From: a virus
Taxonomy: Duplodnaviria > Caudoviricetes
Length of the DNA: 64,000 nucleotides
Strand: one strand, 5' to 3'
IMG/VR virus record: IMGVR_UViG_3300036713_000599
The translations under genes and the position numbers were made by a program. Positions 1-64,000 of the stretch are shown one piece after another. The notes below the pieces were generated by a model. The model had not been told where the DNA came from. It saw only the letters and a list, made by a program, of their open reading frames with translations, and made no database searches. Within the stretch, counting starts at the first letter, position 1, and the number at the start of each line of letters is the position of its first letter.

Positions 1-2
1 CG

Positions 3-338
3 CTTTCTGGGGGGACTCGGACGGTTTACCGTAACAACACTCCTCTTCCGGATGCTCCTGGTCTTCGAACTGAGGCACAGTTTAAAATGCGTGTTTTGAA
101 TGACGGGACCCTTGGAACAGATGACACGCAGATCCGGGCAGGGCTTTCGGCGCCAAACCTTACGGTGGCTTTGGCATTTGTTACGACGCCACTTGCGGAA
201 CGTTATATTCTCGTGATTGATTTGAATAATGGAAACGTTATGGGTTCGATCACTTTTGACTACCTTGATGGTAACTACCACACCTACCATATCGTTCGAG
301 ATCCTGGAGCTGGTGTTGTCCAGGTCTCGATCAGCTGA
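3..338 (+). CDS. 3' end of a probable virion protein (partial; begins before the window)
   Basis: The frame of track ORF 87..338 is open from base 3 (LSGGTRTVYRNNTPLPDAPGLRTEAQFKM...). Composition is beta-rich and it precedes the structural cluster. Confidence 0.6.
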   Translation, partial: LSGGTRTVYRNNTPLPDAPGLRTEAQFKMRVLNDGTLGTDDTQIRAGLSAPNLTVALAFVTTPLAERYILVIDLNNGNVMGSITFDYLDGNYHTYHIVRDPGAGVVQVSIS

Positions 339-349
339 GGACTCATCAC

Positions 350-2551
350 ATGGCTGCTGAGATTACGTTCGACCAACCGACTGGGGCGGGTGCTGGTGTT
401 GCCGGAAAGGCTCGGAATGACCTTTGGTTGAGCCAAGCGGTAGACATGGTCTCTAGCGGAACCGGTTCGACGTACCTGTGGGAGTTGTTGGACGCCCCTC
501 CAGGTAGTTCTGCAGTGATCGCAAACCCTACCGCGAGCACAGCAAATATTACACCTGATGAAGTAGGTACCTACCGTATTCAGCTTACGGTGGATGGCGG
601 GGGATTGGACAATGTTATTGTCAAGGTCATCCGTGCTCGCTTCAGTGACTCGGGTGAGCTTCTTTTTCGGGGCTGGGCTTTGCCGGCGATCGACGAGGAA
701 ATCGACGAGGCCGACTACGGAACCAATACGCGGCACTGGGCTGAGGTGTGGGAGTCCATTATACCTGATGTCCGAGGCAACCTGACTCGTTCGCTCGTGT
801 TTCGACCTGGTGGGCCAGCTGGCGGTAACGTCTACGCGAGCTGGTCTGACCTTATGGTGGCTTTCGGTGAGACTTCCGGTCTAGTGACTGTCGAAATAGA
901 TGGTGACTATGACCAGCCGGTCGTCCCTCCTGGGTCGTGGGACTTTGAGTCCAGAGCTATTTTGGTTGGAAGGGGTTTTGCAGGCTTTCGTGTACCTTTA
1001 GAAATAGGCGATGGCTCCACTAGTGACACGGAGCTGAGTGGGGTTAGCGGTTTCCGAAATCTTGAAGTTTATGCCGTAAATGATGCGACGAACACTGCTT
1101 CGAATTACATAGCGAGCGATAAAATTTGGTTTGAAGACTGTGACGTTTATTCCCAAAACATTGGTGCTCCTCGGAGAATGTTCGAAATGGAGCAGAGCGA
1201 GATCATTCTTCGGGGTAGAACACGTTTTCTAGAAGGGGGCACTGAGTCTATATACGTTGTGCCCTTTAATCCAGGTAATAGTGTTTATGTCGAGAATTTC
1301 AGTTCTATCGACGAGTCTGTGTTGGACGTCCCTGCTAATGCCACGGTTGACATTTATTTAGCCAACCAAACTACGACCTACGACACCTCTCAAACAGTAA
1401 GCGGAACCCTGAACGCATTTTCTTCGACTGCGTACACCTTTTTTGTGTACCGGCCAGGAGGGATTTCTTCTGGTAATGTCTACTCTGATTGGGCCACATT
1501 GATGGGAAAAGTGGCGTCTACAGAGGGACCGAAGACAATTGAGCTGGACCCTTCGGTGGACCCGAATACGCGATGTGATATTCCTAGTGGCACGTGGGAC
1601 TTAGGGTACAACACCACCCTCCGTGGGGATGGTTCCGTTGTCGTGCTTATGGAGGATGGCGCCAATTTCAGAAATGCTTCTGTACTAGAAGGTGGTTTGG
1701 AAATTTGGAGTGCCAGCACGAGTGTTGTGTTCACGTGGTCTGGTACGAAAACTCTTAGCCTCCGCGACTCCTGCAAGCTGATCGGGGCCCAGTATCCTGG
1801 CCAATCAGCTCCAACTTTCCCTCTCTTGGAAGGTGGGAGCCACGTCATTGATATGAGAGACGACTCGGCTTTGAGGGCCTCTTTGGGCGATCAGCCGGTT
1901 TTGGACAATGATGACTTGCCTAACGACCTCATCCTCATGTATGATCGTGCTAGTATCGAGGATGGGTCAGGAGGCAGCAATCAGTCGTATGCTCTAAATG
2001 CTGGTGAACAAGATGACATAGGGATCAACTTTTATTCTCCTGCGTCGTATTTCAATCACGACAGAACTAACCTAAACATACAGTCTTGGGCGGTTAGGCA
2101 AAATGTCATATCTCTCGTGAAGGGCTCCTTCAGCAATGCATCCTCTACGCCTTCAGCTGTGGGGGGTGGTCACCTGGATCTCGCCAGGATGGGGACGGCC
2201 CATTCCAATTTGACAGCCAGGCTTCTGGTCTTGTTGGAGACCACGAGCGGTACTCCGGGGTTCGAGGCGTATTTTGACTTGTACGATGTATTCGGTATTT
2301 TGAATTCAGGCGTACCTGCTGTAGTAGCGGGCTCTCAGGTGAACACGGGGACGGGGGTGCCACCTGTGGGTGGTCCTACAACTAACCCTCTTGTTCCGAG
2401 CCTGTATGTAGTTGATCTTAGTTCGTTGCTTGCGTCGGTTCCGGCAGCAACAGCTTCTTATGTGGTCTTAGAAGCTAGACTCTGGATTGGCACGACTGGT
2501 GGGGGCAACGTAGCAACCTGCAAATCGGCCGAGTTGGCCTTCGAGTGGTGA
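350..2551 (+). CDS. Virion structural protein, 733 aa, with N-terminal PKD/Ig-like domain and an internal duplicated module
   Basis: GAGG RBS. N-terminal TYLWELLDAPPGSSAVI...TPDEVGTYRIQLTV resembles PKD/Ig folds. Two copies of (V/Y)(F/Y)RPGG..GNVY..W..LM...G..T.E.D.....P.G.WD. Confidence 0.6.
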   Translation: MAAEITFDQPTGAGAGVAGKARNDLWLSQAVDMVSSGTGSTYLWELLDAPPGSSAVIANPTASTANITPDEVGTYRIQLTVDGGGLDNVIVKVIRARFSDSGELLFRGWALPAIDEEIDEADYGTNTRHWAEVWESIIPDVRGNLTRSLVFRPGGPAGGNVYASWSDLMVAFGETSGLVTVEIDGDYDQPVVPPGSWDFESRAILVGRGFAGFRVPLEIGDGSTSDTELSGVSGFRNLEVYAVNDATNTASNYIASDKIWFEDCDVYSQNIGAPRRMFEMEQSEIILRGRTRFLEGGTESIYVVPFNPGNSVYVENFSSIDESVLDVPANATVDIYLANQTTTYDTSQTVSGTLNAFSSTAYTFFVYRPGGISSGNVYSDWATLMGKVASTEGPKTIELDPSVDPNTRCDIPSGTWDLGYNTTLRGDGSVVVLMEDGANFRNASVLEGGLEIWSASTSVVFTWSGTKTLSLRDSCKLIGAQYPGQSAPTFPLLEGGSHVIDMRDDSALRASLGDQPVLDNDDLPNDLILMYDRASIEDGSGGSNQSYALNAGEQDDIGINFYSPASYFNHDRTNLNIQSWAVRQNVISLVKGSFSNASSTPSAVGGGHLDLARMGTAHSNLTARLLVLLETTSGTPGFEAYFDLYDVFGILNSGVPAVVAGSQVNTGTGVPPVGGPTTNPLVPSLYVVDLSSLLASVPAATASYVVLEARLWIGTTGGGNVATCKSAELAFEW

Positions 2552-2556
2552 AATAG

Positions 2557-3528
2557 ATGGCTCTCCCGACACTAGAAAAAACTTGGCAGTTCTCCGTCAA
2601 TCAATCGGTCGGTGGGATTGCTGTAGATAATGACAACGCGGATCTCCTTTGGAAGATACAAAATGCTTTGAAGAACTTCGTGTCAGGTCAATGGTCGGTC
2701 GCGTCCAGCTCTGATGGGTCAAACTTTGGGTTGTCAGATTTCTGGCAGACGGATTACACAGACATCACTTGGGCAGCCGGTTCAGTGGCCCATTCCTGGA
2801 TTGTGTTGACAAACAGTGCCACGAACGCCCAGCTATGCATCGACTGCAACGTGGCTGAAGCCGGTAGCGAAACCGGACAAGTGTACTTTTCCCCAGGAGG
2901 AGGGTATGCCACCACAGGGCTCGCCACAACAGATCGGCCCACTCCTCCAGCAGACGAGGTCCTTATCACAGCTGGACCAGGGTACGGCGGGTCAGATGGA
3001 GCGTGGAACGGGAAAGTTCACGTGATGATGAGCAGCGACGGAGAGGCCACCAGAATTGCAGTCTGCGAATCGAATGGGTGTGTGGCTCTCTGGCTCTTAG
3101 ACGCCGCTCGAAATCCAATAACGGGTTGGACCAACGCAAATATTGGGTGTGCCGCTGGTAGGAGTAGCTCTGGGGTATCAGACTATTCAACATACGCAAA
3201 CCTTAACGCTGCGACTAAGCTGAAGAGTTACATCACGACCTCTTTTGACCTGTATCTCACCAGTGAAGGATATGGGTCAGGTATGGTTGGAAACAGCCCT
3301 TCTGGGACCGTAGCAGACAGCCAGACGGGATCATGGCCCATGTTGCCCATAGGGCTAGCGAGTGAGACTGCGGCTCATGTGGGCCGAAAGGGTGGTCTCT
3401 ACGACATCTGGTGGGGTAGTGTCACGCGAAATACAGGTGACTCCTACCCCAATGACACGTCGTACCAATTCGTGCAGTTTGGGGACATCATTCTTCCCTG
3501 GAGCGGCGTGCTTCCACAGGTGTCATAA
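2557..3528 (+). CDS. Putative tail/fibre protein; ~330-aa paralogue family member 1
   Basis: Motifs EKTW, W.V.SSS.G...D.W, SWIVL and C-terminal P.....G.LYDIWWG are shared with four other modules in 9.4-13.5 kb. Confidence 0.55.
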   Translation: MALPTLEKTWQFSVNQSVGGIAVDNDNADLLWKIQNALKNFVSGQWSVASSSDGSNFGLSDFWQTDYTDITWAAGSVAHSWIVLTNSATNAQLCIDCNVAEAGSETGQVYFSPGGGYATTGLATTDRPTPPADEVLITAGPGYGGSDGAWNGKVHVMMSSDGEATRIAVCESNGCVALWLLDAARNPITGWTNANIGCAAGRSSSGVSDYSTYANLNAATKLKSYITTSFDLYLTSEGYGSGMVGNSPSGTVADSQTGSWPMLPIGLASETAAHVGRKGGLYDIWWGSVTRNTGDSYPNDTSYQFVQFGDIILPWSGVLPQVS

Positions 3529-3773
3529 TGGCCACTGTAGATGGAGACTTGGCAGGTAGAACGGACTATGGTGATGGGCTCCTGAGCGGAGCTGTGGGCA
3601 GCTCCCATGCCCTTCCACAAGGCTCTGGAGTCTTCGAGGTTAGGTACAAAATGCGTGCCTGGGAGACGAGTGTGGGTTGGGTTACGTGGATTAGTTATGG
3701 CACACCAGACCCGAACCCGCCGGCGGGCACAGGTCCTGTTGAAGATGTGACTATAGTTGCTTCCTGGGAGTGA
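3528..3773 (+). CDS. Small virion-associated protein, paralogue of 13477..13713
   Basis: Coupled to the upstream stop. MRAWETSVGWVTWISYGTPDPNPPAG aligns with QRAWNTVGQYFETWISEGAPQATPPSG. Confidence 0.55.
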   Translation: MATVDGDLAGRTDYGDGLLSGAVGSSHALPQGSGVFEVRYKMRAWETSVGWVTWISYGTPDPNPPAGTGPVEDVTIVASWE

Positions 3774-3776
3774 TTA

Positions 3777-6700
3777 ATGCCTGTTGCTACCAAATCCTTG
3801 TCTTTTGGCACGAATAAGTACGTCACGATGGGCGATGTGCTGGACGACGACGGGACGGGTGTTTTAGTTTTTTCATTTTGGTTGAAATGTTCTTCCGGTA
3901 CCTATCCTCTCATCTTGAAACAAGAGGGGGTGAGCCCCTATTTGGGTTACGCTGTTTGGGTTGATTCAGACAAGATTCGGTGGGATCTTGTTCACGACAC
4001 AACTACGAATGCCTTGAAGGTAGAGGCTTCTATGGCTTCGGTTGCAACGGGTCAGTGGACCCATGTCGTGGTTATGTCAGATGGCAGTCGTACGCCAGGG
4101 GGAATGCGGGTATATGTCAATGGCGTCCAACAGGTATTGACCACGATTACAAATACCTTGACCTTGTCTATTTCGAATTCTTATCCATTCCAATTTGGAA
4201 AGCAAGGTGCGAGAACAGACTGGTGGTTCACTGGCAATCTGACTCAGGTGGTCAAGTACACCCGAATGCTCACGTCGGCAGAGGTTGCGGATCTGTACAA
4301 CCAGGGTAACCCCCCGAATGTCACCAATCTTAGCTCAAATGACGCCATTGAGGCATATTGGCCTCTTGGGGAAGGTGACGTCTTCCCGGTAAATTTCGAA
4401 AGAGCGTTGGATCCTGTAGTCTTGTACAATGCTGGAACAGAGAGTTCTTTTTACCAACTTTCGAACAAAATTGAGTCTATTGAGTGGTGTCGAGGTGAGG
4501 GTCTAGAAGACACGGCACCGTACTATGAAGGGCCGGGTGGTGTTTTTTGTCCATTTTCGACTAAATTTGACGTAGACGCTTTTTACAGAGCAGGGCCTAT
4601 CAATAATTTGGCTCACACGAGTCCTTGGACGATGTCTGTGTGGCTTAAATGGAACTACACAGATAGCCGTAATGGCGTGATAATGGGTCGTTTCGTAGGT
4701 TATCCGGGAGGCGCTGAGGGTTATGGTTACGGGTTATACACAGAAGGAAGTTCTTCTGGGGCTGTAGGGATCTCTACACGGTTTAGCGGAGTCTCTCAAG
4801 GACCTGTTGTTCAGACGACGGCAGAGACGTTCAATGACAACAATTGGCACCATGTTGTGGCGACTTATGATGGAAGCCAAGTTGCGGGAGGTATGCACAT
4901 TTGGGTAGACGGGGAGGATGAACCCCTCACAATATTGAGCAGTGCGACCCTCCAAGGGCTGCCCACAGCCTCTTTTTGCTTGGCAGGGTACGCTGACACA
5001 GCAGGTACCCAATCTTTTGAGGGGTTCATGTCTCAACCCACTATGTGGGGTCGAGTACTTGGTGTGAATGAAATCGAGGCCTTGTACAATGGTGGTGTGC
5101 CAGCAGAAATAGCCGGTTTTGCGGACCCTAGCTTACTAGGTTATTGGAGGATGGGCGATGGGGACACCTTCCCTGTTATTTCCGACAATATTGGAAGTAA
5201 TGACGCCATTATTCAACAAGCGAGCCCCCCATTCTCCCAAACTTCTTGCTTGTTTGACGGTTCGAATGAGTACGTGACGATGGGGAATGCGTCTGAGTTG
5301 TCCTTTGAGAGGACGGACGCATTCTCGGTTTCTTGTTGGTTCAAGTTGGACCCTGGAGACTCAGGGTATCTTATGTCCAAAATGGACGCAGGACCGACGG
5401 GATATGGCCTTTTTGCTGATTCCAGTAATACCAGAATATACATTCAAGATACCTCATCTTTTCAGATAGAAGTGACTACTACAAGTGCCTACGATGATGG
5501 AATTTGGCATCACGTCGTGGTAACCTATGACGGGACCTCGCTTGCGAGCGGGATCTCTATCTATATTGACGGCAGTTCTGTCGGTACTTCGACCGTAGAT
5601 GATACTCTTGGCACCAACAGTATTCTCAACACTGCATCCTTCAATGTTAGTAGTCGTACTGACGGTGCTGCAGGTCTGATGGACGGCAAGATTGATGAAG
5701 CGGCCGTCTACGACAAAGAACTGTCCTCTGGGGAGGTGGCTGCTATCTATAATGGAGGGATTCCGGTAGACTTGTCGGGGCTTAGCAGCTCTCCTAGCCT
5801 CGTCGGTTGGTGGAGAATGGGAGATGGGGACACTTTTCCCACACTCACAGACAATTCTTCCAATAGCAACGATGGTACTGCGGTCAACATGGAATCAGAG
5901 GATTTCCATGGAGACGCTCCAGGAAAATTCTCTCTATTATTTGACGGAGTGGACGAATACGTGACGATGGGGAATGTGACCGAATTATCCTTTGAAAGGA
6001 CGGATGCGTTTTCGATTAGTTTTTGGTTCAAGTCAACGTCAACTGTTGAGCAATACATTGTAGGTAAAACAGCGGCAGCACCTGCGTACACAGGATACCT
6101 GGTATACTTAGTTGGATCTGTGGGGACCATACGTGTCCAGTTGGTTGCTGATGTTGGTTCCAGTAACTACCTGCAGAAGACTACAGTTGCCTCGTACAAT
6201 GACGGGGCTTGGCATCACGTTGTTATTGCGTACAATGGATCGAGTAAGGCTGTAGGTGTGTCGATCTATGTGGATGGTGTCCAAGTCAGCACAACAGACA
6301 ACCTAGATGCCCTGTCATCAAGCATTGCCACAACGGCCGCTTTCGAAGTCGGTGATGCTTCAGCAGCTACTTCGCCGTTTGTCGGTCAGGTTAAGGATGT
6401 TGCTGTCTACGACAAAGAGCTTTTTGCCGTGGAGGTGGTCGAGATTCACCAAGGAGGTGCACTTTTGAGTCTTCCCACCTCGTCGGGTTTGTTGGGCTAC
6501 TGGAGGCTCGGAGATGGGGACACTTTCCCGACTGCCACAGATAGCAGCGTGAGTGGCAATGACGGAACCATGACAAACATGGAGTCCGCGGACATTGTGA
6601 ATGATGCCCCCTTGCCTATGTTCTTTCCGTATTACAGTGTGTCTGTTGTTAATGACACGACACCTCGATTTTCGCAATTGTCTTGTCTGTTCAATGGGAC

Positions 6701-9700
6701 GGACGAATACGTGACGATGGGGAACGTACTCGATTTTGATACTTCCGACCCTTTTAGCGTCTCATTTTGGATCAAGACGACGGAAACAAACGGAGCCAAC
6801 GTGATATCCAAGCGTGAGGGCGCATCCGCGTTCAAGGGTTGGACCATCTGGCTACAATCTAGTAGTGATAGTACCGAGGGTGCTATTGCTTTTTACCTGG
6901 TTAACGATTCAAGTACATCGTTCACACAAATTGAGACCAGTGTCGCTGTGCACGACGGTAGTTGGCATCATGTGGCTGTAACTTGGGACGGCAATATTGT
7001 GGGGGGAGCCTCGGGTATCGCAGTTTACGTAGACAATGTTTCTGTCTCTTTTTCGACGATCAGTGACACTCTTGGGTCAAATTCTATATCAAATACTGCG
7101 TCGTTAAATTTGGCAACCAGAACAGACGGTGCTGCTCCCTATTTTCCTGGTAGCTTGGACGAAGTTGCCATTTATGACGTAGAGTTACCAGAGGTTCGAG
7201 TATCTGAAGTGTACAATGAGGGTCTCCCTGTGGACCTTCTGTCTCTTGGGACATCTGGCAATTTAGTTGGTTGGTGGAGGATGGGGGAAGGTGATACCTT
7301 CCCCACACTGACGGACAATTCGTCGAACAGTAACGATGGCACCATGACCAACATGGAGTCTAGCGATATTCAGGCAGACGTGCCGATCGGTAAGTTCTCC
7401 TTATTGTTTGGTGGGACGAACGAATATGTAACAATGGGCGACGTACTGGGTTCTCAGACTGACTGGGACCAAGACTTCTCAGTGGCCGTCTGGTTCAAAA
7501 GTACGGATTCTGGCTACACTCTAATGGTCAGTAAAGCGTTCGCGGATGCAGACAATCGGGGTTGGTACCTTGCCTATTCAGGCTCTACTGGGATTGTTGA
7601 AGCAGTTTTACGCAGTGACGACTCTCCGACATCTGAGTCAGCAGGGGTAGCCAGTACGGCCACAGGGCTGAGTGACGGGCAGTGGCACTTGGCTGTTTTC
7701 ACTTGGGAGGGGACGGTTAGTTCTGCAGCGTCCAACCTCAAGCTATATGTGGACGGTGTCGAGGGGAAAACAGTTACTTCAGATAACCTGGGTGGGACTA
7801 TTGCCACTACAGGGCCTCTCGTGATAGGGGCTCGGTTCCAGACTCCTTCCGACTTTTTTGTGGGAAACCTCGACGATGTTGCGATCTACAGTAAGGTTTT
7901 AAGTACCGACGAGGTTCAGGAGATATATAGCAGCGGGAATCCCACGCTGAATTTGAACAACCTTTCCTCGGGCAGCGCTCTCATAGGTTACTGGAAGTGT
8001 GGGGATGGCGACACCTTCCCCACACTGACGGACAATTCGTCGAACAGTAACGATGGCACCATGACCAACATGGAGTCCACAGACATTGTCAACGATGCCC
8101 CCACATTGTACACGTTGAGCACTTACAGCACCAAGTCACTCCTGTTCGGTGCTGCTCAGGCGGACGTTTTCATTGGAGATGTTTTGGACTCAGACTACAG
8201 AGACCTGTTGTCCATAAGTCTTTGGTTTAAATGGTCCGTTTCTCACGAGGGTGTGCTGGTTTCGAAACTCAGTACCTCTACGGGGACTCCCGGGTACCAG
8301 ATCTTGTGTGGCACCAACAACAAGTTAGTCTTCTTCTTGGTCAACACCTATCCGACTAACGCGATTGAAGTGGAGACGGATGGAGTTTATAATGATGGAT
8401 TTTGGCACCATCTTACGGTGACATATGACGGGTCAGAGGCGGCTTCGGGTGTGACGATTTATGTTGATGGGATCGAGGTGGCAAGGACGACCAACTATGA
8501 CACTCTCAGCGCTACCACTGTTACTTCAGCCAATCTCCGCTTCGGAGGACGGGATGCGGGAGATATCTGGTTCCAGGGCAACTTGGACGAGATCGAAGTA
8601 TACAATCGAGAACTGAGTCCAGAAGAGGTAATTGTCAAGTACAACCAGGGGTCTCCTCAGGATCCTACTATTGCGCTGGGAGAAGGCCTCCTGTCTCAAT
8701 GGCCTATGGGATCAGAAGGTGGGAATTCTAAGGTCAACGGTTCGCTGTTGAACATGGATAGTTCCAACACTGTGACAGGCCCAGGTGGGGCGCTGCCACA
8801 AGCTTTTAGCTTCAACGGATCCAATGAGAGTATAAACTTCGGGAACCGTTTTAATTTTGAAGTTGACCAAGCATTCACGGTGGGTATTTGGTTTCGTACT
8901 TCGACCGCAGCCACACAGGTGATGGTTGGTAATATGGACAGTACCCTCCGCGGGTATAATCTGTACATGGACTCCTCCACCAAAATGCAGATTCAGATTG
9001 CTGAAAATGTCAGCGAGCGTATTCTGGTGGAGACGGATACTTCCGGATATGCTGACAACAATTGGCATCTCATGTTGATGTCGTACGACGGTTCAGGTGT
9101 AGCCGCAGGTGTCACCGTCTACATGGATGGTTCTTCTGTCGCCACAACAACTATCGAGGACACAGGGCCAGATACGCTGATCGACACGAGTAGCCTGAGG
9201 GTAGGGTGTCGAGGTTCGGTGGGGACACTTTACTTCACAGGGGATCTTACAGGGTTCTATTTTTGGGGTTCGGAGCTTCAAGCGGCAGACGCCACTGCTT
9301 TGTGGAATGGTGGCTTGCCTGTAGATCCGACGGGGCTCGCTAGTGCGATTTATTTGGTTGGGTACTGGGCTCTGGGTTCGGGGTATTATCCAGGGACCAT
9401 GACGGGTATGAGCACTGGGGATATTGTAGATGACGTTCCTTCCTCCACAACTCTCACCACAGAGAAGTCTTGGACCACGGTCGCGAACTATGATCTCGGA
9501 GGTTCGGGGGAATCCTCTACTGAGGTGGCCCAGCTTATCCTTCTAGATTGGAAAAATAAGCTTGTTGCTAATGGGTGGTCAGTGATTGGAAGTGGTACGA
9601 GCTTGGCCTATGAGTACGAAGGGGTGACATCGGGTCCGTTCGACTTGTGGTCGGTGACGGGAGACATAGTTTACCGTGATTCTAATTCGGGCCTGGGGCC

Positions 9701-10454
9701 TATGTCCTGGGTAGTACTTCAAAGTCCTGTAACTTCTTCGGGGCAGTTTTGGCTAACGTTGGCGTTCTATGGTCCGGGCGAGTCAAGCATGACTGCTTAC
9801 GTGTCTAACTCTCCACCGACGGTTCCAGCTAGTCCGTTAGCTGACTATCCGAAACCCTCGACAGACGAATGGTTCTGGATGTTAGAGAAGGAGCAATTTT
9901 TCAGGTACGCCTCTTCTCTCACAGCCGTCCGTTCGTATTTTTCCATTGCCCAAGACGGCAGCTTCGTCTTTGGACGACAGACGATGGATGAGTCTGACTG
10001 GAATGCTTACCAAATGTTCCATGTTTTGTCGGATGATGGTTTTTTGCCAGATAATTTCCCGATGAGGTCAGCAGCGGCGGCTCACTACTGGACCTCGATC
10101 TCTTTTTCTGACTGGTTCGACACCTGGCACTGTTACGTCCCAAGCGTTGGGTCAGTGCCTTGTAGTTTGATGTTTGGTAACTACGGGATCGGCACAGATG
10201 ACTATGAGCAAGAATTATTCGTTGAAGATACAGTGAGTTTGAAAGTAATGGGACTGCCTGTCTACCTTGTTAGAGTATCTCCAAACATCGCAGGAATCGG
10301 AGTACAGACGATCCTGGCTAGGGTTCCCGACATTTACATATCTAATTCATCGGTGGGCCGAGGGGCGATGGCCCCGATTACGACGCCGTATTTGTTCACA
10401 AACATCGAGGGCCGTATTTGGATCCCTGGAGACACGGAGCCGAATTTCACATGA
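3777..10454 (+). CDS. 2225-aa fibre/adhesin with eight LamG-like (concanavalin A-like jelly-roll) domains and a C-terminal ~330-aa module
   Basis: Eight repeats of F.G..EYVTMG...F(S/T).S.W.K...G.WHH(V/L)...YDG...YVDG...G.(L/I)D(E/D)...Y...L....V...Y...L.G.W..G.GDTFP, typical of LamG/Laminin_G_3. C-terminus (~9456 onward) is paralogous to 11449..12474. Confidence 0.85.
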   Translation: MPVATKSLSFGTNKYVTMGDVLDDDGTGVLVFSFWLKCSSGTYPLILKQEGVSPYLGYAVWVDSDKIRWDLVHDTTTNALKVEASMASVATGQWTHVVVMSDGSRTPGGMRVYVNGVQQVLTTITNTLTLSISNSYPFQFGKQGARTDWWFTGNLTQVVKYTRMLTSAEVADLYNQGNPPNVTNLSSNDAIEAYWPLGEGDVFPVNFERALDPVVLYNAGTESSFYQLSNKIESIEWCRGEGLEDTAPYYEGPGGVFCPFSTKFDVDAFYRAGPINNLAHTSPWTMSVWLKWNYTDSRNGVIMGRFVGYPGGAEGYGYGLYTEGSSSGAVGISTRFSGVSQGPVVQTTAETFNDNNWHHVVATYDGSQVAGGMHIWVDGEDEPLTILSSATLQGLPTASFCLAGYADTAGTQSFEGFMSQPTMWGRVLGVNEIEALYNGGVPAEIAGFADPSLLGYWRMGDGDTFPVISDNIGSNDAIIQQASPPFSQTSCLFDGSNEYVTMGNASELSFERTDAFSVSCWFKLDPGDSGYLMSKMDAGPTGYGLFADSSNTRIYIQDTSSFQIEVTTTSAYDDGIWHHVVVTYDGTSLASGISIYIDGSSVGTSTVDDTLGTNSILNTASFNVSSRTDGAAGLMDGKIDEAAVYDKELSSGEVAAIYNGGIPVDLSGLSSSPSLVGWWRMGDGDTFPTLTDNSSNSNDGTAVNMESEDFHGDAPGKFSLLFDGVDEYVTMGNVTELSFERTDAFSISFWFKSTSTVEQYIVGKTAAAPAYTGYLVYLVGSVGTIRVQLVADVGSSNYLQKTTVASYNDGAWHHVVIAYNGSSKAVGVSIYVDGVQVSTTDNLDALSSSIATTAAFEVGDASAATSPFVGQVKDVAVYDKELFAVEVVEIHQGGALLSLPTSSGLLGYWRLGDGDTFPTATDSSVSGNDGTMTNMESADIVNDAPLPMFFPYYSVSVVNDTTPRFSQLSCLFNGTDEYVTMGNVLDFDTSDPFSVSFWIKTTETNGANVISKREGASAFKGWTIWLQSSSDSTEGAIAFYLVNDSSTSFTQIETSVAVHDGSWHHVAVTWDGNIVGGASGIAVYVDNVSVSFSTISDTLGSNSISNTASLNLATRTDGAAPYFPGSLDEVAIYDVELPEVRVSEVYNEGLPVDLLSLGTSGNLVGWWRMGEGDTFPTLTDNSSNSNDGTMTNMESSDIQADVPIGKFSLLFGGTNEYVTMGDVLGSQTDWDQDFSVAVWFKSTDSGYTLMVSKAFADADNRGWYLAYSGSTGIVEAVLRSDDSPTSESAGVASTATGLSDGQWHLAVFTWEGTVSSAASNLKLYVDGVEGKTVTSDNLGGTIATTGPLVIGARFQTPSDFFVGNLDDVAIYSKVLSTDEVQEIYSSGNPTLNLNNLSSGSALIGYWKCGDGDTFPTLTDNSSNSNDGTMTNMESTDIVNDAPTLYTLSTYSTKSLLFGAAQADVFIGDVLDSDYRDLLSISLWFKWSVSHEGVLVSKLSTSTGTPGYQILCGTNNKLVFFLVNTYPTNAIEVETDGVYNDGFWHHLTVTYDGSEAASGVTIYVDGIEVARTTNYDTLSATTVTSANLRFGGRDAGDIWFQGNLDEIEVYNRELSPEEVIVKYNQGSPQDPTIALGEGLLSQWPMGSEGGNSKVNGSLLNMDSSNTVTGPGGALPQAFSFNGSNESINFGNRFNFEVDQAFTVGIWFRTSTAATQVMVGNMDSTLRGYNLYMDSSTKMQIQIAENVSERILVETDTSGYADNNWHLMLMSYDGSGVAAGVTVYMDGSSVATTTIEDTGPDTLIDTSSLRVGCRGSVGTLYFTGDLTGFYFWGSELQAADATALWNGGLPVDPTGLASAIYLVGYWALGSGYYPGTMTGMSTGDIVDDVPSSTTLTTEKSWTTVANYDLGGSGESSTEVAQLILLDWKNKLVANGWSVIGSGTSLAYEYEGVTSGPFDLWSVTGDIVYRDSNSGLGPMSWVVLQSPVTSSGQFWLTLAFYGPGESSMTAYVSNSPPTVPASPLADYPKPSTDEWFWMLEKEQFFRYASSLTAVRSYFSIAQDGSFVFGRQTMDESDWNAYQMFHVLSDDGFLPDNFPMRSAAAAHYWTSISFSDWFDTWHCYVPSVGSVPCSLMFGNYGIGTDDYEQELFVEDTVSLKVMGLPVYLVRVSPNIAGIGVQTILARVPDIYISNSSVGRGAMAPITTPYLFTNIEGRIWIPGDTEPNFT
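7296..7360 (+). repeat. Perfect 65-bp direct repeat, copy 1 (copy 2 at 8013..8077)
   Basis: accttccccacactgacggacaattcgtcgaacagtaacgatggcaccatgaccaacatggagtc occurs identically twice inside the LamG gene. Diverged copies lie near 5830 and 6520. Confidence 0.9.
8013..8077 (+). repeat. Perfect 65-bp direct repeat, copy 2
   Basis: Identical to 7296..7360; encodes the inter-domain linker TFPTLTDNSSNSNDGTMTNMES. Confidence 0.9.
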
Positions 10455-11452
10455 CACAGTACCAAAACGATTACACGAAGCAGTGGCACACGGTTGAGCC
10501 AGGTGGTGTAATCTACGACGTTCGGACGAGCGTCCAGAGTACGGAATCATTCGCTCGGTCCAAGGCAACGTTATTTGCCCTTAAGGACCGCCTCATCGCA
10601 TCGGGTGGGGTTGGAGCCTGGACGGTTCTGGCTAGCTCGGGGAAGGCAGGAGGGGGCTCTCTCGTGGCGAGCACGGGAGATAACTGGTCCTCGGTGGACG
10701 ACTTGGTCAGAGCCTCCAATGACACCACAAATCGTTCTTGGGTTGTTCTTCAGTCCCCACTTAATAGGTATTACATGACCTTGGATTACGTGGGTGCGGA
10801 TGATAATATATTCAATGTATGGTTTTCAAATAGTGTGCCCGATATCTCGTCTCCGGCAACCGACATAAGACCTCCGACCACTGGAAGCGAATGGAGCCAT
10901 TTGAGCCAATATATTTTTGCGGAAAATGCCAACGAAGGCGCATTGAACATGGTTATGTCCCGTGCTTCAGATGGGAGTTTTTTCTGCGGTTTTTGCGGTC
11001 CTGCAAACAACAATTTATACCAGTTTTTTAGGGCAATTTACATGTTTGCTGTCTACCAGCCTAATAAATCTTGGGATACAGTCCAAGCCGTGTCTTTGGT
11101 GCAGACAAATCTCACTTCGAAACTCAGATACACTGACGCCAGTTTTCGATCCCTGCACTCCGATAATCTGCAAGTAACTGTCCAACCAATAAGGTTGTCT
11201 ACAGTAGGTAATGATAAACCTTTGCCAGGTGTGGCCTACACCAATCCGTGGACTGGTGGATTGGTGAGTACACCTATTTGGCTTCTATCCTCAGACACTT
11301 CTAAGAAATGTCTGAGGGGGGTGTTGCAGGACATTTTCTTCGGTACGTCTGGGATGGATGACGGTACGTTGCTCTTCAAGAATGGGTTGGTGAAGGCCAT
11401 CAAGATCGGCCCCTTTACCTGCCCAATGGATCGAGTGTCGGGGATTGTATGA
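10451..11452 (+). CDS. Putative tail/fibre protein; ~330-aa family member
   Basis: ATG overlaps the upstream TGA (ATGA). Motifs LKDRL, WTVLASSG, DNW, SWVVLQSP, SDGSF and RGVLQDIF match the paralogues. Confidence 0.55.
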   Translation: MTQYQNDYTKQWHTVEPGGVIYDVRTSVQSTESFARSKATLFALKDRLIASGGVGAWTVLASSGKAGGGSLVASTGDNWSSVDDLVRASNDTTNRSWVVLQSPLNRYYMTLDYVGADDNIFNVWFSNSVPDISSPATDIRPPTTGSEWSHLSQYIFAENANEGALNMVMSRASDGSFFCGFCGPANNNLYQFFRAIYMFAVYQPNKSWDTVQAVSLVQTNLTSKLRYTDASFRSLHSDNLQVTVQPIRLSTVGNDKPLPGVAYTNPWTGGLVSTPIWLLSSDTSKKCLRGVLQDIFFGTSGMDDGTLLFKNGLVKAIKIGPFTCPMDRVSGIV

Positions 11453-12474
11453 CCACCGAAAAAGCCTGGACAACTATTCCTAGTTACGACATCTACACTG
11501 GCAGTTCCTACTTGAGTTGCGGTCAGAGCGTCATGCTTGACCTGAAGAACCGCATGGTTTCTACTGCGAATTGGACGGTTATTGGAAGCTCTGACGGCGT
11601 CTCGAATTATGAGTTCGAGGGTGTGACGGGAGGCGGGTCCTACGGAGGTGCTAGCACTAGTCCTTACGACGTGTGGGCGAATCGGGCCGACGTGCGAAGG
11701 GCTGTAAATGGTTCCGGCCCCGGATGGTGCCTGCTCAAGCATGAGTTTGAGGACACCACCTCTTATGTCGTTCTGGCAATGGAAGGCATTTCAGACTCTG
11801 GCGGGAACAACGGCTACTATGCTGTGAGTGAAGAAGAATTTGAACTACCGGCAGACCCCCTCCTTAGTTTACCCACGTCTTCGTCTACCGTGGAATTTCA
11901 CAGGACCAGCTTTTTCGTAATGTTTTCCGGCACATACACGACAAGGGGCTATTTCAGTGGGTCCTCCGATGGCAGCTTCTTCTATGCCCTCAATTTAACA
12001 ATCAGACCTGCCTTTACAGGATTTTTCATGTTTTCGAGGATCTCCCCTGAATCTAGAATCCCAGGAACCCCGAACCATGTTATCGGGTTAGGGGTGGACT
12101 CTAGTGGTCCTGTAAGCAGTGAGTCAGAGTCATACTTCCGGATCCCTTTTGGGAGCTACTTTTCACCTGAGTTGCAAAAGCAGGGTACAGCAGCGTTGGT
12201 CTACAGAGGTTCCAGCACAAAGGTCATGGATGTCGACCTGGATCCTACAGATTGTGATGGCGAGGTGGTCTTGTTTCCAATGTATGCGGTAATCAACAGT
12301 GAATCCTCAACCCTAGAATACAAGGGTGGGTTATATGGTAGGCTTCAGGATTTTTGGATAGGTCCGTTTAGCCTAAACGATGGAGACACTTTTCCTTTAG
12401 CGGGCCCACCGGAATACTTCAAGTTTGGGCTTTGGGTTGTCCCAGGTGACTCGGTTCCTATTATTGGACCTTAA
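11449..12474 (+). CDS. Putative tail/fibre protein; ~330-aa family member
   Basis: MTTEKAWTT...LKNRM...WTVIGSSDG...SDGSF...GRLQDFWIG. Confidence 0.55.
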   Translation: MTTEKAWTTIPSYDIYTGSSYLSCGQSVMLDLKNRMVSTANWTVIGSSDGVSNYEFEGVTGGGSYGGASTSPYDVWANRADVRRAVNGSGPGWCLLKHEFEDTTSYVVLAMEGISDSGGNNGYYAVSEEEFELPADPLLSLPTSSSTVEFHRTSFFVMFSGTYTTRGYFSGSSDGSFFYALNLTIRPAFTGFFMFSRISPESRIPGTPNHVIGLGVDSSGPVSSESESYFRIPFGSYFSPELQKQGTAALVYRGSSTKVMDVDLDPTDCDGEVVLFPMYAVINSESSTLEYKGGLYGRLQDFWIGPFSLNDGDTFPLAGPPEYFKFGLWVVPGDSVPIIGP

Positions 12475-12482
12475 GGTAGACC

Positions 12483-13475
12483 ATGGCAATTTTACAAAAG
12501 TCCTGGCATCAGCCCTTCACGAATCAGTTCATCACGAGATCAGGTGATTCGTACGACCGGACGCGATCGTATCTTTGGCACATCAAGGAAGCCCTTATCA
12601 GCCATCCGACTTGTCCTTGGACGATTGTTGCCAGCTCCAACCAGACAATTTCCAGCCTAGGTGACAATTGGACTTCTGTCTCTGATGTCGTCAAAGGGAC
12701 AAACGATACTTGGAACGGTTCTTGGATCCTTTTCAGAACTCCCACTATTTCATTCCCTCGTCTGTGGCTCTATATCGATTGGACGGATACTTTAAATTCT
12801 CAGGCAAACATAAGGGTTACGACGACACAACCAGACGTGTCGTCTCTTTCTCCGGCAAAGGGACTAGTTTTGGATGGCCCCACCTGTGGAGAGAACGGGT
12901 GGATTCAGTCAGCGACCATTTCAGGCACCTATTCGGACGACATGTCTGCTATCGTGGCATCAGACGGCAGCTTTCTGATAACTCAAGGAGAGGGTGTGAA
13001 TTTTGCGGGGGACCCTATGACTATTTCAAGCGACAAATATTGGCTTATGTTTAATCGGTTGCAAGATGTACAATCACAGGACCCTTATGGATTTGTGTTG
13101 GGCAGTTCAGGCAATATTTCAGACTCTCTTGTGAATGAAGGGGCGTTCCCATGGAGAGACTTTCGCACTATTCACCCAAATGGTTCGCAAGTTACTTGTT
13201 CCATAGTTCGACCCCAGATTCCTAGCAGTAGCCAGCAGTATGCTTTCGAGGCCTTGATAGACGATCCTCTAAGGAACTTTAACCCTGTGGCGTACCCTAT
13301 GCGAGTTGTGTCCACAACAAGCGGCAAGGAGAGCTATAAGGGGTTTTTAGAGGACTTCTGGTGGGGTGCGCGACTAGTCAGGAAATTTGGGCAACCTGGA
13401 TTTGACGGGGCGTCTCTGGCTGTAATGCAAAAAGGACTTCTCTGGGTTCCAGCGGTTGAACCCTACAGGTGGTAG
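12483..13475 (+). CDS. Putative tail/fibre protein; ~330-aa family member
   Basis: LQKSW...IKEAL...WTIVASS...DNW...SWILF...SDGSF...KGFLEDFWWG. Confidence 0.55.
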   Translation: MAILQKSWHQPFTNQFITRSGDSYDRTRSYLWHIKEALISHPTCPWTIVASSNQTISSLGDNWTSVSDVVKGTNDTWNGSWILFRTPTISFPRLWLYIDWTDTLNSQANIRVTTTQPDVSSLSPAKGLVLDGPTCGENGWIQSATISGTYSDDMSAIVASDGSFLITQGEGVNFAGDPMTISSDKYWLMFNRLQDVQSQDPYGFVLGSSGNISDSLVNEGAFPWRDFRTIHPNGSQVTCSIVRPQIPSSSQQYAFEALIDDPLRNFNPVAYPMRVVSTTSGKESYKGFLEDFWWGARLVRKFGQPGFDGASLAVMQKGLLWVPAVEPYRW

Positions 13476-13476
13476 G

Positions 13477-13713
13477 ATGGCGAGCTACGACTTCAACAGG
13501 CCGAATTTTTTTCCATCAATCCAACCGTTCACTAAGACTGGTACGGCGGAAGTTACGCCGACACTGAAAAAGTTTTTTCTACAGCGAGCTTGGAACACTG
13601 TCGGGCAGTACTTTGAGACGTGGATCTCAGAAGGGGCCCCGCAAGCGACCCCTCCGAGCGGTGATGTCGTCACAGGGTTGACAACATCTGCGTTCTGGAA
13701 AGAGGTCGTCTAA
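13477..13713 (+). CDS. Small virion-associated protein, paralogue of 3528..3773
   Basis: Start reassigned to the ATG just after the upstream stop. Shares the RAW...TWIS.G.P...PP.G motif. Confidence 0.55.
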   Translation: MASYDFNRPNFFPSIQPFTKTGTAEVTPTLKKFFLQRAWNTVGQYFETWISEGAPQATPPSGDVVTGLTTSAFWKEVV

Positions 13714-14954
13714 TGCCAGGATGGGGCACATACCCTTGGTCAACTAGCCCTTGGGCGGGGACTGTTGGTGGAGCGTTTGAGGCGTTTGAATCTGTTCCCG
13801 TATCAGAATCTCTGACAATTAGTCTTCCACTTCGGTTGTTGGCGGCTACGGCTCTCTCCCCTTACTTGATGGAGCTAGAGTTCAGCCATGACCTAGATTA
13901 CGGGTTTGCCCCCCTCCTGAGTATCCTCAACTACAACATCGTTCCGACCCTGGTGATCGATTCTGTAGTGGCTGGACCGACATCTAGGACGGTTCGGCTC
14001 ACTACGGAGGAGCAGAACCCCACTGTATACACAGTTACTGTTGATCAGGCGGAGTCCGTCCCAGGCGATACACTCGATCCTGCTGCAAAAACGGCTGTCA
14101 TTGCAGGTTTCGGCTCAGCTCCTATCTTCTTTGCTGCGGCCCAAAGTAGGACCAAGATCCAGCTCGTGTTCTCAGAAGAGATGGAGCAAAACTTTTATCT
14201 CACAGATACAAGCAGTTATCTGGTGACTGACTTGAACATGAACACGGTTGCTGTGGCTTCCGCGACTGTGTTCGGCCCTACCCCCGCCCAGAGGGTCACC
14301 TTAGGATTAGGTGCCCCTCTAGATCCAGGCGGCTACTATGTGGTGTGGGTGACCAATCCGAATGTCAAAACTGCGAGCGGGCTGAGCCTGAATCCGAACT
14401 ATGACATGCTCCAGTGGGGTGAGATGCAGGCGGCTGTAAGAGTAGCTCCCATCTCTATTGACATCTCAAGATTTTCTGGAGAAGTGTCAGGCGGCCTTCT
14501 GGGACAACCCTTGGGGCAAGTGTTTTTCTCCCCTGCCCTTGATGCAGCGATTGCTGCATCAACTATTCAAATTGATTCAGTATCATGCTGCACGAGAGCC
14601 TACGATGTCTATACCGTGCCCTCGATCCCTGATCCTAACCCATTGACAATCTGGGCCCCTAATCAGTCCAGCATTTCAGTCATCGGAGGCTCTGGTGACG
14701 TTCTATGGGCCACGGCGGAGCGGCTCGGGCAAGCCAGGGCTGATTTGTCGGACTTCCGGGAAGAGACTGTCGCAGCTCCTACAGACGGGCCAGCAGACGC
14801 AACCCTCCAGGAGACGTTTGATCAGAGTCGAGTTTCTCTTCTTAATGTAGATACTTGGGTCTTATATGATGGCGTAGGCACGTCATTTTCTACAGCTGAC
14901 AACCTAACTTCAATTCCAGCAGGCTCAACGACCAACATTAACCTCCAGCCTTGA
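13713..14954 (+). CDS. Virion protein with tandem Ig-like domains
   Basis: Two similar beta-rich units (MELEFSHDL...RTVRLT...YTVTV; IQLVFSEEM...RVTLGL...YYVVWV) resemble bacterial Ig-like folds. Confidence 0.45.
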   Translation: MPGWGTYPWSTSPWAGTVGGAFEAFESVPVSESLTISLPLRLLAATALSPYLMELEFSHDLDYGFAPLLSILNYNIVPTLVIDSVVAGPTSRTVRLTTEEQNPTVYTVTVDQAESVPGDTLDPAAKTAVIAGFGSAPIFFAAAQSRTKIQLVFSEEMEQNFYLTDTSSYLVTDLNMNTVAVASATVFGPTPAQRVTLGLGAPLDPGGYYVVWVTNPNVKTASGLSLNPNYDMLQWGEMQAAVRVAPISIDISRFSGEVSGGLLGQPLGQVFFSPALDAAIAASTIQIDSVSCCTRAYDVYTVPSIPDPNPLTIWAPNQSSISVIGGSGDVLWATAERLGQARADLSDFREETVAAPTDGPADATLQETFDQSRVSLLNVDTWVLYDGVGTSFSTADNLTSIPAGSTTNINLQP

Positions 14955-14992
14955 TCTTCTTATGTTCGGTCGTTCGTTGAAGCTCAGAGGAG

Positions 14993-15640
14993 ATGAACAT
15001 GAGAATTCTTGAAGCTTTTCGGGTAGCCGGAAGCTCCTTTAAATCGGCATTGAGCAACCAATACGAAGAGAACGCTCGGATCAAGGTCCGAGGTGACGTT
15101 TTTTTTGAAATGAGGGATGGGAAGACGGGGGAGCTTCAATTCAAACAAGCGAAGCGAAATCTGGTCGTAAAAGATGCTTCGATTTTAATCGCACGCCTCA
15201 TCAAAGATAATGCTGAGCCCTCTAAGGGTTCTTATGTTTTGGCAGTTGGTACGGGGGATACTGGATGGGATCTCCAGAATCCACCTGCCCCTACCGACAC
15301 ACAGCGAGCCCTTTACTCTGAGATCACTCGCAAAACATTCTCTTCCACCCAGTTTATCAACTCGGGTGGTTCACCCGTCAGTTACCCTACCAACATTGTC
15401 GACTTTACTACCATTTTCACCGAGTCAGAGGCGGTAGGGCCGATCGTTGAAATGGGGTTGATTGGCGGGAACATTGATTCCAACCTCGCAGTAAAGAATC
15501 CGGTGTCACCTCCCAACGGTACTTACGATGACACGGTAGATCTCACGGCTTACGAAACACTTCTCAATTACCTCACTTTCGCAGTCGTCAACAAACCGGC
15601 GACATCCACGCTCCAACTAACGTGGCGGCTTACATTTTGA
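14993..15640 (+). CDS. Baseplate/tail-fibre attachment-type protein, 215 aa
   Basis: Pattern RNLVV...LAVGTG...P.P.DTQ.AL..EI.RK...F...EAVG...EMGL.GG...NY.TF..VNK...LTW.LTF is typical of tail-collar/baseplate proteins of contractile-tail phages. Confidence 0.6.
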   Translation: MNMRILEAFRVAGSSFKSALSNQYEENARIKVRGDVFFEMRDGKTGELQFKQAKRNLVVKDASILIARLIKDNAEPSKGSYVLAVGTGDTGWDLQNPPAPTDTQRALYSEITRKTFSSTQFINSGGSPVSYPTNIVDFTTIFTESEAVGPIVEMGLIGGNIDSNLAVKNPVSPPNGTYDDTVDLTAYETLLNYLTFAVVNKPATSTLQLTWRLTF

Positions 15641-15879
15641 TGGGAACGATGGAACTTAGACGTCCAATATGTGATGAGCCCCAGCCTTTCCGTCGAATGC
15701 ACGGATGTGTGTACGAAAAATGTCGACATAGAATCGAATATGTCCAGAAAACTGCTGTTTCGAGGAATGGTGTAGTACTAGACAGATCTTTGGCTGCAAA
15801 AGTCGGGCTAAACTTTAGCCAGATCGGGCAGCTAAGGACCGCTAGAAGCATTCCTGTGTTAGGAAAGGTTGCCTCCTGA
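15640..15879 (+). CDS. Hypothetical protein, 79 aa
   Basis: TGATG-coupled at both ends between structural genes. No recognised motif. Confidence 0.4.
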   Translation: MGTMELRRPICDEPQPFRRMHGCVYEKCRHRIEYVQKTAVSRNGVVLDRSLAAKVGLNFSQIGQLRTARSIPVLGKVAS

Positions 15880-18443
15880 TGGTCACCAAGAATTATGGGA
15901 CAGGTGTCAGTGGTTACTTGGACCCTGAGGGCCGGAGTTGGGAGACAGGCGTCTACTCGGCATCCAAGCCTGTCTTAGACAAGGAACTGAACCTTACCCA
16001 GGACGTTGTTCAGAATGAAATCCGGCGTCTTGGTAAGCGTTCATTCCCCTCAGGTTGGTTGACCTCTGAATATCTGGACACGTCAGACATGACGTCGGGT
16101 ATCTTCACAGCGTCAGCCACTGCAAACGAGCTGGAGATACCTCAAGACTTGTATGCGGCCATCAATGGTTGGCTCGTTCGTGTAGGGTATACGAACGCTG
16201 CGGGAGGTTCCAAGAATGTCTTAGATCTAGGAGCCGGCCCCTCTGGTGCAGGAGCCAAGAGAACTGATATTGTGGTCCTTGAGGTATGGCGTAAGCTTCT
16301 GTCTGCTTCCCCTGACACAGACGGGAAGAGCCCTGCCGGCCGAATTTGGTGGTTTGGGAACACCAAGATTGACCCGGCTGACGACCTGACACTGAACTTT
16401 GCGGATGACATCCTCGACTCTTCCCTTGGTTCCGAGTCGACGAAGCGAGTACAGATCCAATACCGTCTCAGGGTCATCCAAGGGGTGGATCTGTTCGCTT
16501 ATCCTCATGGCATAGACGACCCTACCGTGGTTGCCCATTCTGTACCTGTTTCGGCCGCGGCCCCTGATGGTGTGGCGACAACCTGGACATACGCAAACCA
16601 GTCAGCGGTGGGGGACCCAGGGCTATGGAGAGCGGGGGACGGTGTCCCCACAAACACGCTTGATACAGTAGACGGCTACATGTACGCTATCCCCTTGATG
16701 GCTGTGATTCGCCGCAACGATGCAGCATTTGATCGAAATTCCAACCATAATGGCGGTGTTGCTTCTCCCGGCCCCTCAGACCGTCCTGACGGGCTTTTCA
16801 ACGATATCCTCGACTCAAGAGACATTATCGATCTCCGGCTTGGTGTCGCCCCAGAAGGCTGGAACTATAGAGAGGTTACCGAGAAGAATATTCAGTTTCT
16901 CCTCGATAACAAAATTCGGACGGAAATTGTGCGAACGGCCATTGGTGGTGGTATGGACGGAAACACCGTCATGTGGGCCGATGAGGTGGGTGTGCTTCCC
17001 GGGGATGGCACGACCACAGGTGATACTCCTGGGGCTGAATTCATCGGCCAGTTCGACGCAGTTCGGAGAAGGTTTTCGGATCGAGTCATACATGAGACGG
17101 TCGTCCTCGCTTACACTCCGGCGGGGGCGACGTGGGTGAATAACGAGGTGATCACTATTGACCCGACTGCTCTACCCGTGTACCCTTACGCGGCCTTCAA
17201 CTGGGCAAGCAGGGCCCCGTCAGACATCTCCATTGTGGATATCTATGACGGTAAGTTCACTGGCGCGGTCGGCCAAGCGAGTCTCGGGAATTATGTTGCG
17301 ACGGGACTGAGTGCGGTACCACAGGGAAGTATCGCTTTGGATATCGGAACGGTCCCGGGCGGTGTAACGAATGAGACGTTGTACCTGTATGTAGAGATCG
17401 CATATCCTGTCGGTCAAGGGATCACCAAAACCCCGACGGCTGATTATGGAACTTCTTCATTCTCGATCAATAATCCTGGCTCTCTCCCCGCTGACTACGA
17501 CTCAGATGAATACGCCAACGTGTATTGGGCGAACCGAGAAGTGGAGTTGGCCTATCGGACGACCCAGGTAACGTTCACATTTACATCGGATGGTGCTCAA
17601 GACACTATCAGCATGCCAGAACGGGTAGCTTCTCTGGATAATGTTCGGATCAACGGCACGCCTTATGGCGGTGCGGTGTCCATTGATCCGACAGGCTACA
17701 TTATTACAGATGGTGCTTCTTCCGCATTTGGCTCTTCTCCTGGTGACACAGTGCTCGTGGAGTATCGTGCGGTACGACCCTATCCCCAGAACGGCGAGCA
17801 GGTGACTGTCTACTACGAGACCAGGGCCCCACAGACGGTTCGAGACGCGTCTCTCGGTGCTTCTCTCACAGTCATCCCGCGTTACATCGCTCCGTATGTC
17901 TACGTCTTGACTGCGGGCAGTGGTGCTCAGACTGAGGCGTATCCTTTCCCGTATCAGTATGTGCAAGCAGGAGGCGTATATCCTGGCTCGGGCGGCACCT
18001 TTTCAGGCGACCATGAGTTAGAAGGCTCCTCAACAATCTATACCGCTAACTTCTCGTCAGATACGGGTTTCGTGAAACTCGACACGAAGATTCCAATGGT
18101 GCCCTCACCGGAGAAACTCACTTTTAATCGAGTGGGCGGTGACGTGGACATTGAGGGGCGAAGCTACTACAAGTCCGTACCTGGTGGTGAATACGCACCC
18201 AACTCATTTGCTCAACCTTTGAGTGACCCGAAGAAACATAAGGTCCTTCAACCGATCATTGCTGAGCTTTCGGCGGACGAGACGTACGGGCCGAAAGGGG
18301 AGCTTGTTCTTGTTCTGATCAGTCGATGGGCATCCTTTGACGACGAGAACAGCGTAAAGTTCCTGTCCACCCTGGTAGATAATACTACGACTGCGAGTAT
18401 TTACCGGATTAAGGGCAATCTGTTGAACAATAGGAGAGATTGA
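15879..18443 (+). CDS. Large baseplate/tail structural protein, 854 aa (paralogue of 21589..25896)
   Basis: Shares NYGTGVS, R.D.V.LEVW, E.T.RVQ.QYR.RV, GDPGLWRAGDG, TVDGY.YA.P..AV.RRN and DI.DLR with the 1435-aa protein. Confidence 0.6.
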   Translation: MVTKNYGTGVSGYLDPEGRSWETGVYSASKPVLDKELNLTQDVVQNEIRRLGKRSFPSGWLTSEYLDTSDMTSGIFTASATANELEIPQDLYAAINGWLVRVGYTNAAGGSKNVLDLGAGPSGAGAKRTDIVVLEVWRKLLSASPDTDGKSPAGRIWWFGNTKIDPADDLTLNFADDILDSSLGSESTKRVQIQYRLRVIQGVDLFAYPHGIDDPTVVAHSVPVSAAAPDGVATTWTYANQSAVGDPGLWRAGDGVPTNTLDTVDGYMYAIPLMAVIRRNDAAFDRNSNHNGGVASPGPSDRPDGLFNDILDSRDIIDLRLGVAPEGWNYREVTEKNIQFLLDNKIRTEIVRTAIGGGMDGNTVMWADEVGVLPGDGTTTGDTPGAEFIGQFDAVRRRFSDRVIHETVVLAYTPAGATWVNNEVITIDPTALPVYPYAAFNWASRAPSDISIVDIYDGKFTGAVGQASLGNYVATGLSAVPQGSIALDIGTVPGGVTNETLYLYVEIAYPVGQGITKTPTADYGTSSFSINNPGSLPADYDSDEYANVYWANREVELAYRTTQVTFTFTSDGAQDTISMPERVASLDNVRINGTPYGGAVSIDPTGYIITDGASSAFGSSPGDTVLVEYRAVRPYPQNGEQVTVYYETRAPQTVRDASLGASLTVIPRYIAPYVYVLTAGSGAQTEAYPFPYQYVQAGGVYPGSGGTFSGDHELEGSSTIYTANFSSDTGFVKLDTKIPMVPSPEKLTFNRVGGDVDIEGRSYYKSVPGGEYAPNSFAQPLSDPKKHKVLQPIIAELSADETYGPKGELVLVLISRWASFDDENSVKFLSTLVDNTTTASIYRIKGNLLNNRRD

Positions 18444-20503
18444 TGCCGTCGTCAAAGTCCCTAGCTGAGGTAAATGCAGGAGCTGGAAAGCTTCACGCGA
18501 ACACTGCGACTGCGGCGTCTGATTTCCAGATGAGCGGTGGAGCGGAATCTTTACTCGCTGCTTCTACTGCGGCTTTGAATCAAGAGATTGCCGCTCCTAC
18601 AGACATAAACGTCAACCTTACTCTGAACGACACCTCTGTCGTTTTAGATGCGAGCCTTTATGGTCCTTTCTGGTTGGGGTATAGTGGAGAAACTGTCGGA
18701 GACGTGTTCGATATCGTCAATACCTCGGATGATTCTCGAATCACGGATACGGTTGGCAACCCTATTTACATCACAGGTATTACAGGTGCCTCGATTGGCT
18801 CAGGTACCTTCACTTCGAATGTTATCACGTTCAATTTGAGTGGAGGTATCCCTCTCACGGGGTCGTACAAGTTTAAATTCTCGAAAAGAGCCACTTTAAA
18901 TAATTTTCTGACTGGAGCCATGGCAACGGGTCGGAGATTTGTCCCCGAACCCCCTATTATCGAATCCCGATTCCAGGCTATTTTGAGCGATGTGTCGGTT
19001 TCGTGGGACAGTACGCCAATTATCTCACTACGTGAGTCGGCTTTATCTGGTCTTGAAGAGAGATACAATCGAGCCGGTTCAGTGACTGGCTCGCCAGTCC
19101 TTAATGGTCCTGGTGACGGTGGTCTCATTCGGAGGACGGGGCAGGCAGTTACGGTACAAGGTACGGCAAGCACCTATTCGTACAGTAATCCTCAACCTGA
19201 CGCTTACTGGGCCCAATTCATGGTAACAGCCGGTCCGGCTGCTGTTGGCACAAGCTCCCTTGCGAATCGAGACGGAGGTACAGGTTTCGTCGGGGTTCTT
19301 CAGCAGAGGACTACGACGTCAACTTCTCAAATTACAGCCGCGCAGTCGTTGACTCTTGCGAGTCGGATTGACGTCATTCAAAGAAATGTCACAGCCGCGA
19401 CTATTGGTTCTGGCGACGTCAAAACCAAGGTTAGTCCGTCAAATTCAACGGACACTGCTCTTAACCCTGATGGAGGAGCGACGGCTGATGATCTGCGGAC
19501 CGTTCGCCTCGGCACCGGCGACTATTTCTGGGAAGTTGCTTCAGGAGATGATCTGTCTGAGGTTGCGGTTGGCTATGACATGGTTGAAGTAACATTGCCA
19601 GGTGGTGAGACACAGGCATATGTTATCACTGAGTTATTTGGCGGCCCTCACTCATCGAGTCCTGTTCCTGGAGAAGACACACGAAGGGCGCTTGTTCGAA
19701 CCCTTGCAGGCGACAGCCCTACTTTCCCTTCAGGGATTGCCACCACAGGTGTGACTTTTCGTTTTGTAAAAACGAAGCAATTCGCAGGTGTCGGTACACA
19801 AGCGCTGAGAAGCAAGATCGGTAGTCATGCCGATCCCATCCTCTTAGGTGGTTTTTATCACGCGATTGTGCCACCTCTCACGAACAATCCTGGTGTCTCA
19901 GGCTCGGACGAGTCTCACCCAGGTAATGTCCAATTTTTTGCTTTAGGGCAATCTCCAGATAGAGACTTCTTCAACATCACTAACGGTTTCGCTGCCCTTC
20001 AATGGGGGGGCCATGACGCTGCGCAGCATGTACAAAAGATCGCAGGCAGTCTTCGAGGTGACGGTACGGTAGAATGTTCGATGGTTAGTCGGACCGGTAA
20101 GGTCGAAACAGTTACTGCGACTGGGACGGTCTCATGGAATCCGGCTCTCGAAGGTTCGATTTTGAACATTATCTTGAACCACGCCTCGGGTAATATTGCT
20201 GTGGCAATAGATCTTGTCTCGGATTACATCAACAATACCTTACGTCCAGGCGACGAACTGACTGTCGTCATACATAATTCTCCGAATGCTCCGGATGCGG
20301 GCGGAGGTGGTGGGACTGCCACAGCAACGTTCACCTGGTCCCCTGAATTTATTTTCAGTGGTGTAGATGCCAACCCAAACCCCAACAATGACCTTGGTGG
20401 AGCAATCACTGTGCATAAGTATCACGGTACCATGGTCGTGATGAGCGACTCTTCTACCAAGTGTTTGATGACGCTCACGACCTACCTTGGAGCGGGAGCC
20501 TGA
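18443..20503 (+). CDS. Virion structural protein, ~686 aa
   Basis: Coupled to the upstream gene; S/T/G-rich and beta-type; within the structural operon. Confidence 0.5.
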   Translation: MPSSKSLAEVNAGAGKLHANTATAASDFQMSGGAESLLAASTAALNQEIAAPTDINVNLTLNDTSVVLDASLYGPFWLGYSGETVGDVFDIVNTSDDSRITDTVGNPIYITGITGASIGSGTFTSNVITFNLSGGIPLTGSYKFKFSKRATLNNFLTGAMATGRRFVPEPPIIESRFQAILSDVSVSWDSTPIISLRESALSGLEERYNRAGSVTGSPVLNGPGDGGLIRRTGQAVTVQGTASTYSYSNPQPDAYWAQFMVTAGPAAVGTSSLANRDGGTGFVGVLQQRTTTSTSQITAAQSLTLASRIDVIQRNVTAATIGSGDVKTKVSPSNSTDTALNPDGGATADDLRTVRLGTGDYFWEVASGDDLSEVAVGYDMVEVTLPGGETQAYVITELFGGPHSSSPVPGEDTRRALVRTLAGDSPTFPSGIATTGVTFRFVKTKQFAGVGTQALRSKIGSHADPILLGGFYHAIVPPLTNNPGVSGSDESHPGNVQFFALGQSPDRDFFNITNGFAALQWGGHDAAQHVQKIAGSLRGDGTVECSMVSRTGKVETVTATGTVSWNPALEGSILNIILNHASGNIAVAIDLVSDYINNTLRPGDELTVVIHNSPNAPDAGGGGGTATATFTWSPEFIFSGVDANPNPNNDLGGAITVHKYHGTMVVMSDSSTKCLMTLTTYLGAGA

Positions 20504-20886
20504 TGAGTATGGAAAAATACGCCGAGCTAAACTTGTACCGGGCACGGGGCATCGTACATACCTTCACAGCCGACGGACCTTTCAATTGGGTTCCCGAACG
20601 AGACGGGTGCCTTCTCAAGTTGGATGCTGGTGCAGGTGGTCCTTGGACCGTTACTCTAAGTGTAACCCTCCCCACTGCTCCGACTCTTCCTACCGGAATG
20701 CGACTGTGGGTTGAATTTTACCAGGGCGGTGCAGGTGGCTCACTGATCACATGGCCTGGCTCTTTTCAGTTCCAGACGGCAGGTGATCAAATTCCAAATG
20801 CTGGAGTCGCCAACACTACCATTTGGACGGGTATTTTCGGGGTTGGTTCGTCCAACTGCTACATGACTAAGTTGGGGGAGTGGTGA
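20503..20886 (+). CDS. Small tail-fibre-like protein
   Basis: TGATG coupling. ...GGSLITWPGSFQF... resembles fibre tip segments. Confidence 0.45.
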   Translation: MSMEKYAELNLYRARGIVHTFTADGPFNWVPERDGCLLKLDAGAGGPWTVTLSVTLPTAPTLPTGMRLWVEFYQGGAGGSLITWPGSFQFQTAGDQIPNAGVANTTIWTGIFGVGSSNCYMTKLGEW

Positions 20887-20887
20887 T

Positions 20888-21520
20888 ATGGGCACCGTCT
20901 TTTTAGTCGACGGACACACCTCTGTTCTTGCAAATTCGGAGATCAATGACACGATCCCCCTTGAGGCCGGTGAGACACAAACGCTCAATGGCAGCTTTGT
21001 AGTGAATGTCCCCTTCGGTGTTCCTGTAAACGGTACGCCTACGGATCTCACAACATTGCTTGCAGACAAATTTACCGGTTTACTCGCTTATTATCCAGGT
21101 TACACCTATATCGACTACGATGAAGGCATTGATGCCACTAATTGGGACTCATCGTCATCCCAAGGGGTAGGGTTGGGAGATCGTGGAAATGTCTATGTCC
21201 TGAATGGTGGGGTTCTTTTGTCCTCAGCTGTGACTCTGACAGGTGTCGCCCCTTCCGCTGCTATTATAACTTGGGAAGTCTTTGAGCTGAGCATGGAAAA
21301 CGATATTAATGGTGTAGTTCTTCGTAAGTACACAGAAGGTGACCCTTCTGACCTCACAGTGCAGGCTAGCTTCAATAACGGGACAGACTATACTAGCGGT
21401 ATCACAGACGGTGTTCAATTCGATATTCCCGCGTTTCGGCAGGGCGCTCAGTTCATTCTGAGGCTCACCAACTCCTCCGGCCGTCGGCTGTGGGTGGGGA
21501 GCTGGGCCGTCATCTATTGA
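20888..21520 (+). CDS. Virion structural protein, 210 aa
   Basis: In operon, beta-rich, no enzyme motif. Confidence 0.45.
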   Translation: MGTVFLVDGHTSVLANSEINDTIPLEAGETQTLNGSFVVNVPFGVPVNGTPTDLTTLLADKFTGLLAYYPGYTYIDYDEGIDATNWDSSSSQGVGLGDRGNVYVLNGGVLLSSAVTLTGVAPSAAIITWEVFELSMENDINGVVLRKYTEGDPSDLTVQASFNNGTDYTSGITDGVQFDIPAFRQGAQFILRLTNSSGRRLWVGSWAVIY

Positions 21521-21521
21521 T
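21513..21521 (+). promoter_or_regulatory. Candidate late-promoter motif TCTATTGAT
   Basis: The same 9-mer lies upstream of minus-strand gene 48775 (48790..48798). Only two exact instances were noted. Confidence 0.25.
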
Positions 21522-21588
21522 CCACCTATGGACTGCGTACCGAAGAAGATGGGAAGTCCCCGACTCAAGATGAATACGGAGATGGTCA

Positions 21589-24500
21589 ATGTCGCGTAAT
21601 TACGGTACGGGCGTGAGCCGAGTGCTTGATGTAGACAGTCGTCAGTTCACGAACGTTATATTCCAGCAAGGCCGTCCTCCACTTGATGGTGAATTCACCA
21701 TGCTTGCTGACCTGACGGAGGATTGGCGACGTATCCACGTCCTTCGAGGTTGCCCTTCAGGAGTTCTTTCTAATGTGACCAACACTGAGGGGGATTTCAT
21801 CACAGATAACTCCTGGTCCAACTGGTTCCGGCTCGGACAGCAAAAGACTGGTGAGACAAAGGCTGTTGTGTGGGTTTGCGTGAATGGTTGGATCATTCCA
21901 GTGACGGGCACAGGAACAGGCACACCTCCTGGTAGCCCCAATGACTCGGATACTTGGAACAAAATCACGCTTGACCCGCCTCCATCGAATTCAGGGGACA
22001 GTCGGATTGATTTTGTCTTCCTAGAGGTCTGGCTGGCAAAGGTTGCCCCGAACCCGAGCACAGTCAACAAACCTGGCGCTTCAACTCTATATCGTTACGG
22101 TAACGTCGAGGGCGGTTATTCTTATATATCTGATGACATCCAGGACCCTGCTCTCGGTTTCGAGACGACACAGCGTGTTCAGCTTCAGTACCGTATTCGT
22201 GTAGTGAGTGGGCTCATTGGCCTCACATCCTATCCTGATGGCTTTGACCCCGCAGTGGTCAAAGCCTGGGGTTCCGCAGCAGCAGATACTTCCTACACGT
22301 TCGAGAACATGCGACAAGAATTGGGCGACCCTGGCCTTTGGAGGGCTGGAGACGGGACCAGCAACACGTTGGGCACCGTAGATGGTTACAGTTACGCTGT
22401 GCCCATTTGTGCTGTATTCCGACGCAACAGCGTGGCATGGGATGGCGACCCCGGGCAAAATTTGAATGGGGCCTTCAATCGCAACCCAACTGCGACGGAC
22501 CGGACGGGAGCGACCACCTTCTCAACGGCAGCAACGCTTGCGTCAGCCCTCAATGATTCGGACCTGTCCTTGTCTCTCGTGTCGGCGACAGGCATTCCCT
22601 TACCGTTGTCCCCTGCATCGGCTGTCACGATCAAGGTTGATGATGAGATCATGACCTACTCTGTAATCACAGGTACGACCATGACTTTGACCAATCGAGG
22701 TTTTCTGGACACGAAGGCGGAGAACCATTTAGCGGGGGCTACGGTGGAAGTTCTGGCGGGTAGACCAGACGAGTTATTCAGTGATCAAATTGCCTCGACG
22801 GACATTCTAGACCTCCGGCATACAGTCAATCCAAATGGATTTGACTACAACTCGATGCTGCACCAAGGGCTAGATAAACTCCTTCGCGGTGAAATGCGTG
22901 GAAATTGGAAGCGATCTGGTGGAGGCCCACAAGGGCCTTTCGTGTTCTACCAGGACAAGATCTCTGCTTCGGCCGCGGCTCTTGGTGTGACCTTATTAGA
23001 CGCTCCTGACGGCCACCGCACGGTGTATTCAGATGCTTCAATGATCCAGGTGATGGAGTTTATAGCCAAAGCTCCTCCAGCTCAGTCGACCTCTGAAGAC
23101 GTTTCTGTCGCTTGGGGTTTGGGCCTTAGCGGGACAGCAGACAACTCTGGAGGATCGACAGGGCTCTACAATCCTGGCGACACCATCACCATTCCCGTGG
23201 CTCAACTTAAAAACAGTATGCCTGGTGTCGATTCTGACCAGCTACAATTCCTCTCGGGTACGGGAGCTGTGGCTATCCGTATTGATGGCTCGGATGAATT
23301 CCTGGTTGAAGGCACGGATTATTCTGTGACTGCTGTCACGGGACCTAGCGATGATCTGACAATCACCTTGGAATCTGGGTTCCCAGCGAGCGTGGACAAG
23401 AACCTGTACATCACATTCCACGTTCTGTGGGGGCCTGGAAGAGGCATCAGCCGCCGCCCTGACCTTGTCCATAGCGTGTCGTATCTCAGCGGCAATACGA
23501 ACATACTGCTTCCTCAGATCGGAGTTCCGGCGGATAACACTCCCCTGCCCACTTCCTGGGCACCTCTGTGGTCAAAGTACCGTGACAGTGTGTTCAACAA
23601 TCTACTTCCTGTGACGGCTCCAGCTTATGTGGACCCTGGAAGCAAGACAGTCGTGCTCACGCCTTTCCGTAGAGTGGACCTTCCGGATGAATTCCGGACA
23701 CTTGACGGCTCTTATGTCAACTGGAACACTGGTTCTGTGGCAGCGAGCGGAACAGACGGCATAACTAACGGCACGACAGACTTCAACAGTGCGTTGGCTA
23801 ATTTTGGCAGTGGTGGCGACGACATAGACACTGGTGATGTGATTGTCATCTCATCTGGAGCTGCCGTCGGGTTCTATTATGTCGCTAGTCGGACAGACGA
23901 CAACAATCTCGTCCTAGATCGGAATGCTCCGGCAGCCACCAGCACGTACACGATCTACCGTACACAAGGGCTCATGCCTTTGGACGACACCAGTGGTACA
24001 TCCAAGTGGTCGATTACTGACCCGTTGGAGCTTTTCTCTAGCAGGAACGACCCAGCACCGGCTACGAAAAACATCTACGTGCAGATGCCTCGTAAACTTA
24101 TTCCGGGTTGGGGTGCTGTTCATGTGCCGATCATCCACACAGACAACACTGTGTGGGATGAGGGGATCAACTTCCTGGTGTTCACGGAAAAGGGGGACAA
24201 GTCTGCCGGACCTAATTCTGAAAAGAACTTTGTCCCTTTCAGTAACGGTACTTTTAGCTACGCTGCTTTTTCGACTGTCGACCTGGACTCTTACCCAAGT
24301 AGTGCCACATACAACACGAAGTACGTGTCTGCTAGTTTGCCTTATGCAGGAATGAGAAAATACACAGACACAAGGTCTTTAGGCAGAGAAGGGTTGGAGC
24401 TACCTCCCTTCTACGGCATTGCTCGTCTATTTGCTGTGTATGAGGCCCAAGACTACATTACAAACAGGTCTGCTTACGACCCGACCTCACGAGCCCTGGA

Positions 24501-25896
24501 CACTGGAGGGGCGACGAACCTCTTACGGCAGAGCTTTGACGGTCCTGTCTTCTGGATCGAAATTGATGAGGACGGAGACAGCACGTTCATTCTGAATGCC
24601 GAAGTCATCGACATTGCAAAGAGTCCAAACGCCATCGCGAGCTTCGCAGCAGGTGACTACGTCATCGAAGCGAGCATTTTTGGATTTGATCGTGGGACTT
24701 TCTCCCTTGATAGCAACCCTCGCCTTGTTTTAACACGGGAACGTTTGTCAGGAGAGGCGGATAGCGGCACCAGGGCAAACAACTTCGGCGCTGGCAGTTC
24801 GGCCTCTGTTGATACGCCAAACCTCGTCATCCCGGCCCCTGCTTTCAGCAGCGACGAAATTGCGATTAATTACAGCCGCACCCCTTATCAAGGTGACGCC
24901 TGGGGTAGCCAAACAGTACAGCAGGATATCCAGCACAAGCAGGGACCGCTTCTGACTTCGACGCTGTACCAACTCCTCTCAACTGAGCTTGATGAAGCGA
25001 ACCTCACCCGACCTAACCAAAAGGCCGTTGAGGTGTTAGCCTCTCGTAGCTTCCTCACTACATTGGGGTCTGGTCGACTTTCAGGAGACCTTGCTTCCTC
25101 CACATACGATTTCCGTAATGTGGGTTATGAGAACACGTCGTCTCCGCCAACATCGGCACTCGATCCAAGGCCAACTCTTGCGATCCCTGCGTTGTCTTCA
25201 ACGTATGCATCCGCTATCGGTACCGCCTACCACGGCTGTATCGAAAGGCTGCCCCTCGGGGCTGGGTGGCGTGATAAAGACTTCCGAGGCGATTTCGTCA
25301 GCGGTGCCTCGGCTCAAGGGCAGGTCTCTTCACCTTTCGTCTATACGGATTCCTACGGTCCAGGTACCTTGTCCAGCAGCATCGCGGTCGAATCCTCTTA
25401 CGAGGCTGCGGGGCTTCTGATCGGAACGTCTAGCCTTTCATCCGGTCAGCCAGGTGAGGTTGTAGTTCAGGTCGACGGTGAGCAAGGCAATTATGGACTG
25501 CTCGTCAATTACCGCACTAATCGAGGCGGCTCGGGCTTTACGGCGTTCCCGCCGAACCCAGGCGGCGAATTTGCTCTAGCATTCCCGACGGCCGGCCCCT
25601 CCCCGAGCTACCCCAAGGTCCTCGCGGGATCGGCGTATCTCGTTCGCAACACTGTCACGAGCATCGGATCCACTGAAGTATCGGCCGGCAGCGAGTTGAT
25701 GTTGCTGGTTGTAACTCACGGCACACAGCTCGATGCTAGCTCGGACCAAAACTTAGTGATACAATGTGGAACTAACGGTACTGGCGAGAGCTATGCCGCT
25801 GCAGACTTGTATCGGCTGCCAGGGCATCCTTTGGTGTCGGACAACGTTCGATCCCATACCGACCCAGCTTCGATCAGTCTCGCCAGGAAGTCGTAA
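21589..25896 (+). CDS. Large baseplate/tail structural protein, 1435 aa
   Basis: N-terminal VIFQQGRPPLDGEF resembles the QQGR..LD start of DUF6519/DUF4815-like tail proteins. Paralogous to 15879..18443. Confidence 0.6.
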   Translation: MSRNYGTGVSRVLDVDSRQFTNVIFQQGRPPLDGEFTMLADLTEDWRRIHVLRGCPSGVLSNVTNTEGDFITDNSWSNWFRLGQQKTGETKAVVWVCVNGWIIPVTGTGTGTPPGSPNDSDTWNKITLDPPPSNSGDSRIDFVFLEVWLAKVAPNPSTVNKPGASTLYRYGNVEGGYSYISDDIQDPALGFETTQRVQLQYRIRVVSGLIGLTSYPDGFDPAVVKAWGSAAADTSYTFENMRQELGDPGLWRAGDGTSNTLGTVDGYSYAVPICAVFRRNSVAWDGDPGQNLNGAFNRNPTATDRTGATTFSTAATLASALNDSDLSLSLVSATGIPLPLSPASAVTIKVDDEIMTYSVITGTTMTLTNRGFLDTKAENHLAGATVEVLAGRPDELFSDQIASTDILDLRHTVNPNGFDYNSMLHQGLDKLLRGEMRGNWKRSGGGPQGPFVFYQDKISASAAALGVTLLDAPDGHRTVYSDASMIQVMEFIAKAPPAQSTSEDVSVAWGLGLSGTADNSGGSTGLYNPGDTITIPVAQLKNSMPGVDSDQLQFLSGTGAVAIRIDGSDEFLVEGTDYSVTAVTGPSDDLTITLESGFPASVDKNLYITFHVLWGPGRGISRRPDLVHSVSYLSGNTNILLPQIGVPADNTPLPTSWAPLWSKYRDSVFNNLLPVTAPAYVDPGSKTVVLTPFRRVDLPDEFRTLDGSYVNWNTGSVAASGTDGITNGTTDFNSALANFGSGGDDIDTGDVIVISSGAAVGFYYVASRTDDNNLVLDRNAPAATSTYTIYRTQGLMPLDDTSGTSKWSITDPLELFSSRNDPAPATKNIYVQMPRKLIPGWGAVHVPIIHTDNTVWDEGINFLVFTEKGDKSAGPNSEKNFVPFSNGTFSYAAFSTVDLDSYPSSATYNTKYVSASLPYAGMRKYTDTRSLGREGLELPPFYGIARLFAVYEAQDYITNRSAYDPTSRALDTGGATNLLRQSFDGPVFWIEIDEDGDSTFILNAEVIDIAKSPNAIASFAAGDYVIEASIFGFDRGTFSLDSNPRLVLTRERLSGEADSGTRANNFGAGSSASVDTPNLVIPAPAFSSDEIAINYSRTPYQGDAWGSQTVQQDIQHKQGPLLTSTLYQLLSTELDEANLTRPNQKAVEVLASRSFLTTLGSGRLSGDLASSTYDFRNVGYENTSSPPTSALDPRPTLAIPALSSTYASAIGTAYHGCIERLPLGAGWRDKDFRGDFVSGASAQGQVSSPFVYTDSYGPGTLSSSIAVESSYEAAGLLIGTSSLSSGQPGEVVVQVDGEQGNYGLLVNYRTNRGGSGFTAFPPNPGGEFALAFPTAGPSPSYPKVLAGSAYLVRNTVTSIGSTEVSAGSELMLLVVTHGTQLDASSDQNLVIQCGTNGTGESYAAADLYRLPGHPLVSDNVRSHTDPASISLARKS

Positions 25897-25907
25897 GGAT
25901 AACCAAG

Positions 25908-26189
25908 ATGGCTGTCAGGCATAAGAGCTACCTAGACATTCCGACTGTGCGACGAAAGACCACAGCATCAAAGAATCTTGCCCAGCTAAAGAATGTATTG
26001 GGCGACCCCACCCTTACAGAGGAGCAGCGCACTGCTTTGGTCGGTCGTATCAAGAGGGTCAATCAATGGGCTGCTGGGTCTCTTGCCCTCTCCGAGAGCC
26101 AAAACAAAGGCCAAGACAAAGGCCAAGACAAAGGCCGCACCAAACATCGTATTGAAATCTCCGAAGAAGTCGGAGTTTCAGAAGACTAG
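25908..26189 (+). CDS. Hypothetical protein with short KGQD repeat
   Basis: AAGGA RBS. A 12-bp tandem caaaggccaaga x~2.7 lies at 26105..26136. Confidence 0.5.
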   Translation: MAVRHKSYLDIPTVRRKTTASKNLAQLKNVLGDPTLTEEQRTALVGRIKRVNQWAAGSLALSESQNKGQDKGQDKGRTKHRIEISEEVGVSED

Positions 26190-26195
26190 GGAATC

Positions 26196-26618
26196 ATGGA
26201 CCAGGCACTCACGAATTTCATCAGTTGGCACACTCTGGTATTTGGCCTAGCGTGCTGGATTCTCACCTTCCTCTCTCGTAGGATTACTGAGACAGCACTG
26301 CCCCATCTGAAAAAGCAGGTGGATGCCAACCAAGAGGGGGCGACGTATAAGACGACATTCGCACGATGGTGGAACGAAGTCCTACTTTATGTCCTGCCTG
26401 TGGCTTGGGGTGGCCTAAGCGCATCATTGGCGACATTCTACCCCTTCCCCGAAGGAGTGTCTAGCTTCTCTGCTAGGCTCTTCTTCGGCATCGTCACCGG
26501 CTTCTTCTCAGGCTTCATCTACAAGATCCTGAAGAAGATCATACTCAAGAAGTTCGATATCGTGAGCGAGTCGGATCTTCCGGCTGCAAAAGTTCCGGAG
26601 CATGTAGGCGATGGCTGA
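26196..26618 (+). CDS. Holin-like membrane protein (~3 TM)
   Basis: Three hydrophobic segments and a basic C-terminal tail (YKILKKIILKK), located at the end of the structural genes. Confidence 0.5.
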   Translation: MDQALTNFISWHTLVFGLACWILTFLSRRITETALPHLKKQVDANQEGATYKTTFARWWNEVLLYVLPVAWGGLSASLATFYPFPEGVSSFSARLFFGIVTGFFSGFIYKILKKIILKKFDIVSESDLPAAKVPEHVGDG

Positions 26619-27138
26619 ACCCACCTACTGGGAGGCTGCTTGGGTATGGATCAAGCGAGTCTTCCGTTGGATTGCGGCACCTCTCCCAGCCCTCCTCCTC
26701 GTAGTGGGGGCTCTCTTCCTGATCGCACTCGGTGTAAAGAACGTTCAAATTGGTGGCTTGCTCAACAAGCTCTTTGGTAAAGAAGGGCCCAGCAAGGGCA
26801 ACAAAGCCATCTATGTCGCCAATTCTGTTCCGGAGGATCGGGTCGATCGTGATGGTAAGCTTATCCCCCCAGGTACGCCAGACTCCAAGGGGCACACACA
26901 GGCTGTGGTTGTACCTATTGAGGAGCCAGGCCTTTTCGACGATCCTAACGTGATCAAAATCACGCCTCCAGGAAAGAAAAAACCTGTAGAGGTCGTGCTC
27001 CCAGATGGTGTAAAATCCAAAGATGTGGAGAAGGTCGTGATAGTAAAGCCGGATGTCACGGTTGTGACTGTGACCGATAGCAGTGGTGTGACGGCCGAAA
27101 GCATCGACAATCTCTTGGAGAGATACGGTTCACGATAA
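26611..27138 (+). CDS. Single-pass membrane protein with soluble C-terminal domain (i-spanin-like position)
   Basis: RVFRW followed by hydrophobic IAAPLPALLLVVGALFLIALGV; overlaps the holin-like stop. Confidence 0.45.
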   Translation: MAEPTYWEAAWVWIKRVFRWIAAPLPALLLVVGALFLIALGVKNVQIGGLLNKLFGKEGPSKGNKAIYVANSVPEDRVDRDGKLIPPGTPDSKGHTQAVVVPIEEPGLFDDPNVIKITPPGKKKPVEVVLPDGVKSKDVEKVVIVKPDVTVVTVTDSSGVTAESIDNLLERYGSR

Positions 27139-27154
27139 AAAGGATCGTTGGATA

Positions 27155-27847
27155 ATGTCTACGCCTATTGTAGCAAAAGTTGCGCTTATATCTCTCCTCT
27201 TCACTATTCCCGTTTGGGCGAAAGAACGGGTTGTGCTGCCCAGCGAAACTGGTGAGATAGTCGGGATCGAGGAGAAGAAAGAGTCTGAAAAGGGCGTAAT
27301 GTGCACAGCGCCCTCACAGTGTGTTGCTGGTAAGGACATGTACACGATGGTACAGGTGCTGAAGTCACGAAAGTGCCAGCTTTCGGAACTTCCTCGGTTT
27401 GAGCTTGATCCTATTCAAATTGTTGTCGACAAACAGGGCCGTATTTTCTCTTCTGGTGCAGACCCCAAACCCTACTCTCTCAAGATGGCGTGGTGTGATA
27501 TCACTGTGAAGGCCGAGGGGAGAGTCGAGGTAGTGACGGCTATGAAGAAGCCGCCCATTTGGGGGTTCCGTTTCCGACCGAAGGCGTATATGGGATTACT
27601 GCCTTTGGAATCGTTTCACGAAGGCTTACGGGGATTCAGTGACCTGACAGACGCCGGATTTATGATCGATTTCCTATACTATGATTGGGCCAACCTCAAC
27701 GCCGCTGTAGGCTATCGTAGCGTGGGAGGCGGGGTAGGGCTTGACCTGACTGAAAATTTCGGTCTATACGGCGGCTACGGGATCGCATGGGGCAGTTGGA
27801 ATCACAACGTCAACCTCTCCCTGACTTTCAGTTTCTGGAACCCGTGA
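27155..27847 (+). CDS. Signal-peptide protein with C-terminal amphipathic beta-strands (predicted outer-membrane protein)
   Basis: SPI-type leader ending in VWA. Alternating strands NLNAAVGY, VGGGVGLDL, FGLYGGYGIAW and NVNLSLTFSFW. Confidence 0.5.
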   Translation: MSTPIVAKVALISLLFTIPVWAKERVVLPSETGEIVGIEEKKESEKGVMCTAPSQCVAGKDMYTMVQVLKSRKCQLSELPRFELDPIQIVVDKQGRIFSSGADPKPYSLKMAWCDITVKAEGRVEVVTAMKKPPIWGFRFRPKAYMGLLPLESFHEGLRGFSDLTDAGFMIDFLYYDWANLNAAVGYRSVGGGVGLDLTENFGLYGGYGIAWGSWNHNVNLSLTFSFWNP

Positions 27848-27874
27848 TGGCACCGTTAAGCTCGATATACGATC

Positions 27875-28093
27875 ATGAAGCATCAATTTAAAAAGGGCAA
27901 AATTATTTCTTTCCGCCCGTCCACCTGCTGGGGAGTTGTCGAAGTTAGTGGAGAGGAATACGACTTCTTCTCGACATGCTTCGCAGCTATCCAGAAGCCG
28001 CGGTTCCCAAGAGCTGGGGAAGAAGTCGGTGTGGTGCTAAATCCCAAGGGGATGGGATTAACTGTCCAAATCATGGTTTCAAAAGCGCCATGA
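27875..28093 (+). CDS. Cold-shock/OB-fold-like small protein
   Basis: KGKIISF....WGVV....EYDFFST.F......P..GEEV resembles the CSD pattern, with degenerate RNP motifs. Confidence 0.4.
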   Translation: MKHQFKKGKIISFRPSTCWGVVEVSGEEYDFFSTCFAAIQKPRFPRAGEEVGVVLNPKGMGLTVQIMVSKAP

Positions 28094-28241
28094 TATTTTC
28101 AGGACAATAGGCTGACACCGAAGAACTCCCGGCCATAACCCAAAAGATTCTAGGATTGCAGTGAAGATGGTGCCAACTTGGTTGTCGTTGGTTCCACTTC
28201 TCATCAATTCTATCCTTACCGCCAGAAAGTATAGTTGTCCT

Positions 28242-28256
28242 CCCTCCTTTGGTGTA
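28242..28256 (+). promoter_or_regulatory. CCCTCYTTYGGTGTA motif upstream of SNF2 helicase
   Basis: ccctcctttggtgta, 10 nt before ATG 28267; related to copies at 41037, 50507 and 61036(-). Confidence 0.5.
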
Positions 28257-28266
28257 TGTCATCAGG

Positions 28267-30054
28267 ATGGCAGAAAAACCAAAAGTCAACCTGTCTCCAC
28301 CAATGGCAAAGGCGTATGAGCGTCTCAAGCAGGTCAGAGCCTCCAAGACTGTGAGTCTTAAACCAAGCAGTCGACTTAAACAGGAGATCACGAGCATCGG
28401 GGGAGGGACGGAGAGATTTGATCTTCGGTACTACCAGGTACAAGGCGTGTACCACATGATGACGCTCAAGAGGATGGTGCTCGGGGACGATTGTGGACTG
28501 GGCAAGACGGTCGAGACTTTGGCCGCAATGGCCTACCTGTGGGACTCGAAGGCGGAGGCGAACCACAAGGTCATTGTGGTTGCTCCTAAGAGTGCCATGA
28601 ACCAATGGGCTGACGAGATCAAACGATTCCTCGTGGGAGTTGAACCCATTGTGGCTTCGGCTAAACCGAAGAAGGGTAAGTCTGCTCTCGAACTTCGGAC
28701 GGAAAAGTACGAAAAGTGGCGGGACGCCAAAGGTCCGACCGTGCTCATCACGAACTACGCTCTGCTAGTGCGAGATTGGAACGAGGGAGGATTCCGCCCT
28801 CTCAAACCAAACGGTAAACCTGACCCTAACAAACCTGTAAAGCCTGGATTGTTGGATAAAATCACAGAGGACGTAGCAAAAGGAAATCTCACGATAATCT
28901 TCGACGAAGCGACTGCGTTTAAATCGAAGCGGACCAAGACGTGGGAGACTGCCTATTTCCTTAGTCAGCGGGCGAACAGGTGTTATGGCTTGACTGCGAC
29001 TCTTCTGAAGAACCGCCTCTTTGAGGGTTATTGTATCTACGGTGTGGTCCGTCCTGGACTGTTCACCACACAGTCAAAGTTTTACGACCAGTACTGTTTC
29101 GTTGAGCTGAAAAAGGTGGGCAAAGCTCGCATACCTCTCATCAAGGGTTACAAAAATCTTGACCAATTCAGGGCAACCATCGACCCATTCTTTCTTGGTC
29201 GGAAGAAACACATGGTGGCTAAGGAATTGCCCACACTTACGACAAAGGAGATTGTCGTTGAGCTGTCGAGGCCGGAGGAGATTAAGTACGCAGAGGCCCT
29301 CACTGGTATTTTCGAACTGGGTGATGGTGAACTGAAAGTCTATGAAGACAACAAGGCGTTGGTAAGCCTTATCTATTGTCAGCAAGTGGTCAACTCACTC
29401 GCGACACTCAAATTCGATGAGGATTCCGGTGTGGACGATGACCTCATAAATGACCCCAAGAGGTACAAGGTGGGTTCTTTGGGGTCGAAGGAGCAGGCGT
29501 TGGTTGACTTGCTCTCGGAACAACTCGAAGATCAGAAGGTAATTGTTTACACCCGGTTCGCGTCCCTTGTGCCAAGACTCCAGGCTATCCTGAAAAAAGC
29601 AGGGGTGGCGTCGACTCGTATCACAGGTATGGAGACTGACGACAAGGTACGCCAAAAGAATCAAAAGATGTTCCAGGACCCTGAAGGGGACGTGAATGTC
29701 ATCTTCATCACGGATGCAGGGTCGGAGGCGATCAATCTCCAGATGGCGGCAGCGACCGTCTTTTACGACGCTCCATGGTCGTGGGGAAATTACATCCAGA
29801 TTCTCGGACGTATGATTCGCATCGGTTCGCCCCACAAGGGTGTGCTGGTGTTTCATCTCGTGGCTGCGAGGCCCGGCAAGAAAGAGGCTGCGGACAGTAA
29901 GACGATTGATCACCACGTGTTGAGTCTGCTTCGGAGCAAACGGGGTTTCATTGACAAGATTCTCGGTGAGGGTGCTGTGGGTGCCCTGACTTTTGACAAG
30001 AGCGGGAAAGACCTACACGAGCTTGTTCGATTATTGCAAGGCCCCTCCAAGTAA
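28267..30054 (+). CDS. SNF2-family (SF2) helicase/ATPase
   Basis: Motif I GDDCGLGKT, II IIFDEAT, III LTAT, V TDAGSEAINL, VI QILGRMIRIG. Confidence 0.9.
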   Translation: MAEKPKVNLSPPMAKAYERLKQVRASKTVSLKPSSRLKQEITSIGGGTERFDLRYYQVQGVYHMMTLKRMVLGDDCGLGKTVETLAAMAYLWDSKAEANHKVIVVAPKSAMNQWADEIKRFLVGVEPIVASAKPKKGKSALELRTEKYEKWRDAKGPTVLITNYALLVRDWNEGGFRPLKPNGKPDPNKPVKPGLLDKITEDVAKGNLTIIFDEATAFKSKRTKTWETAYFLSQRANRCYGLTATLLKNRLFEGYCIYGVVRPGLFTTQSKFYDQYCFVELKKVGKARIPLIKGYKNLDQFRATIDPFFLGRKKHMVAKELPTLTTKEIVVELSRPEEIKYAEALTGIFELGDGELKVYEDNKALVSLIYCQQVVNSLATLKFDEDSGVDDDLINDPKRYKVGSLGSKEQALVDLLSEQLEDQKVIVYTRFASLVPRLQAILKKAGVASTRITGMETDDKVRQKNQKMFQDPEGDVNVIFITDAGSEAINLQMAAATVFYDAPWSWGNYIQILGRMIRIGSPHKGVLVFHLVAARPGKKEAADSKTIDHHVLSLLRSKRGFIDKILGEGAVGALTFDKSGKDLHELVRLLQGPSK

Positions 30055-30071
30055 TAGGTGTATCTAGAAAT

Positions 30072-30884
30072 ATGACGGATCAGCCTCTGTGTTCAAAATG
30101 TGGAATGCCTAAGATTCCCGGTTGCAATGGGAATGGGTCGATTCCAGTCAACGAGTTCACCGTTCGACCTTGCAGGAACATGCTTTCTATACTCCTGAGA
30201 CAAAAGCTCGGTCCGGAGATAAGTAGTTCTACTCATGTCAGCAAAAGCCCCCTTTTCCAGATGCAGAAGGGCTGCCCACCAACGGTGGACCTGACAAATA
30301 AGGACGTATTCATCGATTGCCCGTGGCCTAATCTCCTGCCCCACCTAAAGTGGGTTCTCGGCTGCAAAGGCCTGAACTTCAGCTTTCGAATCGTTACCGA
30401 CCAGCAAATTAAAAATGTCTACGTCGGGAACGAGCAATACAAGAATAAGCCAAAGGGCTCTCGCGACTCCGAAGAGGTGTTTAATTCACTGACTGACCTC
30501 ATGGAGGGACATGACTTAGTCATTCTTCGACTAGGTTTCATTGGTTATCCAAACAAGGCAGCTGCAGGAGCCTTATTGGAAGCGCTGATGATCAGCGAGG
30601 CTGCTGGGTCCACCGTCTGGGTGGTGCATGACGAGAATCGACCTTGGTTTCACTCCCGTGACGCCGAGGTAGAGGAGTACATTAGGGCAAGGTTCGAAGA
30701 AGTCGAGGTCGAGCCTATCGACCCAGGGGAAGACTATGAAAATCCAGACGACCTGGATTTAGGTATGTCGGTTGTCGATTCTGATGAGCTAGAAGAAGAG
30801 TTCAACCAAGCAGAACCCGACCCAGACGACGACGACATAGAATTGTTGTCGAGACCCAAGAAAAACAAGAATGGAGGTCGTTGA
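30072..30884 (+). CDS. Degenerate DnaC/IstB-like helicase loader candidate
   Basis: N-terminal CxxC...C...C. HDLVILRLG...ALLEALM...TVWVV mirrors DLLILDDLG...lid.R...t.i. No Walker A. Directly upstream of and coupled to dnaB. Confidence 0.4.
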   Translation: MTDQPLCSKCGMPKIPGCNGNGSIPVNEFTVRPCRNMLSILLRQKLGPEISSSTHVSKSPLFQMQKGCPPTVDLTNKDVFIDCPWPNLLPHLKWVLGCKGLNFSFRIVTDQQIKNVYVGNEQYKNKPKGSRDSEEVFNSLTDLMEGHDLVILRLGFIGYPNKAAAGALLEALMISEAAGSTVWVVHDENRPWFHSRDAEVEEYIRARFEEVEVEPIDPGEDYENPDDLDLGMSVVDSDELEEEFNQAEPDPDDDDIELLSRPKKNKNGGR

Positions 30885-32899
30885 TGATTCGCCTTCTCCG
30901 ATCAGTCATCGACTTCGAAGATGGCAAGATAGACCAAGAGACTCTCTCAATTAATTTTCGACACTTGTTGGGATCGAGCATCCAATGGAACCGACCCGAC
31001 GACGAACGACTCTTCAAGTTTATCAAGACGTATTTTGAGCACAATCTCCCCAACCTGCCTTCAGCCCAGACGGTAGAGGACTACTTCAACAAATCCAACG
31101 ATATTGAGACGATCGAGCGACTTAAGGATATCGAGGGGCAGCCTGTCTACACAGACGCAAATTTCACATTCTTGCTCCGCCAGCTCTTAGACGAGCAAAA
31201 CAAGATTCGGATGCTGAAATTGCTCAAGGATACCCAAGAGGTGGTGAGCAAAGGCCTGGAGGTCAAAGAGGGAAGGGAAACGAAGATCTATAAAGGGACG
31301 ACAGAGGCCCACCTTTTCTACAATGCGAGGGCTGTTGACCTTTTACCCACCGTGTCTAACACACGGACGAGGGGCGACCTCCGCACTCTCACGGAGGAAT
31401 CATGGGAAGAATACTTGGCTGCCGAGCACGATTCCAGCAAAGCCTACGGCAAGCTTACCGGGATCAATGATATCGATAAAGTTTGCAAAGGAATCAAAAA
31501 AGGAGAGATGTGGGTCCACGCCGGCTTTGCAGGCGAACTGAAGTCCAGTTATTCCATGAACTGGTGCTATAACCTAGTCACGAGATACAGGACAAATGTC
31601 TTCTACGTGTCGCTAGAGATGCCGCTTGAACAGGTTCAGCGGATCATCCATGTGCTCCACTCGGCAAACGGCAAATTCGCGGCCCAAGGTAAGGAGCCTT
31701 TGGATTATCGGAAGGTAAGGGACGGGGAACTTTCTCCAGAAGAGAAAGAGTTCTACAAAGAGGTCCTCCACGATTTCGCCAACAACCCGAACTACACACG
31801 TTTCGAAATTTGGTGCCCTGATCGAGACGTCACTATCGACGATATTCGGATCGAAGCCGAGCTAATGCATCGGCAGATGGAGGTCGGGCTCCTGGTTATT
31901 GACCATGGTGGGTTGGTTGAAGCTCAACGCAGAAACTCGAACTACACGGTGGAGTTGAACACTGTTCTCCGGGGCAGCAAGAAACTGGCTTTGCACTTCA
32001 ATGGAGGCGAAGGTGTCCCCTTGCTCATGCTCTTTCAGATCAACCGTGACGGTAAGGATCAGGCTGACAAGAATGACGGAGCCTACAAGATGAGAGCCCT
32101 TAGCTACGCAAATGAGTGTCTTGCGGAAGGCACTCTTGTGCGAACCTCCATGGGACTCATTCCTATCGAGAAAGTTGAGCCAGGTTACTTAGTCCACAGC
32201 AGTACGGGCTGGAAGACAGTATCGCACCGATTCAACCAAGGTGTCCGGAAAACGGTTGCGGTGATAACCGATGGAGGTATTAGGGTCACGTGTACGCCCG
32301 ACCACCGATTCCAGACGATTGGGGAGGACGGTTTAAAGTGGGTCGAAGCAAAAGATTTGAAAGGCCTGTACGCCTTAGCAGATATGCCTCACTACGACAC
32401 CCTGTGGCCTATCGGTTCTCTTTATTCTCGATTGTGCGAAAAGTACAGAGTTCCTCGCCAAAACCTCATCACATCAAGTGCATTAGACTCTCTTCTTAGT
32501 TTCGATAACACTGGTTTGATGTTAGAAGAAGACCTTGCGTTACTTCGCAGGCTTCTCAGCTGCCACCCGCAGCAAGTGGTCGCTGTCAAAGAAGGCCCCG
32601 AAGTGCCTGTATTCGATCTGGAAGTCTCTGGTGACCACGAGTACTCTACAGGTGGACTTCTGACTCATAACTGCGAACGCAGTGCCGACGTAATAACGAC
32701 CACCTACCTCAACGATCAGCACCGGCAGGCGGGCACAACCGTATGCTGTAACCTGAAAAATCGGGACAACCCTCTATTCGAGAAAATGCTAATTGGAGTC
32801 GACTTCAAATGCCGTCGACTCAAGAATTACGACATCTCGCAAGTCGAGGGACATGGTATGGGCTGCGAAGACCCTGACGACGTGTTAGGGATGGTGTGA
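30884..32899 (+). CDS. dnaB: Replicative DnaB-like helicase with intein
   Basis: H1 AGFAGELKS, H2 LLVIDH, H3 MLFQINR, H4 region ANE|CERSAD interrupted by an intein. Confidence 0.85.
   Translation: MIRLLRSVIDFEDGKIDQETLSINFRHLLGSSIQWNRPDDERLFKFIKTYFEHNLPNLPSAQTVEDYFNKSNDIETIERLKDIEGQPVYTDANFTFLLRQLLDEQNKIRMLKLLKDTQEVVSKGLEVKEGRETKIYKGTTEAHLFYNARAVDLLPTVSNTRTRGDLRTLTEESWEEYLAAEHDSSKAYGKLTGINDIDKVCKGIKKGEMWVHAGFAGELKSSYSMNWCYNLVTRYRTNVFYVSLEMPLEQVQRIIHVLHSANGKFAAQGKEPLDYRKVRDGELSPEEKEFYKEVLHDFANNPNYTRFEIWCPDRDVTIDDIRIEAELMHRQMEVGLLVIDHGGLVEAQRRNSNYTVELNTVLRGSKKLALHFNGGEGVPLLMLFQINRDGKDQADKNDGAYKMRALSYANECLAEGTLVRTSMGLIPIEKVEPGYLVHSSTGWKTVSHRFNQGVRKTVAVITDGGIRVTCTPDHRFQTIGEDGLKWVEAKDLKGLYALADMPHYDTLWPIGSLYSRLCEKYRVPRQNLITSSALDSLLSFDNTGLMLEEDLALLRRLLSCHPQQVVAVKEGPEVPVFDLEVSGDHEYSTGGLLTHNCERSADVITTTYLNDQHRQAGTTVCCNLKNRDNPLFEKMLIGVDFKCRRLKNYDISQVEGHGMGCEDPDDVLGMV
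32117..32671 (+). other. Mini-intein, 185 aa, no homing endonuclease
   Basis: Starts CLAEGT; block B TPDHRF; ends VFDLEV...LLTHN followed by Cys+1. Confidence 0.9.
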
Positions 32900-33561
32900 C
32901 CATGGTTTCGGAACGAGACATCCGGAGAGAAAAAGAATCCAAAGAAGCGTGGTTTTCCTGGCTCATGCAAAGAGTGGAAACCATACATAATAAGGTCACC
33001 GCCCACGATGTCCTTCGAAACGGTGGTGTCGAACTCGGCTCTACAGACGGAGAAGAGCAATTCCAGTGTCCTTTTCACGGACAAGACAACAAACCCAGTG
33101 CTCGTGTATACCCTTCCAACGGGGAGAAGCGGTCCCATGCGTGGTGCTTCGTGTGCCAGGAGAGATGGGATATGTTGGCACTGTGGAAGAAGTTTAATTC
33201 AGCCGAGGAGATGTCTTTCAGTGCTGTGGTGACGAGCATTGAAAAAGAGTACGGCATTACTCCGCCGGAAATGCCACAAGAAGCCACATATAGGGGGCCT
33301 AGGGAGGACCCTGCCCTTGACCGCTTCAATGCTCTTTACAAGGCATGTGAGAACCGCCTGAGGTCATCCAGAGAAGCGTACTACAAGCTCAAGGACTTAA
33401 ATGGGTTCCTTAGCGCAGGCTCAGTCCTCGACCGCCTCCATTACAGAGTGAGCAAGGGGAAAATGCCAGCGACGCAAGGGGAGAGAGTGCTCAAGGATTT
33501 GATCGGGCGTATCGGAGCTAAGGTGCGGTCCGTTCCGACAGAGGATTTACCTAATGGCTAG
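32896..33561 (+). CDS. CHC2 zinc-finger protein (primase Zn-binding domain without TOPRIM)
   Basis: FQCPFHGQDNKPS...AWCFVC; no TOPRIM DxD region follows. Confidence 0.75.
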   Translation: MTMVSERDIRREKESKEAWFSWLMQRVETIHNKVTAHDVLRNGGVELGSTDGEEQFQCPFHGQDNKPSARVYPSNGEKRSHAWCFVCQERWDMLALWKKFNSAEEMSFSAVVTSIEKEYGITPPEMPQEATYRGPREDPALDRFNALYKACENRLRSSREAYYKLKDLNGFLSAGSVLDRLHYRVSKGKMPATQGERVLKDLIGRIGAKVRSVPTEDLPNG

Positions 33562-33727
33562 AACATACCTCGCACGCAGAGATATTGAGCCCGGTCTTAT
33601 TAGGAAGATCGATGAGATTGATAGGTTGGTCAGGACCACACGGCGGATTGCCTGGACGAGTATTTTGTTCAGCATTGCCATCTTACTTCTGGGGCTATTC
33701 TTGATTTTCCAATGTCCCGTTCAATAA
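33554..33727 (+). CDS. Small membrane protein, 57 aa (not in ORF track)
   Basis: MARTYLARRDIEPGLIRKIDEIDRLVRTTRRIAWTSILFSIAILLLGLFLIFQCPVQ; overlaps both neighbours and fills the gap between them. Confidence 0.55.
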   Translation: MARTYLARRDIEPGLIRKIDEIDRLVRTTRRIAWTSILFSIAILLLGLFLIFQCPVQ

Positions 33728-34149
33728 AACTCATAACACGGGAAAAGGGCGAATTACACCTCCTATTGCTGACCGGATGGGAAGGGGAGTGGGCTATCTT
33801 GAGAGGAACCGTCTACGGTGACCTACTGAGCGTGATCAGTAGGGACGTTGTCGACCACGCTTTGCACGGATGGTCGCGCCCTCTCGTGGATGCTCTCGGG
33901 ATCCCTCCCGATGGTGCTTTACGAAAAGTACCGGTAGCGGCTCGTTGGTGCTGGCTAAAACATAAACGTCCCCCGCATCTGCGGTCCTGCCCCCTACAAG
34001 GTCCTGAATGCCACCATGTGGCGAAGAAGATGCCTTGGTGCTTTGAGCCCACGGAAGCGGATGACAGTATTCGTCGAATGGCTGCGAAAGCTATCGAGCA
34101 ATGGAGGGAAGGGGTGTATGTGGTGGTAGTGGAGGAAGCCTATGACTGA
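33712..34149 (+). CDS. Hypothetical protein with Cys/His cluster
   Basis: C...H..SCP...ECH...CFEP; coupled to polA. Confidence 0.55.
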   Translation: MSRSIKLITREKGELHLLLLTGWEGEWAILRGTVYGDLLSVISRDVVDHALHGWSRPLVDALGIPPDGALRKVPVAARWCWLKHKRPPHLRSCPLQGPECHHVAKKMPWCFEPTEADDSIRRMAAKAIEQWREGVYVVVVEEAYD

Positions 34150-37100
34150 TGACATGAACGTGGAAGACGTTGACTTTGAAGAAATGTTCAAAGAACCTCC
34201 CAAGAAGCCGAAAGCTAAGGTGACCCCTGTCGGAGATATCGGGGGTGATATAGACGAATTTCTGGCGGATGTGAAGCCAGCAGACGAACAAGAAGCCAAA
34301 ATGCTGACTAAGCCGTGGATGAAATTCCACGAGTTTATTTTGGTTAAAACCATTGAGGAAGTCAAGGCTCTTGTCGATGCAGCCATTAAACACGGTCGGT
34401 GTTCCCTCGATCTGGAGACAGAAGGGCTCGATAATCGCATCGACTACGACGGGGAGGGTAGACCTTACACGCGACATAAGATCGTGGGCTACTGTATCTC
34501 AGTCAAAGGTGTGGGACATTATCTCCCCCTTAGGCACAAGTACGATAAAACGTACAAACAAGCAAACCCCAACCTTCCTATAGAAGAGACGGACGCCGAA
34601 ATCAAACGATTGTGTCTGGCAGCTCAACCCGTGATTGCGGAGGATGCTCCGGATCAGTACGCTTCTCCAAAATTTGAGAAGCCCCCGCAGCTAGTCATCT
34701 ACTTCTGGCATGCGAAATTTGATCAAGAGTTTCTGTACCCTGTGACAGGAATTCACTTTTGGCATCCCGATTCCTTTGAGGATGGGATGCTTTCGACTTA
34801 CGTGCTCTATACAGACGACGTGCTCAGCCTCAAGGTGAACGCCAAAGAGAGGTTGAAAGTCCAGGACCCAGAGACGGGGGAAGTGCACCCCTACGAGATG
34901 ATCGAATTCACGGAACTCTTTCAAAAGGGGACCCCCAAGAGGTTCGCCAATCTATACCCTCGGGACGGGACAGGGATGGTGCTGTATGCCTGCTCAGACG
35001 CTATCTGTACTGAGCTGTTGTGTGAAGCCAAGAAGGTCGTGTGGAAGCATACAGTCGAGGGACTCAAGTACGAGTACAAGAGTCCTGTGGGCCCTTCTCA
35101 TGGGCCGAAGTTTCGAGGTATCCTTCGGATCGAAAAACAGGCTGCCCAGGCTGTACGAGAAATGGAGCGTTCTCGTACACTTGTAGACAAAGATGCAATT
35201 GAAGACCTTCTTGAAGAGGCGTATAAAGAAAAGCAAGAATTTGAGGAAAAGTTGGTAATGGCCGCGAAGGCTAAGGGATTTGAGGGTTTTAATCCATCCT
35301 CCACTGCACAACTCTCCGACTTCCTCTTCACGAAGCGTGGTTTGGATCTGCCAGGCAAGCCTGAGAAAAATGAGGCAAGCGGACAATACAAGACAGACGC
35401 GAAGACGCTGGAGGCCATCTACGAAAACAATCAGGATATCGAGGTCCTTCGATGGGTCGTAATGTACCGACAAATTGATAAAACCATCGGGACGTATCTC
35501 ACCAAGCTCAGTCACAACACGGACGAGTTTAATCAACTCCGGTTCAACTTTCAGCAAACAGGGGCTGGGACAGGTAGATTCACCGCCCCTCAGGGTAAAG
35601 CAGAGGAAGGCTTCGCAGCCGTTCCGATCCACGGTATCCCTGCCAGATCGGATCCGAAACGACCGAAGGTCGCTAATTCCCTTCGCCGACTGTTTGTCGC
35701 CCATGAAGGATACGTGATCGTCAAGGTCGACTATGCAGGCCAAGAGCTTCGTGTAGTTACCTGTATCACCAAAGAGCCTAAGTGGAGGAAGGAGTTCCTA
35801 GAGGGGACAGGAGACTTACATACCCTCACGGCCCAAGCATTTTTTGGAGACCACATTACAAAGAATCACAAGAAAGAACGTACTTGTGGAAAAATCGCGA
35901 ACTTCGCTCTAATATACGGGGGCGGGGTAGGGGCCGTCCAACGAGCGGTCGGTTGCGACAAGGTTGAGGCAGCTCGAAAGAAAGAAGCTTTCGACGCCAG
36001 CGTCCCGACCTTTTCCTCGTGGGTTAAAAGTCAGCACAGGCTCGTCAAGAAAAACAAGTATGTTACGACAGGGTTTGGTCGGTACATTTCTGTTCCTGAC
36101 GCAAATATCAAAGCAGGGGAATACACAGCACGGACGAAGAAGCACCCTCCAAAGCTCGTGGACGAAAAGACGGCGAGAAAGATCAGGGCCTCTTGTGAGA
36201 GGCAGTCAACCAACTTTCCTGTGCAAGGTTGCAATTTTTATGCCAGTTTGGTGAATACTCGAAAAGGTTGGGTAAAAATAGGGGAATTGTGTGGTTCGGG
36301 CGAAACTTTCTCGGTTTGGACGGGCACAAGGTGGGCAGACGCTACAGCCCATGACATGGGTGGGTGTGAGCTTGCCAATGTTTACTTAACGGATGGTACT
36401 ACCGTTAGGTGCGACACTCGACACAAGCTTTTGGTGGTCTCGGACCAGGGTTACGACTGGGTGGACTACCAGGACTTAGAACCAGGGATGGCGGTTGCGA
36501 CCTCTCTCTGTGAACAGGTAGAGTACACTCCCCCGCCTTTACCTCTCATAGAACACCGACCCAATACCAAGGACATGGAGTCTCTTTGGTACTGGTTAGG
36601 TAGGTATGTAGGCGACAGCTGGTTTAGCGTGTTTAGTGGGACTACCTTACAATACTCATTTGGAGATCACGAGAAAGAAGCTATAGAGGCGTGTCGAACT
36701 TTCTGGGAGAAAGTGGGCGTTAGTGCTGACGTTGGATCGAATACACACACTCCCTGTCGAGAAATGTCCACTCGTTGCACAGTTACTGTTCAGAGTCGAG
36801 AACTGCACGACTGGCTTAAGTTGATTGGGCTGAAGGAAGGCGCCACAACGCACACCAAACGGGCCCCGTCCAGGGTCTTCAGTGAGACACTAGCTAATCG
36901 AAAGGCGTTTCTTCGAGGAGTCGTGGATTCTGGTGGGCATGAGCCCAAGCTTCCGAAGAAAATCAATGGAGTACGGGAAACCAGTAAAAAAGGGAATCCT
37001 TACAACATCCATCTGTGCCAGCGTCCTTTGCTGGAAGATTTGAAGCTGCTGTTTCGATCAGTTGGCGTAGAATCCGTCATCAGAGACAGAAACGGTTGTA

Positions 37101-38317
37101 GTAAAGCTACAACCAATTATCGTCTTGACCCTAATCGTAGGATGTATGAACGGAACGTCATGGGAAGAAAAGACGTCCATGGTCCCAAATTCCACGACAT
37201 GGACGCCCCTCAATTCCTTGTGGACGACTTCCTATCCCACGGCCCGTTCCCCAGAAAAGCTTTCCAAGGAGACGAGTCCGCTTACACACTCCACAAAAGA
37301 CTTCAGGTAGGTGGGAAAGTCACAGTGTATGCGCTGAAGAGGCTTTGCACGTTACTTGATGTGGTTTTAAACCACCCTATCTACGGGTTCAAGCGTATCG
37401 TCTCCAAAGAGAATCTTGGCACGGTCGAACATACCTACACGTTGTCTGTGCAGGACCCTCTTCATCGTTTTGAAGCTGACGGAGTCATCACCAAGAACTC
37501 TGGAGCAGACATGCTAAAGATCAGCTTCGTTAAGCTGATCAAAGTATTCCATCGTAAGGGGTGGTTACGGGATGGCGGTGACGATTCTGTTCGAATGATC
37601 ATGACAGTCCACGACGAGATTGTCTTTGAAGTCCGCAAGGACCGTCTCATGGAGGCTATCCCAGAAATTACTAGGTGCATGGAGAGTCCGCCCCGCCTTC
37701 GCAAGTGGGACATCCCTTTCTATGTTGAGCCCCTCATTGGTGAAAGCTGGGACGCAAAATACGACTGGGAAGACTTGATGGCGGGTAAGACGACGTACTT
37801 CCATAGCAAAGAAGAGCCTGATAAACCAGTTCCCCAATGGCTTCTCGATCTCATCGAACCACAAGGGAAGGATTGGCGTCTACCTTTTGAAGACGACCTT
37901 CCCCCGCCAAAGAGCGATGAGTCGGTCGCCCCTGTCGTTAAAGATGGCGCTCTTGTCGCTCAGAAGCCGGCTCAGGAAGTGCTTAAGCCTTCTACGAGGG
38001 CACCGGCCCCTAAACCGGTGCCTCAGCCCCCTGAGGTGGCCGTAGAGGGGTCACAACAGATGGCCGTGTTCGCTATCTCCAGCTCTCAACTCACTCGACA
38101 GTCCATTCGGATCGTGTCTCAGGTGATAAAAGGAGCCGAACCATTCGAAAACGAAAAGGACTTGAGCGGATACAAGATTCTTCAGGTGGTTGATGAGACT
38201 GGTTACGTTCTGATTTCTGCCAAATGGAGGGTGTTAGTAGACCCTGACATTGTCGGTAGGGAATTTGCACTAAGGAACCTTGGACCGGGGAACTACGACA
38301 TAGTGACTTTGACGTAG
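34142..38317 (+). CDS. polA: Family A DNA polymerase (3'-5' exonuclease + polymerase) with intein
   Basis: ExoI DLETEG, ExoII HAKFD, ExoIII YACSD; motif A VDYAGQELR, B KIANFALIYG, C VHDEIV. No 5'-3' nuclease domain. Confidence 0.92.
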   Translation: MTDDMNVEDVDFEEMFKEPPKKPKAKVTPVGDIGGDIDEFLADVKPADEQEAKMLTKPWMKFHEFILVKTIEEVKALVDAAIKHGRCSLDLETEGLDNRIDYDGEGRPYTRHKIVGYCISVKGVGHYLPLRHKYDKTYKQANPNLPIEETDAEIKRLCLAAQPVIAEDAPDQYASPKFEKPPQLVIYFWHAKFDQEFLYPVTGIHFWHPDSFEDGMLSTYVLYTDDVLSLKVNAKERLKVQDPETGEVHPYEMIEFTELFQKGTPKRFANLYPRDGTGMVLYACSDAICTELLCEAKKVVWKHTVEGLKYEYKSPVGPSHGPKFRGILRIEKQAAQAVREMERSRTLVDKDAIEDLLEEAYKEKQEFEEKLVMAAKAKGFEGFNPSSTAQLSDFLFTKRGLDLPGKPEKNEASGQYKTDAKTLEAIYENNQDIEVLRWVVMYRQIDKTIGTYLTKLSHNTDEFNQLRFNFQQTGAGTGRFTAPQGKAEEGFAAVPIHGIPARSDPKRPKVANSLRRLFVAHEGYVIVKVDYAGQELRVVTCITKEPKWRKEFLEGTGDLHTLTAQAFFGDHITKNHKKERTCGKIANFALIYGGGVGAVQRAVGCDKVEAARKKEAFDASVPTFSSWVKSQHRLVKKNKYVTTGFGRYISVPDANIKAGEYTARTKKHPPKLVDEKTARKIRASCERQSTNFPVQGCNFYASLVNTRKGWVKIGELCGSGETFSVWTGTRWADATAHDMGGCELANVYLTDGTTVRCDTRHKLLVVSDQGYDWVDYQDLEPGMAVATSLCEQVEYTPPPLPLIEHRPNTKDMESLWYWLGRYVGDSWFSVFSGTTLQYSFGDHEKEAIEACRTFWEKVGVSADVGSNTHTPCREMSTRCTVTVQSRELHDWLKLIGLKEGATTHTKRAPSRVFSETLANRKAFLRGVVDSGGHEPKLPKKINGVRETSKKGNPYNIHLCQRPLLEDLKLLFRSVGVESVIRDRNGCSKATTNYRLDPNRRMYERNVMGRKDVHGPKFHDMDAPQFLVDDFLSHGPFPRKAFQGDESAYTLHKRLQVGGKVTVYALKRLCTLLDVVLNHPIYGFKRIVSKENLGTVEHTYTLSVQDPLHRFEADGVITKNSGADMLKISFVKLIKVFHRKGWLRDGGDDSVRMIMTVHDEIVFEVRKDRLMEAIPEITRCMESPPRLRKWDIPFYVEPLIGESWDAKYDWEDLMAGKTTYFHSKEEPDKPVPQWLLDLIEPQGKDWRLPFEDDLPPPKSDESVAPVVKDGALVAQKPAQEVLKPSTRAPAPKPVPQPPEVAVEGSQQMAVFAISSSQLTRQSIRIVSQVIKGAEPFENEKDLSGYKILQVVDETGYVLISAKWRVLVDPDIVGREFALRNLGPGNYDIVTLT
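36230..37498 (+). other. Intein, 423 aa, with LAGLIDADG-type endonuclease domain
   Basis: Inserted in NFPVQG|SGADMLK. Starts with C; block B DTRHKL; LGRYVGDS and FLRGVVDSGG motifs; ends ITKN before Ser+1. Confidence 0.88.
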
Positions 38318-38337
38318 TTTTTGATAGGACCTTCACA

Positions 38338-38886
38338 ATGGCTGAAAAACTCGATCATATGAAAGAATGCAATGAGTTTAAAGTTCCCGTTGAAGAATTT
38401 GAAACTCAATTTTGCTCACGTTGCCTCCAATCTGAATGCGGGCGGAGTCAGCATGGTAAAAGCCAGTTCGATTCCAGGGTCCAGGATTGGGAGCGTCGCT
38501 TGTTCCTAGAGGTGCCCCGTATGAGTCCTGATGACACAAGGTTCCATAGCTTCCAGGCCAAGAAGTTTTTGGACATCCACGACCTGGGACCCGTAGAGGT
38601 CAGGGGCTGGGTCGACCCCAACAACCTCTCGGAGCCCGAGCCTGAAGAGGACGAAGGCCCTCCAACGGATCCTTCTCCTCCTCCTTCGAACATGCAAGAG
38701 GAACCTGCCCAGGCTTTCTCTGACGGCCGTATGAATACGCCGGCTCAACCGAAAATGATGGTAGGTGGTCAAAAAGCTCCCACTAAGCCAACCAAACCGG
38801 TGTTAGATCAATGGGAACCCAAAAAGACAGAAACTAGCGGTATCAAAATGGTCCAACCTGGGGCCAAAATAAAGTTAGGATCATAG
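38338..38886 (+). CDS. Hypothetical protein (Cys cluster, Pro/acidic linker)
   Basis: C...CSRC...C near the N-terminus. Confidence 0.55.
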   Translation: MAEKLDHMKECNEFKVPVEEFETQFCSRCLQSECGRSQHGKSQFDSRVQDWERRLFLEVPRMSPDDTRFHSFQAKKFLDIHDLGPVEVRGWVDPNNLSEPEPEEDEGPPTDPSPPPSNMQEEPAQAFSDGRMNTPAQPKMMVGGQKAPTKPTKPVLDQWEPKKTETSGIKMVQPGAKIKLGS

Positions 38887-38894
38887 GAGACGTT

Positions 38895-39086
38895 ATGAGC
38901 GGCGAACAAATGAAGTGGGAACACATCATCTATGAGGATGGTAGGGTCGTTACAAATGTCCTGGAAAGACAGGACAGCGCACAATGTGGTCAGATCCGTC
39001 AAATCACCAATGGTATTGGTGATGAGCTGAGTGACGAACAAACTGGCCCTGAATGCGACGAAGTGTTTGAAAGGACCGTCGGTTAG
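38895..39086 (+). CDS. DUF2997-like small protein
   Basis: I..DGRV...V......C......IG......T matches the recalled family pattern; GGAG RBS; next to a DUF1257-like gene. Confidence 0.5.
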   Translation: MSGEQMKWEHIIYEDGRVVTNVLERQDSAQCGQIRQITNGIGDELSDEQTGPECDEVFERTVG

Positions 39087-39116
39087 TCTAGCCTGACTAG
39101 ACGCGAAAGGACTACC

Positions 39117-39446
39117 ATGAGCCATCGGATCACAACACAAACGTCGATCAAAAACAAGAAGCTTGCCATTCAGGCACTGAAAACTGCGGGTATGGACTAC
39201 TCCGAGCAGGGGGATCGTATTCGCGTCGTCAGTGGCGCTATGCGTGGGGCCGAGATCAACCTCAATACAGGTCGGATTACCGGTGATACCGACTATCATT
39301 CACAGAAGGAACTAGGTGCCCTGCGGAAGTACTATTCCGAGGCTCAAATTCGCGAACGATGTCTGATGGAAGGCCATACGGTTGAAGAGCGGCAAGAGCA
39401 GAGAGATGGCACGATTCGCCTCGTATGTGTGGGGACGTTTGCGTAG
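39117..39446 (+). CDS. DUF1257 (Ycf35-like) protein
   Basis: MSH.....T.IK....A..AL...G...L..YS...I......EG..VEE.....GTIRLV. Confidence 0.6.
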   Translation: MSHRITTQTSIKNKKLAIQALKTAGMDYSEQGDRIRVVSGAMRGAEINLNTGRITGDTDYHSQKELGALRKYYSEAQIRERCLMEGHTVEERQEQRDGTIRLVCVGTFA

Positions 39447-39454
39447 ACGCGCAG

Positions 39455-40717
39455 GTTAACAAATCCGAGCGTGGGAGCCCCACCCACTTCAATTGGGTGG
39501 GGTTTGAGAGCAGCTAAGGCAAACCTAACTATTTCTAACCAATGCTTTTCGGCGTAGAGTCTAAGTGATGAAGCTGATTCGATCCACCAAAGTCTCCTTG
39601 AAAGAGACAAATCCAAGAAAGCTAAAAATCCTGGAAGAAGTATTCCAGGAATACGGTCGGATTGTAAACCTCTTCATCGAACTATTCTGGGAAAATCCCG
39701 TCAAAAAGTCAAAGCTTCTAAAGCCAATCGTCGACTCGGTTCTCCCTACTTGGCTTTCCGCTCGGCTTCGAAAGGTTGCCGCCCGGGAAGCCCTTGATCT
39801 GGTCCTTTCGGCCAAAAGGTCCGCGAAAGCTCTCGGAAAAGAAGCCAAAAAGCCGATTCATAGAGGGAATCGAATGTGTGTTTCGAGCACCATCGCTTCC
39901 CTTGACTTGGCTGGAAAAGCTACATCCTATGATCGCTGGCTCCACCTTCATTCCATCGGGCATCATCCCGAATTTGGAAGAGTTATCCTAGATCTCCCGA
40001 TCAAATTACACAAGCATTATAATGAGTTAGCTTCTATTGGAAGACGACAAGAATCCTACATTCTAACCTCCCGTTACGTTCAGCTCAGCTTTGAAATCGT
40101 CACCGAGGAAAAGCTCCCTTCTGACCAATGTATCGGAATCGATAGTGGAATCAAGGCTTTAGCTTCGACTTCTACTCGACATCAATTCGGGAAAGACATA
40201 GAAAAAGGGATTGAACGGATAAAACGTTGTAAACACGGTTCAAAGGGGCAAAAGAGGGCTAGAAGGGCTCTTCGCCAGAGGATGAATGAGGTGGTGAAGG
40301 AACTCTTTGACACTCTGGAGCCTACTTTGATCGTGGTAGAAAAGCTTCGTTCCTTGAATAAAGGGACAAGAGTCAAACGCCGATTGACTAAAAACGTTCG
40401 GCGCTCTATCGGTAGCTGGACATATCGTTATTGGTTGGAAAGACTAGAAAGAGAGTGTGAAGTGAGACGTTCTCGCTTTCGCTCGGTTAATCCATATAAA
40501 ACCAGTCAACGATGTTCGGTATGTGGTCATATCGATAGGAGAAATCGGCGAGGAGAGGTATTCAAATGTCGGAGTTGTGATCACACTGACAATGCGGACA
40601 TAAATGCCGCTTTGAATATCTTGGATCGATTTCTTACCGGACCTTACGGTGCCGGTTGCAAACCTTTAACCTTGATTGGAGCTACATGAGTAGTTTTGAA
40701 CAAGTTTGCAGGAACGG
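39455..40717 (+). mobile_element. TnpB-only IS200/IS605/IS607-superfamily element (no tnpA)
   Basis: Left hairpin ccccaccca-cttcaat-tgggtgggg (39478..39502), tnpB, and a structured 3' end finishing ...gtttgcaggaacgg. Boundaries approximate. Confidence 0.7.
39568..40689 (+). CDS. tnpB: RNA-guided endonuclease TnpB
   Basis: RuvC-I IGIDSG, RuvC-II VVEKL, Zn ribbon CSVC...CRSC, RuvC-III NADINAALNI; catalytic D/E/D residues present. Confidence 0.92.
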   Translation: MKLIRSTKVSLKETNPRKLKILEEVFQEYGRIVNLFIELFWENPVKKSKLLKPIVDSVLPTWLSARLRKVAAREALDLVLSAKRSAKALGKEAKKPIHRGNRMCVSSTIASLDLAGKATSYDRWLHLHSIGHHPEFGRVILDLPIKLHKHYNELASIGRRQESYILTSRYVQLSFEIVTEEKLPSDQCIGIDSGIKALASTSTRHQFGKDIEKGIERIKRCKHGSKGQKRARRALRQRMNEVVKELFDTLEPTLIVVEKLRSLNKGTRVKRRLTKNVRRSIGSWTYRYWLERLERECEVRRSRFRSVNPYKTSQRCSVCGHIDRRNRRGEVFKCRSCDHTDNADINAALNILDRFLTGPYGAGCKPLTLIGAT

Positions 40718-40735
40718 TTTTCGCGTCCTGGTAAA
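40636..40735 (+). ncRNA. Predicted TnpB reRNA/omega RNA 3' scaffold plus guide
   Basis: Hairpin accgg-acc/ggt-g-ccggt (40636..40656) and stem tgcaaac (40657..40663)/gtttgca (40704..40710) overlap the tnpB 3' end. TnpB reRNAs are known to derive from this region. Ends inferred. Confidence 0.45.
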
Positions 40736-40880
40736 CTACCCCTCCCTAAAGGGAGGGGCTTTGTGCCCCTCTGGTCCTAGAGAGAGTTGAGCGGGGCTCA
40801 CGCCCCGCTGTTTCTGCTTCATCGGGCCCCCAACGGGGTAACCTCCACAGACTGCTATACCGTGGTCTCCACGGCAAGCG
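40731..40880 (-). ncRNA. Orphan reRNA/omega-RNA-type scaffold
   Basis: The minus strand reads gccgtggagaccacggtatagcagtctgtggag...ggcccgatgaagcagaa...gcggggcgtgagccccgc...aagcccctccctttagggaggggtagtttac, with the hallmark blocks of IS605 tnpB 3' ends and no cognate tnpB. Confidence 0.55.
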
Positions 40881-41021
40881 AATTTACCTGAAGTCCACAA
40901 GGCTCTCTGGGGGCAGCACTTCTGGTCACCAAGCTATTTAGCGGTTTCTTGCGGCGGGGCTCCTCTGGAAACGATCAAGAAATACGTTCAGAGTCAAAAG
41001 GGCGATTCCGCCCCGCCCTGA
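40872..41021 (+). pseudogene. tnpA: IS200/IS605 Y1 transposase C-terminal fragment
   Basis: RQANLPEVHKALWGQHFWSPSYLAVSCGGAPLETIKKYVQSQK matches the TnpA C-terminus including the catalytic Tyr helix. No start and no HUH motif. Confidence 0.85.
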
Positions 41022-41091
41022 AGGACGGAGCCACCTCGCCCTCTTTCGGTGTATAGTCCCATAAGATCGGATGGTGGCTCCTTGAGGCGGC

Positions 41092-42699
41092 ATGAAAGGA
41101 AAACGAATGAATCCTGAGATGATCTTCCACTTGAAGTCGATGACTCGTTTCATCTACTACGTCACGGAAGAAGAAGACGTCTTCTTGGCGAAGTTGGACA
41201 AGGGGCTCAAGCAGTACAAGGATCACACTTTCGTTTTCAATTACGCCTTTGGACTTGTCCCCTTAGAACGTCTCGTAGCTGATTGGAAGAATCATGCTCA
41301 TCAGGAGAGTGATGCCGAGAGTCGGGATATCCAGAGTGCTCTTGTTCAGGTGTACCGGGCAGAGCCCAGGGAAAAACAGAACTTCTACATCTTCACGGAC
41401 CCTGATCGGATGTTGGCTGATCCTATGGTTCAGCGCCGCTTCCTGAATATTGCCCACCAACTCCATCAGGACGATAAAATAGTCAAGATCATCATCTTTG
41501 TTGGACCTAGGCCGGTCATCCCCCCTAAACTTCAGCGCTATATCCAGGTCATAAAAGATACGGGCTTAGAAGAAAAGGCTGTGATCAACCTCATAAAGAA
41601 GTTCTGCTGTGAGTTGAAAGATATAACGGTGCCAGAAAATCCAAAGGCACTAGCTGAACATTTTCGAGGTCTGACTCATTTCGAAGCAACATCAGTGCTG
41701 TCTCAGAGCATCATTCAGACCAAAGGGGACAAGAACAATCCCTGTAGGATTGATCCTCGTATCATTTCGGAGTTTAAACAGTCGCAGCTCGCCAAGACGG
41801 ACTTACTCAGCTTCGTCGACACTAAAGATACGACCTTTAAAGACGTCGGAGGCAACAACCGTTTCAAACAATGGGCTCTTAAGACGAGAGCCGCATGGAC
41901 GCCAGAGGGTCGAAAATTTGGGTTATTCCCTCCTAAGGGGGTGCTGCTTATGGGGGTCTGGGGATGCGGGAAATCACTCAGCGTCAAGGCCATGGCCAGC
42001 GAGTGGCGTCTTCCTGTCGTATTGCTCGAAATGGGTAAACTTCGTAGTTCTGCCGTAGGTCAGACCGAGGCCAACGTGTATCGTGCCATTAACCTGATCG
42101 AGTCCATAGGTAGCTGCATGGTGTGGGTGGATGAAGCCGAAAAGAGCTTATCTGGCGGCCAGTCCAGTGCCATGAGCGACGCAGGAACAACTAGTAGGAC
42201 GATCGGAATTTTATCCAACTGGCTCCAGGAGACAAAATCTCCCGTGTGTCTTGCCATGACGGCCAACAGTCTCAGTACGATGCCGATCGAATTTATCAAT
42301 CGGATGGATGAACGGTTCTTTTTCGACTTACCGTCTGAAGATGAGAGGATCGCAATTCTCAAGATCCATCTTGCGAAACGAGGCCGCAACCCTGACGACT
42401 ACCAGCTCGCTGTCCTCGCTGAGCACGCCAAAAATATGGTGGGTCGAGAAATCGAACAGGCCATAGGGGCGGCTCTCGTAGACTCATTCATCGAAGGCAA
42501 GAACGACCTTGATGGAGAAATCCTTGTCAAACAATTGAAGACAAAACCTCGCATCTTTAAGACAATGGCAGAGGAATTAGCCGAGGTTCTGGAGTGGGTG
42601 GGGTACGATGAAGACGTTGATGACGGTATTCGTGCCCGGTTCGCCTCCGCGTCTCATAGCCAGAATTTCACTAATTTCCACAAAACATCCGAGGAATAG
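41092..42699 (+). CDS. ycf46: Ycf46-like AAA+ ATPase
   Basis: N-terminal inactive P-loop-like region; KGVLLMGVWGCGKS, VWVDEAEK, TAN, RMDERFFFDLP. Confidence 0.8.
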   Translation: MKGKRMNPEMIFHLKSMTRFIYYVTEEEDVFLAKLDKGLKQYKDHTFVFNYAFGLVPLERLVADWKNHAHQESDAESRDIQSALVQVYRAEPREKQNFYIFTDPDRMLADPMVQRRFLNIAHQLHQDDKIVKIIIFVGPRPVIPPKLQRYIQVIKDTGLEEKAVINLIKKFCCELKDITVPENPKALAEHFRGLTHFEATSVLSQSIIQTKGDKNNPCRIDPRIISEFKQSQLAKTDLLSFVDTKDTTFKDVGGNNRFKQWALKTRAAWTPEGRKFGLFPPKGVLLMGVWGCGKSLSVKAMASEWRLPVVLLEMGKLRSSAVGQTEANVYRAINLIESIGSCMVWVDEAEKSLSGGQSSAMSDAGTTSRTIGILSNWLQETKSPVCLAMTANSLSTMPIEFINRMDERFFFDLPSEDERIAILKIHLAKRGRNPDDYQLAVLAEHAKNMVGREIEQAIGAALVDSFIEGKNDLDGEILVKQLKTKPRIFKTMAEELAEVLEWVGYDEDVDDGIRARFASASHSQNFTNFHKTSEE

Positions 42700-42702
42700 C
42701 GT

Positions 42703-43905
42703 ATGGCCGGCAAGCTAGTTAAGCCACCTTCACCTCCCATTGGGGAACGCAGACTGGCTCCTGTGGTCAAGACCAAAGCCAATACATCAGCCGAGGACTT
42801 GGTCTTGGCGAGGACAGTTATCTCCCGACATGACAGTTTACAAAAAATCTTTTTAGAGGCCAAGAAACAAGGTAAGTCTTCTGAAGAAATCGCTGATGTA
42901 GTGGGTTCCGCCCTTGCTAACTTCTGGGAAGGAGAAGATAAGGCAACCAGGGCGTATGGCGCCGCCCTGTACTTAGCGGACGAGCATGCCCAGCTCGATC
43001 CCGGGATGTTCCTTGTCTCACAGGAGACGGGCGAGGTTATCGCTATTTTGAAGCCGGAAGACATCGAGACTCCAGCTCCTGTAGCTCGGGAAGGGTCAAA
43101 CAAGCTTGCCCAACCGCTCCCCCGCATTCGACCCGACATTGAAGCGTTCATTACTTCCTGGCATTTTGACCAAGAAAGGGAAAAAAAGGCTTGTGAGGCT
43201 TTGGCTGCAAAGGGGCACCAAACAGCCTTCCTGAAAGAAATCGACGACCCTCGCCTCCTCATAGTGACAAAAAGGGGTCGCCGGGAGCTTGCTAGACAAT
43301 ACGCTTGCCACAATACACCTAGGAAGCTGCTAGAAGGCCTGAAAGGCTCTTCAAGAGACTTTCTCAGTTATTTGGGCATAAAGGACTTCGACGGGAACGA
43401 TAAGGACATCGACGTAGCCAAAATGGCGGTGGCCAACGTTATTACTTCCGTTCAAGATATTCAAGCCTATAATCTAGGGTTTAACTTTTCCATGGTTATA
43501 CGTCAGAGCCTGTCCAATGGCTGGGTTCAAGAGATTGCTCGAACGGTAATTCATGCAGCCCAAAAGATGTACAAAGATGTCGAACCTGTGAAGTCCAGTG
43601 AGCTAGGTCCGAAGCATTTCGAGGATGCGTGTTTCTGGATCACGCCAGCCGAACTTGTTCGTAATGTCCTCGAATGTAAACCAAAGGCTTCAATTTTCTT
43701 GGTCGAGAATGCTCCTTTGGTTGGCTTCAAGGAATCAAACATAGGGGACCTCTTGATTCCAAAAGAGTTCCTTGTAGAAAGCCACGAATTGTTCGACAAG
43801 TGGGCGATCAAGTCCCGCCTGTCGTACGCTCTCCGACTAAAATGGCAGAACATTAAGTACGTTCCGGTAAGTGATGTTTCATATGACGGGCACCTTGTCA
43901 ATTAG
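42703..43905 (+). CDS. Hypothetical protein, possibly a divergent capsid-fold paralogue
   Basis: Coding by length and position. The fold is only a recalled resemblance (see findings). Confidence 0.5.
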   Translation: MAGKLVKPPSPPIGERRLAPVVKTKANTSAEDLVLARTVISRHDSLQKIFLEAKKQGKSSEEIADVVGSALANFWEGEDKATRAYGAALYLADEHAQLDPGMFLVSQETGEVIAILKPEDIETPAPVAREGSNKLAQPLPRIRPDIEAFITSWHFDQEREKKACEALAAKGHQTAFLKEIDDPRLLIVTKRGRRELARQYACHNTPRKLLEGLKGSSRDFLSYLGIKDFDGNDKDIDVAKMAVANVITSVQDIQAYNLGFNFSMVIRQSLSNGWVQEIARTVIHAAQKMYKDVEPVKSSELGPKHFEDACFWITPAELVRNVLECKPKASIFLVENAPLVGFKESNIGDLLIPKEFLVESHELFDKWAIKSRLSYALRLKWQNIKYVPVSDVSYDGHLVN

Positions 43906-43924
43906 TGCCTCCGCAAGGACAAGC

Positions 43925-44218
43925 ATGGGTTTCTATTCTTTCCAGGTTTTCACCAAAGACATTATTCTCATCGACAGACCTATCGTGCAGCTAGGTCCCG
44001 GCATTAACGTCTTCTGCGCATCTGTCGACGATGTTGAGGTGTTCAAGCAGGTATTGGCCGAGAGAGGCGCTGAGGTTCGCAAAGTAACACAGCTAGACGC
44101 CCATGAGCCCGTTGGGGAAGATAGCTTTTTACTACCAGAGGAACGGGCCTTGCTATTGGGGAACCATGAAAAAGATACGAAAATTGTCGAAGGCGGAAGC
44201 GAAGGCGAGGATTCTTAG
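43925..44218 (+). CDS. Hypothetical protein
   Basis: Start reassigned to the ATG after the upstream stop. Confidence 0.45.
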   Translation: MGFYSFQVFTKDIILIDRPIVQLGPGINVFCASVDDVEVFKQVLAERGAEVRKVTQLDAHEPVGEDSFLLPEERALLLGNHEKDTKIVEGGSEGEDS

Positions 44219-44384
44219 TTTCGCGAGTAAAAAGCGTCGTGCCTTATGTGTTGGGGAGGTGAGCGTGGAGCTTGGTCTATGCTGGTCCCTCTCCGAAGCG
44301 GAAAGCCTTCTGGATGAGATGGTTGACGATGGACTACTAAGAGTCGTGGAGAAAAAGGAACGACGAGAGTTTGTGCGCAGTTAG
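44166..44384 (+). CDS. Small winged-helix-like DNA-binding protein
   Basis: RILSF...LCVGEVSVEL..SLSEAESLLDEMVDDGLL fits a wHTH pattern. Confidence 0.45.
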   Translation: MKKIRKLSKAEAKARILSFASKKRRALCVGEVSVELGLCWSLSEAESLLDEMVDDGLLRVVEKKERREFVRS

Positions 44385-44491
44385 CAAAGTCGTTGCCTGG
44401 CTCTGGAATGCCGCCTGGTGTATGAAATGCCACAGGTCATTCAAATTCGGCTTTGTGGCCGACGAATCAACACAGAAGAGAGTAAACGAAA

Positions 44492-45043
44492 ATGACTGTG
44501 CCTGTAGTTTTGTTAGACGTAGACGACGTCTTGGTCGACTTTGAGACAGAGGCGGAAAAGCTTATTTCCGACATTCTAGGGCGAGAGTGGTCCTTGGCAG
44601 AAGGACCACAAAAATGGGACATCTTTACAGCTCTCACTGACCGCCAACGTCACGTGGCGATAGATATCATTCATCGACCCGAGTGGAGTCTTCGATTAAA
44701 GCCTTTCCCGGAAGCTGTTACAGCCGTTTTCGCTTTGCACGAGATCGCGGAAGTATTCGCTGTAACATCTGCGATAAGCTGGGCTTCAGAAAGATCGGTT
44801 CACTTAAAGAATACTTTTGACATCGACAAAGAACACCAGGTATACACAAAGGCTAAATTCTTGGTCAATGGTGACTTTTTCGTCGATGACTGCCCACAGA
44901 ATGTTCTTGACTGGAAATCGTTCCACCCCAACGGTGATGGCATGGTGTGGGACACTCGTGGTAACCAAGGAATTACAAACTACGAGGATGTTCGAGTCTC
45001 CTCGTGGGACCAAGTTATCGGCAAGGTGAGGAGGGCGGTATGA
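44492..45043 (+). CDS. HAD-family 5'(3')-deoxyribonucleotidase (NT5C-like)
   Basis: DVDDVL (DxD motif I), VTS (motif II), K, FVDDCPQN (motif IV). Confidence 0.85.
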   Translation: MTVPVVLLDVDDVLVDFETEAEKLISDILGREWSLAEGPQKWDIFTALTDRQRHVAIDIIHRPEWSLRLKPFPEAVTAVFALHEIAEVFAVTSAISWASERSVHLKNTFDIDKEHQVYTKAKFLVNGDFFVDDCPQNVLDWKSFHPNGDGMVWDTRGNQGITNYEDVRVSSWDQVIGKVRRAV

Positions 45044-46530
45044 AGGTCATTCTCGCGGGGCACAATGGTGATATTGAAGCTCAACAAACAGAGGAGTTCT
45101 CTCCTGAAACACTGTCCGCTGCTTACGCTCGCATCAGCAGATCATCTGACCCTGTCCCCACTCTCCGGAAAAAGGCCAGAGTACAGGTAGAATCAGCCAG
45201 GAGGTCGAACCAGACCATCGTATTCGGCCTCGGACATCACTCAGTTGCCGAACATGCTGTCTTCAACTTCGACATTCTTGGAATATCCAGACTCGCAATC
45301 GAGGCCCTTGAGTGGCATCGCCTGTGTTCTTACACAGAGAAGTCCCAGAGGTACATCACCCTTGACGATGACTGGGTCATGCCACCAGAATTCGATGCGC
45401 ACGAAAGGAACCTCCTGAAAAGCATCATCGAGGTCCAAAACGCCTGCTACCACAGTCTCCTTCCCAAGTTAATCGACGCTCAACGAGAAGCTAATCCTGA
45501 CCTTCTCAAGCGCAAACAAGACATAGCAAAAGTCGAAGGTTGGGCAAAGGAGGATGCCCGTTATGTGGTGTCGTTAGCCACCGAAGGTCAACTAGGGTTT
45601 ACGGCCAATGCGAGGAATTTGGAGTTAATCGTACGCCGGTTTCGGACATCGCCCTTAGAAGAAGTGCGGGAGTTGGGTCGCATGCTCTTTGAGCACGCAA
45701 AAAAAGTTGCCCCGTCTCTTATTATTCTGGCCGACAAGGAGGGTTTCGAAAAAGCTCACGGCACCTCTTTAGAGGATACCTACTTCCAGCTTGCAGCCAG
45801 CGATCTCCATGCCGCTGCGAAGTTGGTCCCTATGTCGTATGATCTGGTCCCTCTTGAGAGTGGAGACGTCAAGCTTATTCAGTACACGCCTAACCCAGAT
45901 GCGGCGGTCATCTCCGCACTACTATTTGCCGATGGCCGGGGGTCACTTTCTTCCTGCCAATATGCTGCGGAGAGTACGGGCATCTCAGCGAGGGAACGGT
46001 TCATAGCAAGGACGTTGGAGAACATATCGAAGTTTGATTCCCCTCCTCGGGCTTTCGAAGAGGCTGTCTTCCGGTTCGAAGTCATAGCCGATGCAAGCGC
46101 ATTTGCACAAATTAAACGACATCGTATGTCTACTCAACAATGGGGCCCATATGACCCAGGTCTTGGGGTAACTGTCCCACCAATGATTGAGGAAATTGGA
46201 GAAAAACCGACATTTATGTCAATCATGGACCAAGCAGCTGAAGCGTGGTGGAGCCTGAAAGGGTCACTCGTTAGCCGTGGTGAGTCAAACCGAGCTGCTG
46301 ACTACGTTCTTACCAACGCCCATTGTCGTCGTGTATCGATAACGATGAACTTGAGGGAAATATACCATTTCTCTCGGATGCGGGAAGATATCCACGCTCA
46401 GTGGGCCATTCGAAAGATTGCGAACGATGTGACTAAACTGGTCCGTCTAGTCGCACCCGGGGCGTCTATCCTACTGGCGGGGAAACATGATTTTGACAAG
46501 GTCGCCCAAAAAATTAAATCCAGAGCTTGA
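45040..46530 (+). CDS. thyX: FAD-dependent thymidylate synthase with tandem ThyX domains
   Basis: GHHSVAEHA, WHRLCSYTEKSQRY, NAR; second domain QIKRHRMS, NLRE, HAQWAIR. Confidence 0.85.
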   Translation: MKVILAGHNGDIEAQQTEEFSPETLSAAYARISRSSDPVPTLRKKARVQVESARRSNQTIVFGLGHHSVAEHAVFNFDILGISRLAIEALEWHRLCSYTEKSQRYITLDDDWVMPPEFDAHERNLLKSIIEVQNACYHSLLPKLIDAQREANPDLLKRKQDIAKVEGWAKEDARYVVSLATEGQLGFTANARNLELIVRRFRTSPLEEVRELGRMLFEHAKKVAPSLIILADKEGFEKAHGTSLEDTYFQLAASDLHAAAKLVPMSYDLVPLESGDVKLIQYTPNPDAAVISALLFADGRGSLSSCQYAAESTGISARERFIARTLENISKFDSPPRAFEEAVFRFEVIADASAFAQIKRHRMSTQQWGPYDPGLGVTVPPMIEEIGEKPTFMSIMDQAAEAWWSLKGSLVSRGESNRAADYVLTNAHCRRVSITMNLREIYHFSRMREDIHAQWAIRKIANDVTKLVRLVAPGASILLAGKHDFDKVAQKIKSRA

Positions 46531-46925
46531 TCGAAAGGAAGCAAATGGCGGAGATATATGCAGCATTGCAAAGCCAAAAAGGTGAGCGGCCACATGAGAC
46601 TGTCTGGGCCCTCATGCGTGCGTCACTTAACCAAGGAATCTTTTTTAAGACGTTGGAAGTTCTAGGTACACTGGAAATTGGAAATATGACTTTCGTTCGG
46701 TTTCGAACAGGTCACCCTGAGCTGGCAAATGCCTTTAGTGACCCCTCTTTGGAGGACAGGGCTGTTATAGCTTCCAACGGCCAAGGCTACAGCCTGGCCC
46801 TCCCTGGGGGCCGGCAAGGTAATATACCCACGGCCAAGATGCTCATGGTGGCGGATCCCAATGAACGTCGCTTGTACAGAGGCCCTGCCGTCAAGTTATG
46901 GGAGAGACAGTTTCTAGATATTTAG
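46527..46925 (+). CDS. Hypothetical protein
   Basis: In operon; no motif. Confidence 0.5.
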   Translation: MIERKQMAEIYAALQSQKGERPHETVWALMRASLNQGIFFKTLEVLGTLEIGNMTFVRFRTGHPELANAFSDPSLEDRAVIASNGQGYSLALPGGRQGNIPTAKMLMVADPNERRLYRGPAVKLWERQFLDI

Positions 46926-46932
46926 TCTTTTG

Positions 46933-47547
46933 ATGCTTCTCCTACGTTACAACATGAGAACCCTGAAGCACATTTACCTGGACATTCAGGACACAGCTAA
47001 GAAAATAGCATCTCTTGGGGACTTTGAGACAGCGGCAAGAGCCATGCAGGTCACGGAGGCTTTAGGTGCTCAAACGATAGTAGACAAAAAGGCTTCGACG
47101 ATCGGGGGTCTTGAACCAATTGGAGTATCTGGATGGTGGTCAAAGCCACACAACCTGGTCCTTGCGTCGTCGAAGATGGGGTGGAGTCTGTGGACTTTCA
47201 CTATACTGCCTTATTTCCCAGCGAAGAGGGCTGCACGCTTGGACTTAAATGGAATCGTTATTCGGCCCGTGTGGAGGCTGTCACGGTTCGGTCCTAGCAG
47301 TTTGACGCCACAACAAATCGAAAACACGGTAGCTACCATCAAAGAGTTTCCATCCATTGCATCTATAGTCTCCAAGGAACTGGACTGGGTCGAACGAGAA
47401 TTTGAACTCGAAGTCCCAAAGGGAATCCGAGATACCCTCGTAGGAGCGAGCCCTCGTCAGGCGGTGGCACGTTGGGGGTCGCCACATTGGGAGACCATCG
47501 ACAGACTTATCCCTCTCGACGGTGCCATGCCCAGAGACTTACCATGA
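46933..47547 (+). CDS. Hypothetical protein
   Basis: In operon; start uncertain (46930/46933/46954). Confidence 0.5.
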   Translation: MLLLRYNMRTLKHIYLDIQDTAKKIASLGDFETAARAMQVTEALGAQTIVDKKASTIGGLEPIGVSGWWSKPHNLVLASSKMGWSLWTFTILPYFPAKRAARLDLNGIVIRPVWRLSRFGPSSLTPQQIENTVATIKEFPSIASIVSKELDWVEREFELEVPKGIRDTLVGASPRQAVARWGSPHWETIDRLIPLDGAMPRDLP

Positions 47548-48305
47548 GGATTGCCGCTGTACAATTCCGGCCTGAATTTAGTGGACCGGGCGATAGTTTC
47601 TCACCCAACAGCAAGAATCGAGAGAGGAACATTCAAACACTCGTCGAGCTTGGTACTGAGGCGGCCAGAGGCGGGGCTGAGCTAATTGTCTTCCCAGAGC
47701 TTGCCACTACCGGTTACAGCTTCATGTCGGTAGCAGAGGCCGAGTCTCAGGCGGAGATTGTCCAAGCGAGGCGCGGGAGCGTTGGAGCGATGCTTGCCTT
47801 GGCTAAGCGGTTAGGTGTTGGATTTGTTTGGGGACTCGTTGAAAAGTCACCCATCGTCGGCAAGCTCCATAATTCTCAGGTTATGGCATTACCTGATGGG
47901 ACCTTGGTTTCCTATGCCAAGGTGAACAGGTGGGGCCAGGACCTGATATGGGCCGACGAAGGTGTAGACAGTCCACCTATAGTAGCCTTCAGGGGATTTA
48001 ACGTCGGTCTGCTCATATGTCGTGATATCAAGGACAGTGGGTCTGGTCTGGATGATTTTTACGAACCAGGAGATGCAGACATTGTGGCTTTTTCGACCAA
48101 CTGGGGGAACGGAGCTTTTCCGTCAAATCGATGGGTTAATTTTGCGAAGTCAAATAACACCTGGCTTGTAGTCGCCAACAGGTACGGTAAAGAAGCAAAC
48201 AACGACTTCGGTGAGGGCGGGAGCTGTGTTGTTAGCCCGAACGGCAAGGTCCACTGTGAAGGTCTTCGATGGTCTTCGCCTTGCATCGTCTACGCTGACA
48301 TCTAG
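47544..48305 (+). CDS. Carbon-nitrogen hydrolase (nitrilase superfamily)
   Basis: MRIAAVQF, IVFPEL (Glu), YAK (Lys), LLICRD (Cys): complete E-K-C triad. Confidence 0.88.
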   Translation: MRIAAVQFRPEFSGPGDSFSPNSKNRERNIQTLVELGTEAARGGAELIVFPELATTGYSFMSVAEAESQAEIVQARRGSVGAMLALAKRLGVGFVWGLVEKSPIVGKLHNSQVMALPDGTLVSYAKVNRWGQDLIWADEGVDSPPIVAFRGFNVGLLICRDIKDSGSGLDDFYEPGDADIVAFSTNWGNGAFPSNRWVNFAKSNNTWLVVANRYGKEANNDFGEGGSCVVSPNGKVHCEGLRWSSPCIVYADI

Positions 48306-48775
48306 ACGCGCGCTAATAGGCTCTTAGTTAGCCGCAGTAGAGATAGCCCAGCCAGTTCAGGGTCGTCGACGCCTATGGACTCACTTACTACTTTTGTCCA
48401 CTCCGGCCGCCCTTTCAGATCGTACGGAACCCAGCCCATATTGAGGATCACTTTCCCATTCTTCAGCCCAATTCGTAGTGAGATTCCATCTACAGGGTGA
48501 CGGGTGGAGAAGAAGTAGTACACGTCGGTACCTCGCTGGCTGACGTTCAGGTAGTACTTGTCCATGAATTTTTGCCGTAGGAGTTTGAGCAGACGAGGCA
48601 TCAGTATGTTCACAGACTCCTTAGCCAACTGGATAGCTTCTTGGTCCTCTTTCGATGCAACAGCAATGGAGGAACCAAGCTTCGCGAACACCCACTCTGG
48701 AATAGGCGGGTTCCAGCCTTCCATCGACGTTTGAATGGCCCAGCGAGCTACGACTCTACGAATTATACGTTCCAT
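48302..48775 (-). CDS. Hypothetical protein with N-terminal RRVVARW motif
   Basis: Lone minus-strand gene with GGAG RBS and TCTATTGAT upstream. Confidence 0.6.
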   Translation of the reverse strand: MERIIRRVVARWAIQTSMEGWNPPIPEWVFAKLGSSIAVASKEDQEAIQLAKESVNILMPRLLKLLRQKFMDKYYLNVSQRGTDVYYFFSTRHPVDGISLRIGLKNGKVILNMGWVPYDLKGRPEWTKVVSESIGVDDPELAGLSLLRLTKSLLARV

Positions 48776-48807
48776 ATCTCTCCGAAGCCATCAATAGATC
48801 TCAAATC

Positions 48808-48817
48808 GGTGTAACTT
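48808..48817 (+). promoter_or_regulatory. GGTG-TANNNT motif 6 nt before GTG 48824
   Basis: ggtgTAACTT-aaccag-GTG. Confidence 0.5.
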
Positions 48818-48823
48818 AACCAG

Positions 48824-49222
48824 GTGAAACGAGTCAAACAGACGAAGTTTGGGTCGCCTGACGGCAATTGCTTTGAGGCATGCTTGGCGGCCATCCTTGA
48901 AATCCAATTAGACACGATCCCACACTTTCGAGAAGACGACTGGTTTCAGCAGATTAATCGATGGCTCAAATGGCACCATGGAATGCAAATGCTCATGATC
49001 GAGCAGGACCTGACCGACATACTGTCGCCTGTCACCTATTCCATAGCGTCAGGGCCAGGCCCTCGTGGATTGCTGCATAGCGTAGTTTACCGTGGAACTG
49101 AACTTGCCCACGATCCCCATCCTGATAACAAAGGCCTTCAATCAGTGGACTTTTGGATCATTTTCGTTGCCCTAAATCCCTCGAAGATGCCTCGACGTAA
49201 GCCGCGCCGGTGTAGGAGTTAA
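48824..49222 (+). CDS. Papain-fold (C39-like) peptidase candidate
   Basis: GNCFEACLAAIL...IPHF...HSVVY.G...HDPHP gives a plausible Cys-His-Asp set. Confidence 0.55.
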   Translation: MKRVKQTKFGSPDGNCFEACLAAILEIQLDTIPHFREDDWFQQINRWLKWHHGMQMLMIEQDLTDILSPVTYSIASGPGPRGLLHSVVYRGTELAHDPHPDNKGLQSVDFWIIFVALNPSKMPRRKPRRCRS

Positions 49223-49224
49223 CC

Positions 49225-50487
49225 ATGCCGACCAAACGACGGTGCAGCTTTTGCAGAAAAGCCGAAAATGAAGTCAAGTCTCTCGTAGGTGTCGACACCA
49301 AGGGCCCGTTCATTTGCAACAAATGCAGTACTTCGGTGAACGAGGCGCTGAACCAAGACACGAAGGAGCGTATCCACGAGAACGCCGAGAAGCCTCTTCT
49401 GCCCCCGAAGGCCATCAAGGCCCACCTGGACGAACACGTTATCGGGCAAGAAAAGCTTAAGCGAGACCTCGCGGTAGGCGTTTACCGCCACTACCTGCGA
49501 CGGGAGTACACTCGACAGGGTAGAGCTGACGATGTCCGGATCGACAAAAGCAACATGCTCATTTTAGGGCCGTCCGGCAGTGGCAAGACTGAATGTGTCC
49601 GAGCCTTCACTGACCTGCTTGGAGTCCCGATGCACGTTGCGGATGCAAATAAGCTCACTCAGACGGGCTATGTCGGCGACGACGTGGAATCCATCCTCCA
49701 AGGACTATTAGCCGCGGCCGGAGGTGATCTCGAAAAAGCCCAATGGGGTGTATGCGTCATTGACGAAATCGATAAAATTGCCAGCAAATCCGGAAGGGGA
49801 GCTACGGGCTTTCGCGACGTCACCGGTGAGGGTGTTCAACAAGCGTTGCTCAAATTAACCGAAGGTTGCAAGATCAACCTACCCCTTGGGACCTCTCGTA
49901 TGATCTCCCTTGATCAGCCGACCACAATGTTCGACACAACGAACGTTTTATTCATATGTCTTGGCTCCTTTGAGGGTGGTCTAGGTGAAATCGTCCAACG
50001 TCGGGTGAACAAGGGCAATAGACTAGGTTTTGGTGCGTCCCAGTCGAAGAGGGAGCTTACAAAAAAGGACATATACGAATTAGCTGAAGAAGACGATATT
50101 CTTGAGTTCGGCATCATCCCTGAACTGAAAGGTCGTCTACCTATCATGACCACGACCCTTCCTCTCACGGAGGAACAGCTTGTCCGTATCCTGACAGAAC
50201 CAAAGCACGCCCTCATCAAGCAATTGGTCACTCTATTTTCTCTGGACAGCATCCAGCTCATATTCGAGGACGCCGCACTTCGGGCCATTGCCCGTAAGGT
50301 GCGGAGTAAGCCCACTGGAGCCAGGGCTTTGAGAAGTGTGGTAGAAGATATCACTATTCCCCTCACATATGAATACTCGGGCAGAGATTCTGATGTCGAG
50401 ATCATAACCGTAACAGAGGCTGTGGTCACAGAAGGCCGCCCCCCGATTATCAGACCTAGATCCAGCAGAGTCGTTAAGCAAGGCTGA
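49225..50487 (+). CDS. clpX: ClpX AAA+ unfoldase
   Basis: CSFC...ICNKC Zn domain, VIGQE, KSNMLILGPSGSGKT, GYVG, DEIDKI, GEGVQQALLK, LGF loop, PELKGRLP, TGARALR. Confidence 0.93.
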   Translation: MPTKRRCSFCRKAENEVKSLVGVDTKGPFICNKCSTSVNEALNQDTKERIHENAEKPLLPPKAIKAHLDEHVIGQEKLKRDLAVGVYRHYLRREYTRQGRADDVRIDKSNMLILGPSGSGKTECVRAFTDLLGVPMHVADANKLTQTGYVGDDVESILQGLLAAAGGDLEKAQWGVCVIDEIDKIASKSGRGATGFRDVTGEGVQQALLKLTEGCKINLPLGTSRMISLDQPTTMFDTTNVLFICLGSFEGGLGEIVQRRVNKGNRLGFGASQSKRELTKKDIYELAEEDDILEFGIIPELKGRLPIMTTTLPLTEEQLVRILTEPKHALIKQLVTLFSLDSIQLIFEDAALRAIARKVRSKPTGARALRSVVEDITIPLTYEYSGRDSDVEIITVTEAVVTEGRPPIIRPRSSRVVKQG

Positions 50488-50506
50488 GGAAGTCTGATAC
50501 CAGAGT

Positions 50507-50527
50507 CGCCCTCCTTCGGTGTAAGGT
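50507..50527 (+). promoter_or_regulatory. CGCCCTCCTTCGGTG-TAAGGT motif 6 nt before ATG 50534
   Basis: 16/17 identical to 41037..41053 and to the minus strand of 61036..61052. Confidence 0.55.
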
Positions 50528-50533
50528 CGACCT

Positions 50534-51355
50534 ATGAGTCGAATTCGCAGTGGAAGATCTGAAGGGCTACCTTACTCTCTCTCCAGGTGGACTGATTTAC
50601 CCGCATCCAAGTGGCGTTGGTTTCAGGCTCAGCTACGTCAGGGGTGGATGGTTGCTTTCGATCCTCGTACCGCGGTTCCCAGCAAGTGGTCACTTGCTCC
50701 AGAAGACGTCCTCGGCCTTGTTTTTTGGACCCGTAAACCCACAACCCTGATCAAAAACTCTGGATCGCTCAAACCTTTTCCCTTAGTCATTCACATGACT
50801 ATCACTGGCTGGGAAGAGGTTGAGATTGGTGCTCCCGATATGCACCGGAGCCTAGATCTTATGGCAAAGGCTGTGGATGTGTTCGGAGCCGAAAATGTCA
50901 CGTGGAGGTTCAGTCCTATTCCGGCAGTCGAAGACATGGTCGAGAGGTTCGATAGGATTGCTCGTTCGGTCGAATCTTTGGGGATTAGGAGCGTCTATGT
51001 AGCTTTCCTCCAGAACAATGACCTGATACCGGAACAAAGGTCACTGGTAACCCGCCAGGAGCTTCTACTTCAAATGTCAAGACAAGCTAAGGGGATGCAA
51101 GTACTTGTATGTAATGAAGATCGCGTGTTAGACGACCTTGCCTGTCCCGACAATTTAGGGTACGGTGTCTGTGAGGATGGCCGTAGGTTCAAAAGGCAAG
51201 GTATGTCGCATGAGGCGTGCGGTTGCGCTCATTCGGTAGACCCGTTCACCATAACCGAAGCTTGTTCGATTGGTTGCCAATACTGTTACGCAGCAGACAA
51301 GTCATTGGCCGCAACCAAGAAAAATACGACCAAGGGACTGTGGATACTTCCATGA
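50534..51355 (+). CDS. DUF1848-family (radical-SAM-related) protein
   Basis: SLSRWTDLPA, VFWTRKP, WRFSPI, CGC...D......C..GCQYCYA. Confidence 0.75.
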   Translation: MSRIRSGRSEGLPYSLSRWTDLPASKWRWFQAQLRQGWMVAFDPRTAVPSKWSLAPEDVLGLVFWTRKPTTLIKNSGSLKPFPLVIHMTITGWEEVEIGAPDMHRSLDLMAKAVDVFGAENVTWRFSPIPAVEDMVERFDRIARSVESLGIRSVYVAFLQNNDLIPEQRSLVTRQELLLQMSRQAKGMQVLVCNEDRVLDDLACPDNLGYGVCEDGRRFKRQGMSHEACGCAHSVDPFTITEACSIGCQYCYAADKSLAATKKNTTKGLWILP

Positions 51356-51594
51356 ATAATGTACTGGCAATGCTTGAGAACATAGAGGATTCAGAGGACT
51401 TTACCGAACAGGAGGCCGAGGAAGCCGTCCTAACCACTAGCTCCAATGATTTCGTCCAGAAGGTTGTGCGCTATGTACGGGCGGGTAATGTCGTGAGGGG
51501 ATACGAGGTTCGTCGCTTCGTGAATCATCTTTACGTCCGTGTTAGTTTAACGGAAACAAAGTTGGTATTCAGAACCGATTGGATAGGGTCATGA
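51352..51594 (+). CDS. Hypothetical protein
   Basis: ATGA-coupled to the DUF1848 gene. Confidence 0.5.
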   Translation: MNNVLAMLENIEDSEDFTEQEAEEAVLTTSSNDFVQKVVRYVRAGNVVRGYEVRRFVNHLYVRVSLTETKLVFRTDWIGS

Positions 51595-51944
51595 CGACTT
51601 GCGACAACGAAGAAACTGCGGAAGAAACTCGGACCACGTATTGCGACCGGAATCGAGTTGACAACGTGTGGGTTGAGGGTGCTGATGAGAACGGGGACGG
51701 TGGGATATGCCTCCTCGACACGTTGACGGAGGATCAAGTGGTCTACTCGGTCCAACGTAGTGAGAGGGCACGTGTGGACTTATGTAAGGTCACTAGCGAC
51801 CCCGGCCTACTGAACATCGCGGCCAAGACTCCTAGGCTCCCGACCGGGCAAAAGGGAGATAAACTCCAAACTGAGATTAACCGTAACGCGGACAGCATTC
51901 CGTACTACTCTCAATTTAAAGGCAAACCACCGTGGAGCGGATGA
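51591..51944 (+). CDS. Hypothetical protein
   Basis: ATGA-coupled. Confidence 0.5.
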   Translation: MTTCDNEETAEETRTTYCDRNRVDNVWVEGADENGDGGICLLDTLTEDQVVYSVQRSERARVDLCKVTSDPGLLNIAAKTPRLPTGQKGDKLQTEINRNADSIPYYSQFKGKPPWSG

Positions 51945-52285
51945 ATCGTCACACACGAAGGGCTTTGAAGAAGAAGCAAAAAAAGAGCGGACTAACCAAG
52001 CTCACTGACGCTGATCAGAAGCTAAGTGCGGCCCTTCAGGCATTGCAACAAATCCAAGGCCTGGAAGGGGTGGCCAAGACACTGGAAGCCATCCAAGAGG
52101 ACCTTCAAGGAGCGCATGCGTTGATGACGGCTCTTGTGTGCGACATGGAGGGGCTCAACTCAGAAATGGCGGAGCTTCGCTTGAGACAGCAACAACAATA
52201 TGACCACCTCCATCGCTTGCTTCTACAGGTTATGCCAGGTGCTGAAATGTTAACTGAGTCGAGTAAGGGCAATGGAGGGACCTAA
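51941..52285 (+). CDS. Coiled-coil protein with basic N-terminus
   Basis: RRALKKKQKK followed by heptad-rich helices; ATGA-coupled. Confidence 0.55.
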   Translation: MNRHTRRALKKKQKKSGLTKLTDADQKLSAALQALQQIQGLEGVAKTLEAIQEDLQGAHALMTALVCDMEGLNSEMAELRLRQQQQYDHLHRLLLQVMPGAEMLTESSKGNGGT

Positions 52286-52838
52286 GTATGACAAGGACAA
52301 GGTTGGCGGTACAGAAGCAAACCGCCAAGGGGCGAACAGCGAAGACTCCAGTGGATTGGCACAAATTAGCCGAAAAAGTGTTGGCTCGGGCCAAGAATCG
52401 AGGAGATGTGAAGCTCGTCCGAGCAGTCGAAGCAGCGATCAAGAGCAACCAGGTGGCACGATACCTCAAGAAGCGGAGCATCGTATCCGAAGTCGATCTG
52501 GACCGAGAGTTACCACCCTAGAAGACATCGACGACTTGGACACACAATTGACCCAAGCCTTTCGTGTTTCCGACCCTGCTAAAATTTGGACCTTGGTACG
52601 AGACTTGCTGAAATTGACACGGTCCTTGGTTCAGGAGGCAGCCGAGACCAGATTCCAGGTAAATTTTGGTTCCGAAAGGTGTGGTTCCTGCGATGGGTTA
52701 AAGGCCGGTCCTGGTGTGGTTGCTACCTGTTTTCAGCTACGAAAGTGTTTCTACCGCAATATAAGGTCGGATGACACCTCGAAGAAACAGAAGGCTGTCC
52801 TTGATTCTTTCCGAACTATATCAAAGGGGCGATCGTAG
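52272..52838 (+). CDS. Hypothetical protein with C-terminal Cys cluster; true start uncertain
   Basis: The part after ~52520 looks protein-like (CGSC...C...C). The N-terminal part overlaps 52288..52521. Confidence 0.4.
   Translation: MEGPKYDKDKVGGTEANRQGANSEDSSGLAQISRKSVGSGQESRRCEARPSSRSSDQEQPGGTIPQEAEHRIRSRSGPRVTTLEDIDDLDTQLTQAFRVSDPAKIWTLVRDLLKLTRSLVQEAAETRFQVNFGSERCGSCDGLKAGPGVVATCFQLRKCFYRNIRSDDTSKKQKAVLDSFRTISKGRS
52288..52521 (+). CDS. Small basic helical protein
   Basis: GGAGG RBS upstream; overlaps an alternative frame (52272..52838). Confidence 0.45.
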   Translation: MTRTRLAVQKQTAKGRTAKTPVDWHKLAEKVLARAKNRGDVKLVRAVEAAIKSNQVARYLKKRSIVSEVDLDRELPP

Positions 52839-52917
52839 TAGAGGCATATATTAGTACTTGCACGGAAACCTAGAAGAGCTACTCTGTAAACCTACCCAGC
52901 ATACATGGAGATGAAAA

Positions 52918-53979
52918 ATGACTGAAACACTATCATTCCAAGAAGCACTGGAAAAGCGCGACTCTCTGAAGGAAGAAGCCGAAGAGGCCCGTAAATTGGC
53001 CGATCGCATCCTAAAGGACGCGATCGAGAAGGAAGCAGCGGTTGCCGCCATTGAAGAAGCACTGAGAGAAATCAGGGTCAGTATTTCTCTTCCGACAAGG
53101 GCAGGAAAGGCTGAAGAAAAGGCTGAAGAAAAGGCCGAAGAGAAAGCCGAAGAGAAAGCCGAAGAGAAAGCCGAAGAGAAAGCCGAAGAGAAAGCCGAGG
53201 CTAGCGACAAATCGGAAGTTCTGGAAGAAAAAGCAGCTCCGAAGGCTAAACCGTCAAGGAAGGGGGGCAAAAAGACCTTCGTGCAGAAGATTGCCCAGGT
53301 GATGGGCCAAGATTCCCTCAGAGCCGTTGAGGTCGCAGAACGGATCGAAGCTGCAGGGTTTACTCCAAATAGCAAGAATGTGGCGAGATATGTTGGAATG
53401 GTGCTTTGGCAAAATGAAGGAACTGTGTTTCAACGTGTAGCCACAGGGTTGTACCGTGTGGTCCAAGACGGGCCAAAGGGGACCGAGCCCTCGAAGACCA
53501 AGAAGACTGAGGCTGCTCCAAAAAGTCCCGCTACGGAAAGTCCTGCTACGGAGAGGGTTGTCAACGATAAGGGTCGTGTAGAAACGGCCAGTGAGAAAAG
53601 ACCACCTCTTCGTATCGCGCTGATCAAGGTGATGGGCAGGGGGACTTACACAGCAGAAGAAGCCCTTAGTCTCCTGGATGAGAGGAAATGGGCCCCGTGC
53701 GGGTCTGACCCTCGCAAATACGTTTCAAGCGTACTGTCCTCCTCACCTTCTGCTTTCGAGAGGGCGCCAGGTCGCGGCCAATACAGAGTAGTGAAAAGTG
53801 TCCTGGAGTCGTCTGGCGTGGAAGAAGCCACGGAAGAAACTGTGAAAGAGAACGAGGCGGAGCCTGACCCCGGTACCAACGAGAAGATTGAAGACATCTG
53901 GGGACTCTCTCCTGAGAACCGAGACTTGGATCCTGATGTGAAAAGTAATCCTTTCGTTGAAGACACTGCCGGCGCGTAG
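52918..53979 (+). CDS. Coiled coil + EEKA repeat + two winged-helix (HARE-HTH-like) domains
   Basis: Two units of I..VM......E....(I/L)..........YV..(V)L.....FER...G.YRV; acidic tail. Confidence 0.6.
   Translation: MTETLSFQEALEKRDSLKEEAEEARKLADRILKDAIEKEAAVAAIEEALREIRVSISLPTRAGKAEEKAEEKAEEKAEEKAEEKAEEKAEEKAEASDKSEVLEEKAAPKAKPSRKGGKKTFVQKIAQVMGQDSLRAVEVAERIEAAGFTPNSKNVARYVGMVLWQNEGTVFQRVATGLYRVVQDGPKGTEPSKTKKTEAAPKSPATESPATERVVNDKGRVETASEKRPPLRIALIKVMGRGTYTAEEALSLLDERKWAPCGSDPRKYVSSVLSSSPSAFERAPGRGQYRVVKSVLESSGVEEATEETVKENEAEPDPGTNEKIEDIWGLSPENRDLDPDVKSNPFVEDTAGA
53113..53196 (+). repeat. 12-bp tandem repeat x7 (EEKA)
   Basis: gaagaaaaggct, gaagaaaaggcc, then gaagagaaagcc x5. Confidence 0.95.
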
Positions 53980-53981
53980 CT

Positions 53982-53991
53982 GGTGTATGCT
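53982..53991 (+). promoter_or_regulatory. GGTG-TANNNT motif 6 nt before ATG 53998
   Basis: ggtgTATGCT-ggtaat-ATG. Confidence 0.5.
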
Positions 53992-53997
53992 GGTAAT

Positions 53998-54501
53998 ATG
54001 AAGCTGGGTGATATTGTCCGAACACAAGATGAGTTGTGGAAAGTCACGCTCCACAGCTCTGAACATCGAACCTTCACTTTAGTGAACTGGTCAGGGACCA
54101 AGACGGAAGTCCCGGATACCCCGACCCCTGAGGTGCAGGTCGTACGCTCCCCCCAAGACTGGCCCTTCATAGCCCTTCCTATGCGACATGCAAAAGGCCG
54201 CATTCTGAGTATATCTCGAATGGGGAAGCAACTGACCCCTCTAAGAGATTGGGTGCCCAGTGGAATGCTCAGTTCCGGTGGCTCGGTCTTTTTCAGCCCT
54301 TCCTTGCGTCTTCGGATAGGAGAGACCCTAATCCTCCACCACAAACAAGGCACGAGTAAAGCAAACATCAAGCCCTCTTTCATGAGTGTCAAGAATAGGA
54401 TTCAGCTCGCGAATAAGCCTTTCAGACCACGCCGCCCGAAGACGACCTTCGATCGTCTTGTCGACAATAACTTTGACGACCTCTTTGATCTGGAGGACTA
54501 A
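53998..54501 (+). CDS. Hypothetical protein
   Basis: Start reassigned to ATG 53998. Confidence 0.55.
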   Translation: MKLGDIVRTQDELWKVTLHSSEHRTFTLVNWSGTKTEVPDTPTPEVQVVRSPQDWPFIALPMRHAKGRILSISRMGKQLTPLRDWVPSGMLSSGGSVFFSPSLRLRIGETLILHHKQGTSKANIKPSFMSVKNRIQLANKPFRPRRPKTTFDRLVDNNFDDLFDLED

Positions 54502-54503
54502 AC

Positions 54504-55082
54504 ATGGACGAAGTTCTGGCTCAGGCTGTCCGACAGCTCCGGGCCGCTAGGGCCAAGATCACAGTAGATTTCCGCCTCAAAGTTTTAAAAGAGGGCAGAG
54601 TCAGCTGTAGAAAAGGCTGTAGTAATTGTTGCCATTATCCGGTGTACGTCTCTCTGTTGGAAGGAATCCTCATTTACCAAGGGTTACACGATGATCGTCT
54701 CTGGACAAACAAGCTAAAGGCAAAGTTCCAAGAGGCCGCAAGAAATACCTGGGGACAGAGTATAGCTGTGTGGATGTTGAGCAACCGTCCTTGTCCTCTT
54801 CTTGGGGACGACGGGTTATGTCGTTCTTACGATAATCGGCCCGTTCATTGCAGGGTCACCTTTTCCAGAGGGAGTCCCCATGACTGCCACCCGCACCGCT
54901 TTCAGGCGAACACGCTTGTTCCCCGACCAGAGACATCAGAGGTCTCAGTCGTTGAAAGAAGACTCCTAAAGCAGCTCGGGGCGTCCAACGTTTTACTGCC
55001 GTTAGCCGCTGCCGTCCTTTTAGGAGAAAGGGTATCGGACGGAGTCCATGTGAAGGACTTAGTTCAGGAGTTGCCGTGGTAA
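54504..55082 (+). CDS. YkgJ-family Cys-cluster (putative Fe-S/Zn) protein
   Basis: CRKGCSNCC...CPLL....CRSY..RP..CR. Confidence 0.8.
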   Translation: MDEVLAQAVRQLRAARAKITVDFRLKVLKEGRVSCRKGCSNCCHYPVYVSLLEGILIYQGLHDDRLWTNKLKAKFQEAARNTWGQSIAVWMLSNRPCPLLGDDGLCRSYDNRPVHCRVTFSRGSPHDCHPHRFQANTLVPRPETSEVSVVERRLLKQLGASNVLLPLAAAVLLGERVSDGVHVKDLVQELPW

Positions 55083-55366
55083 TGTGCTGTGTGTGCCATC
55101 GGGATTTTGACATAAACACTGGCCGTGAGGTGATACTCACAGCGAAAGAGAAGCAGGTCATAGCGAGTCAAGGGCAGGAGCCACCTGAGAAGCTCTTGTA
55201 TTGTACTCCTTGCTGGAAGACTATCTCGGACCCTATTGCTGGGCCAGCCCTCTTTCGTGGGATTTTTGAGGGGGGACTCCGTAGACTCGGTGTACTTGAT
55301 GCTGAAGAGCGAGCTAACAAGTATCATGCATGGTTGTCCAAAAAGGCCAGCAAACCGAGGTCCTGA
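55076..55366 (+). CDS. Zinc-finger protein
   Basis: CCVC...YCTPC. Confidence 0.55.
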   Translation: MVMCCVCHRDFDINTGREVILTAKEKQVIASQGQEPPEKLLYCTPCWKTISDPIAGPALFRGIFEGGLRRLGVLDAEERANKYHAWLSKKASKPRS

Positions 55367-56061
55367 TGAAAAATGATGTTTTGGGAGCGGTCAAAGAACT
55401 TCTCAAGATCAAACGAGAGAGAGGCAAGGAGGGGGAAGAGGAATACATCCAAGCCGTCCAAGAGGTCGCCCAGCGGTTTATGGGGTCACCAGAAGGAGAA
55501 GCTGCCTTACGTACATTACTCCCAGACTTTGACTTCGATGCGATAAAGGGGAGTGGTAAAGCGGACACTCCGCCCATGCCTGAGTTCGGTCAGACTTCAC
55601 AAGAGCGTATAATGCTCCAAATGCTCGGCCAGCAGATACCCAACATGAAGACGCAAGCACAATTGACTGTCTTCATGGCGGCGTTTGATGCTCTCCGCCT
55701 CACTCTTAATGGATACTTCGGGAACAGCTTTGTTGCGGCTGAGCAGGCTCGTATCGCCCTCGATCAGGCTCTAGATATGAGCAAACAAACAACAGGCATC
55801 ACTTCAAAAATCCGGGAGGTTGAGAACAAGAGCGACACAGCGAAGAACTTCGAGGTAGAGACTCTGCCGCCCAGTAACGTCCATGAGTACGACAACGTCA
55901 AGGCTCTCATGGCAGGGCTAGGAGCGATCTCTAGTCTCAACGATCTCAACAAGTGGTATGCACAGAATCGCTCTGCCTTAGACAAAATCGTCGATTCAAA
56001 ACTCCGTGACCAAGTGTTTGACGCAGTGCGGACAAAAAAACAACAGTTGGAGGTAAGCTAG
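55366..56061 (+). CDS. Hypothetical helical protein
   Basis: TGATG-coupled. Confidence 0.55.
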   Translation: MKNDVLGAVKELLKIKRERGKEGEEEYIQAVQEVAQRFMGSPEGEAALRTLLPDFDFDAIKGSGKADTPPMPEFGQTSQERIMLQMLGQQIPNMKTQAQLTVFMAAFDALRLTLNGYFGNSFVAAEQARIALDQALDMSKQTTGITSKIREVENKSDTAKNFEVETLPPSNVHEYDNVKALMAGLGAISSLNDLNKWYAQNRSALDKIVDSKLRDQVFDAVRTKKQQLEVS

Positions 56062-57065
56062 TGGCACTCTCTCTGAGTAACATCAAAAATCTCAAACACA
56101 TCGTGACCCACGCCTATTGTCCTGACGGTACTGCCAGCGCCTTGCTGCTCAAACAATGCCTGCCTTGGGCAGACGTGACTTTCGTACAATACAATACAGA
56201 GGAACATAAGACCCTTCCCGTGCGAGAGGGGACCATCTTTGCAGACTTTTCACCACATGATGATCAAGTCGAAGACTTCGTGAGAGTTGGTGCAGTCGTA
56301 CTTGACCACCACATAACGAAAAAAGAAGTGGTCGAGAAATTTGGTAAAAATGGAGTCTTTGGTGACGAAAAAACAGAACCTGGAATAAGTGGAGCTTCCC
56401 TCGTCTTCCGTGAGGTATACAAACCGTTGATGGAGAGCCACAGAGTTAGCTCACAAGATATACGCAAAGTCCAAGATTTCGCTTATCTTGTTGGCATCAG
56501 GGACACATGGCAAAACAAACATAAAAGGTGGAACGAAGCCTGTGCTGTATCAGAAGCACTGAACTTCTGGCCCTGGAACACCTACAAGTCCCTCAAGGAC
56601 TTAGAGAGCAAGTTGGAAATTGGTCCAATTCTATTGGAACGCAAGCTCAATGCTGCCAAAAAGGCGGGAGACGACGCTTGGAGATTCACTACTTCAAGGA
56701 AGACGAAGGTCGCAGTCATTGAGGGCGTCAGAATGTCCAGTGACACGGCTGAATACCTGGATGACGAAGTTGACCTCGTCATAGGATTCAACGTACGCGC
56801 AATAGACGGCAAATCGACCCTGATTTTTTCAAATCGTAGCCATACCTTCTTCGACTGTGCAGCTTTTGCCACCAAACATGGTGGCGGTGGTCATACACGT
56901 GCTGCCGGGTTTGCTTGGCAGCTCGGCCCCAACGATCCTCAGCCCCACACACTAATTCGAAGAATCGTCGAACATTACGAACTCACCGGCGAAAGATACA
57001 ACAGTAAGGTCCCGCTATGGGACCGGCTCCGCTACCTCAAGTGGCTTCACCTTCAGAGTACCTAA
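56061..57065 (+). CDS. DHH/DHHA1 phosphoesterase
   Basis: TH..CPDG, ADF, LDHH, GGGGH..AAGF. Confidence 0.88.
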   Translation: MALSLSNIKNLKHIVTHAYCPDGTASALLLKQCLPWADVTFVQYNTEEHKTLPVREGTIFADFSPHDDQVEDFVRVGAVVLDHHITKKEVVEKFGKNGVFGDEKTEPGISGASLVFREVYKPLMESHRVSSQDIRKVQDFAYLVGIRDTWQNKHKRWNEACAVSEALNFWPWNTYKSLKDLESKLEIGPILLERKLNAAKKAGDDAWRFTTSRKTKVAVIEGVRMSSDTAEYLDDEVDLVIGFNVRAIDGKSTLIFSNRSHTFFDCAAFATKHGGGGHTRAAGFAWQLGPNDPQPHTLIRRIVEHYELTGERYNSKVPLWDRLRYLKWLHLQST

Positions 57066-57615
57066 GAGACCTCGTTTCCCATAAGACGTCTAGACTAGAC
57101 ATCTCCGCTCGAATGAACTGGAGTGTCACTTTAGCTCGCTCAATCCCGTTCTGAATAAGAGTCTCCCGTACATCCAGTCCTGGTTGGCCCACAGAAGCAA
57201 CTGAGACTCGACTGTAGGCATCATTGGGTAAGTAGTACCAGGCGAGCTGCCGGGCCGTTCTAGGCCCCTTTCTGAGCCCGTATCGGTCAACTACGTACTG
57301 TTTAAATTCCTCAGGTATCTTTATCCAGTCGTCCGACAAGAGAACAGGTACAGCTTCCCCTCCTACAGTGTAGTAGGGAGCGGGTTCAGGTAATCTGCCT
57401 GCAGAAAAATTACGTCGCCTTCGCCCGACCTGGAGGGCCATCCACCGAATGGTGGAAAGCAGGTACTCCCATTCAGATCCGCCTTCCAATTCACTCTCGA
57501 AGCCGATCTGACAGCGACGCGTAAGTAGACAGACAAGGTTATCGTCGGAGGAGTCAGTGAAGTCGGACCAGGGACGAAAGGCTTCGTCCAAGAAGGTCTC
57601 CATCTTGGACTTCAT
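57037..57615 (-). CDS. Protein with sigma-70 region-4-like HTH
   Basis: EEFKQYVVDRYGLRKGPRTARQLA resembles v..RyGL..g...T..eia. Start reassigned to ATG 57615 (GAGG RBS). Confidence 0.4.
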   Translation of the reverse strand: MKSKMETFLDEAFRPWSDFTDSSDDNLVCLLTRRCQIGFESELEGGSEWEYLLSTIRWMALQVGRRRRNFSAGRLPEPAPYYTVGGEAVPVLLSDDWIKIPEEFKQYVVDRYGLRKGPRTARQLAWYYLPNDAYSRVSVASVGQPGLDVRETLIQNGIERAKVTLQFIRAEMSSLDVLWETRSLRYSEGEAT

Positions 57616-57727
57616 ACGCTGACCTCTGACGGATATTAAAGCTGTTTGGGTCATATTTTGGTAAATATTAACATTTCTTGACAGGAGATGCACGACGATA
57701 ATTGTACTATATGACGGGGATAGTGAA

Positions 57728-60700
57728 ATGGTACAAGCTGCAGCAATGATCATTCAGAGAAGCGGGTCTGTCCTCATGTTGAAACGAGGCTCAACAGCCT
57801 CATGGATGCCCGGAAAATGGAATTTTCCCACAGGCCGTGTTGAGGATGACGAGTCCGTTGTTGAAGCCGCAATTCGGGAAACAGCGGAAGAGTCTGGAAT
57901 AAGTGCGAATTTCCCTCAAAAGGTCATCACTTTGAATTTTCCTGAGGCAACCGTCACGTACTTCCACACCTTTGATAGCAGTGACACCGAACCAGTTCTC
58001 AACTTCGAATCTTCTGAGTATAGGTGGGTTCCTGTTCCCGAGGTGGTGAAACTGGACACCATTCCTGGTGTGGACCAGGCTCTCAAGGCGTTGAGTGGGG
58101 TGACGAGGGTTGTGGCAAAGCAACAAGCCCTCGCCGTATCGGGGCTCTATGGTAGGCCTGTTGGCCGATTCGCGTCGTCTTTCAACCTGACTGAATTCAA
58201 TGCGTTGGCCAGGGATATGCCAACCCTTGATGAGTGGTTTCATGGAGCTTCCACATATCTTGAGGACAGAGGGGCCAAGCTCCTAGGCTTTGGTATGGGT
58301 CGAAGTGTTTACGCTCTTCCTGGGGACAGAGTTATCAAACTAGCTAAAAGTCAGTTTGGAAGGGAACAGAACCAACAAGAAGAGTTCTCCTACGACTCAT
58401 TTCAAAGCCTGAAAATTTTGTTACCTGTCTTGGACGCAGCTGACGACGGAAGGTGGTTGATCTCACCCCTGGCAAAGTTAGCTAGTAGTAGGGACCTGGT
58501 TGCGTGGTCCGGAGTACCACGTGAAGTACTTCACGGTTTATTGGAGGGGGATGAATCGCTACCCACATCAGATCTAACTCAGAAAGGCAAGAATCTGATC
58601 CGCTTTGCTCAAAAAGAAGACATGGTTGCAGCAGACCTGGTCAAGCTGGACTCGTGGGGCAAGTGGAGGGGTGAGCTTTGGTTGTTGGACTACGGGTTGA
58701 GCAAAGACGTAGCCCGACGCATGAAGAGAACCCTATACAGAGCCGCAGCCACTCAACGAGTGGTGGCTCTGTACAAGAACAAGAAACAGGTCAAGAAACA
58801 AGACGGCAAAGGAACGACGACCGTCTACGAGTACAGTAAGAGGCAAGTCCAGCATCGAAATAGGGAAAAGGCCAAAAGAATCGAAAAACTCCGCCAAAGT
58901 ATTTCGAATCTCCGTGCCCAGGTTGGAAAAGATCTCAAGTCATCGGACCCTGACAAGTTCCTCACAGCACTTGCTGTGGGCCTCATAGACGAGACGTATG
59001 AGAGGGTCGGTAACGATGTGTCTGCGAAGGGCGGGCACTTCGGCGTCACTGGGTGGCGAAAGAATCATGTGAGTTTCAACCGAAATAAGGCGATTGTGAG
59101 CTACGTCGGCAAGTCGGGAGTAAAGCAGAAAAAGATGGTAAGCAACGCTCCCCTGGTGCGTGCCTTACGGGACGCTTGTGAGGCCGTTGAGGGAGAAGAT
59201 TGCCTGTTCTGCCATGACACAGGTAAAGTCGATGCCAACAAGATCAACGCCTACCTCCGGAAGTTCGACGTCACAGCAAAAGACATCCGTGGCTTGCACG
59301 CCAACGAAGAGATGAAGCAGCGGCTGAGAGCTGTCCGTAAAGGCAAGTTGCCTGAGGATCCGAAAGAGCGGAAAGCAGTTCTCAAGGATGAGTTTAAAAA
59401 GGCCCTGGAAGAAACAGCCAAGATTGTTGGGCACGAGGCGTCAACACTCAAGGGCCAGTACCTGGTTCCTGGCCTCGAAGACGAGTACGTCTCTAGTGGA
59501 GAAATCGTGCAAAAGTTGGACAAGTCGGCAGCCGTCGTAACACGTTATCTTGAGGCTGCCAAGGTCGTCCGGATTGATGGGCCTTGGGTTGACAAGATGC
59601 GCAAAGACTTCTTGATGCTCATGAAGAACATCCCGAGAGCCAAGGACTACGATGCGGCGATCCAACTCAAGGAAGGGTTTGACCGGTGGCGACGGCAATC
59701 AGCGGAGTTTTTCTTCAAGAGATTCCTGGACAATTCTCTCAAATACGACGATCGGATCGTGGAAAAAGTTCGGAAAGAGATAGAACGTAACCTCCGCAAA
59801 CCTGCCAAAGACTTCTTCGACGAAGCCTACCTTCCCATTGAGCGAGCCAGCGACTATACTCCAGCCTCAGTCCAATTCGAACGGTACCTTGAAGACGTAA
59901 AGAAGTGGGAGAAAAAGACTCGACGTAAGGCTCAGGTGTTCTGGAAGGCGTTGAAGGAAGCTCTCTCGATATATGAGAAGGGTTGGTACAAAGGGCCGGA
60001 CGCACCGTCCACCCTACAAGCCGAGGTTCCCGTCTACGAAAAAACGGTCATCGAGGGCTTCCAAATTGAAGTTCGCGGCTACGAGCAGAGTGACGATATT
60101 GACAGAGAAGCGATGCCAATGATCCGAGAGGCTCTCAAGAGGTATAGGGAGAGGGCGGCTAAGCGTATACCTTGGGTGCTGAAAAACCAACTCCCGTTAG
60201 TACTGGAATTTGAAGCTACTCTGGACGTAGCAGGACGGTACAACCACGACGGGACAATCACGATTTTTGCATCGGCAGCAATCAACAGCACTCCCGACGC
60301 ATTGACCAAGACGATGGCTCATGAGATGGGGCACCACTTATGGAGGTTGTTGAGCGGGGACGCTAGAGAATACTGGTCCACGGCCATTAGCGGAGACTAT
60401 GGCAAGATTGACGTTCGAGAGCTGCTATCCGGATGGCCTGAAGGCATGTGGGCTTATGAATATGCTGACTACTTGGCGGACAAGGACCCGATTCTATCCC
60501 TTCAGCTAGAAACTGTATGGCCTGGGTATGGTGGACGGCAGGAGATGGTCGAGAAGCAGGACTTCGAGGATCGCTTGGAGGAAGGCTACACAACACTATC
60601 TGTTCCAAAGAACCCAATCTCTGGCTATGCAAGCAAGAACCCCGAAGAGGCATTCTGTGAGGCCGTTGGGATGACAGTAGCTTACGGGAATCGAGCGGTG

Positions 60701-60799
60701 CTCCCACAGGTCCGCAAATGGCTCAACACTGTAATCCCAGGCCAGGTCAAGATAGCAAACATCGTTAGTCGTTATCTTTCGACCCAAGAAGGACTCTGA
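57728..60799 (+). CDS. Multidomain protein: Nudix hydrolase + kinase-like + topoisomerase IB catalytic domain + zincin metallopeptidase
   Basis: Perfect Nudix box from G36. Kinase G187-x-G, K204, D303, D321YG. TopIB R426/K462/R521/H569/Y578. HEMGH (865-869) plus EEAFCE. Confidence 0.85.
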   Translation: MVQAAAMIIQRSGSVLMLKRGSTASWMPGKWNFPTGRVEDDESVVEAAIRETAEESGISANFPQKVITLNFPEATVTYFHTFDSSDTEPVLNFESSEYRWVPVPEVVKLDTIPGVDQALKALSGVTRVVAKQQALAVSGLYGRPVGRFASSFNLTEFNALARDMPTLDEWFHGASTYLEDRGAKLLGFGMGRSVYALPGDRVIKLAKSQFGREQNQQEEFSYDSFQSLKILLPVLDAADDGRWLISPLAKLASSRDLVAWSGVPREVLHGLLEGDESLPTSDLTQKGKNLIRFAQKEDMVAADLVKLDSWGKWRGELWLLDYGLSKDVARRMKRTLYRAAATQRVVALYKNKKQVKKQDGKGTTTVYEYSKRQVQHRNREKAKRIEKLRQSISNLRAQVGKDLKSSDPDKFLTALAVGLIDETYERVGNDVSAKGGHFGVTGWRKNHVSFNRNKAIVSYVGKSGVKQKKMVSNAPLVRALRDACEAVEGEDCLFCHDTGKVDANKINAYLRKFDVTAKDIRGLHANEEMKQRLRAVRKGKLPEDPKERKAVLKDEFKKALEETAKIVGHEASTLKGQYLVPGLEDEYVSSGEIVQKLDKSAAVVTRYLEAAKVVRIDGPWVDKMRKDFLMLMKNIPRAKDYDAAIQLKEGFDRWRRQSAEFFFKRFLDNSLKYDDRIVEKVRKEIERNLRKPAKDFFDEAYLPIERASDYTPASVQFERYLEDVKKWEKKTRRKAQVFWKALKEALSIYEKGWYKGPDAPSTLQAEVPVYEKTVIEGFQIEVRGYEQSDDIDREAMPMIREALKRYRERAAKRIPWVLKNQLPLVLEFEATLDVAGRYNHDGTITIFASAAINSTPDALTKTMAHEMGHHLWRLLSGDAREYWSTAISGDYGKIDVRELLSGWPEGMWAYEYADYLADKDPILSLQLETVWPGYGGRQEMVEKQDFEDRLEEGYTTLSVPKNPISGYASKNPEEAFCEAVGMTVAYGNRAVLPQVRKWLNTVIPGQVKIANIVSRYLSTQEGL

Positions 60800-60855
60800 G
60801 CGGCAGAAGCCTAGGCGGGGGCCTCCGACCTCCCTTGAGCCCTTGTCGGTGCCTT

Positions 60856-61026
60856 CTAGTCGCCTCTTTGGTCTCTCTGCCAATCTTCCGGAAGAAAACC
60901 TCCACTTTCGATCCACTGGTCAAGAGCGTCGAACAACATAACCAAGCGATGAGCCGTCTCTTGGTCAGGGGTATCGTTTGTAGCGACGATTCTCCGTATT
61001 TCTTTGAGGCATTCGTTTGGATCCAT
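60856..61026 (-). CDS. Small phage-type protein, 56 aa (not in ORF track)
   Basis: MDPNECLKEIRRIV...LFDALDQWIESGGFLPEDW with GGAGG RBS; resembles a recalled MDPN...LD.W...GGFLP..W phage family. Confidence 0.65.
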   Translation of the reverse strand: MDPNECLKEIRRIVATNDTPDQETAHRLVMLFDALDQWIESGGFLPEDWQRDQRGD

Positions 61027-61035
61027 AGCTCCTCC

Positions 61036-61079
61036 TACACCGAAAGAGGGCGGCCCTTTAGGGACGGATAGTTTACCAG
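61036..61079 (+). mobile_element. 44-bp collapsed copy of the IS605 remnant ends
   Basis: 61036..61052 is identical to the reverse complement of 41037..41053. 61054..61079 matches the reverse complement of 40728..40753 at 24/26. Confidence 0.6.
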
Positions 61080-61104
61080 AATTTATCTATTCAGCCGCCC
61101 TCAC

Positions 61105-61431
61105 GTGACTGACGAACTCGACATCCGATGGCAACGAAACTTCGAGGCAACCCAGCGGAGGCTTGAGGCCAAAGAAAGGGCCATTGCCTACCTTGGAGGT
61201 AAATGTCGTATCTGCGGCTACGACAAGTGCCCCGCTGCCATGGCTTTCCACCACCTGGACCCGAGGGAGAAGGACTTTGAGGTCAGCTCTCGCCTCTCTT
61301 GGGGAGCGGTTAAGCCTGAGTTGGATAAATGTGTGTTATTGTGTTCCAACTGCCATCAAGAGGTGCATGCTGGATGGCATCCAGAGTATTTGAGCGACGA
61401 GGAGCTTGGTGTGCGGGGCGACGACACCTGA
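61105..61431 (+). CDS. HNH endonuclease
   Basis: CRICG...FHHLDP...KCVLLCSNCHQEVH. Confidence 0.85.
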   Translation: MTDELDIRWQRNFEATQRRLEAKERAIAYLGGKCRICGYDKCPAAMAFHHLDPREKDFEVSSRLSWGAVKPELDKCVLLCSNCHQEVHAGWHPEYLSDEELGVRGDDT

Positions 61432-61445
61432 CGCTTGTTGACCGG

Positions 61446-62318
61446 CTAGTCTTCTTGTTTGGACCATTCAATTTCTGGCACATCTCTCTCTCGCCGTCCA
61501 ATAATGACAAGTTCCTTGACCGGCCCTCTCTTGTCGCCCCTAGAGTTGATGCACCGCCTTGCCGCAACCTCATGAGTCTCAAAGCCGTTGTACAAGTCGC
61601 GGATATGGGCCGTATTGGAGTTTGAGAGCACGACCTTCACCCCTCGGTCGACCAGGGTCCGGAAAGTTTCGGCTAACCTCTTTTGGTCCTCGTAAGTGAA
61701 CCCGTCTTTGGTGTAACTGGTGAAGTTCGAAGTGGCGTTAAGGGGAGCATAAGGCGGATCAAAGTAGACGAGATCGTCTTCAACGGCAGGAGCTACCACC
61801 TTGGCGAAGTCGTCACAGTAGAGGGCAGCGTACTGATTAAGAGCCTCAGAGCATTTGAGAAGGTTGGGAGCATCGAGCGTCTTTGGTGTCTTGGCCCACC
61901 TGCCGTAAGAGACGTTGAACTTTCCCTTTTTGTTGACGCGGTAGAGTCCGTTGAAACACAGCTTGTTGAGATAGATCGTTCGAGCGGCACGTCGGGCTGG
62001 GCTTATGTCGTTAGGGTCCAACTCCCTGAGTTGCATGAACGTTTCCCTGTTAACCTCCCAACACTTCAGCTGATCAATGAGGTCGTTGGGAAAACTACGG
62101 ACCGCGCGGTAGCAGTCGATCAGTTCTTGGTTGGCATCGTTGAGGATCGCTCTACCAAAGTGAAAGTTCTTGCGAGAAGCCATGCCAAAAAAGGCCGCCC
62201 CTCCCCCAACAAAGGGCTCATAATAAGTGCCACATTGTTTGGGGAAGATGTCTAAGAGGAGGGGCAGAATCCCACGTTTGCCTCCAGCCCATTTGAGGAA
62301 GGGGCGTACCACTGTCAT
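61446..62318 (-). CDS. dam: Dam-family N6-adenine DNA methyltransferase
   Basis: FLKWAGGK, YYEPFVGGGA, ND.N..LI..Y, YFDPPY, SNS. Target specificity is not determinable from the sequence. Confidence 0.9.
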   Translation of the reverse strand: MTVVRPFLKWAGGKRGILPLLLDIFPKQCGTYYEPFVGGGAAFFGMASRKNFHFGRAILNDANQELIDCYRAVRSFPNDLIDQLKCWEVNRETFMQLRELDPNDISPARRAARTIYLNKLCFNGLYRVNKKGKFNVSYGRWAKTPKTLDAPNLLKCSEALNQYAALYCDDFAKVVAPAVEDDLVYFDPPYAPLNATSNFTSYTKDGFTYEDQKRLAETFRTLVDRGVKVVLSNSNTAHIRDLYNGFETHEVAARRCINSRGDKRGPVKELVIIGRRERDVPEIEWSKQED

Positions 62319-63523
62319 TGGGATTTCCTCTCCTTAGCCCTATCGTACATCTTCTTCTTAGCCCTATCGTACATCGCCACTGAAACTTCCCTCGTACCAT
62401 CAGGCGTCACGAGGTAGTACGTGTTAGCTAAATCGAGCCTCCGAGAGGAATGAGCCTCTGGACACTTCTCTGTGTTAGAGTTCACCCAAGTGCGAGCAAT
62501 AACATTTCCCTCATCAGGAAATTTGAAAACATAAGTTCTGCGAAAACCCCATTCCAAGAAACCTAGGCATAGGGGGTGCCCGCTTGTGATTTCCTGTTCG
62601 TCGACCTTACCCATGATATCCAAGTAACCAAAAGCTCGACTTATTCTAGGAATCCTAGAGAACTTAGTGTTGCACCGGTACATCAGGAGGCAAGGAGTGA
62701 GTCGACCGTTTAGCCGGAGCTTGACGACCTCGGGCCGAGAAGGGAATGCGGATATATCATACTCCTTCATGCCAGGGTACGTGAAGTTTATGTAGGCGAG
62801 CACGGCTTCCAGCTCGCCCATAGTGAGCCCTTTTTGTTTGAAGAAGGACTCCACTGGAGGAAGGCACTCATCGTACGGGACTCCCTCCAGTGCTTCGACC
62901 ACGATGGATTTCACTGGCTCTTTCAGCTGTGAGAACCAAGAGACGCAGAGGTTTGGTTCAATAATGGCTCTTTCGTCGGGTGCCGGCCATTTCCTCTTAG
63001 GCACTGTGATAGACTCGATTTGGCCTAAAATGTCAGATTCCGTAGTCCGATCCCAACCCAAGGACCAGCTCCTGCTCCCACAATCCCGCGCGAACCTAAC
63101 CAGCCGCGTCCGAATGTTGCCTTTATCCTCACAGTCCGGAACCTTGAGGTGCCACAGCTCCAAATGCAGCCGGAGGAGGTCCCTGTACCATGGAGGGGAG
63201 TGGTTCTGGAACCACACCACCCATTCGTCAGGGCAGTCCCCCCGAACTTTTGACTCCCTCGGATCCATTTCGTAGCTCCGGCCTCCTATTTCGACTTTTC
63301 CGTCTTTCTCCGAAGGATCTTCGAGAATGAAGAGTATGTTCGTCAGCGTCTGAGTCATCTTCTCTTTCTGAGCGGCCAACATGAAGTCGCACAGAGTTTG
63401 CCAGTCTTGTCTGGGAGCGTGATCCCTGAATAGATCGACGGCCCTACGAATGGGCCTTGTGTCGTTTCTGCCAGGTAGCATGACGACGGGGAACTTGTAG
63501 TCCTTGGGTGTCTTAAATTCCAC
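62315..63523 (-). CDS. Hypothetical protein, 402 aa
   Basis: GTG start with GGAGG RBS; overlaps the dam start. A 19-bp duplication (62333..62351, 62357..62375) gives MYDRAK twice. Confidence 0.6.
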   Translation of the reverse strand: MEFKTPKDYKFPVVMLPGRNDTRPIRRAVDLFRDHAPRQDWQTLCDFMLAAQKEKMTQTLTNILFILEDPSEKDGKVEIGGRSYEMDPRESKVRGDCPDEWVVWFQNHSPPWYRDLLRLHLELWHLKVPDCEDKGNIRTRLVRFARDCGSRSWSLGWDRTTESDILGQIESITVPKRKWPAPDERAIIEPNLCVSWFSQLKEPVKSIVVEALEGVPYDECLPPVESFFKQKGLTMGELEAVLAYINFTYPGMKEYDISAFPSRPEVVKLRLNGRLTPCLLMYRCNTKFSRIPRISRAFGYLDIMGKVDEQEITSGHPLCLGFLEWGFRRTYVFKFPDEGNVIARTWVNSNTEKCPEAHSSRRLDLANTYYLVTPDGTREVSVAMYDRAKKKMYDRAKERKSQ

Positions 63524-63558
63524 GGATAGCCTCCAGGGTCATGGCGAGTAGGGCTTGT

Positions 63559-64000
63559 TTATTCGTCTGGCAGCTCCCACGACCTTTTTGGAAATTGAGC
63601 TTCGGCGAGAATCTTTCGGATTGGGCCAAAACTTCTACGATGGATCTCACATACACCAAATTTCTCAAGAGCCTGTCGATGTTTTTTGCTTCCTCCGTAA
63701 CCCGCGTTGTTTTTGAAGTCGTACTCCGGGTACTTCTTGTCGAACTCCGCCATGAACCTGAGCTGAGTCGCTTTAGCGAAGACGGAGGCAAGGGACACGG
63801 CTGGAATAAGAGCATCCGCCTTAGGGACAAGCATAAGCCTCTCTATGGCGTTTTCTCTAACGGTAGGAGGTACGATGCCATCAACCACCACAAACAGCTT
63901 CTGGCCGCTAAAGAGGGCCTCAACGGCCTTACCTTGAGCGAGTGCCTGGGCAGTGTTGAGCCCTATACGATCGATTTCGTCAGCATGCACGACACCGATG
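63559..64000 (-). CDS. rnhB: Ribonuclease HII, C-terminal part (runs off the window)
   Basis: EIDRIG, VVDG, KAD....VSLAS..AK, YP.Y.F..N.GY, H...L..FG....HRRSF.P. Confidence 0.88.
   Translation of the reverse strand, partial: IGVVHADEIDRIGLNTAQALAQGKAVEALFSGQKLFVVVDGIVPPTVRENAIERLMLVPKADALIPAVSLASVFAKATQLRFMAEFDKKYPEYDFKNNAGYGGSKKHRQALEKFGVCEIHRRSFGPIRKILAEAQFPKRSWELPDE

Follow-up and report, generated by a model that had tools for sequence, protein, structure and literature searches.

The insertion sequence IS608 picks its cleavage motif by base pairing with a four-base DNA guide that lies before the end hairpin, and AAAG/TTAC is one of its guide/target pairs (PMC5934647). In the IS607-type element CboIStron the target is TGGG and the scaffold ends in CGG (10.1101/2023.11.20.567912). 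For the TnpB of ISDra2, the TAM-proximal nucleotides (approximately 12) decide cleavage, mismatches are tolerated at positions 13-16, and TnpB cuts 15-21 nt from the TAM (PMC10097598). Gene-less elements that bear an omega-RNA and need TnpB in trans, the PATEs, have already been published (10.1101/2023.03.14.532601). Here we describe a phage locus in which an IS607-lineage tnpB element (element 1) and a deleted IS605 element (element 2) stand tail to tail.

The window is the whole 64,000-nt stretch of viral DNA (Duplodnaviria; Caudoviricetes) that was analysed, from the IMG/VR record IMGVR_UViG_3300036713_000599; the 282,752-bp metagenome contig carrying it has the gene content of a huge phage. 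The locus is flanked by a DUF1257-family gene and an AAA ATPase gene, the latter Ycf46-like by resemblance only. All 15 related phage loci have the AAA gene immediately after the DUF1257 gene, hence the 1.55-kb stack between them is an insertion and no gene has been broken, in agreement with an original prediction made from the letters of the window. That prediction had also placed the two elements tail to tail with a gap of about 13 bp. The arrangement is borne out, with corrections to boundaries and family, and the gap is a 13-bp spacer (40718-40730). The limits given for the stack, 39455-41053, proved too wide: element 1 starts at approximately 39503 and element 2 ends at 41048, 41049-41053 being a host target motif (Table 1). 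The boundaries, the IS families and the host origin of the spacer are all established by comparison of sequences. Our preferred reading, to which we assign a probability of roughly 0.6, is that two unrelated non-autonomous insertion sequences inserted independently in a tight gap between a terminator and a promoter, with the IS607 TnpB active and the IS605 passenger largely silent.

Table 1. Features of the locus and of related IS605 traces in the window
Feature	Position	Strand	Basis or remarks
DUF1257-family host gene, upstream flank, intact	39117..39446	+	PF06868, E 7e-5
Host intrinsic terminator stem-loop (putative)	39478..39502	+	Like hairpin and T-run at the same place in IS-free L001
Element 1, non-autonomous IS607 lineage, 1215 bp, without serine recombinase	39503..40717	+	L016 alignment; AACGG end
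Putative phage-type promoter in element 1, CGGCG-TAGAGT	39550..39560	+	7 nt before tnpB ATG
tnpB1, 373 aa, with intact zinc finger and RuvC triad	39568..40689	+	NF040570; homologue alignment
Predicted omega-RNA scaffold 1, overlapping the tnpB1 3' end	40627..40717	+	Conserved block; 5' border approximate
Host spacer: putative terminator U-tract and bases up to the promoter	40718..40730	.	TTTTCGCGTC resembles L001 TTTTTGCGTC
Element 2, internally deleted IS605 (PATE/MITE-like), 318 bp, both ends intact	40731..41048	-	
IS605 right end	40731..40762	-	DNA guide AAAG 40759-40762; hairpin 40739-40758; cleavage motif TTAC 40731-40734
Omega-RNA scaffold 2, complete from first conserved stem	40731..40875	-	Doubles as the final 46 codons of parent tnpB
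Deletion junction between divergent tnpB and tnpA	40872..40875	.	3-4 nt microhomology (C)GGC; versus longer relative L138
tnpA (Y1) tail, last 49 codons	40872..41021	+	PF01797, E 1.5e-10; 46/49 identical to P0153
IS605 left end	41011..41048	-	CG 41048-41047; DNA guide GTGG 41031-41034; hairpin 41011-41030
Rebuilt phage promoter (putative), CGGTG-TATAGT	41047..41057	+	First two bases from IS left end, rest host
Target motif TACAC, host	41049-41053	read on -	Overlaps rebuilt promoter
AAA ATPase host gene, downstream flank, intact	41092..42699	+	Pfam AAA; start may be 41107
Left-end tip, same IS605 family	50506..50518	-	In a GGTGTA-N10-ATG promoter (putative)
36-bp mini element, same IS605 family, joining a left-end tip to a right end	61041..61076	+	After TACAC, before CAG

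The ends of element 1 were located by comparison with L016, a copy in a different phage context that is 89% identical and aligns with the window from 39498 to 40724 only. In both loci the junctions read TGGGG/TT on the left and AACGG/TT on the right, and with GGTTT common to both junctions the boundaries are uncertain by about 1-3 nt. The 3' end is AACG(G/A) in 63 of 68 distinct relatives, followed by a T in 61 of the 63 and by free sequence beyond; the AACGG right end at 40717 falls where the tnpB 3' structure had been predicted to stop. To the right of the element, the flanks of the window and L016 match at 6 of 7 positions.

Element 1 belongs to the IS607 lineage and is not of the IS605 type, since a serine-recombinase C-terminus lies directly upstream of tnpB in 22 of 82 relatives. 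The recombinase (the upstream TnpA) is absent from element 1 itself, where just 62-65 bp separate the left end from the start codon, so it is a non-autonomous IS607 derivative and not a complete IS607. It has the IS607 traits of a GG core at both junctions, a G-rich target and no target duplication, and it carries no terminal inverted repeats. Its TnpB did not pass the NCBIfam IS607_TnpB model (28.6 bits, cut-off 350); the only model passed was the general guided_TnpB model (NF040570, 102 bits, cut-off 100).

Alignment of 30 homologues showed that the RuvC residues D192, E258 and D344 and the zinc-finger cysteines 316, 319, 334 and 337 of TnpB1 are invariant, and the proposal of a catalytically intact tnpB on the plus strand therefore stands. 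A second copy on the contig is 93.6% identical and another sample holds a copy at 92% identity. A single-protein search of viral contigs with TnpB1 returned nothing; relatives were found by an alignment-based search. GTG at 39565 offers an alternative start. The putative phage-type promoter ahead of the gene has a perfect counterpart in L016 (CGGTG-TAGAGT), from which the window copy (CGGCG) differs by one mismatch. Across 14 relatives, predicted scaffold 1 shows a single hairpin in which 3 of the 5 pairs carry compensatory changes; its single-sequence fold is weak (z -1.9), and RNAalifold over IS607 3' ends gave one weak hairpin only. In the preferred reading, the tnpB and omega-RNA of element 1 would be driven by this promoter of its own, and the element would act as an RNA-guided homing nuclease on alleles that lack it.

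The hairpin at 39478-39502 was considered as a possible IS605 left end and rejected, being absent upstream of the near-identical element 1 copy in L016 and having a counterpart in the IS-free locus L001. An IS-free allele in relatives had been suggested as a means of fixing the boundaries, and the hairpin and T-run of L001 served that purpose by revealing 39478-39502 as host DNA. When the hairpin is joined to the spacer, a GC stem is followed by TTTTCGCGTC, and in L001 a similar stem is followed by TTTTTGCGTC. The 3' arm of the putative terminator contains the IS607 target motif TGGG(G) at 39498-39502. Judged from this comparison, element 1 would have inserted at TGGG/T in the 3' arm and parted the terminator stem from its U-tract. 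Its left end appears to give back three T's, which would mean that termination was probably just weakened.

Element 2 begins at 40731, as expected for the right end of a minus-strand deleted IS605 opposite tnpB. The use of a covariance model on the TnpB RNA scaffold had been recommended, and a model built from 20 foreign TnpB 3' ends matches 40731-40887 on the minus strand over all 109 positions (42.8 bits, E ~1e-8), hence scaffold 2 is complete from its first conserved stem. The minus-strand fold of this scaffold has z = -5.0, and a comparison of the element 2 omega-RNA with Rfam gave no family match. The description of element 2 as an orphan, omega-RNA-only IS605 is thus right as to the complete scaffold and wrong as to RNA-only, the 46-codon tnpB and 49-codon tnpA tails having been kept. 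The tnpB tail is identical in 46 of 46 amino acids to the C-terminus of P0158, and likewise to that of P0157. DNA pattern scans of viral contigs for element 2 ends gave 0 or chance matches. The deletion reaches precisely as far as the scaffold's first conserved stem.

Intact parents of element 2 are encoded on the same contig, as judged from records of contigs with its length, namely TnpA P0153 (NF033573, 145 bits) and TnpB P0157 with its 420-aa form P0158, in which the catalytic residues D186, E270 and D366 are present. The parent tnpA and tnpB are adjacent and divergent in an ENA assembly in which the AAA gene is likewise present. Element 2 can probably still be mobilised by the TnpA encoded elsewhere on the contig. 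Its right end recurs in the 36-bp mini element. The CAG that follows the right end was tried as part of the element and discarded, as AAAG predicts cleavage after TTAC and the promoter motif itself gives CA.

Both ends of element 2 have the subterminal hairpins and DNA guides of the IS200/IS605 family, with GTGG predicting ACAC and AAAG predicting TTAC. We applied the guide rule to 21 related left ends and the predicted motif was present 12-18 nt upstream in 15 of them, compared with a mean of 2.7 and a maximum of 8 for shuffles; some of the failures are mislocated hairpins. The closer relatives mostly pair a GAAA or GAAG guide with a TCAT or TCAC target (GAAR/TCAY). The left guide of element 2 is GTGG, and the ACAC that it predicts is seen 14 nt upstream within TACAC (41053-41049).

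TACAC is the reverse complement of GTGTA, which lies within the core of a putative phage promoter, YGGTG-TAnnnT. All 15 relatives have GGTGTA ahead of their AAA gene, mostly right after a strong hairpin. Across the window and 12 distinct loci, YGGTGTA stands 5-30 nt before a long ORF at 27 of 84 sites, the average for 47 permuted motifs being 2.3%. Counts of YGGTGTA-N10-ATG in five related phage genomes were 54, 28, 30, 20 and 23 (0-2 for a reversed control), and just 0-5 copies were found in four phages with related IS605s that target TCAY or CCAT. A logo of 40 sites places YGGTG-TAnnnT at -17 to -7 from the ATG with the -35 region unconserved. The T at -7, which was not part of the search pattern, is present in 27 of the 40 sites of the closest relative and completes TAnnnT. 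In layout the motif matches an extended -10 promoter of leaderless mRNAs, and we infer that this is its function. Another candidate, CCCTCYTTY before GGTGTA as a host promoter consensus, was rejected: it has 0 matches in five relatives, there is no conservation upstream of -18, and such stretches are left-end tips.

The element 2 family cuts between promoter positions -16 and -15, and its left end opens with C followed by G or A and thereby puts back G(-16) and Y(-17). From the aligned sequences, the promoter motif is apparently rebuilt by the left end of element 2. All visible traces of the family lie in the same promoter register (41048, 61041, the tips at 50518 and 28251, and two sites in L138), and the mini element also completes the promoter motif, 9 nt before an ATG. 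The full parent copy fits this register by gene coordinates, the distance from its tnpA stop to the following start being 42 nt, precisely the value expected. By comparison, about 9-10 of the 99 TACAC sites in the window are promoter-like. The left-end tip ending at 28251 is weaker than the other traces.

Two considerations bear on how this docking is read. Purifying selection against insertions in genes could also leave copies at promoter sites, so that no adaptation has to be invoked for the docking. Left ends that begin with C are frequent among the relatives, hence part of the promoter fit predates retargeting. As a mechanism, the GTGG guide would pair with ACAC, so that element 2 inserts after TACAC, the template-strand image of the promoter core. 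Insertion there would be nearly harmless since -16 and -17 are restored and there is no -35 element that could be lost.

The starts of the two guides agree with those originally written, to within 1 nt for guide 1. On the plus strand guide 1 starts at 40718, or at 40719 if the conserved T belongs to element 1, and on the minus strand guide 2 begins at 40730 with CAGG, as AAAG at the right end predicts TTAC. In both cases the initial 13 nt are host spacer and the end of the neighbour is read from position 14 on only. With specificity set by approximately 12 nt, the neighbour contributes little and the notion of mutual functional guides is overstated. That each element gives the other its guide is therefore true of positions 14 and beyond, which do enter the neighbour's end, and fails for the specificity-setting first 13 nt.

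These findings bear on a reading in which the two elements form a regulatory pair, each supplying the other's guide, with the orphan RNA either restraining the first omega-RNA as an antisense transcript or being taken up by the TnpB next to it. In its favour, the two predicted RNAs show perfect complementarity along the spacer and for a few bases of the ends, and positions 14-20 of each guide enter the neighbour. However, such complementarity is automatic for any two convergent omega-RNAs so close together, the first 13 guide bases derive from the host, and the IS families and scaffolds differ. The two scaffolds have no similarity and the two TnpBs are 26% identical; as the scaffolds come from different families (IS607 and IS605), the neighbouring TnpB is unlikely to load the orphan RNA. 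Furthermore, searches for a promoter of the orphan RNA were negative: there is no minus-strand GGTGTA between 33760 and 43319, and upstream of scaffold 2 the minus strand has neither a sigma-70 site nor, within 1.9 kb, a near promoter match that includes the -7 T. We consider the regulatory pair very improbable.

In the relative L139 the phage-type motif for tnpB sits in the 5' end of tnpA, the part that element 2 has lost. In the absence of a minus-strand promoter match, expression of the orphan RNA is doubtful, though both the trans and the antisense ideas need it. The idea that this RNA serves a TnpB in trans gains from the cognate P0157/P0158 on the contig and loses by the missing promoter and the poor prospects of the neighbouring TnpB; the antisense idea has the complementarity in its favour and the same promoter result against it. 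The likelier RNA is the plus-strand tnpB transcript, which would be antisense to the orphan. If both predicted RNAs were made they would pair over 19-27 nt (approximately -35 to -50 kcal/mol). In the reading that we prefer, the omega-RNA of element 2 would have lost its promoter by the deletion and would oppose host transcription, leaving it mostly silent.

Another reading treats the two elements as inert relics that persist in a neutral gap, with neither RNA guiding natural cleavage. Neither element has a whole transposase, the putative tnpB1 promoter (CGGCG) has its one mismatch against L016, the other traces of the element 2 family have decayed to tips, and ten related phage records, which are incomplete, hold no PF07282 TnpB. 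Against this, tnpB1 is full length with all catalytic residues and has the copies at 93.6% (same contig) and 92% identity (other sample) described above, and the ends and scaffold of element 2 are intact. Wholesale decay thus seems to us decidedly unlikely.

Both guides match a reconstructed doubly empty allele at 15 of 15 positions, since AC is common to TTAC and TACAC, and GG to the two IS607 junctions. Neither guide lies beside its TAM in the resident allele, and the window contains no other TAM-flanked target for either guide. Cutting 15-21 nt from the TAM, TnpB1 would break the IS-free allele of a co-infecting phage inside the promoter, where guide 1 matches over 15 nt, and repair from the resident allele would copy the whole 1.55-kb stack, element 2 hitch-hiking. 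With 15-nt matches of both guides to the IS-free allele, the two elements could spread together as a single unit.

A rival reading is a collaborative homing cassette with a double lock. Both RNAs would be made, TnpB1 using guide 1 and P0158 using the orphan RNA in trans, so that all competitor alleles (empty, element 1 only, element 2 only) are cut and the stack is immune, an advantage that would keep the elements together and the scaffold whole. By construction, guide 1 fully matches the allele with element 2 only and guide 2 that with element 1 only, in addition to the 15/15 matches to the empty allele. The cognate TnpB (D186, E270, D366) and an intact TnpA are on the same contig, scaffold 2 is complete with its 46/46 aa identity to the parent tail, and collaborative homing is known for phage homing endonucleases and introns (PMC13565253). 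The end point of the deletion could also reflect selection for keeping the orphan RNA. However, the junction is explained by microhomology, a promoter for the orphan RNA was not found, and the overlapping RNAs (19-27 nt, approximately -35 to -50 kcal/mol) would block both guides. No second such stack was found among 90 relatives of element 1. We regard the double lock as unlikely.

A distance of 13 bp is improbable for two rare elements even in intergenic DNA (about 1%, a rough post hoc estimate), and the adjacency may have a cause, against independent landing. In L063 an IS605-like right end lies instead on the left side of an element 1 relative. We would put forward only tentatively, as an improbable conjunction, the joint proposal that an IS605 lineage was retargeted by its four-base guide to the core promoter of huge phages, repairing the promoter with its left end, and that its RNA-only derivative together with an IS607 TnpB forms a two-nuclease homing cassette with opposed guides on a 13-bp spacer, three competitor alleles being cut and the resident spared.

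Returning to the preferred reading of independent insertions, the parts of the locus are of known kinds; the idea of mutual guides mostly dissolves, and the docking at a promoter and its repair remain. Natural retargeting of an IS605 DNA guide predicts TACAC as the TnpA target, and the TAM of TnpB should have co-evolved to TACAC, so that the retargeted IS605 would allow one to test directly how the specificities of transposase and nuclease are kept in step. Our literature search, of partial coverage, found no paper on an IS605 DNA guide retargeted to a host regulatory motif. The analysis also defines a clade-wide, -35-less promoter consensus for uncultured huge phages. Collectively, the locus suggests how selfish RNA-guided elements may persist in a gene-dense lytic phage, one by targeting and restoring a promoter core and the other by carrying the promoter type of the phage, so that its nuclease would be expressed in infection.

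Element 1 shares with the IS607 TnpB elements CboIStron (10.1101/2023.11.20.567912) and ISFba1 (PMC11061315) the same TGGG G-rich target and the GG core at both junctions, and likewise the CGG scaffold end and the RuvC triad. In contrast to its autonomous relatives it has no serine recombinase; it has no intron either, and its 62-65 bp pre-tnpB region holds the phage-type promoter. The near-invariant T after GG (61/63) also sets its clade apart from these elements.

Element 2 resembles the PATEs of Meers et al. (10.1101/2023.03.14.532601) in having both hairpin ends, a full omega-RNA scaffold and no functional protein gene, with cognate TnpA and TnpB elsewhere in the genome. In contrast to them it is phage-borne and retains a tnpA tail, and its target motif lies inside a host promoter, which forces the omega-RNA against host transcription. 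As in the peel-and-paste elements IS608 and ISDra2 (PMC5934647), the left-end tetranucleotide predicts the motif and AAAG/TTAC is used at the right end; the C that IS608 prefers at target +1 is present in both readable right flanks of the element 2 family. The difference is that the guide of element 2 has shifted from the GAAR (TCAY) of its relatives to GTGG (ACAC), coinciding with the core of the phage promoter.

As in collaborative homing by phage homing endonucleases and introns (PMC13565253), element 2 would be a nuclease-less neighbour co-converted upon repair of an empty allele; the differences are an RNA-guided nuclease and an IS derivative as passenger, and homing itself is a proposal. 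Finally, TnGBS, ISLre2 and ISKra4 also insert at promoters in a fixed orientation and leave host genes expressed (PMC3942029). These are DDE elements whose insertion, governed by a protein signature, falls 15-17 bp upstream of the -35 box (PMC3942029), whereas element 2 is of the Y1 type, cuts inside the extended -10 by base pairing and replaces the lost bases with its own end.

The sequence YGGTG-TAnnnT is a clade-wide promoter-like motif, present in the window and in five related phage genomes (G001-G005). It has no -35 box, its end lies 6 nt upstream of the start codon, and each of the related genomes carries 20-54 copies at the exact spacing.

Positions of the motif and of neighboring or related features
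Feature	Sequence	Position	Strand
YGGTG-TAnnnT sites	window	28250-28260, 30057, 48808, 49208, 50517, 53981	+
YGGTG-TAnnnT site	window	61042	-
IS605 mini element	window	61041-61076	
HNH-like ORF	window	about 61129-61431	
Family A DNA polymerase	window	34142-38317	
IS607 right flank, TTTTCGC	window	40718-40724	
IS607 right flank, TTCTCGC	L016	6151-6157	
IS607 copy	L016	4936-6150	
IS605 copy	L138	2179-2995	
IS605/IS607 junction	L063	about 2370-2430	
AAA gene interruption	L015	5558-6906	

The promoter of a minus-strand gene is the site of a 36-bp IS605 mini element, consisting of a right end fused to a left-end tip, with an HNH-like ORF directly downstream. A single further sample, ERZ922555, also contains both IS families; the contigs concerned (L138 for IS605, L016 for IS607) bear the same promoter-like motif as the window. 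The IS605 copy there has a truncated tnpB and a decayed right end, and its left end has lost the hairpin between CGCCCT repeats, which shows how bare left-end tips come about. The closest omega-RNA relative, in a 297-kb phage (L114), has a 25-bp sequence upstream of its left end that occurs again shortly downstream of the right end.

The right flanks of the window and L016 IS607 copies agree at 6/7 bases although the insertion sites are unrelated, possibly reflecting an extended target preference. Many tnpB-only IS607-clade relatives (among L025-L055) have no conserved left end, and what they have in common is confined to the stretch that runs from the start codon of tnpB to AACGGT; these may spread by homing rather than transposition.

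A second example of IS605/IS607 stacking was seen in another phage (L063), where an IS607-clade tnpB is bordered at its left end by an IS605-type right end, in a geometry unlike that of the window. In one relative (L015), ~1.35 kb interrupts the AAA gene itself, between residues 343 and 341. The window's family A DNA polymerase (1391 aa) carries a long insertion at about residues 700-1125, which resembles an intein containing a homing endonuclease.

What the first reader, a model, noticed from the sequence alone, without database searches (positions are those of the whole stretch)
57728..60799. Nudix-kinase-topoisomerase IB-metallopeptidase fusion: candidate multi-enzyme takeover system
Seen: four unrelated catalytic domains with largely intact active sites. 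The Nudix box is perfect. The kinase has a Gly loop, VIK, D303 and DYG, but Ser where Asn is usual. The TopIB pentad is R426-K462-R521-H569-Y578, spaced like poxvirus R130-K167-R223-H265-Y274. The zincin has HEMGH plus a distal EEAFCE. Known: phage polyvalent proteins combine zincin and nucleotide-processing domains for delivery early in infection, and TopIB is normally stand-alone. I do not recall this combination. Inference: a virion-packaged, possibly self-processing polyprotein that relaxes incoming DNA, removes alarmones or ADP-ribose/NAD signals and phosphorylates host targets.
Basis: partly seen in the sequence, partly recalled or inferred. Interest (0 to 1): 0.85.

Follow-up and report, generated by a model that had tools for sequence, protein, structure and literature searches.

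The report
Four-enzyme cassette protein of huge phage
An uncultured giant phage from sediment really does encode one 1023-residue protein joining a nucleotide hydrolase, a stripped-down kinase-like module, a DNA topoisomerase IB and a zinc protease; it belongs to a large, little-described family of shuffled, tag-bounded enzyme cassettes, and whether it travels in the virus particle is still unproven.

Summary
ORF 57728-60799 (+) is real and was re-assembled identically by independent assemblers. It contains four modules:
- a Nudix domain (Pfam 8e-16, intact box);
- a topoisomerase IB (Pfam 6e-22) whose pentad R426/K462/R521/H569/Y578 aligns exactly with the vaccinia residues and is essentially invariant in 197 relatives;
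- a C-terminal module that folds (pLDDT 90) as a basic four-helix bundle plus an anthrax-lethal-factor-like zincin, with invariant HExxH, Tyr967 and Glu974;
- a kinase-like module, which is the weak point. It belongs to phrog_4301 (mini-kinase-like jumbo-phage proteins) and keeps the Gly-loop, Lys, Asp and DYG, but reaches no curated kinase threshold, lacks the catalytic-loop Asn, and could not be folded.

TopIB plus zincin is the conserved core of an orthologous locus in related huge phages. Nudix is present only in the closest relative, and the kinase only here. Every module is bounded by an RVAARY-like peptide that also heads unrelated proteins. Some of those lie in the terminase-portal block of relatives, where two relatives also keep a stand-alone TopIB.

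This is a new variant of Iyer-Aravind "polyvalent proteins". Virion packaging and self-cleavage are plausible but unshown, and an alarmone or ADP-ribose role is not supported. Earlier notes of this scan describe TopIB-led cargo proteins on other DNA; I did not check them.

The parts
57728..60799 (+). Whole ORF, 1023 aa (P0001), about 116 kDa, pI about 9.0
   Evidence: The identical protein is found in independent assemblies.
57728..58099 (+). Nudix hydrolase module (residues 1-124), MutT/NudG-like
   Evidence: Pfam NUDIX 8.3e-16. Nudix box 36-58. Nearest PDB and NCBIfam matches are MutT-type. Conserved in 8 family members.
58106..58123 (+). Boundary tag 1, RVVAKQ (residues 127-132); degenerate copy of the RVAARY motif
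   Evidence: the Nudix modules of relatives end ...AL(S)xxxRV(A/V)AR(F/Y).
58223..58747 (+). Truncated protein-kinase-like module (residues about 166-340). It has Gly-loop 187-193, K204, E218, D303 and D321-Y-G; the catalytic-loop Asn is replaced (D308/S309).
   Evidence: phrog_4301 5.9e-8, the same PHROG as stand-alone 170-195-aa jumbo-phage proteins. Profile A2 hits only kinases/APH in the PDB, best E 0.0077. The nearest named Atlas clusters carrying a Pfam family are nearly all kinase-type (Phage_T7_kinase, Kinase-PolyVal, YrbL-PhoP_reg, Pkinase, APH). The AF2 model failed, pLDDT 42.
58757..58774 (+). Boundary tag 2, RVVALY (residues 344-349). This is the N-terminal signature of TopIB modules (consensus RVAA[KR][YF][KQ]xKK).
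58757..59527 (+). Type IB topoisomerase module (residues 344-600) with pentad R426, K462, R521, H569, Y578. Only the last hairpin of the N-terminal domain is retained.
   Evidence: Pfam 5.7e-22. Alignments to 2f4q and 2h7f. Pentad conserved in 197 homologues.
59531..59548 (+). Boundary tag 3, AVVTRY (residues 602-607), preceded by K-S-A-A
59561..60001 (+). Basic four-helix bundle (residues 612-758, pI 9.7) with the conserved RKDFLxLMKNxPR motif. It is the first half of the conserved C-module.
   Evidence: AF2 model. Only generic helical-bundle matches. Conservation. pI.
60002..60751 (+). Gluzincin metallopeptidase (residues 759-1008) with H865-E866-x-x-H869, Y967 and E974
   Evidence: AF2 pLDDT 89.9. 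VIA matches: anthrax LF Z 10.5, PPEP-2/3 Z 8.7, Wss1 Z 8.1. Foldseek hits are nearly all zincins. Invariant residues. No Pfam family reaches threshold.
60758..60775 (+). Boundary tag 4, NIVSRY (residues 1011-1016), at the C-terminus
   Evidence: C-modules of relatives end GQVK(L/T)A(S/A)-RVVARYL...
48302..48775 (-). Separate 157-aa protein (P0227) with the tag at its N-terminus (MERIIRRVVARW). No family match.

Best explanation
This is a genuine 'polyvalent' multi-enzyme protein of an uncultured huge phage (contig at least 283 kb, sediment). It is assembled from four portable cassettes:
- a MutT-like Nudix hydrolase;
- a C-lobe-less protein-kinase-like module;
- a catalytically complete type IB topoisomerase;
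- a module made of a basic helical bundle plus a lethal-factor-like zinc metallopeptidase.

TopIB plus zincin is the conserved core of an orthologous locus in related huge phages. Nudix, and then the kinase module, were added in this lineage.

Each cassette is bounded by a short RVAARY-like peptide. The same peptide also begins or ends unrelated proteins of these phages.

Inferred mechanism:
- The modules act as independent enzymes that are addressed together by the tag. The most likely destination is the capsid, for delivery with the DNA, as poxviruses do with their TopIB.
- The modules are probably separated at the tagged linkers by the zincin or by the head protease.
- TopIB relaxes the phage DNA during packaging, ejection or early transcription.
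- Nudix hydrolyses a (d)NTP-like substrate.
- The kinase-like module either phosphorylates an unknown target or is a binding pseudokinase.

Shown: the domain identities, the active-site conservation, the cassette shuffling and the tag enrichment. Inferred: packaging, cleavage, the substrates and the timing.
For: - Domain identities and conserved active sites.
- Large family: 770 cluster representatives at E<1e-30. TopIB and the C-module occur alone, in either order, or with many other enzymes.
- Orthologous locus with the same neighbours in four other huge-phage contigs. TopIB and the C-module are fused in three and split into adjacent genes in one. Nudix is present only in the closest relative, and the kinase only here.
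- A kinase cassette bounded by tags also occurs in P0139.
- Tag enrichment: 288 matches against 22 +/- 4 in shuffles, with 57 at N-termini. At DNA level there are 25 matches in five IMG/VR huge-phage records against 1 in the reversed control.
- The tag is found on unrelated proteins: P0227 in the window, neighbours in L007, L008 and L010, and in G001 a 129-aa protein just upstream of the large terminase plus a seam inside the 965-aa protein after the portal.
- Stand-alone tagged TopIB (55-56% identical to this module) lies directly after the large terminase and about 2.5 kb before the portal in G003 and G005, with a 93-aa remnant at that place in G001.
- Iyer et al. 2017 (PMC5512222) describe MPTase as the hub domain of polyvalent proteins and propose it cuts them into functional units. 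They also describe kinases lacking the C-terminal subdomain.
- A portal PHROG profile contains a Nudix segment (phrog_15528).
Against: - The gene itself lies in a replication/nucleotide-metabolism block (ClpX, DUF1848, DHH phosphoesterase, Dam, RNase HII), about 32 kb from the nearest virion gene in the window.
- There is no proteomic or expression evidence.
- The four tags of this protein are degenerate: none matches the strict pattern.
- The tag may partly be an intrinsic N-terminal element of the TopIB fold.
- The kinase module reaches no curated threshold, lacks the catalytic-loop Asn, and its fold could not be predicted.
- The packaging-block association is one conserved synteny in related genomes, not several independent events.
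Confidence: 0.55

Rival explanations
1. An intracellular replication/repair multi-enzyme that is never packaged. TopIB acts as the swivel for replication and transcription of a huge genome. The adjacent zincin, with its basic helical bundle, works like Wss1/SPRTN and removes trapped TopIB-DNA adducts or other DNA-protein crosslinks. Nudix sanitises or reshapes the dNTP pool. The tag is a docking peptide for a replisome or unfoldase hub such as the syntenic phage ClpX.
For: - The gene lies in a conserved block with ClpX, DHH phosphoesterase, Dam methylase, RNase HII and RNase T.
- TopIB and the zincin are always fused or adjacent at this locus.
- Wss1 is among the structural matches (Z 8.1), and SprT-like is a sub-threshold Pfam hit.
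- The helical bundle is basic, pI 9.7.
- The Nudix module is nearest to MutT/NudG.
- The tagged P0227 lies next to ClpX.
Against: - The best structural match is lethal factor/PPEP rather than SprT/Wss1.
- A stand-alone TopIB sits in the terminase-portal block in two relatives, and tags occur on packaging-block proteins.
- The free shuffling of TopIB with unrelated effector-type enzymes and an LPD1 domain looks like polyvalent effectors rather than a fixed repair complex.
Confidence: 0.3
2. A nucleic-acid end-repair or counter-defence toolkit ('Swiss-army-knife' type). TopIB acts on ribonucleotide-containing or damaged strands, producing or resealing 2',3'-cyclic-phosphate/5'-OH ends. The accessory modules, here Nudix and a kinase-like domain, process the ends or the nucleotide signals made by host defences.
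For: - Family partners of this TopIB are RNA ligase, CCA-type nucleotidyltransferase, 2H and LigT phosphoesterases, HAD_SAK_1, PAP2, HD and the cyclic-phosphate-processing cREC domain.
- In the 530-kb contig, PolyA_pol, HD and DUF5661 genes are neighbours of the TopIB protein.
- From my own knowledge, not checked here: vaccinia TopIB can cleave at ribonucleotides and leave a 2',3'-cyclic phosphate.
Against: - P0001 itself carries none of the RNA-repair modules.
- A protein-kinase-like fold is not a known polynucleotide kinase.
- The pentad and overall similarity are those of ordinary DNA-relaxing TopIB.
- I found no paper or assay linking phage TopIB to RNA repair.
Confidence: 0.1
3. An artefact or relic: an assembly chimera, or a fusion of decayed, inactive domains.
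For: - The tags of this protein are degenerate.
- The kinase catalytic loop is altered.
Against: - The identical ORF is found in independent assemblies, with contigs spanning all junctions and no differences.
- Orthologous fused genes occur in related contigs.
- All catalytic residues of the Nudix, TopIB and zincin modules are intact and conserved across the family.
Confidence: 0.03

Closest known systems
Polyvalent proteins of phages and conjugative elements (Iyer, Burroughs, Anand, de Souza, Aravind 2017, J Bacteriol; PMC5512222)
   Same: - A large phage protein that strings unrelated enzymatic domains together.
- A zincin MPTase as the recurring hub.
- Kinase domains lacking the C-terminal subdomain.
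- NUDIX appears in the domain neighbourhood.
- An LPD1 domain is present in a relative (P0034).
- Orthologous genes differ in architecture.

   Different: - TopIB is not among the domains described there: 'topoisomerase' occurs only in the reference list.
- This zincin matches no Pfam family and carries its own conserved helical bundle.
- The kinase-like module does not hit Pfam Kinase-PolyVal.
- The gene is not beside head genes.
- The cassettes carry an RVAARY-type boundary tag, which I did not find described in the parts of that paper I read or in my other paper searches.
Poxvirus and bacterial type IB topoisomerases (vaccinia TopIB, PDB 2h7f; Deinococcus radiodurans TopIB, PDB 2f4q)
   Same: - Complete catalytic pentad in register.
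- E 6.5e-8 and 4.6e-9 over about 220-240 residues.
- From my own knowledge: vaccinia TopIB is carried in the virion, which is the functional analogy proposed here.
   Different: - Only the last hairpin of the N-terminal domain aligns, from vaccinia residue 63.
- The module is preceded by the RVAARYKxKK tag.
- Most sampled members of this phage clade are part of multi-domain proteins, median 1123 aa.
Anthrax lethal factor catalytic domain and Pro-Pro endopeptidases (MEROPS M34-type gluzincins)
   Same: - Best structural matches: LF Z 10.5 with rmsd 3.6 over 160 residues; PPEP-2/3 Z 8.7.
- HExxH plus a downstream Glu, with a conserved Tyr seven residues before it. That this spacing matches LF Tyr728/Glu735 is my recollection, not tested here.
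- Iyer et al. likewise unified polyvalent MPTases with LF.
   Different: - There is no detectable sequence similarity: the profile found no zincin in the PDB and no Pfam family reached threshold.
- It has an invariant Cys977 and a fused basic four-helix bundle.
Phage T7 gp0.7 kinase, Pfam Kinase-PolyVal, and the phrog_4301 mini-kinase-like proteins of jumbo phages
   Same: - Member of phrog_4301 (5.9e-8), together with Yersinia phage fHe-Yen9-04 g442, E. coli phage ph0011 'protein kinase domain-containing protein' and Xanthomonas phage XbC2_8.
- Shares the Gly-loop, VIK Lys, EQN..E, D.K..N and LLDYG motifs.
- Atlas feature search places it next to T7-kinase, Kinase-PolyVal, YrbL, Pkinase and APH clusters.
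   Different: - No curated kinase model is reached.
- hhalign to T7 gp0.7 aligns only the Gly-loop and Lys, probability 2.4%.
- This copy has an inserted residue and lacks the catalytic-loop Asn.
Capsid-targeting sequence of T4 internal proteins and Alt (from my own knowledge)
   Same: A short peptide shared by unrelated proteins, often at the N-terminus, in a phage that also has tagged proteins in its packaging/head block.
   Different: - The sequence is unrelated: basic and hydrophobic (RVAARY) rather than ending in L/I-x-E.
- It also occurs at C-termini and internal seams.
- No cleavage or packaging has been shown.

Membership tests
Nudix hydrolase superfamily (PF00293) | Nudix box GX5EX7REUXEEXGU with the catalytic Glu residues | tested here: met
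   Residues 36-58 read GRVEDDESVVEAAIRETAEESGI; the U after RE is Thr. R50, E51, E54 and E55 are invariant in 8 family modules.
Nudix hydrolase superfamily (PF00293) | Profile score above the curated threshold | tested here: met
   58.7 bits against 21.1.
MutT / NudG (d)NTP pyrophosphohydrolase equivalogs | NCBIfam equivalog score above cut-off | tested here: not met
   These are the best hits, but far below cut-off: 47.6 against 148 bits and 44.1 against 156 bits. Substrate is therefore unassigned.
Type IB topoisomerase (PF01028) | Profile score above the curated threshold | tested here: met
   78.6 bits against 23.7.
Type IB topoisomerase (PF01028) | Catalytic pentad Arg-Lys-Arg-His/Asn-Tyr in register | tested here: met
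   R426/K462/R521/H569/Y578 align to vaccinia R130/K167/R223/H265/Y274. Conserved in 197 homologues.
Type IB topoisomerase (PF01028) | Full N-terminal DNA-binding domain | tested here: inconclusive
   Alignments begin at vaccinia residue 63 and Deinococcus residue 62. About 15 residues, including the tag, precede them. No structure was made of this module.
Protein-kinase-like superfamily | Gly-rich loop, beta3 Lys, alphaC Glu, catalytic Asp and DFG Asp | tested here: met
   GFGMGRS 187-193, K204, E218, D303, D321-Y-G. This is motif-level evidence only.
Protein-kinase-like superfamily | Catalytic-loop Asn (D-x-K-x-x-N) | tested here: not met
   Four relatives keep D.K..N.G. P0001 reads DLVKLDSWG, with an inserted residue and D308/S309 in place of Asn.
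Protein-kinase-like superfamily | Significant profile or fold match to a kinase | tested here: inconclusive
   - Pfam gives only YrbL-PhoP_reg at E 0.077.
- Relatives hit Pkinase at E 0.002-0.004, below cut-off.
- The best 60 PDB matches of the five-sequence profile A2 are all kinases or aminoglycoside phosphotransferases, best E 0.0077.
- AF2 pLDDT 42, unusable.
Pfam Kinase-PolyVal (PF18762) | Profile match | tested here: not met
   No hit at E <= 10. There is only an Atlas feature lead, score 0.91.
phrog_4301 (unknown function; jumbo-phage mini-kinase-like proteins) | Profile match | tested here: met
   E 5.9e-8, residues 175-336. P0139 scores 1.5e-10, and three jumbo-phage proteins score 1e-18 to 2e-41.
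Gluzincin / polyvalent-protein MPTase | HExxH helix plus a downstream Glu as third ligand | tested here: met
   H865, E866, H869 and E974 are invariant in 33 homologues.
Gluzincin / polyvalent-protein MPTase | Zincin fold | tested here: met
   AF2 pLDDT 89.9. LF Z 10.5, PPEP Z 8.7, AsaP1, deuterolysin and Wss1 at Z 8.1-8.5. Foldseek rows are almost all zincins, but with E 7e-3 or weaker.
Any curated peptidase family (Pfam) | Profile score above threshold | tested here: not met
   Peptidase_Mx, Peptidase_Mx1, SprT-like and DUF5700 all score E 0.03-0.15, below their cut-offs.
Phage-type polyvalent protein (Iyer et al. 2017) | Several unrelated effector domains in one polypeptide of a phage, with an MPTase | tested here: met
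Phage-type polyvalent protein (Iyer et al. 2017) | Encoded among virion or head-morphogenesis genes | tested here: not met
   The neighbours are ClpX, DUF1848, CxxCxxCC, DHH, Dam and RNase HII. However, a stand-alone TopIB orthologue lies between terminase and portal in G003 and G005.
Virion-packaged, protease-processed cargo (T4 CTS-like systems) | Presence in virions and cleavage at the tag | not testable with these tools
   No isolate and no proteome are available. The head module of this genome lies outside the window, and no whole genome is held.

The most novel reading that the evidence does not exclude
The RVAARY-type peptide is a portable address-and-seam signal of one clade of huge phages. 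It marks enzymes that are loaded through the packaging/head machinery and cut apart at the tag: TopIB, an LF-like zincin, Nudix, a mini-kinase, a GNAT and others. The injected proteome of these phages would then be readable from sequence, and type IB topoisomerase would be a capsid-delivered enzyme in bacteriophages as it is in poxviruses.
Probability: 0.35. Interest if true: 0.8.

Novelty: new variant of a known kind. Interest (0 to 1): 0.62.

Why it matters
Type IB topoisomerases are textbook enzymes of eukaryotes, poxviruses and some bacteria. In phages they have received only passing mention (one sentence in Iyer et al. 2021). Here one is the hub of a very large metagenomic family (hundreds of 50%-identity clusters) of shuffled multi-enzyme proteins that is almost absent from cultured phages: 1 of 50,697 GenBank phage records.

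If the boundary tag proves to be a loading or cleavage signal, it would:
- give a sequence-level way to list what huge phages carry into the cell;
- provide a bacterial-virus parallel to the poxvirus virion enzyme set;
- supply compact, naturally modular enzymes (a 260-aa TopIB, a 175-aa kinase-like core, a new LF-like protease clade) for biochemical study.

If instead the zincin guards against trapped TopIB adducts, it would be a phage counterpart of Wss1/SPRTN repair.

Tried and rejected
- Kinase module homologue searches found nothing: the search for homologous proteins on residues 140-345 and 160-345 gave no hit even at E <= 10; the search for related loci in viral contigs found none; tblastn against GenBank phages gave only E 0.07-7.
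- AF2 of residues 138-345 with a 2-sequence alignment gave pLDDT 42, so no fold search was made.
- hhalign of the five-sequence kinase-module profile A2 against T7 gp0.7 aligned only 29 columns, probability 2.4%.
- Jumbo-phage relatives from GenBank could not be used for folding or Atlas searches under the tool rules.
- The C-module profile against PDB sequences found no zincin.
- Complex prediction of the C-module plus Zn with the kinase|TopIB boundary peptide gave a 'no answer' verdict, score 0.00. This is not evidence either way.
- The promoter/terminator scan around the gene found nothing above shuffles.
- No RNA holder was listed among the sequencing runs.
- The whole genome is not held, so this phage's own head module could not be examined. 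Records behind L007-L010 are not held. The strict tag pattern gave 0 hits in LR745208.1, whose tags are variants.
- The last PHROG and Pfam searches gave no family for the tagged small proteins or the post-portal 965-aa protein.
- A [KR]-x-A-[SAG] site upstream of the tag is enriched (62 of 231 against 8.6 expected). Much of that comes from the conserved end of the C-module, so I treat it only as a lead for a protease site.
- Assembly chimera is rejected.

Full report
1. The object

The window carries one uninterrupted ORF at 57728-60799 on the + strand, encoding 1023 aa (P0001). The window is phage DNA. It holds a 2225-aa virion structural protein, a tail protein, helicases, a DnaB-like helicase, a 1391-aa DNA polymerase, a thymidylate-synthase-like gene, a ClpX-like ATPase, a DHH phosphoesterase and a Dam-type methylase. 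The same protein is recorded on a 282,752-bp contig. Public runs holding it are sediment metagenomes.

An independently called 45-kb ENA contig has the identical protein and the same neighbours. Logan contigs of two runs span 56500-61500 in one piece without a single difference. These may be the source samples, but they were assembled by a different assembler. Orthologous fused genes exist in related contigs (see section 4). The fusion is therefore not an assembly artefact.

2. The four modules

Nudix (residues 1-124):
- Pfam NUDIX scores 8.3e-16.
- The box G36...I58 is complete, with Thr at the 'U' position. Its catalytic residues are invariant in eight family members.
- The nearest solved and curated relatives are MutT-like proteins, NudG (pyrimidine (d)NTP diphosphatase) and 8-oxo-dGTPases.
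- All NCBIfam scores are far below equivalog cut-offs, so the substrate is open. Nothing points specifically to alarmones, ADP-ribose or NAD caps.

Kinase-like module (residues about 166-340):
- The segment matches phrog_4301 at 5.9e-8. The same PHROG takes in stand-alone 169-194-aa proteins of jumbo phages: Yersinia fHe-Yen9-04 g442, E. coli ph0011 'protein kinase domain-containing protein' and Xanthomonas XbC2_8. It also takes in a module at the C-terminus of P0139.
- In a five-sequence alignment (A2), the Gly-loop Arg, the VIK Lys, an EQN..E element and LLDYG are invariant, and the catalytic Asp is present in every sequence, offset by one column in P0001. The four relatives read D-x-K-x-x-N-x-G, while P0001 reads DLVKLDSWG. 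It has one extra residue, and Asp308/Ser309 sit where the Asn should be.
- Two of the relatives hit Pfam Pkinase at E 0.002-0.004, below threshold.
- The best 60 PDB matches of the five-sequence profile A2 are all protein kinases or aminoglycoside phosphotransferases. The best is MKK4 at E 0.0077, aligned over the catalytic loop and DFG.
- An Atlas feature search places the segment beside clusters carrying Phage_T7_kinase, Kinase-PolyVal, YrbL-PhoP_reg, Pkinase and APH.
- No curated model is reached. hhalign to T7 gp0.7 aligns only the Gly-loop and Lys. AF2 failed for want of homologues, pLDDT 42.
- My reading: this is a protein-kinase-like module without the C-lobe, of the kind Iyer et al. 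2017 described for polyvalent proteins. It is probably, not certainly, a kinase, and it may be catalytically impaired.

TopIB (residues 344-600):
- Pfam Topoisom_I scores 5.7e-22.
- phmmer finds Deinococcus TopIB at 4.6e-9 and vaccinia TopIB at 6.5e-8.
- Counting through the printed alignment puts R426, K462, R521, H569 and Y578 on vaccinia R130, K167, R223, H265 and Y274.
- In 197 homologous modules, four pentad positions are invariant and the fifth is His in 196 and Asn in 1.
- Only the last hairpin of the N-terminal domain is retained.

C-module (residues 603-1015):
- This is one evolutionary unit of about 410 aa that also exists as stand-alone proteins of about 400-450 aa.
- With a 33-sequence alignment, AF2 gives pLDDT 89.9. 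The model shows a four-helix bundle (612-758; pI 9.7) followed by an alpha/beta zincin (about 762-1007).
- An all-against-representatives structural search puts the anthrax lethal factor catalytic domain first for the second half (Z 10.5, rmsd 3.6, 160 residues). PPEP-2/3, AsaP1, deuterolysin and Wss1 follow at Z 8.1-8.7. The first half matches only generic helical bundles.
- Foldseek rows are weak but almost all zincins.
- H865, E866, H869, Y967, E974 and C977 are invariant.
- No Pfam family and no PDB sequence is reached. This is therefore a new sequence clade of gluzincin, consistent with the 'MPTase' hub of polyvalent proteins, which Iyer et al. also unified with lethal factor.

3. The family

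- An exhaustive HMMER search finds 5255 cluster representatives at E <= 0.001, and 770 at E <= 1e-30.
- Among 226 fetched proteins, 197 carry the TopIB module, 82 the C-module and 53 both, in either order. The median length of TopIB carriers is 1123 aa and the maximum is 3196 aa (the sample is partly length-biased).
- Partner domains include RNA ligase, PolyA_pol-type nucleotidyltransferase, 2H/LigT phosphoesterases, PAP2, HAD_SAK_1, HD, cREC, GGACT, GNAT, ParB, carbonic anhydrase, DUF5661 and LPD1.
- The backbone Nudix-TopIB-C-module recurs in P0002-P0005. Among the fetched proteins, the kinase cassette occurs only in P0001 and P0139.
- Among 50,697 GenBank phage records, only the 485-kb uncultured phage LR745208.1 has this TopIB clade and the C-module. 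They are separate genes there, and the TopIB is fused to a HAD-like domain.
- The polyvalent-protein paper does not list TopIB. The jumbo-phage survey mentions a phage-specific topoisomerase I only in passing. My other literature searches found nothing on TopIB-led phage fusions.

4. An orthologous locus with swapped modules

Four other huge-phage contigs (147-421 kb) share the gene order ClpX - DUF1848 - ... - CxxCxxCC - ... - DHH - [TopIB gene] - small ORF - Dam - RNase HII. The differences at the TopIB position are:
- TopIB and the C-module are always present.
- They are fused in L008 and L010, and split into two genes 10 bp apart in L009.
- The Nudix module is present only in the closest relative L007 (72% identical).
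- The kinase cassette is present only in this phage.

The protein therefore grew by accretion onto a conserved TopIB-zincin core. That pairing must reflect a functional link.

5. The boundary tag

- All four seams of P0001 carry a related peptide: RVVAKQ, RVVALY, AVVTRY and NIVSRY.
- In relatives the consensus is clear. TopIB modules begin RVAA[KR][YF][KQ]xKK. C-modules begin ...RVAxRYxxA and end GQVK(L/T)A(S/A)-RVVARYL.
- A strict pattern matches 288 times in the 226 proteins, against 22 +/- 4 in shuffles. Of these, 57 lie within 20 residues of an N-terminus.
- A degenerate DNA pattern gives 25 matches in five IMG/VR huge-phage records, against 1 in the reversed control.
- The tag also heads or ends unrelated proteins. 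These are P0227 in the window (MERIIRRVVARW); a 140-aa and a 373-aa protein flanking the orthologue in L007; a GNAT-like protein and a 244-aa protein in L008; and a 254-aa protein in L010.
- The first-stage reader noted this motif independently. I tested its enrichment here.

6. A link to the packaging module

- In G001, the 372-kb genome of the closest relative, the tags outside the TopIB locus include the N-terminus of a 129-aa protein just upstream of the large terminase. They also include a seam at residue 692 of the 965-aa protein directly after the portal. The part downstream of that seam is a separate 366-aa gene in G005.
- In G003 and G005 the 129-aa protein is conserved, with its tag. 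A stand-alone TopIB of about 350 aa begins ...LRVAARYK(S/N)KK and is 55-56% identical to the P0001 module. It sits directly after the large terminase and about 2.5 kb before the portal. G001 has only a 93-aa remnant at that place.
- In this clade, then, TopIB alternates between the packaging block and the ClpX-Dam locus.
- This is guilt by association in related genomes, effectively one conserved synteny. It is nonetheless the best available support for a capsid or packaging-linked role.
- Earlier notes of this scan report portal-fused and head-locus TopIB proteins in other genomes. I did not check them.

7. Verdict

The interpretation as a polyvalent 'takeover' protein is reasonable in kind. 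However, packaging, self-cleavage and the proposed substrates are inferences.

The main rival is an intracellular replication/repair role in which the zincin polices TopIB adducts. It fits the gene's own neighbourhood and cannot be excluded.

I class this as a new variant of a known kind. The framework is the known polyvalent protein. The new elements are TopIB as hub, a new lethal-factor-like zincin module, a phrog_4301 mini-kinase cassette, and a portable RVAARY boundary tag.

Noticed in passing
window 48302-48775 (-): A 157-aa protein (P0227) with no family match begins MERIIRRVVARW, the same tag as the module boundaries. It lies just upstream of the ClpX-like gene, and a weak homologue sits at the same place in L009.
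   Followed up: partly
L048:6221-7276 (+) (G003) and L049:9361-10407 (-) (G005); L046:8822-9103 (-) (G001): A stand-alone, tagged TopIB gene lies directly after the large terminase and before the portal in two related huge phages. The closest relative keeps only a 93-aa C-terminal remnant there.
   Followed up: partly
L046:2557-5454 (-) (G001), residues 1-130; P0224, P0040, P0056, P0214; L004:3404-4930: A second shared peptide block (...ESPKLKPPRRDRRR...) opens the 965-aa protein encoded right after the portal. It also forms the C-terminal tail of several TopIB polyvalent proteins, including the HAD-TopIB protein of LR745208.1. P0001 lacks it.
   Followed up: no
L007:13273-14394 (+): The tagged 373-aa protein following the orthologue P0002 is 52% identical to the C-terminal part of the TopIB protein P0063. 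It ends ...EDFAETFAHY, which looks like the third-ligand helix of another zincin.
   Followed up: no
L008:12757-13086 (-): A small GNAT-like protein (weak Acetyltransf_7/10 hits) begins MNHTAARVAQRF. It is a tagged acetyltransferase next to the TopIB gene.
   Followed up: no
window 57037-57615 (-): A 192-aa ORF on the minus strand was called as a gene in the ENA contig. It lies between the DHH gene and P0001, overlaps the DHH 3' end, and has no tblastn match in the four syntenic loci. It is either lineage-specific or not a gene.
   Followed up: partly
P0001 residues 5-111 against phrog_15528: A PHROG annotated 'portal protein' (794 positions) contains a Nudix segment at profile positions 524-628, so portal-Nudix fusions exist in phages.
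   Followed up: no
Contig of P0035 (530,589 bp), locus positions 844-3477: The neighbour of a HAD_SAK_1-TopIB protein is a PolyA_pol-type nucleotidyltransferase interrupted by an intein with a LAGLIDADG domain. HD and DUF5661 genes lie beside it.
   Followed up: no
L009:15445-17766 (-): A 773-aa protein with a Cas12f1-like/TnpB domain sits between the response-regulator and RNase HII genes of the syntenic block. Other first-stage notes report TnpB/IS605 elements in this window.
   Followed up: no
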